In this document: positions 1-64,000 of the stretch, one piece after another
How the letters are laid out: each line of letters begins with the position of its first letter
Position numbering within the stretch: the stretch's first letter is position 1
NCBI RefSeq assembly: GCF_033153115.1
Contig: NW_026889796.1
Span: 4,774,001-4,838,000 of the forward strand
Direction: 5' to 3'
Length of the DNA: 64,000 nt
From: Saccostrea echinata
Taxonomy: Eukaryota
Made by a program: the position numbers and the translations under genes
The notes under the pieces: generated by a model
What the model was told of the DNA's origin: nothing
Databases searched by the model: none
The model's input: the letters and a program-made list of their open reading frames with translations, nothing else

Positions 1-12235: not shown

Positions 12236-15024
12236 TTTATTTGAAAGAATGAAATGCAAAAAAGAGCACTCGTAAAGACAGTTATAACAGCTCTTATGTG
12301 AACAAAATCCTATGTTTAATCGAAAGTCGGGTATTTCAAGAGTTGCGGATAAACAAAAACATGGAAGACAAGCGAAATTACAACAGGATGTCTCAAAAAG
12401 AAAATAAAAAGTATATCCATGTAAGTTTCAAGAACGTGCGTGTTGTCGGAAATAAAACACATGTACTCTGGTTCAGAAAACAAATGTTTAAACTTAATTA
12501 CCTGTCAAATACAATAAATATTGTATAAATATACACTTGTCTAGGATGATAAACATTATGTTAGGCACGTCAAACATGTAACCAGTCATTCCGGAGGATG
12601 TAAGTGGTCAGTGTGACTTCTCATTATAGATGAATAAATATTTATACCGCAACCTCTAGTGTGTTTTCGAAAAGATTTACTGCAAGGGATACCAATTACA
12701 CGCGCACCATACGAGAAAACAGATGGTCAATCCAATTTAGTTTCCCATTTCATTGTAATTTCGTTTCTTTTATTACTGTATTTCCAAGTGTTCATGTTTA
12801 TCATTCTTAGCCGACATATATTGGTATATTTAGAGTACAGTCAATTTACTTCAATCTGTCAGTCGCGAATACCTGTCAATAATAATATAGCAATGTTTCA
12901 AATACCACTTAATCATCATACTTTGTAGAAAAAATATTTCTGAATCTCTATCTCAACTCATATATTAATCACCATACTTGAATTTCAAGTACGCGGAAAA
13001 TGTATTGGCGTATGATTCCAGATATTCTTGGACGGTTTTCTTGATCCCTTCAATAAAACAGAAGGGTAGAGGCGTTGGAATTATCCCATTTTCTCCCTAA
13101 AGGCTCATTCTTCATTTTGGATAGATGCATGCGATTTCCTGTTATCTTATTCGCGAACAGGTAATACATAAATGAATTAACTTCTATAGAAACCGTAAAA
13201 GCGTTCGTTAGAAAGAATTTTGAAATGAGACGGATCTATTTTCAATTATTGATATTGTTTCCATCAAATTGTTGTTACGTCCTATACGTAGCTTTATCCG
13301 TTTAAATTTTTTTTATATCAGTTACGTATATGTATTGAAAAAAAAACGACTTTTTCTTCTATTTTAGGTGATGTCGTACTATCACAGAGTTAAGTTTAAA
13401 TTTACTTTATGGAGGAAAATGTCAAATTTACAAAATGTCATTAACTTTACCTCCACCAAATAAATTCAAAATTTACAACATTATATTTGATCCAAAGATG
13501 AAAAAAAAAATTAATCTACAGAATTGTCTGATATATATCTTCACGTTAACATGAACAAGATATTTTGAATTTGGATATTAATATGTTTTGAATCACAAAA
13601 AAATCTGAGTATTTTAAGCATAATTTTGGTATTTAAAAAAATCATGATAGAATGATATTTTCGATTTTATAGCAAAAGAATGAAAGATCTGGTATTTCCT
13701 AAATTAAATTTTTAATGTCACTTTAAGTAGGCAAATAGCTGTTAACATGTATTTGACAAGGCTTATTGTGTTGAGATATATGTTATTTTATCATAAAAAC
13801 AGATTCGGGGGTTTCATTTTAATACAATTAGGAATATGTTTAACTCTGCTTCATTTTTCTCTTCCTTGAGACTTTGTTTTTTTTTTACCGATAGTTCTCT
13901 ATATATTTTGTATTTTTATCTTGAATGATTTATTCTATATTCTGTAAAAATAAACCCTTACAATAATCTTTTAATAAATTTTGTAACGAAATTCTATTTA
14001 TACACAGTGTTGTAATGGATGTGTTTAAAAACTGCACTCTTTGTAACCACAAGGGCATAATTAGGTAAAACACAAAGACGTCCCAATTGTATGTGGAGAG
14101 TGAACCATGTACTATGCAGTGCAAATCTTCTAAAGTGCTAATGAGTTAGCTAACCCTTATCATAAAGATCAAAAATAAGTCTTCTTTGAAAAAAAATCTC
14201 ACGTGGTGTACTTTTACAGAGGAAGTGACTGTTCCTTATGTGAGGAAAATTTTCTGGTCATAATCACGATCTTGTTGTCTGAAAAAATAAAATAGTTATC
14301 TAATCACAATTTTAAGAATAAACATATTGCAACTTTATATTCTTTATCTGATCATTTTGCACTTTTGATATCAGTTATCGCATAAAACTGCACAGATTAT
14401 CAACAGAATCTGAATTCTGAAAGAAAACCCGACTTTTTTATTTATTTTTTTTTAATTTTATTTCTCATTTTTTAATATTTTTGTCGAACGATCTCAATCA
14501 GATAATTCATAGATCAACTTTAATTACTAAATAAGAAATATAATACAATTTGCACCAAGGGGTGTTATTGATACAGTTACTTTCATGTACACATTAGGGA
14601 GACCACCCAAGATACTTGTACTATTTATTTTCATTATCAAAGGTGTGCAGAAAAAAACCTATGATCATCTGTTCTTTGCCACTCACCAAATTATTTCTTA
14701 TATAACATTGACTCATTGCTGATAAAATCGTCGTAAGGACAACAGGTTTGAACAATGTGGTCAATACAAAGCAACAAAATATGTTCAAACTTTGGAGTGA
14801 AAACTCTGTTATCATAAGTGGACGACAAGAACACAATGAAGTCGACAATCAAAAGCGAAGTCTGTGATTTAAGTTTTTTTTTAACTTAACAACAAGCATA
14901 ACCGTATTAAGACTTTACACATTTTATATGTCTTGATATATGATTGTAGCATACTAATTTTACACGGTACTTTGTAGTAACAAATACCCGTATAGTGCTA
15001 GCATATTTAAACGATTTTTTTTAA

Positions 15025-15052
15025 CTAGATGAAATCCCGCGCAAGAGCGGGA
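15025..15052 (-). mobile_element. Helitron/Helentron-like terminus (GC hairpin + CTAG)
   Basis: Minus strand tcccgc-tcttgc-gcggga hairpin, then tttcat CTAG t. The body runs toward the adjacent gap. Confidence 0.45.
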
Positions 15053-15173
15053 AATTGAATTTATATCACTACCGGCTACCTGTTATACTATGTTATGGAT
15101 ATTGTACTTGAGGTGCTCTTATTTCATTTCTGTCAGGGATAAAAGCAGCGAATATGCACATTTTAATGATAAA

Positions 15174-15308
15174 NNNNNNNNNNNNNNNNNNNNNNNNNNN
15201 NNNNNNNNNNNNNNNNNNNNNNNNNNNNNNNNNNNNNNNNNNNNNNNNNNNNNNNNNNNNNNNNNNNNNNNNNNNNNNNNNNNNNNNNNNNNNNNNNNNN
15301 NNNNNNNN
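15174..15308. other. Assembly gap
   Basis: Run of N. Confidence 1.
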
Positions 15309-15574
15309 CGCCCTATGAATAGGTCGAGTATCTGATACAAAAGACTGTATTCAGAAAAAAATGAAATGTATTGATTAACGCACAAAATTTTAACAGTTCT
15401 AATTGTATTTGAACAATGTCGTGTTCATTAATTTTCTCTTTTTATGTATGCAAGTTTATTACGAAGTACAAATTGTACTTCGCCTTCGTTGCCACTATGC
15501 TCTCAGGAATATACAAATTTTACCAATAAATTTATTAGGAAAACCTACTAATAGTCTTTCGATATATAAATTTA

Positions 15575-16187
15575 TTATACTTTCATATTAAATACTAAAA
15601 TCTGATTGGTTTAGACGCATTTAACAATCCGTAATGTTACCCTCAGCGTTAGCAACACACTTGACAACGGGTAACATTACGAAAATATCACATGCGTTCA
15701 AATCATGCGCGTACGGTTCACCGTAGAATTCTCAAAACGTCGGTTGTGCGTTTGAAAGAAGCCGAATAAACGACGTCAATAAAAGCTTGCGTCCGATGTA
15801 GCTTACTTGAAAACAACAAATGACAGACGAAACATCCTTGCGAGTGCAAACTTTAGATGACAAAGGACTTTTTGAGTAGCAAACAAACAATAAAGAAGTT
15901 GGTTAATCTTTTCCGAAGCTTTCTTATTGAGAAAAATAGAAGCGGGGAGTTTGAAAGCTTTCTAAGCGTGAACTTAACGACGATCTCCGAATTCTTTTAA
16001 TGACACCCGAAATCAATAAGACATTCAGTATAATAAAATAAATAGTGCACGTTTTTGAGGGTAACAGTTGAAATTGACACCCCTCGGAAAACTATTGTCA
16101 ACCTCCGCTGACGCGTCGGTTGACAGTGGTTTTCCTTGGGGTGTCAATTTCAACTGTTACCCTCAAAAACGTGCAGTATTTATATAA
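15575..16187 (+). mobile_element. Non-autonomous Crypton-like element with large terminal palindrome
   Basis: Hairpin 16038-16183 with a perfect 38-bp stem (16046-16083 / 16138-16175). Upstream relic coding LVNLFRSFLIEKNRSGEFESF..RELNDDLR resembles the N-terminal part of Crypton recombinase-like proteins (recalled, not searched). Left boundary approximate. Confidence 0.55.
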
Positions 16188-16877
16188 TATTCACAACTTA
16201 TAGTGTTATCAATGATTTACCGTTATTTTAATGACCATTCACACAAAAGCTTATTTTCATGTTCATGCAGCTATAATAATCGCCTCGTCTTTCGTTTTAA
16301 CATCGGGTATATGATATGATATGATATGGTATATGATGTTCTAGAAGTTTACTTCAATATTAAGATCGGTGAATGACGAAAACAATTTGCACATTTCCCT
16401 TTTCAATCGGTTAACACAACTTATTTCTTTTATATCATTTAAATCAAGTTTTGATTGGATAATTCAGTGATGACGTTTTATGAAATAAATAAACGATTGC
16501 TTGTTGTCAGTTACCTTAAAAATTGCCAGTAACTGCCAGCCGCCAACCGGAACCACCACCTTACTCACGTTTTTGCTATTTCATTGCTGTTTATAGAAAA
16601 TGATTGTAGACTTTTAATTTAATGTACGATACTAACTATGCGAGTGAAATCTAAATATTGTTTACGAACATCATCTTGTGTCTAGTGTATTCAAAGAGGA
16701 GTTAGTAAGAACTCTGGTGCACCCGTTTCGGAGTTTATTTGCAATATTTATTAATTTATAAGTATATATGATCCTTTAACTAATATAAAAAGGGCATTAT
16801 ATTTTGGCTTATTATTTCCAATTCTTTCGTATTCTTGTACATTGTAGTGTATATATGTACTAAATTTGTCTTTCAAT

Positions 16878-17135
16878 GAAAATGGTGAACAGTGAGAGAT
16901 TTCAAAAAACCTACAAACAATTCAAATATGTAAACAGGGCATAAAACAATGCACCTTGGAAATTCCATAGGTGGGATCAGGTGCTGACTTTAAACAAGGT
17001 TGTTGAAATCCCTGTTACATCAACTTTCAGTAGCTGCCTCGGTTTAAAATTCAAGTTGATCGTACTCAAAGCATGCTTTATCGAATAAGTTGGGGTACAT
17101 AAACACTATATGCAGGTGATATCAGACTATTACTA
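16878..17135 (-). mobile_element. Degraded Penelope-like fragment
   Basis: ggtgggatcaggtgc, gactttaaac, gcatgcttt and tatatgcaggtgata match the family in reverse orientation, with deletions. Confidence 0.55.
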
Positions 17136-17337
17136 CATCAGTAAATATTAAATTATACAAACTTTAAAATTTTCTTTTGCATTGTCGATAAAAATGTTTG
17201 GGTTTTTTGTTTTTTTGCATTTTAATGTATGATATTTGAAATATGTGTACTTCTTGCAACTTAATATAATAATCTGTGTTGCAGTTCTTGATTGGGCATG
17301 TACATGTATCTTGAGAAAACAACAAATATTATTTGAC

Positions 17338-18065
17338 ATGAAATATGGAGATAACGAACAGCATTAAAGCTCAAAGTCAATTAAAAGAATACAAATCGGG
17401 AGAAGAGCAAATATCGGAGGTGAGATCAGGTGCCATGGAAGAGTGAGCATCCACTGCCGACCGGTCATACCCGCCGTGTGCGCCTTGTCATGATCGGTAC
17501 ATAACGGATAAATCCGTCGACAATTCAGTGTGTAAATAATGGCCTAACAATAAGTATGAAAAACGTCAGTCAGCATATGACTTAATGATAGATTCTATTT
17601 GCTGACAAGGTCAATGTATCGACTATAGAACTTACAAAATGATGACTTTAAACGAGACTGTTAATATCCTTGTTTCATCAACTTGCTTGTCAATTACTTA
17701 CCTCGTTTTTAAAATCGTTCATATGTAGAACATGCTCTTGCGTATCAAATCAACTGAGAGATATACAACCCATATGCAGGTGATAAGGGTATATTGCTGC
17801 ATAAGTAAGGGAAGTTGACGGTTGAAAAGTTAAAGTCATCACGTTTATCATGAAGCTTTGTTGTTAGATTACCATTAACGTCTGATGTGTCGGATTCGGT
17901 GGTATTTTTTATTTTAAGCTTACTGAGATATATCGAGTCAACATATGAATGGAAATTAAGAAATATTTTTAATTGATTATACGTCGCCGATATATCTAAA
18001 CGTCGAGTAGAAGACCAGAGCAAGAGATTTTTTTTCTCATGTATAAGATTTTGAAATGCAGAACT
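17338..18065 (-). mobile_element. Penelope-like retroelement RT/thumb + 3' end fragment (pseudogenised)
   Basis: ORF 17745-18092 contains TKLHDKRDDFNFSTVNFPYLCSNIPLSPAYGLYISQLI. Ends at the family terminus atgaaatatggagataacgaa. Confidence 0.85.
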
Positions 18066-21000
18066 TTTTTCTAGCCGTAAGAATATTAGCAAATTTCAGC
18101 CCATTTATTTAATATGCAATCTATTTAGTATTTAAACAGATGCCGTTAATTGATCGTTGTTAACATGTGGCATTATTTACATTCTTTTTGTAACATTTCA
18201 CAAAAAAGAAACAAAATAATTATATAGATTTACAATATCCACCTTTCAATGCACAATATCATATTTTATTGCAACTAATACAAAATTCAAACACCCTTGT
18301 TTAAACAATTCTGGACCACCAGATGTGAGAAGACATTTTTAGTACCTATTTTTGAAAGACAAGTTCAGGCAGTTGTCAATACATTATTTTTATATTAAAT
18401 TCAGTGATATTATCAGCTGCCATCTTTTATATCAAATAAAACATAAATGTGGCTGAATGTCAAACAGCATTGGATAAAATGCCATTGCTTTTGAATGGCA
18501 TTGGCTAATTGATTTCAGATAATCGGTATTCTCTTTTAAAATGCCCCTTTATGTTGAAAATGTCGTGAAATCGAATCAAATGCATTTACTGCTGCTAAAT
18601 ATTTGCTCCAAATAGTGTAATGCAAAGACCTTGAAAATATTGATCAACGGAAAACAATTGTGAAAAGCGCCAAAAAATTAATAGAAGAACATTTAACACA
18701 AATTTGAGTCCCTTTTACTAATGCTTTAGTTACTGTTTAATTTCATCTGAAGAAACATGAATGGAAATGTCAATATATCTTCCTTGTCTGTAAGAAAGGA
18801 ATTTAAACGTTATGCGATTTCGCAGATTGAATGAATATTTCATTAGGAACAGTAAAATATCTAGTTTTTTTTTCCATTGGCTTTGAATGTTTTAATGTTT
18901 TGGTGGTTCGATTATTTTGATACACACCATCAATATTAATTACTGATAAAAATGTAATTCAGTTAAGCCAATTGTAGCAATGCCTGATTGTTCTTTTGGT
19001 TTTGTTTTATTTTGTTTCATTTTGAAAGATATTCAAAATATGTTTAAATAACGATAATTTAATTCCTTACTGTCCACACTATAAATTACGACATATTTCA
19101 TTCTATATCTAGAGAAATGTATGCTATGTTCATGAATATTTTATGAAGGGTTTTAATACCATATATAACATATCAAATTTATCTTTTCCATAGGGAAATA
19201 ATTCTAATACAATATGCCATCTAAGTGAAAATTGCTTTAAAAACATTGACATGACACGAGGTGCCTTGAAAAATCGTCCTATCGTTCTTTTACCCTATGC
19301 TTCACAACCCTAAAGCATATCTCTCTATGTTTTTGATGATAACAAATTGTTGACGGTCGCAGACAAACGAAGCTGTTTGATGATTTCTCGGTAACAAATG
19401 TCTTCACGGAAAAGGCGTTAATATTACCACAAATAACAAGCCCATCTATCTTTGATATTTACATCAGGATCAATTACAACTTTTGTAATGATAAATACAC
19501 ATTTTGTACATTGAAATAGACATCATGCATAATGGAATACGTTTATAAAGAACACATACTGTGGTAAAAAGTTCTTTTTCTTTTAATAAGAACTTGACTT
19601 CCTCTTTATTTATCGCTAAATTTTTAAAAATCACTCTGCGTTTCATTGCATTAGCTTCGCGTCACAAATAACATCTTAATGAATTTTAATTGGATAATAC
19701 TATTTACGAATTTCCTCACATGGAGAAGACGTATATAATTATATTAATTGAATATTTTGACTCTACGTGTATGTGTATATAACTATTAGAAGTCAATTTA
19801 GGTTGTCCTTAGAATACTCTGTAAATTATTTCTGTAGTCATCGATAAATCTGATTTACAGAAGCAAAATTGCTGAAAAAGAGTGGTTCCTTATTTGAAAC
19901 AAATGATAAAACACAAATTATATTTTATATTCTTCATTTATTTCTTTCGTTTTACCCTCTCATTAGAACATCTATTACAAAGCAAAGGTCATCTTTGGTT
20001 TTAAAATGTTTAAAAGTATAGTGTCATCAGGAAAACTAACAGTTCATTATTTTAAATAAAACTTTACTTTCAGTCAATAGAACAACACTAAGTGAATACT
20101 CTATATAATAAGTAACTGAATTGATTTTAACTTCCTTTAATAAACAGTTGGAAACATACAAAGTACATGCAAGTATGCTAAGTTCCATGTATATATATAC
20201 ATGTAATGACATTTGAGAGAAAAAAAAAAAACGTTTTCTTTCGATCAAGTTAAGACCTCTAGCATATAGATTTTTTTAGTTGCTAACCTATCAAAGCAAT
20301 CAAGCTTTCTAAATTTTCAAAACTTGTTCCAGTATTGAGCTCTACATTATATGGAAAAATCTACCTTTCCTAATTTCCAAATAGTTTTACTGGTTTATTA
20401 AATTTGAATTAAATTCATGGATTTTTCTGTAAAGTATTTTAATCAAATGCTCATTTGACTCCTGTTTGTTGAAGTAATAAAACAAAACACTGAATTTTCC
20501 AAGAAAAATAATTTCCTCAAAATTTTTAATCTTATCTTATTAAATTTGGATAGAACAAGCTCATTTATTTTTGCGCCAGATCGAGGGAAATAGGAAAATA
20601 ATTTCAAATTATTCTTTTCTTAAACTTTGATAGAAATAATCAAGTAGAGTATTCCGTGAAAGTTATTCATTGCCACTCAACAGAAGAGCACTTTGACATA
20701 CACGTATCTCGTTATCAACTTATCAAATTATCTATATGCACTTTTAACGCCATCAATTTCGTCATCTTAGCATGAACAGAATCGAGTATTTCCGGATATT
20801 GGCTCTAGGAAACCAGACATCTACAGAGAACTATTAAGTCCTTTAATCTACCTGCTGAGATAATTATGACTACAACGAGAATTTACATTCTAAAACTCCA
20901 TGTGTGTTACTGTTTTAAGTTTATAGTATTAAAAAAATCTGCATGTTTTGGTGTTAGTGAGTTAGTTCAGAATTGTTGTCGTAAACGAAATTAAGGGAGA

Positions 21001-21169
21001 TCAAAACCTCAAGAAAGATTTGCAAGTGATCTAGTTATGTTATGTAAAATACCGCCGTAAAAATAAATCGCTTGTAAATGCAGTCAACCATGACATTAGA
21101 CTGAAAACAAGAATATGAAATTTCAGGAATCTCTAGGACATTAAACAGTGAAAATGTTGTTATGATTAT

Positions 21170-21698
21170 AATAAACATTGAGTTCTCTATCAAAATTGTG
21201 ACATTCACTTCCCCATAGTCAGAGGTTATGGTATTAGGGAGGGGCTCTATTGATCATATAGTGAAAATGTTAATTCTTGGAAAATCTTTTCTCTCCCCCT
21301 GTGTATTTTGCAAACAAACTACCGGGTAAGTGCATTTTAATGATGAACAAGTGTGCCTCTTCCTGAATTCTAAAATTCGTGTACCCTGACTCAGGAGTTC
21401 TGGGGCAAGAATAGGGTTCTCTTGTTCATATAGTGAAAATGCATTACTTCTTGCAGAATCCTTTCTCACATTGTATATTAAACAGAGTACGTAAATGCAT
21501 GTTATAACGACAATGGTGCTTCTTCTAAAATTGTGAAATTCATGGCCAATGGGTCAGGAGTTCTGGTGTTAGGGCAGAACACTACTGATCATATACTAAA
21601 GATGTATTGACAATCTTCTTCTCTAGATCTGCTCCAGGATATTAAGCAGACAAACTAAGTGCTTGATATAATAAGCAAAGGTTCCTCTACCTAAATTG

Positions 21699-21732
<34 letters not shown>

Positions 21733-22075
21733 TGTTAGGGTGGGGGTTTATTAATCAAATAGTGAAATGCATTGATTCTTGGAAAAAAAACCCTTTGTAT
21801 ATTTTTTGGACAAGTCCATAGTTATGATGAACAAAGTGTGCCTCTTCATTATGCCCCTTCATTAATTGTGAAATTCATCGCCCTTGCAAAAGGGGTTCTG
21901 GCAAGGTTAGGGCTCCTTTGTTCATATAGTCTGAATGCGTTATGGCAATTTTCTTCTCTGCTCCTGGGTATTAAGTACACAAACTATGTACGTGGTTATG
22001 ATGAGCATGTGAATAATAATATATAATGCAAATATTACAGTAATTTTATAGGTATTAAAACCGCTTAAAGGGTTA
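21170..22075. repeat. Degenerate ~167-bp tandem repeat array (~5.5 units), satellite/Helentron-array-like
   Basis: atatagtgaaaatg-like motif at ~21256, 21428, 21591, 21758, 21925. aaattgtga-like motif at 21193, 21528, 21693, 21863. Recurrent ggggttctgg/ttaggg. Confidence 0.75.
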
Positions 22076-22115
22076 TTAAGTCTACAAAACAAATCCCGTT
22101 CTCTTCCTACAGTTC

Positions 22116-22697
22116 TTTCACTTACTAACATGTAATTATTGCCCGTGACGCCTTTGGCGTATAGGGCAGTAACGAGGGTTCTCCATCCGTGTCTGTCATT
22201 GGCTAGCTCCTGGAGTATACCCCAGGTTATCTTTTAGTCTTTTATTTCGGTCTCAACTGTTCGCTGCGAATGACTTTGAGTCTTTCTCTTTTCCGTTTTT
22301 CCTCTGGTGTCCAATTGAGAAACGATGTCTTTATAATGCTGTCCAAGTCCCTTCTAAGTACATGGCAAATTCTAATGTCTGATGATGATGATTGTGGTCA
22401 TGTCCTTTTGCATATTGAGAATGTCCTTTGAGATGGTATTGAGATAGCCAGAGCATTCTTAGGGTCCTTCCCAGGGACTTAATGTGGAATGTCAACAGCT
22501 TGTTCAGGTCATTCTCCGTCATTCCCCAACACTCTGATCCGTATAAAAGGATAGGTAGAATGCAGATTTGTACAATTTTAGCAATGTCCTGGTGGTATAT
22601 TGGCTTGATCTCCAAACAGCTTGTTGGTTCTTTAAAAGCTGCTCTTGCTTTTGATAGTGTTTGGTACAATTGTTCCACCGCACATTCTAGAAAGCAT
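22116..22697 (-). mobile_element. RTE-clade LINE 3' fragment
   Basis: ILPILLYGSECWGMTENDLNKLLTFHIKSL and NWTPEEKRKR motifs typical of the RTE C-terminus; frameshifted; short tail remnant. Confidence 0.75.
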
Positions 22698-22704
22698 ATC
22701 TTAC

Positions 22705-23055
22705 CGGTCACGGTAAACTAGTGGTAGGGCGTTCACTTCGTGATCGAAGCCCGAGTTCGATTCTAGTTCGCTGCGGTGCGAAATCTAATTCATAAGCATA
22801 CTAGGTAGTAACCGTTTCTTCTCCAAGCGCCCGGCATTAGAAGTGAAAATCAGGGGTCTTTCGGATGAGACAACAAAAAAACCGAGGTCCGATGTCACGT
22901 TAAGCATTGGGACGATAAAGAACCCTCACTGCTCAATGGTCCTGAGTGCCGAGTAAAGGTCTAAATTTGAAGCCCTTCAGCGGTATAAGGTGAAGTCTCT
23001 GTGTGAGTGAAAACTTCTCGCATGGGACGTAAAACAACATAAAATCAATCAATTA
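22705..23055 (+). mobile_element. tRNA-derived SINE, full length
   Basis: A-box-like ctagtggtagggcg, B-box gagttcgattc, conserved body shared with three other copies, (caat)n tail, 7-bp TSD atcttac (22698-22704 / 23056-23062). Confidence 0.85.
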
Positions 23056-23330
23056 ATCTTACAATTTCTTATTAAATCTGCAAACTATATTATTTTATGG
23101 AACGCACATGTATAATATTCCCTCATTACAGACACCCCTTTTGTGGGGAGGAAAATACATCAAATTATAGAAATAAAAACATTAATCTGACTATTCCTAC
23201 ATATGTGAATATTAATTATTTTTTGCATACAACCATACCTTTCAATAGTACTTATTAAAACCAAGAAAAAAAAACACAATCATATATGAATGGTAAATTT
23301 GAAAACGTTATCAAACGCCATTGTGATGTA

Positions 23331-23516
23331 TAGTGGAACGTCGTTTATTCGGACCATTAACCCGGACGCTTCGCTTTCTGGATAAAACTTGTGGGGAACG
23401 GAATTAAAATTTATTCCTGAATATTATTATTGGAATGCCTCAGTAATCCGGACCTTTCGTTAATCTGGATGAATTGCTCTGGAATCACAAGAGTACGGAT
23501 TAACGAGGCTTGACTG
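23331..23516. mobile_element. Tc1/mariner (pogo/Tigger-like) MITE
   Basis: TA|tagtggaacgtcgtttattcggac ... gtacggattaacgaggcttgactg|TA: imperfect TIRs with TA TSD and internal aatccggac repeats. Confidence 0.7.
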
Positions 23517-23769
23517 TATTGAGTAATTGTTAACTCCTACAAATGAAGAATATCATGCTGACGATTAAAAGTTATAAGAATGATAGTAGTTAGTTTACAC
23601 TTTATTATTTACATGCATAAGACTTAACTATAAATAATATAAGAAATACTATAATAAGATTTTAGTAAAAAGTAAAGCTCTATTTGAGCAATAATCAGGC
23701 ACCTGATCCATACATGTATCTGTATACAAACTAAATGATTAGTAACATAGTCTGCCACATTTGTTTCAT

Positions 23770-24178
23770 ATGATTGGATGTTTTACTGACTATAGACGAT
23801 AATGTCCAACTAACAACTAAATTGCGTGACAAACAAGGTGACTTCAGCTTTTCCATAACTTTCCTTTTTTATGTAGTAAGTTAATGTCCTTCTTAGCAAA
23901 TATATAACCTATCTCGGGGTCGTATTTTTTCATACCAATTGTTAAGCCTTTATCTTTATACTAAATTTGACCACGGAATATTCCGTCTTTCTGATCAATA
24001 TATAGGGCTCACGGCAGTTGTGACCGGTCGACAGGCCTAGGGGATGCTCACTCCCTCTAGGCACCTGATCCCACAGCTGGAATTTCCGGGGGCCTTGTGT
24101 TTTGTCATGTTCACAAATTTGTATTGTTTGTAGGTTTTTTTTTTTTTATATCGATCACTGTTCGTTATTTTCACCTTC
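23770..24178 (+). mobile_element. Penelope-like 3' fragment
   Basis: caactaacaactaaattg..gacaaacaaggtgacttcagcttttccat, then the conserved 3' block gtgaccggtcgacagg...ggcacctgatccc. Confidence 0.7.
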
Positions 24179-24198
24179 TTCGACTGGAGAATTGTGGA

Positions 24199-24412
24199 AT
24201 GACATATGGAGATAACGAAGAGTATTCAAGCTCGAAGTCCATTTAAACAATACAAATCGGGAGCAGAGCAAACAGAACCTCTAAAACATCAGAGGTGTGA
24301 TCAGGTTCCATGGAGGAGTGAGCAGCATCCCCTGCCGACCGGTCACACCCGCCGTGTACTCTTTGTCATGATCGGGAAAAACGGAAAAAACCGTAGACAA
24401 TGTGTAAATGCA
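24199..24412 (-). mobile_element. Penelope-like 3'-end fragment, tail-to-tail with the previous copy
   Basis: atatggagataacgaa...catcccctgccgaccggtcacacccgccgtg...gtcatgatcggg, nearly identical to 17338-17520 and 49712-49900. Confidence 0.8.
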
Positions 24413-25570
24413 GTGAAATCGTCCACAACCCTGCATATATTTCGGTATAGAAAAGAATGGCACAGAATGCACATTTCGTTCTTGGCAAAGGATTTTTAAG
24501 TTCCTGATAATTACAAATTTAAACTTAAAGTCCCAGATTTCATGGAAAATATGAAGAATTAAGTACATTAAAATGTATTTTGACAACATTGATCACTCTA
24601 GCCCCCACCATATGTGGTCAAAAACATTGATTACAGAAACAAGCATGAATAAGATTGAAGCCAGGTTTCATTCGACACAAAAACATAGCCGTTAAACAAA
24701 TTTCTCCTAGAGCATTCGTCGGGGATCATTTTTAAATAGATATACGGACCACGTGATTCCTATTCTTCTTCGATATGATTTGCTATATCCATTAAAATAA
24801 GTCAGGTTGCACTTTGAGTTAATATACAAACCAGTAAGTCTTTCCGAAATGACTGCATTTAATCAATGAATCAACGAACTGCAAATACTTTTTTTTTAAA
24901 AATGTCAAAACCCTATCAAGTTTGGCAATTTTAGCTCTGTAAACGAGCCAGTGTTTGTGCATGCCAACTGAATACGTGAAAAGGCAAAAGCAAAATGACA
25001 CCTTAAATAAAGAGCATTTTAGTAACAATATCACAAAGATTCAGTAAAATGTTAATAGGTTTAATGGTTTGAGATTGAACTAGTCTAAGATTTACTCAAT
25101 TCAGCCATTGAATAGGGTCTTATTTCTTCCAGAAATAGCTCTTTTTTTGCTTATCTGCATTTTTGTTATCCTTATCTATATTGACAAATTTCATTTCTGT
25201 CCATTTCAGCAACCATACTCCTAGTAATGAGAAGAAAATGTCTGTTAATATTGATAATTCCAATGTCAATACCTATAGATGTAATATAGAGCCCCTCGCA
25301 TGTATTTGTAATTGGAACATGAACCACGGTGTCAATACTGGTTTTTCTATAAGGAAAGACTAATTTACATAACGGTATTCAGAAAACACAAACATGTTCT
25401 TCTTAGTCCCAGCTTTCTCGGATTCTTTTTGTGAATTGATTTATTGAACTTTTCAAAAAAATTGTATTTGCATGCAAATCCGATTATACTTTCATTATAT
25501 CTCTATATAATTGAATTCAATTTAAATAGATAACGATAAATTAAGCTTATTCCGCAAGAGAAACTCTATA

Positions 25571-25674
25571 ATAACTAATCATTTATGTAATGTAATATTA
25601 TTTCTATATGTTTCAGGTATCAGTCATCCTTAGTTAATTAAAGAGTTACTCATTGGATGATGGTTATCATTTAT
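25571..25674 (+). repeat. 5' LTR (103-104 bp)
   Basis: ataactaatcatttatg...ggttatcatttat, identical to the 3' LTR except 25631 T vs 31874 A. Contains ATTAAA at 25637-25642. Confidence 0.95.
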
Positions 25675-25684
25675 GACTGATACC
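25673..25684 (+). promoter_or_regulatory. Primer-binding-site position, complementary to the LTR itself (candidate self-priming PBS)
   Basis: atgactgatacc is the exact reverse complement of ggtatcagtcat (25616-25627). No TGG-initiated tRNA PBS abuts the LTR. Confidence 0.7.
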
Positions 25685-25737
25685 AGTTCTACACAATTTG
25701 ACAATTTTGGTACAAAAGACGATCTATACTCCCCAAC

Positions 25738-27250
25738 ATGCCAACGTTAGAGTGCCCTGTATTTGGATGTGAGTGGCAGTCTCAGGACCTGGATGCAGCT
25801 TTTGCCGCAGCGATGACGGCAGCACTCCAGATCCACGATAGAACTGTTCACCAGCCACAGGCCCAGCCAGCAGCTGCCGCAGCTCCCAAACTGAAGTTGG
25901 ACCCACCCACCATAGCTGCTGGATGTGACCCAGACCAGTGGTCAGCGTTCACTCGACAATGGGAGATGTACAAGGTGGGTATGGCCATTGCCCAAAACGT
26001 CATACCCACTGCTCTGTTCTACTGCTGTGACTCAGACCTTCGGACCGACGTCATGCGTGACCAACGAGGTAACATCACAGACATGCCAGAGGCAGACCTG
26101 ATGAATGTTATTAAACGGCTTGCTGTGAAGGATGAGAGCACATTGGTACAACGCATTAAGCTCAGTTAGATGACACAAGCACCTGGTACCAGCATCAGAA
26201 CGTTTTAGCCAGTCTCCGAGGTCAGGCGTCTCTCTGTCAGTACAAGGCCACATGCAAGGAGGAAGGGTGTAACCACATTTACGACTACAGTGATGAGATC
26301 ATAAAGGACAATCTGGTTAGAGGAATTGCAGACCCTGAAATTTTGTCTGACCTGCTTGGTGATCCTAAGACAGACAGAACCTTGGAAGAAACTGTTTCCT
26401 TCATAGCACAGAAGAAACAAGGCAAAGTTACACGGAGTGCAGTTGGAGATTCAGCCGGTGCGATGTCGACAACGACCCATAGCCAAAAATCAGTACAAGG
26501 ACCTGGAGGCAAGTGCTGGGCATGTGGTGGACCTGCCCACGGACAAAGAAACGATCGTCGAGTCAGACATAGAAGTTGCGAGGCCTGGACATCTACATGT
26601 GCCAAGTGTAAAGTTAAGGGTCATTATACCAAGTCATGCAGCAAGTGTTCAACGTGTGGTGCCTGGGGACATCGTGATTCATCGTCAAGGGCTTGTACAC
26701 AGGGACGAGGACAGAAACTCCGCAATCAGGGACCATCACAGGAACCGACGAAAGATGCTGACGACAAGGTTGGTTATGTCTACGACCAGCTATGTACCAC
26801 ATCAGAACAATATCAGAATACAGCACGTCTTGAACATCACATCTTCGAAGGAAAATGGATAGCTAGGCCGTCCAAACCTCATCCGATGCTACTGGTTAAT
26901 ATGACACCTTTGGCCGAGGACCATGCGTCATTTGGACATCCCATCAAAGATGTTACAAGGCTCAAAACGATACAACTGACCATGGTAGCTGACACCGGAT
27001 GCCAGAGTACGATAATCCCATTGCAGACAGCCAACAACCTGGGAATTACCAGAAAGGACCTAATTCCAGTAAAGCTCGTTATGCGAGGTGCCATCAAAGA
27101 AAACCTTGGGGTTATTGGAGCGGTTGCAGTTGATGTGAGGGTCAGAGATGGTTCCAAATCTACACGCATATTATGTTATGTATCTGATGTCATGGAAAAA
27201 GCTTTCATCTGCAGGGAGGCACTGGTTTCTCTTGGAATAATTCATGCAGA
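25738..27250 (+). pseudogene. gag: gag-protease part of the gag-pol polyprotein, disrupted
   Basis: ATG at 25738; premature TAG at 26167-26169; 1-bp frameshift near 26205 (reading resumes ASLRGQASLCQYK...DNLVRGIADPEIL); three CCHC knuckles at 26514-26696; aspartic protease ADTG at ~26988-26999; interrupted at 27251. Confidence 0.9.
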
Positions 27251-28279
27251 CGCAGCACAGTTAAGGCTACAAAAAGGGGGCGGAGCCTAATTTGTACGGG
27301 AAAAGTTAACTATGACATCATACAAAACCAACAATTCTTAAAAATACTAGAAAATGAAATGATTTGCTATTTTTAACTATATGAAACCATCAAACTACAT
27401 CTAAACTTACTATAACATGCTGTTTTGTCTTAAGCTAAATTCCACATAGCAAGGTATAAACAAGTCACTGATCGCGATGCACTTGTCGATGTGACGTCAT
27501 TTCGTAAAACCTGACGCAGTTTGTATGCAGTGAGAGGCGGATCAAGAGATTTTTTATCGCCGAAAAATGTATCCTATAATTAAATAAAATATTATTTAAA
27601 GATATTTAAGAGGCCATTAACTTGAATGCGATGTCTTCTTTATGATTTTATTTATATATATTCCGTATATTTCCTATTTAATTGATTCTACCGTATATTT
27701 GTATGCAAGTACATCGGAGGGTAATGTAAGGGTCTTAATAAATCGATCTAGTGCAAGGGCATACACTCAATGGATCACAGTAAGCTTTTACATATAAACT
27801 CTAGAAGTATTAAGGTATCTGAAAAGTGCTGCGATCCTGATGAAATCTTGAAAATGAATTAATTATATCTATATTTAATGCCGTTGACCAGCAAAAAATA
27901 CAGAATGCGGTCATATAAATATGATTTTAACAATGAAATAGCAGAATCTATAGAGGATCGCAGCACTTTTCAGAAACTTCGATATGTGTTGAAAATATTT
28001 ATACTCTAAATTTAGAATTTTAACTTGATTATGCCCTTGCACTAGTGAAATTTATAGGTGACCTCAATATTGCCAGTATATGTGTTATATCACGTGACTG
28101 CCGCATCACGTGACAAGTCTAAATATAAAATCTTATCGTCTTCAATATGTAGTTATTAACCATAATTACATTTGTCGGAAATCAATAAAGTACTGAATAG
28201 AATCGCCATCCTGATTAAGAATATCTTTTTAATCACAAAAAATGCCGATATTTCCATTGCGCACCTTAACTGTACTGCG
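27251..28279. mobile_element. 1029-bp non-autonomous TIR element (EnSpm/CMC-like) nested in gag-pol
   Basis: 16-bp TIRs cgcagcacagttaagg / ccttaactgtactgcg (1 mismatch); 2-bp GA TSD (27249-50 / 28280-81); AT-rich interior contrasting with the flanking coding DNA. Confidence 0.85.
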
Positions 28280-31200
28280 GACTTCCCAAACCATCCCGTA
28301 GACACATCAGAGAGTTTTGCTTCTGTAGAAGATGAGACTACCTGCTCCTGTCCCAGACGTCAGCCTAATCCACCTCCACTACCAACAACACTACCACCAG
28401 GCTTGGACGCTACTGAAGAAAATGTGGATGCATTAAAGGAATGGCTACTTGATTACTACAGTGCTACAACTTTTAACGTATGTGAACATCAACCTTTACC
28501 GCTGATGAACTGTGAGCCCCTAAAGCTTCACATAGATCCTGATGCCAGAGCAGTTGCTGTTCACAAGCCAGCACTGGTACCCATCCATTGGCAGGATAAA
28601 GTCTATGCTGACCTGGAGAGAGACGTAAGAATTGGAGTCTTGGAGAAAGTTAGCCAGAATACCCCTACAACATGGTGTTCCAGGATGGTAGTTACAGGTA
28701 AAGCTGATGGTACGCCCAGAAGGAAGGTAGATCTTCAACCACAAAACCGTCACTCCGTACGCCAGACCCATCATGTACCGAGTCCGTTTCATCTAGCAGA
28801 CAGGGTACCTCAAGGTATGAAGAAGACCGTTACTGACGCTTGGAATGGATACCACTCTGTACCTATTCGAGAGGAGGACCGTCACTTTACCACTTTTATC
28901 ACACCATGGGGACGGTACAGATACAAGGTAGCTCCACAGGGATTTATGGCCAGCGGAGATGCTTACAACCAACGATTTGATGCTGTCATTACGGACTTCA
29001 AGAACAAGGTCAAATGCGTGGATGACACTTGTATGTGGGCAGATTCTGTTAAAGCAGCATTCTTCCAGACGTGCGAATGGTTAGACCTCTGTGCTCGGAA
29101 TGGTATTACCCTCAACCCGAAGAAGTTCCAGTTTGCTCAAGATATTGTAGATTTTGCTGGACTCACAATTACTCCTACAAATATACGACCAAGCACAAAG
29201 TTCCTAGATGCAATCAGCAACTTTCCCACACCATCCGACATTACCGGTGCAAGAGCATGGTCTGGATTGGTCAACCAAGGTGCCTACGCGTTTGCCATGA
29301 CTAAACAGATGAAACCGTTCCGAGCTCTATTGAAACCATCTACACCGTTCCATTGGACGGATGAGCTAGATGAACTATTTACAAAGTCCAAAGAGGTCAT
29401 TATCCAGGAGATGAAGGAAGGTGTTCGTCTGTTTGACCCAGCACGCATGACCTGTCTAGCCACAGACTGGTCCATTGATGGTATTGGCTTCTTCATGATG
29501 CAGAAGTATTGCAGCTGTGCCAGTAAGACCCCAGCATGCTGTAATGACGGATGGAAGCTTTGTTTGGTCGGCAGTAGATTCACCCACCCAGCAGAAAGTA
29601 GATACGCTCCAATCGAAGGCGAAGCCTTGGCTGTTGTGTACGCACTCCACCAGACAAGATACTATGTGCTCGGATGCGAAGATCTCATTGTCGCCACTGA
29701 CCATAAACCACTACTCCAGATATTGAACGACCGATCACTCACTAAAATAGATAACAGGCGTCTCCTTAACCTGAAAGAAAAGACCCTTGGATACAAGTTT
29801 ACGGTGGTTCATGTACCTGGGAAGAAGAACCTTGATCCGGATGCAGCTTCCAGACATCCAGCTTGCCCCCCAGATCGACTGATATTACCTGGTGATGCCA
29901 CAGTAGACAAGTCCCTTGACAGTTGCTCTGCCAGTTGTCGTGATACACCCACCAGTTTCGGCCCATCTACTGAGGATCGAGATCAAGCTGATGATACCTC
30001 CACAGTTGCTGCCGCTACAACTGCATTAAATGCCAACATCATGGTTGTAACTTGGGATATGGTACGTGAAGCCACAGCATCAGATCCTACGTATATTAGC
30101 CTGCTTCAGCAGATAGAAGAAGGGTTCCCAGAGGATTATAGGGATTTGCCACTGGAGTTGCGCCCATTTCATCGTTTTTCTGGCAGTCTATGCTCTGTTG
30201 ATGGTGTGGTTCTCTTGGGACAGCGTATAGTCATTCCACCTGCCTTACGTAAACCAGTACTCAATGCACTTCATGCCGCACACCAAGGAGTCTCGTCGAT
30301 GCGTGCCAGAGCCATGGACTCGGTGTATTGGCCAGATATCACGGTGGATATTGCCAGGACGAGGGACCAGTGTGGACATTGTCACCAGATGGCTAAGTCA
30401 AACCCCATGCAGCCACCTACTGATATAGTTCCTCCTGAATATCCTTTCCAGAAGATCTGCAGCGACTACTTCACCTACAACAGTAAGGATTATGTTGTCG
30501 TTGTGGACAGGTACTCCAACTGGCCCATGGTATACAGATCGGAGTCTGGAGCGGATGGACTGGTGAAGCGCCTTCGTGAGACGTTTGTCACATTTGGTAT
30601 CCCAGAGGAATTAACATCAGATGGAGGTCCTCAGTATACAGCTGGAAAGACACAGGAATTCCTGAAAGCCTGGGGAGTCAGACATAGAATCTCATCAGTT
30701 GCAAATCCACATGCCAACTGCAGAGCTGAAGTTGCAGTGAAGATGGTAAAACGTATGCTTGCGGACAACATCACAGCCAATGGTTCCTTAGACGTGGATA
30801 AGTTTCAGAGGGCTTTACTTATATACAGGAACTCCATTGATCCAGAGACGAAGGCATCCCCAGCCTTGATCCTGTTTGGTCGTCCAATCAGAGATGCCGT
30901 ACCAATCGTAATGGGTAGATATTCGCCTCATGATACATGGAAGGAACTGATGTCGAGTAGAGAGTTAGCTCTTGCCAAACGCCACTCAAGAGAGCATGAA
31001 AGATGGAATGAGCATACCCATCAGCTACCACCACTGCAGGTTGGAGACCATGTGTATATCCAAAACTTAATGGGCAACCACCCAAGGAGATGGGAACGCA
31101 CTGGAGTTGTTGTTGAGGTCCGCCAATACCACCAGTATGTGGTACGTGTAGATGGCACAGGAAGGGTTACGCTAAGAAATCGCCAGCATCTGAGGAAATT

Positions 31201-31672
31201 CACCCCGTTTAACAGCAATTCACCCAGTGCGATTGAAACGATGCCGAGAATGCCACAGCCTTCAGAAAAGACTGTTACAGATGGTTCATCCTCGACTCAG
31301 AAAACATTGACTCTAAATCCATTGAAATGTAGCACACCACAACCTTCGCATGTGACTCCCAGGGTGGATGGCCCTTCTGTTCCACCACCTGTTAACCATG
31401 GTTCACCTGCTACATCTGGAGAGGTCTCACCTGCAGTCGTGACCCCAAAATCAACCGCTAAGTCGCGTTTATCGCCAAGACGACTATTGACGGACAAGGA
31501 CGAAGTCGCTCCTCCGACAGAACATGAAGACAAACCGAAGGTCACACGTTTACCCCGCGCTCTGGCTCGTCTTCAGCCGCACAATGCACCTGGAAAGAAA
31601 GAGTTGTTGACGCCTGGAAGACCACGCCGCAATACTAGACAGGATTCCATGGATTCTGCAGAGAATAACTGA
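28280..31672 (+). CDS. pol: pol remainder: reverse transcriptase, RNase H, integrase (open frame, but cut off from its start)
   Basis: RT DAWNGYHSV, TTFITPWGRYRY, PQG, CVDD; RNase H ATDWS, EGEALA, TDHKPL, DAASR; integrase HAAH..CGHC, SDYF, SDGGPQ, AEVAVK; Pro/Ser/Thr-rich tail; no chromodomain or env seen. Confidence 0.92.
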   Translation, partial: DFPNHPVDTSESFASVEDETTCSCPRRQPNPPPLPTTLPPGLDATEENVDALKEWLLDYYSATTFNVCEHQPLPLMNCEPLKLHIDPDARAVAVHKPALVPIHWQDKVYADLERDVRIGVLEKVSQNTPTTWCSRMVVTGKADGTPRRKVDLQPQNRHSVRQTHHVPSPFHLADRVPQGMKKTVTDAWNGYHSVPIREEDRHFTTFITPWGRYRYKVAPQGFMASGDAYNQRFDAVITDFKNKVKCVDDTCMWADSVKAAFFQTCEWLDLCARNGITLNPKKFQFAQDIVDFAGLTITPTNIRPSTKFLDAISNFPTPSDITGARAWSGLVNQGAYAFAMTKQMKPFRALLKPSTPFHWTDELDELFTKSKEVIIQEMKEGVRLFDPARMTCLATDWSIDGIGFFMMQKYCSCASKTPACCNDGWKLCLVGSRFTHPAESRYAPIEGEALAVVYALHQTRYYVLGCEDLIVATDHKPLLQILNDRSLTKIDNRRLLNLKEKTLGYKFTVVHVPGKKNLDPDAASRHPACPPDRLILPGDATVDKSLDSCSASCRDTPTSFGPSTEDRDQADDTSTVAAATTALNANIMVVTWDMVREATASDPTYISLLQQIEEGFPEDYRDLPLELRPFHRFSGSLCSVDGVVLLGQRIVIPPALRKPVLNALHAAHQGVSSMRARAMDSVYWPDITVDIARTRDQCGHCHQMAKSNPMQPPTDIVPPEYPFQKICSDYFTYNSKDYVVVVDRYSNWPMVYRSESGADGLVKRLRETFVTFGIPEELTSDGGPQYTAGKTQEFLKAWGVRHRISSVANPHANCRAEVAVKMVKRMLADNITANGSLDVDKFQRALLIYRNSIDPETKASPALILFGRPIRDAVPIVMGRYSPHDTWKELMSSRELALAKRHSREHERWNEHTHQLPPLQVGDHVYIQNLMGNHPRRWERTGVVVEVRQYHQYVVRVDGTGRVTLRNRQHLRKFTPFNSNSPSAIETMPRMPQPSEKTVTDGSSSTQKTLTLNPLKCSTPQPSHVTPRVDGPSVPPPVNHGSPATSGEVSPAVVTPKSTAKSRLSPRRLLTDKDEVAPPTEHEDKPKVTRLPRALARLQPHNAPGKKELLTPGRPRRNTRQDSMDSAENN

Positions 31673-31803
31673 TTATTAGACAGTTCAATTGATCTTTAAT
31701 TACTAGTGACTGAAGTACAGTTGTGATATGAAACATTCCGTAATTTGATATTTGATTTATACAGACCTTTTAAGTTTTATTAATGCCTAAAAAACTTGTC
31801 CCC

Positions 31804-31813
31804 GGGGGAGGAG
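31804..31813 (+). promoter_or_regulatory. Polypurine tract
   Basis: gggggaggag directly 5' of the 3' LTR. Confidence 0.9.
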
Positions 31814-31917
31814 ATAACTAATCATTTATGTAATGTAATATTATTTCTATATGTTTCAGGTATCAGTCATCCTAAGTTAATTAAAGAGTTACTCATTGGA
31901 TGATGGTTATCATTTAT
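31814..31917 (+). repeat. 3' LTR
   Basis: Direct repeat of 25571-25674 with one mismatch. Confidence 0.95.
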
Positions 31918-32409
31918 ATAGGTAATATGCAAAATTGTCTATGGTTGAATGATGATTAGATTGTGCAAACTTAAGTTGCTTGATTTGGAAAGTGATTTTT
32001 GCATATTCTTCACTATGTGGCTTCAAATATAGTTGATAAATGTCAAAAATGAACTTTTTAAGACAGTCAACGCTAATTCGACACTTTCATTGAGGCACAA
32101 TGCAGTACACAAGGATGTTAGTATGAAAAGATTGCATGTACATTTATAATCGAAATATCCATAAAAATATGATGAACAAGATTCTGACTAAAATGGTAAT
32201 TCTCCTTTAAATCCATTGATTACTTTCTATTGAAAGTGGAATTTACAATAAAACAGTATTTGGACTTAGCAACGACAGCCTGCAGCTTTATTATATTGAA
32301 CAGAATGCATGACTATATATCATAAAGTTTAAAACCGGTTCTGAAGAACCACGTGATATAAAGCAAGTATTCGAAAGAAAAGTCGAGAACTGGCAATTAA
32401 ATTCAGGCA

Positions 32410-32697
32410 TTTGTTTGTTTGTTTAACGTCCCTCTCGAGAATTTTTCACTCATGTGGAGACGCCACCACTTGCCGATAGAGAGCTGCAAATGTTTGACCT
32501 ATACTCGGCACTTAGGGCCATTGTGCAGTGAGGGATCTTTTTCGTGCCAGCACCTATACTGCGACACGGGACCTCGGTTTATTCGGTCTCATCCGAAGGA
32601 CCGGTCTCCACGTCCCACACTGGGATTCAAACCCGCGACGTAAGGATCAACTCCTTACTTCGCGACTCTAGAGCGAACGCTCTAACCACTGCGCCAC
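32410..32697 (-). mobile_element. tRNA-derived SINE (different head, shared 3' body)
   Basis: Minus strand: A box gtggcgcagtggttagagcg, B box gggtttgaatccc, body ttcggatgagac..aaaccgaggtcc..ccctcactgc..gagtgaaaaattctcgagagggacgttaaac, (aaac)n tail. Confidence 0.85.
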
Positions 32698-32889
32698 AAA
32701 TTTCCTTGACATACAAATATTTACGTATATTTTGAACAATATTAGGAAGAAAATCTACCGAATCTACATACGACTAACGCTAGTATAAAACATTTCTAAT
32801 AAGAAAGACAGAGATTGGGTTCATGTGCTTTGTTCTCTGTTTTCTAGAAAATTATAATCACAAGCTAATCACTATTTGTAAATTATGCC

Positions 32890-32927
<38 letters not shown>

Positions 32928-33601
32928 TTATTTATTTTTTTGGGGTCAATTTGAATCGATAACCCTCGCCATGATAGCTTGCAGTTGTTTTCTTAATTAT
33001 ATACATTACAATAAATTGTCATGTTTAAAACAAAAACGTATACATTGAGAAGTATATAATTAAACTGTCAATCGAAAGACACTCTAGAGGCATGGTGTGC
33101 TGCCTTGAAATTCCAGGTTTTTATAATAAAGCTTATTGTTATTAACAGAGTACTTTTAATATAATAATGGATCGAGATTGATGTACCTTAAGGATAATTT
33201 AAAAGGTTATTTTTCTAAAAACTAAGCCATTTCTTGCTGCTTCATTAAACCATGACAAGGCTTTGCAGGTTTTTTAATATAAATATTTTTAGAATTCCAT
33301 CAACTACCCACGGTTTTATAAAACATTATTAACAAAGCGTAAAAGACGTCTCATTATTTTCCATATATTCTTCCATGTTTTAGCTTTCCCTATTATCAAT
33401 TTAATTCCAGGTGCATACGGTCATTAGTGGAGCTTTCTTTATCTAGAGATTATCGACGTACTCATTGACTCATCCGCTGATAAAAATGAAATGGAAAATG
33501 CTTTCCCCTTTGTTAATTGGTTAAAAAAAACATCCTTTTTACTTCTTTCCGTTCGGAGAGAAACTTCAAGCAAGAAAAAATAAATGTCGCGAGTGGGAAA
33601 G

Positions 33602-33865
33602 CATGGCCGTAGGAACCGGGGGGGGGGGGGCACGGGGCCGTGCCCCCCCCCCCCAATAATTTTGCCGATATATAGATTACTATAGAAAACATAGATACTA
33701 TATGCCTGTGCCCTCTCAATAAAAACGTCTGATGACCTTTTTTTTTTTTTTTTTTGCTTGTCGAGAAATTTTTGGTAGTTGATAGTGCCCTCTCAACTGA
33801 AAATGTATGGCTGTGCCCCCGCCCCCCCCCCCCCCCCCAAACTGAAATTGCTTCCTACGGGCCTG
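33602..33865 (-). mobile_element. MITE with 14-bp TIRs and 5-bp TSD (copy 2)
   Basis: catggccgtaggaa ... ttcctacgggcctg, flanked by gaaag on both sides; inverted homolog of 5081-5325. Confidence 0.85.
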
Positions 33866-35480
33866 GAAAGTATGCATAAACTACGTAATTAGTACCTAAT
33901 GAACAATGTAGGTAAATACTGCATATGATCATTTTTTAAAAATCTAATCATAAAAGAAATATACCAGTTAATATTGCAATAGATTTCTTAGTGCAGAAAG
34001 TGTAGGGAAAATGTAATTTTTAACGCTTCTGTTTTCTAAAGGGGTTATTTTTGTTTTTGCGCTTCCATGTGATTTCATTATAGTTGACTCTGAAGTTATA
34101 TTGTAGAGCAGTTTGCACATCTGTGCCTCTTTATCAGATGCATGCGTGTTCATTCAATTCATAAAAGCGTCCTCTAATTTATTCTTCCGTTTATATTTAT
34201 TTATATTTCAAGAAAACTATTACTTGATTATAAATACGTTTGCCATGCCATTCCTCAAAATGTATGACTAAGACTGTTTGAATATACACATCTGTTTAAT
34301 AAGGGTGAAACAGAAAGATGTTTATTTGTAGATTCATAAAAATGATAAATTTAGAACACGCTGTGATATAAATTTATAAACATAGATAAAAAAGCTATCT
34401 CAATTCTAAATTTAGAGATTGTTTTCGACGATTATTTTGCCATTTGCTCTCTAAAAGAAACGTTGGTGTAGAATTCTCAGAATTTTCATTCAAATCCACC
34501 ATGGAGCTTTTACATTAAAAAAAAAAAATATTTATTAAATTAAATGGCATTGTAAGTTGCTGATGTTCATAGCCATGTTAAAGAGTTTGATAAATTTAAA
34601 TCTAAGTGTAAGAAGATATCTTATTTAACTGTACTGTCATTGCAAGAAAGAGTACATTCAAATTTCATAAATAAATGCAATAATTTTGAATTGTTAGGTT
34701 TATCTAAACGTATTTTGATGCTATTATCCATTGTGGTTCAATGAACTGATTATCAAAAAGAATTAATCATTTAACTTCAAAGTCATACATTCCATTATCT
34801 GACGATGTAGTGGACATTCAGATTTATTTTAAATATTGTTCAGTTTCGTTGAAAAAAAAATCCTGTTAAAATTAACAATGATTTCAATGGGGACTTTGAG
34901 ATAGCATGAATTGCTAGAATGTTGGGAAAATAAATGACATCTTGCCTGAAATTCTTCGACAAGCAACAAAATAAAAATAAATAACCCGAGCTCGGAAATA
35001 CTATTAAGGGAAGGCGCGGGGGGAGGGGGGAGTTCACGGTTCATAATATGTTTGGAAATGGGGACACCCCTCCCAACTACATGTACCTGCCTGTGTTTAT
35101 TAATAACAAACCTATGTTCATATGTCTGTTGTGTGCAACCATTTAAATGCCGTTCACACTTTACTTTGTAAAGTACTTTGTACTTTAAATTTAAACTAGT
35201 TAATCTCGTGCGCAACCCCTGCTTTACTTCTTTATATGGTTAGAGGTACCGACCTCGCCGAACTACACAAAGTTTTCTCGTTACCTTTGAGATCTGATCG
35301 AGAATCTTCGAAATCATAATGGATGTTGCTAAGAGGAGAAAAAAAAATTTTATGCCAAGTATTTTTCTCATTCGAAATATACACAAAATTACGGACAATA
35401 TCGATTTCAGTAATTTCTTACTACTCGTTAATTTCAAATGGTGGAAGCATCATAAACACACTGTTTTCATGACGACAACT

Positions 35481-35486
35481 TTTATT
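35481..35486 (-). promoter_or_regulatory. Candidate polyadenylation signal for the minus-strand GPCR (~2.1-kb 3' UTR)
   Basis: tttatt (AATAAA on the minus strand) followed on the minus strand by GT-rich gttgtcgtc...agtgtgttt. Confidence 0.3.
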
Positions 35487-37577
35487 CACAACTGACAACC
35501 AGTCAATACACGTACTTATACACTCACAATTCTCTATAACAGCAAGACGAAAACGTGTTAAGGCATTTTATACATGAAATAACAAGACAAAAACAAAGTG
35601 TTAACACATTTCTATGATGATGTAATTGAAAACATCCAATAGTATCTTGCCGATAATAACGATCATTGTTATAAAATTATCTTTTCATACCATATAAGGT
35701 ATTGAATAAACAGTCCAGAAACAATGATATCATTCATTTTGAAACTTTATGCATTAAATACTGCTGACGTTTTTTTCAGAATAGTACTAGTGGACGGAAG
35801 TTAAAAAAATAACTGAATTTTTTAATAAAAACTTTCTGGATTCTTACATAACGAGATTTCAAGTCTTAAAAATGTCTAGGAAACAGTTCAACACTCGAAA
35901 GGTACAATTTAACGGACAATGACACCAGATGACGTGGCATATAGTAATATTACAGACGTGTTAATTATGCGCTCTCAGCTTTTATGCAATGCTGTTGATG
36001 TGCAATTTGCAGATCTGTAAACGCTTTTTTGTGCTAATGAGGAAAGCTGATAGGGATGCATGCAAGCCTGATTTTATTTGTGAAAAATGGACACGTTTTT
36101 TTTTTTTACTGAGCTCATAAATTAAATCTAACCATAGCAATACAGGGTCACATTTCTGACCTTTCATTTGAATAAGCCTGACCTTGAACTAAAAACTGAA
36201 TTATTACCTTCAATTTAATACAAAATGGAGTCTCTAATAGTATAGTTAAAAGTATACAAAGAAAAAGGTCTAGTCAGACAAGAAAACAGCTAAATACAAA
36301 GACAGACAATTAAATTAATTATGCCCCCAACCTAAAGAAAAATTACGTCATCAAATTCAATCTTTAGTTTGTAAAAATATTTCCATCTTTCATGTATATT
36401 CTATATTTGATAAAATCATCCCTTGAATGACATATATCTAAAGCTAAAATAGGGGAATCGAACCGAGATACCAGATACAACACCGCAAGACAATGTGTAT
36501 ATATACAATTTACTACTTATGTGTGGGGGGCTGATTAGCTAAAAATATTTACAATTTCATTCACAAAGTAAAATTACACTTACGAACAATCAACAGATCG
36601 GAGATCGAACAAAAACAACCTGGCACAATAAATCATTCATAGCAACATACTTTTTAGCTTAAAAAAATTAAATAACTCATTGTTAAGGGATCGATCTTTT
36701 AAAAAAAATAAACTCTTCTTTAAATTAAATTAAATCAGAAACGGGAAACTGCATTCTTAACTATTAATAGGCGCATGTTAATTATTTATACATTTGTTAT
36801 GAAGAGGTATTTTTAAGAGTTTGCACAAGGGGGGAAAATTAGGTTCACAGACTTTTTGAGATAGTTAACGTTTTTGAAAATCGGTGAGAACTAAATCTAA
36901 ATGCTCATAACTGCCATCGCTTTTGGCATTTTCAAAGGGGAAAAAATGAAGTACATGTATTTCAGGACTAAGATTATCAAAAAAGAATTTTACAAAACAT
37001 GATATTTACAAAAAATTAAAAACTACATTCACCGGTACTAATTGCAGAGTTTTAAGAATCGGTTTGCTCATTATGTAAACTTTCATTTTAGTGTTAAATG
37101 AAATTGGTTTGTTCAAATTCTGACACTGATCTACATGTTTATGTAGGAATCTAGCATCGACATAAATATGTAGACAAGTAGAAAACATACTTCTTAAAAC
37201 GTGCTATAATTTGTAATAAATTGCAATACTTTGTGTAAAAATTATTATTAGCTAGTTGTTTGGCAGCTATGTAACATGCAGATTTTTTTTCTTTTTTTCA
37301 TGATTCTACGATAGTGTTAAGTAAATTAAAATATAAAGTAATATCACGTGCAAATGGACAAGTTTCGTTACAATCAGAACGCAGATGTCCAACTAACTTG
37401 GCATTGTCATCAGTCACTTTCTCTGCACCAGTGTTTCGATGTCCTGGGGTATGTAAATCCAGGGATCTGAGGAAATTTAAATATGGAAATGTGAAAATGC
37501 TTTTACGAGATACCACTCGTCACAAAGCAATTTTAATTGATTTTCTTCCGTACGAAGTTCATTTTTGGAATATGATG

Positions 37578-38771
37578 TCACACATGTGTTGTAACAGTGG
37601 CGAATCCATTTTTCTCCGTACTTACGACTCCCATTTTTCTCCATCCGGGCTTCTTATCTGGACAACACTTACAAAATATACTAATGAATGTATGGCGAAA
37701 TTGTCTGCTCATGGTACAGTACAGGACGAAATTGATAGAGTTGTTCAACAGAGCCGTCATGTCGAGAAGGTTCCCTAAATTTTCGTAAATTTCTCGATGG
37801 TACTCTTTATTGAAACTGCTCATTAGAGTTAACACACCTTGCGGGAACTCTGTAATCAGAAATAGGACAACAACGGTGAACAACATCAGTGTTGTTCTGT
37901 TGTGTTCGTTATGTTTGTCCGACTCGTCCTTTTTCCCCTGATTTTTGAGAGCCATCCTTTTCTTGTAAGCCTTGTGCATTGCTACAATTAGCAGGACGGT
38001 TAGAATAGTAAGCATTACACACGGAATAAGCTTCACAAAAATTGCTTGTACCCAATAATTTAGTTTTTCTAAAATGCCAAACACCCCACCTACACGGTAT
38101 TCAATGGTGTGGATAGTTTCGTTTGTGTTCGTCTTGGGATCGCAATATAACATCTGTCCGTTCACATTGATGATGTAATTTGGGACAAGACATATGATAG
38201 TTGATACAATAGTACAGGTTATAGCAAGTCTGGCCTTTGCAAGAGAGCAATATGTCGCACCCCTTGTGGGAAACCAAATGTACAAGAATCGGAATATGGC
38301 CAATGCTATTGTTAACCAAATAGCCACGGTATGACAAACGATGCTGAAGCTGGCATGAAAAAGCAGGAAACATATCCACCCGAAGTAACGTGTCGTAAAA
38401 TAAAACAATTCAGGTTCTTTAAAGATGAAAAAATGAAGAGCGAAGGGGAAATAACTCAGCATGGTGAAAAGATCTGCCACTGCAAGCCACGTGAGTAACA
38501 CGTTTGTCGAGGACAGCATATTTTTTCTTGTTAAAACGACAATGTTAACACTATTTGCAACGATTCCAAAAAGGCACACCACTACACTTAGATAACCGTG
38601 AACTCCTGCATACATAACATTGAATTTGTACAACCCTGTCAATTCCGTTCCATTATCATTTGATTTTTCTGGACATGTCAACGAAGTATCGGAATTATTG
38701 TCCAATCGAATGTCGTACGTTGTAACATTGAAAAGATCATTGTAAATCATAGTCCCATTGTATGGTTCCAT
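37578..38771 (-). CDS. Class A peptide GPCR, myosuppressin-receptor/dmsr-like (sex-peptide-receptor-related group)
   Basis: 397 aa, 7 TM; GIVANSVNIVVLTRKNM, LAVADL, IWLTIALAIFRF, KLIPC, RTTLMLFTVVVLFLITEFPQG, NNSINFVLYCTMSRQFRHTF; several N-terminal N-glycosylation sequons; single coding exon with splice acceptor ttattttag at 38892-38893. Confidence 0.92.
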   Translation of the reverse strand: MEPYNGTMIYNDLFNVTTYDIRLDNNSDTSLTCPEKSNDNGTELTGLYKFNVMYAGVHGYLSVVVCLFGIVANSVNIVVLTRKNMLSSTNVLLTWLAVADLFTMLSYFPFALHFFIFKEPELFYFTTRYFGWICFLLFHASFSIVCHTVAIWLTIALAIFRFLYIWFPTRGATYCSLAKARLAITCTIVSTIICLVPNYIINVNGQMLYCDPKTNTNETIHTIEYRVGGVFGILEKLNYWVQAIFVKLIPCVMLTILTVLLIVAMHKAYKKRMALKNQGKKDESDKHNEHNRTTLMLFTVVVLFLITEFPQGVLTLMSSFNKEYHREIYENLGNLLDMTALLNNSINFVLYCTMSRQFRHTFISIFCKCCPDKKPGWRKMGVVSTEKNGFATVTTHV

Positions 38772-39460
38772 GTTTCGGTCTGCAATTAAAAATCTTGTGC
38801 TCCGAGTGCAGGAAGATGGCTAGTTTCTGATAGTCTTATCGCTCCGTGGCTGCTCAGAAATCGCTTGTCATCATCTTAATGGATGTTGAACCTAAAATAA
38901 TAGCATTCATTTGTTAAAACGCTATATCTATCGAATTACTCGGTGATAGCTTCAACAGCTTTTTCAAGCGGGATAAGAAAAAGCACTTTCGATAAAGCTT
39001 GAAGGAAAATGAAGTATTTTAAAAGGAAAAACCAGCTTGGACCCGGAAACGCTGTTTCCATCTTGAGAACATTATCTAGGAAAAATCTCAAAACTCCCCC
39101 ACAATCCATGAAAACATAACCCCTAAATTGCTACACACCGGGAACATGCTAATATTTATTTTATCTCTGTTATTACGATTTCATGCAATGCCCTTTTCAA
39201 CTCTGATCTGCTAATGTACCGCGGTATCATCTTTGATAAAGGATGATAGAAAATAAAAGCTTTCAACAAAAAAGAAGTTATTTGTATCATCCTCGACCCA
39301 GTCAACACAACAGAAGTATCAATTACTGATAACTTAGAAATTCAGTTAATGTGTTTTTTAGTGGGTAAGAAGTTTTAGGTTACAAGAATAATTAAAAATT
39401 AAATAAATTTACTTTTCACTCATTGTATTTAAATTCATTCAGGGATCACACTTGTCTCTG

Positions 39461-39461
<1 letters not shown>

Positions 39462-39511
<50 letters not shown>
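39462..39511. repeat. Poly(T) tract (~50 nt)
   Basis: Direct reading. Other homopolymer or microsatellite runs occur at ~21702, 32895, 41730, 41877, 45104 and 59312. Confidence 0.9.
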
Positions 39512-39514
<3 letters not shown>

Positions 39515-39863
39515 TTTAAACTACTAGCATTTGTTTTGAAATAGAGGAATAAATAAATTTTCTTTAGTGCAATATAAAAAGAAAGATATCAATACATGTA
39601 ATAGGCTACAATACTCAATAAGCAGAAAAACAAATTAAATTTGTTTGAAACTTTAACTGCTTCACCATAAGAGTTTTTAATCATTATTATATTATAACTT
39701 AATGCACGGTAAGCAAGTCTTGTTAAAGTCGTCTTGAAGGAGTATATTGTCAATAAACGGAATTGTCTATCAACCGTGGAAAAAAACTCTACATTTAATA
39801 GTGTAATTAAGACTGAAATAATCTCGTGTAACGATCTACATGAACAATGATAAAAGGGCTTAC

Positions 39864-39946
39864 CTTAGACAATGCATTGATCTCTTCCCAGTTTTATTGT
39901 CCTAGTATATGATCCGGAACCGTGCAGTTATATCCCGGTGAATGTC
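39864..39946 (-). other. Candidate 83-nt non-coding 5' UTR exon of the minus-strand GPCR
   Basis: Minus-strand acceptor ttttctcttcattctcag|g and donor aag|gtaagc. Confidence 0.45.
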
Positions 39947-42900
39947 CTGAGAATGAAGAGAAAACACTTTATATTAGCATATCATTCTTCTGCACCACTG
40001 CAGCACTGAATAAACATTGATAAAAAATAAATAACCGTGGCATCAGCTTGTGCAAAATAACAAAATTGATTATTTGATTATTGCCTGTTCCTTCTTTTAA
40101 TTCAGTATATCGGCACGTGTCGATCCCTTTGGCTGGTACATGATTTTAATATTTCTTAGAACAGTGCACTTAAATGTCGGCTCAAAGCTCAAATATAAAC
40201 ACACAAAGACAGGGTCCTCAAATCAGGATAGTGCTAAAATACGGGTGTACACTTAAAAACACAAAAGTAAACTTTTAGGTAAATGTCAATCTCGTGGATG
40301 CCTAAGCAAAGTTCACTCATTTGCTCGTTTTTCTTGCCACCATCTTTTCTCTTCTGAAGAGCCCGTAAATGTAACATGCTTTATGATAAAGTCTTAAAAA
40401 TAGAAAACTTTGACACCCATATAATTATAAAGACTAAAACATCCATCCAAAAAACACATAAAAACTTAAAGCGGTAAGGGTTTATGTAGAAGTGGTTATA
40501 TAAAACCACAGAAGAAAAAAAAATATAGGAGAGAAAGTCAAAACGGTTTAACCCAACCTTTCTGATAAAACTGAGCGATTCCATGCTTAGGATAACAGAT
40601 ATGATACTGCCGCCTTTGATTCTAGCGGAGTGCTATCTCTAAAATATATAAACATTTGGAGGAAGAATTGGCGTCTGTATTTTTGAACCAGTTGCTTTTG
40701 ACATGATATCGCACATATAAAAAAAAAAACTAATGCATTTATTTTCGACTCGGTGAGAACTGCAGTGATGACAGTAATATTTTCTGATAGGTGTAAAAAT
40801 AAATCTAGGTTGCAAAACTTGTAAAATATGCTCTGAAGTGTATTGCTTTAAAAATTCTAAGTTCATTCAATTCAGCATAGAGTAAACGGTTATCTTTAGC
40901 ACTGCTAATTAAATGCTGTAAATCTTATTCTTGGTGCTTGTATCTTTTACGAGGTTTAAAGAAATCTTCAAAATATTTTGATAAACATATCCGATAAAGA
41001 CCACTTCTAAAGCGATCCGATATGTTTTGTTTTTACTATTTAAATTAACATGTTGAATGTTTGCATTAAACATAAACATATATATCAAATGGGTCTTGTA
41101 AATTTGATTCAGAAAGATTAACCTCAAAATATTAACTCTTGCCACACACATATCAAGGTATTAAGGACTAAAATGTGGAAAGTAAAGCGGAAGTTGTCCC
41201 CGCCATTAGCATTTTCATCACAGCGGGTAAGAAAACGTCTAATGATGCCATGAAGACTTCTGAAAAGTGGAATTTTCTGAAAGGTCTTTTTGGTAATAGA
41301 GCTGTTTTGCAAAAGACATATTGATCGTAAAACTTGTGGTTTTGTATCAATTCTGTAATGACATCTTGCTTAAGAGTATTTATCGCCTCCAACATGTACT
41401 TTGTATTAGACGAATTGGTGTTGAGTTTTTTTTTTTCTTTATTGCTCATATCGTTGATGAAATGGTGAAAAGTATAAAATTTGCCTCTTGTTCGTTTTGC
41501 TTAAACTATTTTCTATTTTTAAAAATCTCTCTCTCTCTCTCTCAAATGACTATTAATACCTGCATATATATATATATGTATATATGTATGTATGTATGTA
41601 TTATTAAAATAAATTTCATTTTATAGACAATGATCTAACGGAAAATAGATATTTGATCCGTTTTATATAAAGCCGTCACATTTTCTCTTAATGCTAAAAG
41701 TTGATGGAAGCATCTATTAACTATGTTAGCCCCCCCCCCCCCCCCCCAAATTGGAAATAATATATTAATTTAGCAATCTAAAAAAGAAGGTCAGAAGAGA
41801 CCAGGAATAATGAAAAAAAATCTGACATCAGAGACACCACCAGTAGTGAGATGTTATATTTAGATCAGGATCAGTTATATATATATATATATATATTTAT
41901 TACAGCAACATATTGTGACCTAGTGTGTTGAAAACCCGGAATCCATACATTTTCTTTTCAAGTTCATTGATTTACATACTTTTTTCCATTAAATTTAATC
42001 AAATGTCGTAGCGCTGTATTAAAAATTATCATGATAAAGCATAATGATTGAGCAAGTGTGTTTTTACTTCAAAAGCCAGGCTACATTAATTTTTTTACGT
42101 TGATGACAAGAGATAAAATTCATTCAAATGGTGTCGTCTTTCCTCATGAGGACCATGTTTGTTTGTGTGTGTGTGTGTTTTAAAGAATTATGTTGACAGA
42201 GCTTCATTCTTTATTTTTAGCCACAGCTAATACATACATGCTTCTCAAATTTAACATTAAAATCCAGCAAATTCTTTCGGGGTATAAAATGCAGGTGATT
42301 TTATGACTAAAAAATCAATTTATGCTGTAAAAAGTTTTTTTTTTAAATTTTTTATTTAATTTGGTTGCATTTTTAAAAGTAAGTTTTGAACACCCTCTTC
42401 CTCTTCTTATCCTTCAAGTTCTAGACGCATTACGATTGATAAATTTAATACTTGTTTTTAACCCCCACCCTACACTCAGGTCGACAATATTTTAACTCAC
42501 ACGGTGATTGAAAAATTGTATGTTTTTTGTTTATAAAAAATTACATAATTATAATTATAAAAACATAAAATATATCAAATTATTTGTTGATATAAAATTA
42601 ATGAACGTAAGCATGCAACAATTGGGAAATTTTCATTTTATATACACGCTCTATTTGTGATGTAGTTAAATATTAAAACCTGACAATAAACACCTAATTT
42701 ATGATGCTAATGAATATCAGAACACAATACGTCATTTGAAACAGATGTTACTGGTTTTTAATTATGGTTGAAATTGATACACGTTGGCCTTTAAAAAGCA
42801 AACATGATATTATACATATTATGCAACCAATGCTGTAAAAAATTACACCAAGCAATACACAAATAATGTATGAAAAAATATAAAATACAAAGTATGCAAC

Positions 42901-45900
42901 AAATGAATCCGGGTCTCTTTAATTACATGTACGTGTTATATTGACTTCAAGCAAATTGTATACCTTCATTATGAAGGTTTTAAAATTATTACATGTAACT
43001 CCTTTGCCCCACAAAATTCTCGTTTCCAGATGGTTTTACACTGATGACTTTTTTCAGTCTTAGACATAAATATTTAAAAAAGGTAGATGGAATTACACTG
43101 ATCAAATTAAAGAAACTGGAAATCCTAGTAAGCGAAGTCATGCATGGATAACTTGACCGCCTTTTTTTCTCTCAAAGCACACTAGAGCGTTCTTTCTTCC
43201 GATAAAGTGAGAAAAGTATAACCAGACGCATGATTAAGGAAGTGATTGATACATCGGCTGAAACAGCGGATAGTGAAGGGATGATACAAAATCTGAACCC
43301 GTCAAAGAAGACCGATCCGGAATGATTGATGACTATTCAGATCTATACACTTGCCTTTACGAACACAAAATACTGTAAGCAAGCTGATTTTCCTTTTTAT
43401 ATCTTTTGGCTCCTACTGAGTGAAAGTAACAAGAGGTTGAATTTTTTTCAGTGGAGTGCAAAATGGCTCACTTGATTAAACGATGTTAAATCTGCTGGTC
43501 ATTATTCATAGCATATTTATATCGCTCCCAAAGGAAGGTCAATCAGCAAATGGCATTCGAAGTTGAAGGATGCTGAATATAAGCATACAACCTTAACACG
43601 CAAGAAATATAGCAATAGCAAGGCTACAATATACAGATTTTAAATTATATGATTAACTTCTGAATATATCTTAAAAACAAAATGACGAAAACGTTCCTTA
43701 AACTATTTGATCAATTTTCGATAAACGAAAAATATTGAAGAAAAAAGTGACATAATTGAAAAATCATGGGTAGTTTTTACACATTGTGTGTAACATAACT
43801 CTTCAGAGATGAATTTTAAATCTGCTGTTAGATCTAAAGATATCAAGGTTGATGAAGCCAACTGTTGAAAGCATCTACTCTAGTACATGTATTTTCAATG
43901 TCTTAATAGGAATCGGTTACATAAACCTTGTTCTAAATACTCTCGAGAGATTGTGAATACATCAAATTTAGATTCAGTCTGATCCTATACATCATAATGT
44001 CCAGACTGTAGTACATTATATTAAGATTAGAGATCTTTGGTATCCTTGCAAGAAACATATGTTATGGGAAGTATAAATTTTTTACGTGTTTTTGACAGAA
44101 AGATTTGATTGACGAATTTCATCCTACACAATTTGATTTTGCTTATAAATACGTACACAGTATTCTCCTCTCTTAATCGGGAGAACAAAACATGAAATCA
44201 AGAAAAAGTCGACAAGTATATGAAGTAGAGTACAAATATGAACGCCTGTCTATTAGCATGTACATATGTATACTTTGGGATTGTCTAAGATGTTGTATAA
44301 ATGATTTACGTATTTAATTCACATCAATAATGAACTTTCGAGAAAGAACAAAAATGACATCTGACGAAGTTTATTAACAGTTATGTTGACAGGGAAAGGT
44401 ACAAAGAGTTTATTAATTAACGCTCTGTGTGGCATAGATTTCCAGCTAAACAAAATGGCTTTTAGATTAGAAATCTCTGTACTCGGTCCGAAGAGATTGA
44501 TTTTTTTTTCTAATTAAAATCCTTAAGGATGTAGATGGAATGATACGCCAATTCTGAAATTTCTTCCCATTAAAATTTTAAACTGGTTTGTTCAAGTTGT
44601 TAATCTATAAAATGTTCGTTAAATCAGCCAAGAATTTGATTTTTAATCGGTGTACTGCCCTTAAGGAATTTTATGTAAACAAACGCTATGGATGGACATG
44701 GGATTGACCAAAATTAAACAATAAACAGTGAAAATAAAGACGAAATTTGCTCAACAAAACCCTTTAATGAAGTTTCAGACATGGACATGTTGGGGACAAA
44801 CAACATCCACCGAACCCGACCTGAAATCGATTTCGTCCCCAAGATAACAGTACATTAGCATTCACAAACCCACAACAAGATACATATGACAATTGGCTAA
44901 TAATATACAAATTATTCAGATTTGTTCCTTTGGTTTATTAATGGTCGTTTCTAGCGAGATCTTATGTAATTTTTTTCCGTGCGGTTCTGGAGACATCTAA
45001 TACGTCTATCTTAGAAGAGTTATAACGATCTCGAAGCTCGCAGTATGGACAAATTACGATCGAAGACTCTTGGATAATGGGCCAAGATTAAAAGATGGAC
45101 TCATTTTTTTTTTTTTTTTTTTTTTTTTTTTGGTTTTTCAAAGGATTGCTAAACGAAATGTCAAATCTGTAAACATGATTTGGCCTATTTACGCAATATG
45201 TACATTCAAATAAAGCTTTTGTTCCGAAGAATATTCCTTTATGTAGAATCATCTAAATACCAGAGCCGTTGAAACGAAATGATCGAAATCGACTGTTTTA
45301 ACTATTCATTGGCAAAAGTTTCCTTGTCTGTTAAATAGCCTTCATTAGCCTTTTATCCGTAACTCGCAGTGAATTTTGCATTAAGTCTTCTGGTTCCATA
45401 AATGAGTAATTTGGCCCATATTTTGAAATTCTAAAATATGATTGGCATATTTAAAAATAAGGAAAAATTATGTGCATAAAATATAAAGTTTGAGAGCCTC
45501 AGCTTAAATTTTCCGGACCAGTTTTCACAGGTATATGCATTAATGTATTTACTTCTATCTTGCCAAGAAGATTGAGAAGATAAACCATAAAATACAATTA
45601 TAAATCTCCTGGTTGATAAATAAAAAAATCTAATATAAAATCAATAACTTAAAATCAATGTCTTAAAACTATTTTTTGTATTTGGACAACTGGTCTACGT
45701 TTAATTGTGCACCAGTATCAATTAATGACACATTCTGATCAAAAAAAAAAACATCTCGCCCAGTTAGCCTGTTATAGGAGTTTGATCACAACTCCAACAA
45801 TAGAATTTTCACTAAAACCCCATTAAAAGAGGATCTTGATGTCGTAAAATAAACTATAAGACCATTTTAGCAAACAAGATGGTGACCCAGAAATCAAATT

Positions 45901-47839
45901 GTGTGATCCCAAAGGAGCCCTCTGTCTCTCTCTCCAACAGGAGTAATACACAATGAGACCTTATTTTTACTTCCATTTAGTCAATTACAGAAATTACATG
46001 AAATGTAAACAAAGCTTTTCTTGCTTGATGAAGTTTAAAATCGAGTAGCATTGTTTATACTGATATATGCCATGGTTTCATGAGAACATACACAAGTTTT
46101 TATTACCTAGCCAGCCATACTATCTCATTTTAAAATCTATATTTTAAAAGTCATTCAGCCTTTTTAATCTTAAAACAAAATAATTACAGCTATTTGATCA
46201 GTGTTTTCAACAGCTATATCTATAGCTATGAAAGAGATCTAAAAATGCTTTATAGAAAATATATATACTGTGGTCTACAAACAATGGCAATTTAAACCAA
46301 ATTAATAATAATTATGACAGAACTTATTAAATAAATTAAGTTATGTCTAACATTCCTGTGAAGAGTAAAGTCATGCCAGCCTACCTTTCTGTTAGTAAAC
46401 GCACCAGTCGCACGTCAGAGCGTCTTGCTTATCCAGTGCGGTAATATGTTCTGCTAGGGACGCTGAGTTAGTGACGATCGAAGTCACGGCTCTTGTAGAA
46501 AAAAAAACCTACCCACCGATTCCGTATTAAACTGTTATAAATCTTTGATCCTGATTTAAGGGTCCGATTAAAGAGATTTATATTAAAACGAGAGCACACG
46601 GACGCGATCTATAGTCCCTTCCCAATGCTTTGTCAACATTGTTAAAAAATTCATCGCTCCCTGAAACTAATAATTATCTGTTAATTATTAATGGAAGTAA
46701 ATAGCTTCAAAGTTTTCCAAAGCTTCGCTCCCGCGTTTTTAGCAAAAGAAAATCTTTTACGCTATTTCGTTTTTTCGATAATCGTAAAAAAGTGTCCACT
46801 TCCGATCTCACAAATTGCTACGTTTGTGCAATTTAAATGCTTTATTTGTTTTCATTGATTACTTCAGTTGGGAACAGCTACTTGTCAATATTTCGGTATT
46901 TACACGTTTCAGGTATATGATAAGCGTCCGTATATCCCACGCCATCGAAAGCAAGTCATGCTAAAGAAAAGTTTATTTTCCTTTTTAATCACTTCCAGCA
47001 AAATGCGTTTTCATCGTGTTTTGATTTTTCGTTGGAGGTTTGTAATCGCCCACCCAATATTGGCGTGAAAAATTTCACAAAGTAAAATAAACGACCTATT
47101 CGTTTTAACATGCTATACCTAATGGAAACAATTATCCTGTATATTTCTTTTCAATATGTTAAGGAATTGGCATGGTTATTTAACGACCGTGATTGAGGTA
47201 AAACAAAAATGAGATTAAATATTTACCCGGTACGAATTTAAATCTAGTGATCGGCACCTTTTCTCGCATTTGCTCTTTGCAAATAATTAAGTTAACATGA
47301 TCGCAAGGTTGAAAACGTCTTTAGAGAGTCAATTAAGAGTATTGCCAAGCAATTAATTATCTCAGAGTTGACGAGGTACAATAAGGAGGAATGACTTTTA
47401 TGGGAAGGTTTTCTCCCGCAGCATAGAAAAATTAAACATGGATTACATGGTAAATTTGCTTTCAGCAGTACATATACTTTTTTTCAAAGTAGAACAAGAA
47501 AGCATAATATTTTATCTACATATAACAAAACATGCCGAACTCAAGTTTCATTGGGAATTGACAATTTTTTGAATCGATATGATAAGTAATTTTTCTGAAT
47601 ATGCATGTACATGTATATTCCTGAATTTAATTTTTTAAGTGTTTATATCTACCGCCAAGTGTTTCTGTTCCCAAGTATTTTCAACGTTACAACATTCTTA
47701 GTCACAAAAAGGCCCAGTCTTGCATTCTACCATAGTTCAAGCTGAAGTCTACACTCTGTATATCTTACAAATATTGCAAAACTTTCGTTTAGCAAGAAAA
47801 TTTTACGAGGAGACGAATATAACCCAAGGTCAAAAATGA

Positions 47840-49120
47840 AGGAAAAGACATTGTCACATTGTCAGAATTGATAAAAAGTATATAAGATATAGACATGAAA
47901 TCTTGTATTAAATGGTTCAGTGGCAAAATACGAACCTTCTATCTTTCTGCCTTCAGTGAGTTAAACAAAATTAAAGAATTAAAAAGATTATATTATCAGT
48001 ATGCACTGATTCCAACTGACAAAGCTTGTAACAATACAATCTTTCTTTGTAAGGCTCAGAATTACAATTGCATTATAGAAGAACTTGGATTTAATTCTAC
48101 AAGAGGTAATCCAAGATATACTCATAGTTCCCTTTCTAAGGAGGAGATTCTTCAAAATCATACGTCAGTTTTAAATATTTTCAATAATCCCAGCAACCAA
48201 ATTGAATCTGAATTATCATAACAATACTTGATACCAAAACTTCCTTAAAATATCTTACAACCAGAGACACACCAAAGACACATTGCAATATCTAGTAAAT
48301 GTTCAACCAAATCTCTTTGCTCCTCACGAAAATATTAACAGCAGTGACGGAGGTATGCAATACTGTGTTTATCAAATGTGGATACTAAAAAAAGTATTTT
48401 TAGAAACTTTGAAATCACAAAATTTTACCAAAATCAATAGCATGAAAACGTGCGACTTTTCAATACTTTACGCGCCAATTCTTCAATTTAAATAATAGAT
48501 CAGGCTTTTTTGAAATTATAGAAAACTGCTTCTTCAATAAAAACAGAACTCAGAAATTTTCAAATCTTATAATTGGTTAATATCCAGTCTTACTTTGTTA
48601 AAAATCATTCTGATTCAACACATGATAAACGTAGACTTCAACTTTTCGATCGTCAACTATCCTTATTTATGTATAGCAATACACATGTATCATTATCACT
48701 TGTATTTGGAGCTTATGTTTCCAATTTGCCTCGATACGCAAGAGTATACTCTAAGTACGAACAATTTCTAGAACGTGTCAAGCTATTGAAAAATAAGTTG
48801 ATGATACAAGGATATCAACAGCCCCGTTTTAAAGTCAACATTTCTCAAATTCTCTGGTCGATACAATGACCTTATTTGCAAATACAATCTATTTTGTCTG
48901 TCTTATCTTGACTGACGTTTTTCATACCAATTGTTAGGCCATTTTCACACAGAATTGTCTATGAATTTTTCCATTTTCCCTATCATGACAAGGAGCACAC
49001 GGCGGAATAGTGGGTGCTTTCTCCTCATTGGCACTTGATCCCGCCTATGATGTCCGTGTTTGCTCTGCTCACAATTTGTATTCTTCCATTGGAGTTTGAG
49101 TTTGATTACTGTTCGTTCAA
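47840..49120 (+). mobile_element. Penelope-like retroelement, long degraded fragment with internal deletion
   Basis: YALIPTDKACNN, QMWILK, CDFSILY, GAYVSNLPRYARVYSKYEQFLERVKLLKNKLMIQGY, followed by the family 3' end. Confidence 0.8.
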
Positions 49121-49174
49121 ACAATTTTTAACTGAGGCAGGGTACTGAAAAATTAGTTGGTGTTACAAGGGTAC

Positions 49175-49500
49175 CAAGAATCTCGCTAAAAGTCAACATT
49201 TCGCAAATTTTCTGTTTGATTCAATAACCTTGTTTGCAATTACAATCTGTCGAAATTAGACTGACATATTTAATACAAATTGCTAAGCCGTTTTCTAGAT
49301 ATCAAATTGCCAACTGGAAAATCCATTCTTCGATCAAGAAAAAGGCTCAGAGCGGATTTGATGGGTGACAGGGCGATGTTTTCCCTTCTATGGCATCTGA
49401 TTCCATCTCTATATTTTCAGAGGTTCATGTTGCTCTACTCACAATTTGTGTTGTTTCATTGGACTTTTGAGCGTGATTACTTATTCTTATTTTTTTTTTT
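49175..49500 (+). mobile_element. Older Penelope-like 3' fragment in tandem
   Basis: aagtcaacatttcgcaaatttt...ggcatctgattccatctct...atttgtgttgtttcattggac. Confidence 0.55.
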
Positions 49501-49711
49501 CGTATGAAACTTTTTTAACATGGCATTTAATTTGCAATAATTATAACAGGTACTGAACAGTGCTACATTGTATTTGCGAGATATTTTCAATCATAAAATA
49601 AAAGGATTACATACCACAAATGCCTTTAATTTTAATACCGGTATTAAGTAACAAACTCCAGTTTAATTCTTTCGTGTAAGAAAATTCAACCTCAAACGAT
49701 AGAGTGACACC

Positions 49712-50430
49712 ATGAAATATGGAGATATGAACAGTATTCAAGCTCAAAGTCCATTTAAACATTACAAATCGGGAGCAGAGCGAACAGGGACCCCCAAAAC
49801 GTCAGAATTAGGATGAGGTACCATTGAGGAGTGAGCATCCTCTGTCGACCGGTCAAACCCTCCATGTGCTCCTTGTCATGATCGGGAAATAACGGAAAAA
49901 TCCGCCGACAATTCAGTGCGTAAATAGTGGCATAACAATTAGTATGATAAACGTCAGTCAGCATATGAGTTAATGATAGATTGTATTTGCTGACAAGGTC
50001 ATTGTATCGACCATAGAACTTACGAAATGATGACTTTAAACAAAACTGTTGATATTCTTGTTTCATCAACTTTTTTGTCAATAACTTACCTCGATTTAAA
50101 ATTTATTTATACGTAGAGCATGCTCTTGCGTATGGAATCAACTGAGAAATATGCAACCTATATTCAGGTGATAAGGGTATATTGCTGCATAAGTAAGGGG
50201 AGTTGACGATTGAAAAGTTCAAAACATCACGTTTATCATAAAGCTTGGTTGTTAGAATACCATAAACGTCTTTTTGTAGTAAAATATCCAAATATGAAAC
50301 AGATTTTTCAGACTCTGTGGTATCTTTCATTTCAAGCCCACTTGAATATATCGTGTCGACATATGAATGGAAATAAGTATTGTAAATTGATAATACGTCG
50401 TCGATATATCTAAATGTCGAGTTGAACATC
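49712..50430 (-). mobile_element. Penelope-like RT/thumb + 3' end fragment
   Basis: FNSTFRYIDDVLSI (RT YIDD), KLYDKRD, SNIPLSP, KSSFRKFYGRYNDLVSKYNLSL; ends at the family terminus. Confidence 0.9.
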
Positions 50431-53400
50431 TGATTAGGGATGACTATGTTATACAAATGATACAATTGATGTTTGAAAAGAAAAGGATCTTTCTTTCGGT
50501 TGTGTTATTTTATTCGATGTGCTAAAATTACCTAATCATAAAAACATTATCCGAATAAATTCTGAATGAATTATTGTGTTAGAGACGTAAATTGCTTTTC
50601 CATGTCGAACGATTAGGCGAAAATGAAAAACGATTGCACTGGTGATGGATTTTAGTGTTTTGAACCCCTTACACTTAGTATTGGTATAACTGGTATTAAA
50701 TTTTCTCCAATGTATTTGTTTTGACTCAGAAATCCTAAAAATGTCAAACTCAGAAGATTCAGTATAAATAAGCCCCCTTTGAATACTTCGTTGAAAGAAT
50801 TTTATTTTGAGCTCCTATTGTTTTTTGCATTAATTGTGTTTTGCTTTTATGAAAATGATTTGTCACTAATCTTTGTGTTGGCCAGAGCTTGCGGTTTTAT
50901 CATGCTTTTTTAGTATAACTATACTATATTCATCATATCTCTGGAAGATAGGACACAAGTTTTCGATTAGTTTAATCCTTGTAATTATTAGATCAATATT
51001 AATATTTTTTGTTATAGTGCAACTTATCGGAGTTACCATTGCAGTAAAAAAAAATATTTGCATAAACATCTTTAGCCTAGATGTTTTCGCTATAAGAACA
51101 TTTCTTGTCTATACGTATATTATCTTTAATTAGTGACTAATGTTGAATGATAATAAATCGTTCTTTGATTCTGTGTAATTTTTTTAATGATAAAATTAGT
51201 GATTTCCGAGTATTTTAATAATATCTTCACTATATTTCTTTTCTTGCTGTTCCCTTTTTTCTGTCAATGTTTTTTTTTTCATTGCATTATGAAGCTGACA
51301 AAATTCAAGGGAATTCGGTGAACGAAAGACTTAAAATATTAGCTGTTCGTGTAGTCATCCGAATTTAATTAACGCATGGTGATTTCCTTTGTTTACGAAT
51401 CAGTTCTGTCAATTTATATCAGTCGTTCTACTTTTTTTATATAAAAAATTAATGTTTATAATTAAAAAGTTTTTTTTACCCAAAGAATAATCATAATAAA
51501 AAATAATGAAAATAAAAATCAATAATCCAATAGTGTAGCACTAGAATTTGAATCGGATTTAAAATAAGAAAAAAATAATAACGGATCAGAAAGTTATTAG
51601 TAACACATTTGACATAAATTTTTAATTTAATAAATTCTTTATCTCATCATAAAATATGAAAAGTTTTTAAGGTGTGTGTTTATCTTCTATTTCCCAGACG
51701 AGTCTCATTTAATTTTCTAAGCGAGGCATAAAGGTGTTTTCAAAAGGACATTTTTCGTGCCTGACTCCTAATTAATGTTCATGTGCGACAAATTAGCGTA
51801 CTGAACATATCACCCAGGCAAAACAAACATTATTATGTAGTGTAGAATTACTTATCTACACCAGCAGGTTGATTTTGTATTAATATTTTGATGTCACTAT
51901 ATAAATGACATTTAGAAACTTACATTCTGTTGATACATTGGACATTTGTGTCTTAAAATATGACTAAATACATGTATATAACCATATGTAAACACATCTC
52001 CCTGACGAAAGCCCCTCCTACCCTTCGTCTTCATACACTGGTCATACCAGGGTTACTAACTTCAAGTATCATATCCTTTAAACTTGTTATGTAGAAATGT
52101 CCTTACATTTTTGGGGAAAGAAAAATTTAGAAACTGTAAGTAAATTGATTATGAAAAGAATTGAAAACAACTGCAAAAATCACGTCTCGTGATTTAACGG
52201 GGCAGTGCACTTTTATCAAATTATGTGAACGCCAACATTAACCCATAATATGCTTGATGAAACGTAGCAAACCAGCGGTATTCCTGACACCTGTCTACAA
52301 ATTAAAAAAAAGAGAATTTCAGACGGTACGACCTCAGTAAAAGGCAATCCGGAGCTCGAAGGGGATGGAAGAAGATCATTGACGAAAACTTGGTAGTGAC
52401 CGTTAAAAACGTGGTTGAGAGTGACCAAAATCACACAATTCTTCAGAAATATCGGCAGTTTTGGGGTTTAAAACAAACTATAATATACTCTACTAGTTTA
52501 ATAGTGTTTAAGTTGGACCAGAAACAGTATATGGATGTTTATGCTGAGTGGATAACGTAACCAAAACTGTACGAAACAATGAGGGAAAATGTTGAGGAAA
52601 TGAAAGCTAACATTTTTTAAAATACCCGTGAGATCGAAAATTTTACTGCACCGTGACTTAATATGTTCTGTTAAATATCCCAAAATTGATATCGCTTTAC
52701 AAAATTTTAACATGAAAGTATAGATTCTTTTATATAATGTGTGACTTTTGCTTGATTATGTCGTCAAATGTTTTTTTCTGTGCAAGGATTTCGCGTAATT
52801 TTTTAACGACCCTCGTACATTTGGGAGAAGAGGAATGGGGTATAGACTGCAAGCACCTGTAATTATAACCGATTTAAGAATTTGGACTGTATTTAGTAAA
52901 AAATGTAAAAGTATCAAATAAATATAATGACTCTTCATTTTGTTTTATGAATTAGAGAAAAGAAACAAAAGAAGCATTTCGGAGGACTATTTGATATGAA
53001 TTGGTTGACCACGAGATTTCAAAAGGTTAACCAAGAGGGTTTTTTTTCCAAAAGTGATATTTTATTGAAATGAATCATTTAATTTTGCACTGAAACCAAT
53101 ATTCAGCAATATATTTCTATTTAACTAAATCTCAACGATGAAAATATGTCTCTCTTACTTAACATGTATATGTGAGAGAATCATTTTAAATACACTTCAA
53201 GTTGCATAGATTATATACTTAGAAATGTTTGTGATACTAACGACCCTCTTAAAAATATCTAATGAAAATTTCCAATAAATTTGTCTTCTGAAACAGCATC
53301 TATTGTTAAATATCATTTGAATAATTATCCTTAGCATGGCAATCAGTATATGTCAAAATAAGAATTTATGGCATATAAAATGATAATGAGAGTGTTAATT

Positions 53401-53486
53401 TTAATGATCATGCATTGCAATGAAATATTGACAACTTTCCTGGTAAAAATCCCAAATATTTAGAGCTATTGTTGAAAATTATTTAT

Positions 53487-54839
53487 CATGAATTACCATA
53501 TTTATATTGGATTCCGAAACTTCAGAAAAATCCTTACAAAGATACTAGTACATAGCGGGTTCCGGTAAATGTTCTACCAAGCCTCTTTCTTTACTTCTCA
53601 CTAAAATATTAACAGCAGTAAAGGAGAAACTTCAGGAGTACTGTGAAACAATATATTCAGTTGTGCAAATCAGATGTGGATACTTAAATTCCAAGGAACT
53701 TTTGGAAAATTTGAAATCACAAAATTTCACCAAAACTTACGACTTTTCAACTCTCTATACAACCATTCCCCACGACAAATTAAAGTCCAGGCTTTTTGAC
53801 TACATTGACAACTTCTCAATAAAAATGGAACTCGTAAATTTACTTACCTTGTCATGGTCATTTGCAAAATTATTTTGTTAAAAAAACATTCTGATTGTAC
53901 ACACAAAAACTCTGAAGTTGATATTAAAAAGATGCTCGAGTTTCTGATTGACAATATCTATGTGGTTTTTTGAAACCAGGTCTTCCAACAATCTATTGGA
54001 ATTCCCATGGATACCAATTGCGCCCCGTCGTTAGCAGACCTAATTTGTGTATTCATATGAAGCAGAATTTATTCAAAATCTTATACATGAGAAAAGGAAG
54101 TCTATTGCTGCGGCCTTCAACTCGAATTAAGATATATCGAAGACGTATTATCAATTAACAACAGTTATTTCCATTCATATGTCGACACGATATATCCCAC
54201 TGAAATTGAAATAAAAGATGCCACAGAGTCTGACACATGTGTTTTATATTCGGATATTTTACTAGAAAAAGACATTAATGGTAATCTAAGGACCAAGCTT
54301 TACTATAAACGTGATGACTTTAACTTTTCAATCGTCAACTTTCCTTACTTATGCAGCAATATACATGTACTCTTATCACCTGCATATGGGGTGTATATCT
54401 CTCAGTTGATTCGATACGCAATAGCATGCTCTAAGTATGAACAATTTCTAAAACGAGACAAGTTATTGACTAACAAGTTGATGAAACAAGAATAACGACA
54501 GTTTCGTTGAAAGTCATCAATTCGTAAGTTCTATGGTCGATACAATGATCTTGTAAGCAAATACAATCTATCATTAAGTCATAATATGCTGACTGACGTT
54601 TTTCATATTAATTGTTAGGCCATTATTTACACACTGATTTGTTGACGGATTTTCCCGTTATTTACCGACCATGACAAGGAGCACACGGCGGGTGTGACTG
54701 GTCAGCAGGGGATGCTCTCTGCATGGCATGGCGCCTGATCCTAACTCTGATTTTAGAGGTCCGTGTTTGCTCTGCTCCCATTTTGTATTGTTTTAATGGA
54801 CTTTGAGCTTGAATACTGTTCGTTATCTCCATATTTCAT
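53487..54839 (+). mobile_element. Longest Penelope-like (Naiad-type) RT fragment, frameshifted
   Basis: ELPYLYWIPKLQKNPY, YDFSTLYTTIPHDKLK, long spacer, QQSIGIPMDTNCAP, RYIEDVLSINN, thumb, stop, then conserved 3' block; no C-terminal GIY-YIG. Confidence 0.88.
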
Positions 54840-54994
54840 TATCACTTTTTTCAAATGCTGGAAAAACACTTTATTGTGTGAAAAATATGATTTTCTGTCA
54901 TTATTATACATTAAAAATGTATTGTAACCGTTTAAAATAACAGAAATAATCAATAAATAGATATTTTCATTATGACCGATAGATATATCAGTAT

Positions 54995-55292
54995 ATCGAT
55001 TGATTGTGTGTTGCTTGACGTCCAATTCGAGAAAATTTTCACTCATTTTTTAGATTTCACCTGCTCTAGTTGATGAGACACAAAGACAAAATTTGATCCA
55101 CCTGTATGCATACATGTATGACGCTTACATGTACGGCCGTAGCTGTGAGGGTTCTTTATCGTGCCAGTGCCTAACTTGCCAAGTGAAATTTCTTTTGGTC
55201 TTATCCAAAACCCCGTGAATTTCCCTTCTAATGTCGGGCGCTTGGAGAAGGAACAGTCCCTTTCTATGTTAAATGTCTTAGGGTTGACGCCT
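54995..55292 (-). mobile_element. Degraded SINE (family of 22705-23055)
   Basis: gagaaaattttcactcat, gtgagggttctttatcgtgcca and ttctaatgtcgggcgcttggagaagga are reverse complements of the SINE body; (attg)n tail. Confidence 0.75.
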
Positions 55293-57177
55293 ACCTGATA
55301 GGTTTTAAAAGAAATCTGGTTGACAGTCAAGTAAGATGTATTTTTTTTTAAAATGAATATAAGAATACCCACATTCAATGTCAAAATTTTGTCAAAAGTG
55401 CTTTAATCAAATAATTGCCTTTCAGTTTGCAAGTCGTGAAATTCACCCATATTGAATCCAATGTGCCTAAATTAAGTAGAAACAATAGAAAATAAATACA
55501 AATCGCTCGACATTAGACAGTAAGAGTCACGAATCTTTTGGTTAAAACCTCAAAAACTTTTGTTGGATTAAAAAACCAGGAAAACCCTTTGTTTACATGT
55601 ATATGTAAGGGAAAAGATTCTCTCTAGGACGTGTGTCTGCTTATGATGATTCAATCAAACACTGTGATTGCTTTTGTGATCGGTTTCGACCGATCTTTCT
55701 ATTTATAGTATAGTGGACTTTCAGCATATTGAAGTTTATAAAGAAATTTCAAATCTCACTGATTTCAGTTTAGATGTATTTTGAATTTTACCGTAACGAT
55801 GATTAAAAAAAGGTGCTTCACATATCACATAGCCATAACATTAATTAATTGAAATCACAATTTCTAGAGTCTACCTACGATGACCATGTTGACGATATCT
55901 CTAATTATAGAATGTGTGGATTGATTTTGCACACACAATTCTTTTGGAGTTATGTACAAGGTCGTTTGAACTATTTTCTTTGGCTTAACTTTGCTATGAA
56001 TATACTAATCCTGTTAATAAGAAAAAAAAATCGTTTTTAAAATTGACTAGGTCTGGAACTCAGCAGAATACATGCATGAGTACTAAAGTTTTATTTTATT
56101 TGTAACTTTAATTAAGAACTCTTTAAAAAGTTTGATAGACAAGTTAATTTATTTGCAGATGTATTGTGATCGGTTTCTTTACAAAGGTTTAGTCCATTTG
56201 ATTTCATGTCTCTCATTCTACAAAAGGAGATGTCTACAATGTTATTTCAAGACATTTCCTAATGCTGAATTTATTACCCAATGCCGATCATTCCTTTAAA
56301 AGGAATACTTGTTGTTAAATCTCATGATATTAATGATAAACCTTATATACTAGCTTCAGTCTGACCAGGAAAAATGACAACATGAGAAAAATTGTCTCAA
56401 AGCCAATTCCAAAGCCAGTTTAAAAAATGATGTACCACATTATCGTGAATCTTCAATAATTTTGTATGAAGTTTAATACGGATTACTCAGTATTTAACAT
56501 TATTTAACATAATAAACATGTGATGATTAATACACTGTATCTATAATCTGGCATGTAGAAATCTACATGGTGGCACAATATCCAAATATGGTAAAATGTA
56601 CTCAGATCGGAAACATTTCTCCCAGAAGGCAGTAAAACATCATTCCTGATTTTTCGAAGTCCATTAGGTTAAATTCAGAAATTCCATTTGATACATGCAT
56701 TTTAAATGCTCTGAAATGGCACATGTACATGTATACAACAATGAGACTGTGATGACTAGTATACTGGGTGTAGAATTATAATATTCCATAATAAGCCATT
56801 TATTATGATTATTACTATTGTGGAAATTACAAAATTTAACACTTCATATGTTTTATATACATTTATCATATGAAAGTGATGATAAAGAAAAAAAATGTGC
56901 AAATATACAATGCGTGTGCAAAAAGTGTGGTATTATTAAGTGGGTGTAAAGAGAACTGTCTTGAGAAGATCAATTTTTAAATATCAATCAACTATACCTT
57001 TTGCTTGTACCCAACGAAAACAATGTAAAATTACGGACTATGTAATTTTATAAAGTGTTTTTTTAATATTCTATATTTCCTTTTTGGTATTTACTGATAA
57101 AGGTCTTCGGTGAGATAAATTTGTTACATGCTGTCATATGCTATGAATTCAGGATTTAGGGGGAGAAAGATATTTGG

Positions 57178-57250
57178 TGAGAAAAGAAAAACCTGCATGT
57201 ATCGGACTTCGCCTTAGTAAGCTTCTATTAATGCAGGTTTTCTTTTCTCA
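57178..57250. repeat. Inverted repeat / hairpin
   Basis: tgagaaaagaaaaacctgcat ... atgcaggttttcttttctca (20-bp stem, one bulge). Confidence 0.7.
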
Positions 57251-59310
57251 CGCATTTCCGTTATTTGGTAGTTATTTACTTATCACGTGACTTTGCGGTG
57301 GCGATATGTTCCTTTGACAAGCTTTCTAACCTATTCCCAGAATTTTTTCGATGTTTTACAGTGATTTACAAATAGGTACTTTCTCTCAAGATTGTAATAT
57401 TTAGTGCTAGGGAACAGGAATGCAAATATCCTAGCATTATTTTACAGGTAAACAGCTATAAATAAGCAGATCTAATGATTCAGTTCAAGAAATTTATCAA
57501 AAACGTAATTCAGATACATGTAATAAAAAATGTCATTTACAGAGTTCCAAAAGATACATATAATTATATGCATTTGTAAAACTCCAAAATAAAGAACTAT
57601 ATACATTAAGAACGATAATTAAAGAACATAAAATTGATAGAACTGACCATTTTCGCAATAATCAAATATCATGGCTGATATCTAAGTCTTGTGATGAAGT
57701 TGATTTTGTTACAGAAATGGCCATTATCGAATTATCGAGAAGCCGTCAAGAGAGATGAAAAGATTTTTAATTTTATAAATGAAAATAGATTGTTCGTGAG
57801 AGTACATCCTTGGAAAGGCAGTTCACCAATTAAGAACATAGTTCAAAGAAAAATAAACAATGAAAAACCTTGTTTTACAATCAGTAAGTTGCATTAATCG
57901 AGTAAAGTAATATGAAATACGGCTTTCTTTTCTAGGTTAATGCTGATTTGTAATGCAAAGCAGGAAAGGGCACCAAAAACCGCGGGGAAGTTGTGCACAA
58001 AATTGATTATCAAGAAAATAAAGATAAGGAATAAGTTAAAATCTTTTAGATTTTTAAGTGTTGTGAACATTACAATAAATTCATGTGGTTAATCAGTAGG
58101 TCATATAAAGCCCTTTAATTGTCTACAACAGTTGTTAGAAGATAGAGCAACAAAAATTCAATAAAAATAATTCCTTCTTATGTTAAATCGTTATCTCATT
58201 TATGCCACTAACAGCTAGAGACCATTATTGTATTGATATGATTTTATGACGTTTAGTATGAATAAAAGACACATTTTCTGGGCATGAAAAAGCTAGTTAC
58301 ACCATAGAACCATGAAAATTGCAGGATAAAATTATTCAACTTACTTGTAATGTGTTAAGGTAATTTGAACACCTTTTTCACACATTGCATTTTTTTCTTA
58401 TACATGTATAATATTTTGCATTTTATATCCAATGTTTCACTTAATTTTTCATATATATTTTGAAGTATAATAAACGTTTCAAAATGTTGACTTTTTTAAT
58501 TCTCTCTTTTTTAAAAAACTTTTTCTTTGTGTATTTATAGATGTACCGACCACCATTATTAGCAAACAATAATCAAGACTTCATCCAGCAGAAAAAAAAT
58601 CTAGATATATGTCTAATTCAAAATGAAAATAAATATATTAACTTTGAAGTTAAATGAATATTTACAATATATATATTAGGGTTGTCATTAAACCGACCCT
58701 TTTAAAGTTATGTTGGACTTGAAATTTGGCGATACGGAATATATAAGCTTCTTGAATAGAAAAAAAATGTTAATCTTAAATTGAAAAATCATTGCTATTT
58801 CACCAGATATTTATCATCTTTATGTGAACATTTATCACTTGCAATCACATTTTTCACATTTTTTAGATTTGGAACAACCATTCACATTTTACCTGCGCAC
58901 AAAACATGTTCATTTCACCACTCTTTAGGGATAACACTAGATCTTGTCGCCATTCTGTCGGTGTATTGGCATTCAATGAGCTAAGTCTATGCTGATTAAA
59001 GATCTTTTTTTCAGATATTCAGTTTTATCCTTTTATTTGGTGTTTTCAAAACGTTCACAGGATGCAGCTACAGAATTCTCATTGTTTTTTCAGAAGAAAT
59101 TTATAATCACTAAAATCTATTTTGGCGGGGCATTAAACTCACACAAGAGCACTCTTTTTTTAAGCGAAACAATATAGTTATTAATTGATAAGGAACATGC
59201 AATTTGTTGCAAACGGATCAATTTTCAAGACTTCACGTTTTCAAGCCTGCATAGAGATTATCAGGAATAGGTAAAAGCAAAGCTCCTTGTCTCACAAGTT
59301 AAAATAATTA

Positions 59311-59343
<33 letters not shown>

Positions 59344-59998
59344 GATGTTATGCGAAGCCAGTAAGTTTTTAATAGGATAGTTCAAGTTAGATGAACATAT
59401 TTGTTAAAGATTTCTCCAAAGTCGTGTTATATCGAGGTCTAAGGATGTTTATGATAAACAAAACCCATCTAAAGGTTATTTTAATTAAATAATAAGTTAC
59501 TTAAGTAACTATTGAAATTATTTTAAAAAAAATGCAAGACTCATGTCTTTTCTGAGTATCAATTTAAATTTATCTTATTCAGATTATTCTCCTTCTATTC
59601 AAAATGCTACACCTTTGTAGCTTGAATGAATCTCAGATAATTAAAGTTTTGAAGCTTTCTCCCCTTTAAATGATATATCATGCATCAAACTCGACAAAAC
59701 AAGTGTATATTTGTCTAAACTAAAACTATAGAGTTATATAAAATGATGTACTAAAGTATAGATCTAGTAATTTTCGTTTATCATTAAAGCAACTTATCGA
59801 AAGACTATTATTATAACCGGTTCTAACCATCGATAAATCACAATAGAAGAAATGTCCTTTTTTTATGATCAAAGCTTAAATGAACGGTTTTATGTTCTGA
59901 CTGCAAAATAACATTTATTCGCCCTTAAGATACTATTATTTATTGGAAATATCTGATAATGAATGTTCTGAACTATATCAAGTACACTTTACATTTAA

Positions 59999-60479
59999 GG
60001 TCAAGATCTAGTAAATGACTTTAGACTGTCTTTTTGGTGCTAGATCCATTATGACGTCATAATTGTTTTAAGCTTAATTTTTCCCGTACTTTACGGCTGT
60101 AAAAGAATTGTGTAGCAAATGAAGGATTTTCAATGTATTCAATTTGAAATCATGTCAAAAGTAACCCCGATATCTATATTCAATTTAATATCATTTTAAA
60201 ATAGAGGTTAAGAAGAAATGAAAAACCGTTTTCTGAGAAACTGTAGGCAATATTGATACATTTCTTTTATCTGAGATGTAAAAAAACTCCTAAATTTATA
60301 CCTGACTTTCTTCTTTTTTCATTAAAAATTACAGTTTAAAATATGTTTTTTAGTTTATCAAAAAATTATGTCCCGAAACACCCTATTTTTGCAAGCCATA
60401 TTTGAAAAGGATCATTAAAAGAACTCGTGTCTCAAATTTGAAAAATTTGTAGGCATCTTTCATTTACTAGATCTTGACC
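59999..60479. mobile_element. Non-autonomous Kolobok-like MITE
   Basis: Perfect 20-bp TIRs ggtcaagatctagtaaatga / tcatttactagatcttgacc, TTAA TSD, GG termini. Confidence 0.85.
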
Positions 60480-63400
60480 TTAAGTAACAATTACAAAAGC
60501 ATCGAAGAAAAAATGGTAATTGTCTCGCCTACATTGAACGTACTTTAAAAATCCCGTGAACGCTTTGATATAATAAATGCATGCTAAAAATAGTTTGGTT
60601 TGTGCATATTTTTCAAATGTTTTCCTATTTTAATTCGGCTATTAACAATTTCTTTTGATATCAAAATAGTTATCAAAAAGGTTCTCCATTGGTTCATAAA
60701 AACAAACTTAATTTTCCAGATACATGTACGTCAAAGTATCCTATAGGGAAATTGAAGTGTTTTATTTATTCTTTTAAAGAGAACTACTATATAATGTGTG
60801 CATTTGATGACAGTTTTTTCCTTCTTTTGGGTGAGTTTTATATGATTTTATACACATTAATCTTGGTTTGTTGACCTCTTGAATAAAAAAGTACCATGTG
60901 TGTGCCACAATTATTGAAACAACAGCTACAAGATTCCAAAAAAAGGTTTATTTTTCTTTAAGAACGATTTCATCTCGAAGTAGCAAGCTTTCTCGAGAGC
61001 AAGCTTTCTTCAGTTTTCAGTTTAGCTGTAAATCTTCAATGAGCCGAATTTTACCAATGCATGAATATTTGAATAGAAATGCTTCTTCACAAAAGTTCTT
61101 TCTCGCTTGAACTGGTTGCCATATTGACGAGAATCAACTTATCGGTTTCCATTGAATGTTTCGTCAATTGCAGACTCCTTTTTAACATCTTATAACTAGA
61201 ACATCGTTTTGGTTTCAGCTGGGATTTGAGGACCAGTTCCTTATTAAACATCTTTTGATTTTCCACGAGTAAATCCGACAGATAGAATTATATTGAGACT
61301 CGTTCGTGAAAAGACGTGAAAAGGGGCTTCGTACCCTTTATTCATCGCTTCAATCATCTTTCCTTAGGAACAATGAATAAATAGCCCCAGTAATCCTGGT
61401 TTCAAAATAGCCAATCCTATTCAATCAATGGCCTGCTCAACGCTATTCTGTTACTGACTTTAAGGAAATGCTTAATTCACAATTATCTAACATACCCATT
61501 ATTTTCATACGGTGATGGAGATGAAGTTGTTTGGCTTAAAAATTAATTCCAGTTTACAATGTGTCTTTTTAATGCATCAAGGTTGTATTTGCAATCAATC
61601 AAATATTTTGTCTAATTACTTCATTTCCGCATCCCAATTATCAGAAAAATGTTGGTGGGAAAATGTCGAAAAGAGTCTTAATACTTCCTAATACCTCTTT
61701 GATTTATTTCAAAAGGAAATATATTCATCAATATCCCTATTACACACATTACTGGAATATTTTCCTGCGCGAAACTTCCCTATAATGTAACAAGGTCGGA
61801 AATTGAATTTCATTAAGAAAGAATAAAAACCGCATATGAATGCCTTTTTAGTCCACCTATATCACGATCTCTGTGAAAACATTTTTTCTGGTGATTAGGG
61901 GACTTAATCCTGTTTCAAGAGGATGTTGACAATCCGCGCAATGATAACATTGTTGTTAGATACTCTCTGATGGAGCGGAAATGTTACACACACGGGCTTG
62001 CATCAGATTTCCCGGTATCAGAAAAGAAATGAGAGAGCGTTAAAGACATGACATCAGTTTACAATTAAGGAAGGACCAAAGCAAGTTGACATTATGATAT
62101 CTGAGAATATAAATTCTAACAATTTACCATTTACAGTTTATATGACTTCGTACACTTCCGTTAGGGATGTTATCAAGTTTGATATAAAATCCCTGTAAAT
62201 CAGAATTTATTTGGTTATTTGAGCAACGTATAATAATAGAGTGTTAAATGTAATTTATCATTGTCACTGTTTATGAAAATTTATATATATATTATGCATT
62301 GAGATTTTATTCCAACTTGATTACATTTAACAACAATTTTTTCTCTGTTCGAGCAAACAAAAAAAAAAATTGAAAATATAAAACTTTGAACAAGAAAAGT
62401 TATGAAGATTTAAATATAACTTTAAAGAAACTGAATCTTAAATTTAGATAAATTTTTCTATGGCACTTTATTCCTATAAGGAAAGACTAGTATGCTGGGA
62501 AAGTAGATATATTATTGATTTGATGTTTTTATTCATGTACGTATGCTGTTTATAACATTAAGAAAGAGTGTATAAGAAGCTACTTGTATTTTTCATCCAA
62601 TGTTGATATCAATCTTCAAATGTACTTACTAGATGCACTTTATTTACAGTTCGTTATCTGCTGCAATTTTATTTTGCATCCTTTAAATCAATGTTGATGA
62701 AGTTGAAATCAGGCATTTGTATTTCAGTGGCTTTTGATAGAAATAATGAAGGTAATTTAGTATTTTGCACAATTTTTGATGTAAAATGGTAAGTTAAAGG
62801 TTCAGCAACAGCTGCATGTGGAACAAGAGATAAAGTCTCAAAGACAACTATTATGTAATGAATAACGATATTTACAATCTGGGTTAAAGGCATCTTACTT
62901 GCTAAAGACTTAACTAATTCCTTAGCTTTATTATTTTTACTTGTTTTTTGTCAGTCCCTGGGATTAAATGAAAGTTCTCATTTACCGTTATGAGTTTGGT
63001 TTCTTTTCTTAATGAGGTTTGTTCAATTAACAGACTTTCTAGAAATTTCCATATCAGAATGTGAGGTAAGTGCATGGAGACTCTAAAGGCTGTATAATAA
63101 AGAAATTCGCATGTTAATATCTACAGGGGTCGAACAGGTCTTCATTGTTTCGATGCTGTTAAGATGTTCTGTGGGGAATCGAGGGAATTACTGCCTTATA
63201 TTTTCTTTATCTGGATTTGTGATCTTTCGCTTGAATTCATTTTTTCTCACAGCTTATAAAATATTATTATGTTTCTCTATCATATTTCTTGCACAGAAGT
63301 TTTATTTTGATAAAATATTCTATGGATATCTCTCTTCTTTTCAAATTTATTTTTCGATTTTGAAAAATCATAAAGTTACTCAATACTTTCCTTATAGTCA

Positions 63401-64000
63401 ACACAATATTGTAACTATCTAGAAATTTCTAGGTTTCGATATATGCTTAAAGTCTCACATTTGACATAATCTCCCTAGATTTCAAAGAATATGTAGTTGC
63501 ATTATATATTTTCTAAACATTTGTCTATGGGATTTACATGGGCTTTAGAAAATCTGTAATCAACTTGCCCTTATATTATTATGCTATTATTTGATATTCT
63601 AAAAACAAAATGGGCTTAGCGATCTGATATGCAATGTTGCACAGAATACTCATAGTTTCTGATCAAACAAATCAATGAGTAATTACATGTCCTGCTAAAA
63701 GAACAAAATCATGCAAAGGATTAGTAGCTCTCCGAGTGCAACACGGAAAAGAACCGTTGATACAATCAAAACCATTTGCATAAGCAAAGCCTATAATCTT
63801 GACAATGTTGAAAGAAGTTTTTATGATAAATGGGTGAATACTTATATCGACCTATTCGTAATAGTCCAGTTTAAGATAGTGTTTCTCTGTTACCTCCGCC
63901 AGATTTTTTTTCCTTTAGATCCTTGATGTCCCACCTGCTACAAACTATCAACACCAATACGTGAGAAACACAGAAGATAAGCAAACTAACTGTTTAACGT

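Follow-up and report, generated by a model that had tools for sequence, protein, structure and literature searches.

How does an LTR retrotransposon begin reverse transcription when its 5' LTR is not followed by a binding site for a tRNA? The question is raised by a Gypsy element in the window, by which we mean the whole 64,000-nt stretch of the Saccostrea echinata genome analyzed here (contig NW_026889796.1, positions 4,774,001 to 4,838,000, forward strand). No TGG lies directly 3' of the 5' LTR in the window copy, and the nucleotides at the position of the primer-binding site (PBS) are complementary to a segment of the element's own LTR. To our knowledge, Tf1 and Tf2 of fission yeast are the only elements for which self-primed reverse transcription has been demonstrated. 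We propose that minus-strand DNA synthesis in the window family is probably primed in cis by the 5' end of the element's own RNA, in a Tf1-like manner. Dozens of related marine-animal families keep the same pairing with different sequences, which makes self-priming the most likely mode of the clade as a whole.

The two LTRs were apparent as a direct repeat of ~104 nt (25571–25674 and 31814–31917). Comparison with the flanks of nine other copies, each with both ends and its own target-site duplication (TSD), showed that the base before TAACT varies among the 5' copies; on the 3' side this position is occupied by the final A of the polypurine tract (PPT). Because this base belongs to the TSD on the 5' side and to the PPT on the 3' side, the LTR is 102 bp long; it starts with TAAC and ends with TTTA. 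The LTR start that the preliminary description had put at 25571 therefore moves to 25572. The LTR end at 25673 that it had considered holds, and with it an 11-nt PBS beginning exactly at the LTR edge, but the 4-bp TATA duplication from which that end had been read is replaced by one of 5 bp (TATAA/TATAG, one mismatch). TG..CA termini are absent from the LTRs of the window family and of relatives with TSD-verified ends, which have TA..TA instead. Membership in Ty3/Gypsy is not excluded by such termini, since errantiviruses are also known to have non-canonical LTR ends (PMC3601003).

Table 1 Features of the window copy, in window coordinates
Feature	Position	Strand	Basis
5' target-site duplication TATAA	25567..25571	+	5-bp TSDs in nine other copies set the LTR edges
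5' LTR, 102 bp, termini TA..TA	25572..25673	+	direct repeat with 31815-31916; TSD-based boundaries
TTCAG initiator-like motif; inferred start at A 25615	25611..25615	+	motif position across families
Putative self-primer, 5' arm, start of R	25616..25626	+	exact complement of 25674-25684; covaries with PBS
ATTAAA poly(A) signal variant in loop	25637..25642	+	sequence; same relative place in many short-loop relatives (AATAAA/ATTAAA)
Predicted U5 hairpin beside LTR end, stem ATGAT/ATCAT, loop GGTT	25655..25672	+	MFE structure; weak
Putative primer-binding site, 11 nt, from LTR edge	25674..25684	+	complementarity; TSD-defined LTR end
gag-PR-RT-RH-IN coding region	25738..31672	+	broken by stop and insertion
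Foreign insertion, ~1 kb (1024 bp), in protease region	27252..28275	.	terminal inverted repeats and duplication of element sequence
Polypurine tract GGGGGAGGAGA, adjoining 3' LTR	31804..31814	+	flank comparison
3' LTR, 102 bp, one difference from 5' LTR	31815..31916	+	direct repeat
3' target-site duplication TATAG	31917..31921	+	flank comparison

Positions 25616–25627 (ggtatcagtcat) and 25673–25684 (atgactgatacc) are perfect reverse complements over 12 bp. The 11 nt counted from the exact LTR edge (25674–25684, TGACTGATACC) are the exact reverse complement of 25616–25626, and the twelfth pair joins T 25627 to the last LTR base, A 25673. This is the inverted match that the preliminary description had reported, as were the lack of a TGG-type PBS and the ATTAAA 3' of the complementary segment. 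It had also seen that further stems can form in the enclosed loop; the predicted RNA fold has two inner hairpins enclosed by the 12-bp closing stem (−20.5 kcal/mol, z −2.4). The brevity of the repeat, in an AT-rich LTR, is all that speaks for chance complementarity. Counting 12-bp inverted repeats over the whole window yielded mostly low-complexity DNA, and a test anchored at the LTR edge was used instead. At the composition of the LTR, an exact complement of the 11-mer is expected 7e-6 times in 102 bp, and 2 of 300,000 shuffled LTRs contained one. This expectation, the recurrence of the match in 18 of 20 independent loci and the covariation of the two arms, both described below, refute chance, which we credit with practically no probability.

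The window family has ~20 copies in the 923-Mb assembly, of which 18 match at 99–100% over the LTR and leader. Its standard unit is 5315 bp long with a single 1634-aa open reading frame (ORF; L066:368-5272), and an open gag-pol frame of 1646 codons is present in ten copies. The window copy is interrupted by a stop codon at 26167–26169 and by the 1-kb insertion listed in Table 1. The latter is AT-rich, has terminal inverted repeats of 14–16 nt (CAGCACAGTTAAGG and CCTTAACTGTACTG) and duplicates 7 bp of element sequence at its ends with one mismatch; it looks like a hAT-like non-autonomous DNA transposon. The PBS is identical at 20/20 5' junctions of the family in the genome. Together with the ten open frames and the distinct TSDs, this identity points to recent transposition of the self-complementary design, and we regard the family as recently active.

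The genome also holds a 448-bp miniature derivative of the family (L020/L030, G000:C28:13674831-13675278) with a 5-bp TSD of its own, AATTT. Between its two LTRs lie the 12-nt PBS, an internal stretch of ~240 nt and the PPT, and it would be either a TRIM-like non-autonomous copy or the result of internal deletion after insertion.

Because the PBS and its complementary arm are invariant within the window family, relatives were sought. Sister family B, from the same genome and 55% identical in amino-acid sequence, appears to have the same design in other sequence. At its one 5' junction (L064), where the LTRs are 213–237 bp long and end in ...TATCTA, the PBS position TGACCACAGTC pairs with GACTGTGTTCA, 59 nt from the LTR end. 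This pairing has one mismatch, which counts against self-priming in cis. A protein search returned 1785 relatives; those listed are 56–87% identical and include sequences from Mya arenaria, Mytilus edulis and Diadema antillarum. An alignment of 14 sequences, used to scan metagenomes, added 80 loci at 37–78% identity, and 537 related loci were confirmed among the 600 pattern matches listed. The metagenome contigs are from marine samples and have eukaryotic hosts.

Of the loci, 53 have 150 nt or more upstream of gag. In 37 of these, a perfect stem of 11–18 bp enclosing a loop of 36–83 nt was the best inverted repeat, and for most of the 37 none of 100 shuffles did as well. About eight further loci, mostly decayed copies, fit this pattern too, with a single mismatch or with fewer base pairs. 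At its inner end the stem has CAT in the 5' arm and ATG in the 3' arm across 46 stem-bearing sequences, among them those of the window family and sister family B; two families have GAT/ATC in this place. For an unbiased test, LTR pairs were defined by BLAST only and the complement of the next 11 nt was then sought. The 11 nt after the LTR had an LTR-internal complement with at most one mismatch in 18 of the 20 related loci treated in this way, always 49–84 nt from the LTR end, with LTRs from 102 to 1178 bp long. The two misses are boundary artefacts, caused by Ns in one locus and by alignment overrun in the other. These BLAST-defined loci also have TA..TA termini, 5-bp TSDs and a PPT of the GGGGGGAGA type.

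Covariation was examined in 26 families, each of which differs from the others at three or more of the 9 variable positions in the arms. Watson–Crick pairing at the variable positions reached 96%, compared with 33% (maximum 50%) when partners were permuted, and three to four pair types occur at each such position. For 12 families of the subgroup with long loops, RNAalifold returned just this helix, with 14 bp, of which 11 pairs are changed on both sides; a pair counter found 99.4% of cells paired, against 19–43% in slid controls, and 0 of 500 shuffles reached the observed pairing or covariation score. The close subfamilies L081 and L095 differ by a single compensated change, from A-T to G-C. 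Uncompensated single mismatches are found in the old copies L080, L093 and L129, as expected of decay after insertion. The preliminary description had named loss of the complementarity in sister copies and families as evidence against its reading; what we found is pairing that is unchanged in the sister copies and preserved in related families by compensatory changes at nearly every variable position. These data show that the pairing of arm and PBS is under selection and is kept by compensatory change.

Selected pairing is what covariation proves, not function, and retroviral leaders contain several conserved stems near the PBS. The stem might be a structural RNA with another job, such as packaging, dimerization, translation control or 5'–3' cyclization via the 3' R, in an element that uses some other primer. 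However, the 3' arm consists of exactly the nucleotides to which a primer must bind for LTR regeneration, counted from the LTR edge in every family, and no other PBS candidate adjoins the LTR. Moreover, any primer that anneals at this PBS must have the sequence of the 5' arm. We therefore consider a stem with another function unlikely.

An alternative source of the primer is the host. Internal tRNA fragments are used by some LTR elements (PMC6317226), and a host tRNA, a tRNA fragment or another small RNA might prime here, with the match to the LTR being secondary. Against this stand at least 26 families with different PBSs, each matching only its own LTR and none beginning with TGG; because the PBSs lack TGG and differ by family, no shared tRNA explains them. 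ARAGORN found no tRNA genes in the window, and the seven dubious tRNA-like calls in 356 kb of loci from the same genome have no exact match to the primer sequence at the tested lengths of 7 nt and longer. Rfam likewise gave no match at 25400–25900. A host-derived primer is, in our judgment, very improbable.

Self-priming might also operate in trans: an RNA, or a partner packaged with it, would supply the 5' arm that primes on the PBS of another molecule. Dimeric packaging is usual for retroelement RNAs, and pairing in cis and in trans cannot be told apart from sequence data. The distance from the arm to the LTR end, however, is held at 49–84 nt while LTR length varies tenfold, and because of this constancy a hairpin constrained within one molecule is suggested. 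We accordingly rate priming in trans as quite improbable and favor priming in cis. The reading that had been put forward for the window copy, tRNA-independent self-priming, is supported by the unchanged pairing in sister copies and the compensated pairing in related families.

Besides the closing stem, the loops contain further conserved elements. A CAAAT(A/G)GG-like motif lies ~20–30 nt before the LTR end in the loops of L081, L087, L088, L096, L100, L109, L119 and family B. A GC-rich hairpin of 3–5 bp with compensatory changes (GCGC/GCGC, GTGC/GCAC and GGG/CCC) comes after it in the subgroup with long loops. The motif may be an analogue of the U5-IR or an element of the poly(A) site. A U5 hairpin beside the PBS was also considered as a clade-wide feature and was not retained; it is clear in the long-loop subgroup and weak over all families (mean z −0.44).

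The position of the 5' arm relative to the putative transcription start was compared across the clade. In 24 of 31 families a YAG/TTCAG-type motif precedes the 5' arm by 0–5 nt, compared with 20% in comparable LTR windows (p ~1e-11). Its variants are pyrimidine-rich YAG sequences (TTCAGT, TTCAGA, TTTAG), and it is similar to a TCAGT-type initiator known from LTRs (PMC3601003). In 12 families the A of the motif is itself the first base of the arm. In several others the arm begins 2–5 nt 3' of the putative start rather than at +1, which counts against self-priming in cis. In the window family, with TTCAG at 25611–25615, the arm would start at +2, and the start predicted in the preliminary description, 25615–25616, coincides with the conserved motif. 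A second candidate raised there, TCAGT at 25620–25624, would shorten the duplex if used, a point against self-priming in cis. It has no counterpart in relatives and is the less likely start, because the TTCAG-type motif stands at or just before the arm in most families.

With the start placed at the TTCAG motif, the U3 of the window family would be only 43–44 nt long, with no TATA box at the canonical distance; both features count against self-priming in cis. Should the assignment be right, a 102-bp LTR with a U3 of ~44 nt would be a compact natural case of a working LTR. A poly(A) hexamer in the loop is expected if the arm opens R, and AATAAA or ATTAAA is found 4–27 nt into the loop in about half of the families, mostly those with short loops. 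The long-loop subgroup has no canonical hexamer, a further point against the cis reading. Three oligo-dT RNA sequencing runs of the host species gave 20–30 reads each on the element, many of them at 95–99% identity, with no clusters of starts or ends; reads were likewise too sparse in one metatranscriptome, and none of the 80 metagenome loci was a poly(A)-tailed contig.

Loose read ends at L066:312-358 (window 25682–25728) point to a transcribed sister subfamily with a longer leader, in which an extra segment of at least 50 nt separates the PBS from gag, as in locus L067.

Pfam analysis of the 1634-aa protein identified an aspartic protease (weak), RVT_1, RT_RNaseH, Integrase_H2C2 and rve. The resulting pol order of protease, reverse transcriptase (RT), RNase H and integrase is that of Ty3/Gypsy, and the best PDB match of the RT is Ty3 RT (4OL8, E 4e-34). 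At E values up to 1, neither a chromodomain (PF00385) nor Retrotrans_gag (PF03732) was matched in this protein, and the gag region contains only a Cys/His zinc-knuckle-like stretch. The precomputed Pfam domains of the 120 relatives listed include no chromodomain either. At the RT active site the motif is CVDD, of which the C and the two D residues do not vary among 14 diverse relatives and the V is conserved; the missing chromodomain and the CVDD motif had both been noted in the preliminary description. The ESM Atlas returned generic RT and integrase clusters only. We classify the element as a Ty3/Gypsy-type LTR retrotransposon. Distinctive of its clade appear to be a single gag-pol ORF, a CVDD RT and LTRs that end in TA..TA; the clade appears to span bivalves, a sea urchin and many marine eukaryotes.

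Based on these features and on the precedent of Tf1, we propose a plausible mechanism, in which we infer the transcription start, the RNase H cleavage and the priming itself. First, transcription would start within TTCAG, at position 25615 or beside it. The first ~11 nt of R (25616–25626) would then fold back onto the 11 nt directly after the LTR (25674–25684), leaving between the arms a 45-nt loop that would contain the rest of R, the poly(A) signal and U5. The RNase H domain is encoded by the element, and the enzyme would cut the 5' arm after the conserved ...CA. The 3' end so created, paired with the conserved TG at the start of the PBS, would be extended through U5 and R, the terminal A of the LTR being the first base copied. 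Strand transfer to the 3' R would follow, as in Tf1. The pairing occupies the nucleotides that a minus-strand primer must cover for the LTR to be rebuilt, and the PPT adjoins the 3' LTR.

The closest parallel is Tf1/Tf2 of Schizosaccharomyces pombe. Tf1 has a single gag-pol ORF and a 5-bp TSD, both of which it shares with the window family. Tf1 and Tf2 also lack a tRNA PBS, encode an RNase H domain and have, after the LTR, an 11-nt PBS complementary to an LTR segment at the presumed mRNA start; the PBS of Tf1 pairs with the first 11 bases, and the RNase H cut falls between bases 11 and 12 (PMC7175516; PMC5341516). The differences are several. The window element has no chromodomain, no Retrotrans_gag match and a CVDD RT; its LTRs, as short as 102 bp, end in TA..TA, whereas those of Tf1/Tf2 end in TG..CA. 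Duplexes in the present clade are 11–18 bp long with a nearly invariant CAT/ATG inner end, its hosts are marine animals, and its self-priming is predicted from sequence.

Self-priming has also been predicted, from the same complementarity between LTR and PBS, for other Tf1/sushi chromoviruses, namely sushi(-ichi), Maggy, Skippy, Cft-1, Boty, Grasshopper and Afut1 (PMC6934838), and for the plant and fungal Tcn1 clade (PMC6317226). These elements are chromoviruses that bear a chromodomain, in contrast to the 120 listed relatives here; a chromodomain at the integrase C-terminus is the chromovirus hallmark (PMC3605345). Outside Tf1/sushi, self-priming is predicted for the plant Ty1/copia TAR lineage (Houba, Osr-1), which differs from the present clade in superfamily, with the copia domain order, and in its plant hosts (PMC6317226). 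Because the prediction extends to TAR, self-priming probably arose or spread more than once.

The tRNA-primed Gypsy elements of metazoans, such as Mag, errantiviruses and mollusc MolGy, share with the present clade the PR-RT-RH-IN order, the PPT, the LTR–TSD anatomy and animal hosts. They differ in having PBSs complementary to tRNA 3' ends (PMC13524379). A survey of mollusc Gypsy elements did not analyze PBSs (PMC6238403), and a 2026 metazoan survey limited its PBS search to tRNAs (PMC13524379). Our search of the literature on self-priming with Gypsy in molluscs or other marine invertebrates found nothing relevant.

A Gag of the Retrotrans_gag (PF03732) type is attributed to the Tf1/sushi group. 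The window element differs from Tf1 in chromodomain, gag, RT motif and LTR termini, and its clade may have evolved Tf1-style self-priming independently of the Tf1/sushi chromoviruses, a proposition for which we see roughly even chances. The self-priming mechanism itself is already known; new are the lineage and the variant, with evidence at the level of covariation for predicted self-priming in a widespread, active Gypsy clade of marine animals that lacks chromoviral hallmarks. Priming without a tRNA could be studied in this clade in an animal setting. LTR annotation pipelines whose search is limited to tRNA PBSs and TG..CA ends will mislabel or miss it, an example being the tRNA-only PBS search of PMC13524379.

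Self-priming would spare an element one host factor, a point of relevance to horizontal transfer. Pol of the window family is 79–87% identical to proteins including ones from Mya arenaria and 57% identical to a protein of the sea urchin Diadema antillarum, identities that suggest a wide and possibly horizontal spread of the clade. Horizontal transfer of retrotransposons is frequent among aquatic animals. If self-priming did originate independently here, freedom from host tRNAs may help to explain near-identical pol sequences, at 82–87% amino-acid identity, in distant bivalves and marine metagenomes.

Several minor observations concern the architecture of the relatives. TA..TA ends recur across the clade (for example in L078, L081, L088, L121 and L139), and R-U5 stays at 49–84 nt despite the range of LTR lengths. 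A tandem array with units of ~160–170 nt that are 84–87% alike adjoins the 5' LTR of sister family B (L064:4678-5158, G000:C1), and similar units follow the 3' LTR of a copy of the same family. Circular permutation or exactly overlapping ends are seen in many metagenome contigs of relatives (L085, L091, L115, L123, L124, L127, L131, L132, L138 and L140), and many of those 5.0–5.8 kb long have terminal overlaps of 55–127 nt. Such contigs fit either collapse of the two LTRs by the assembler or one-LTR circles.
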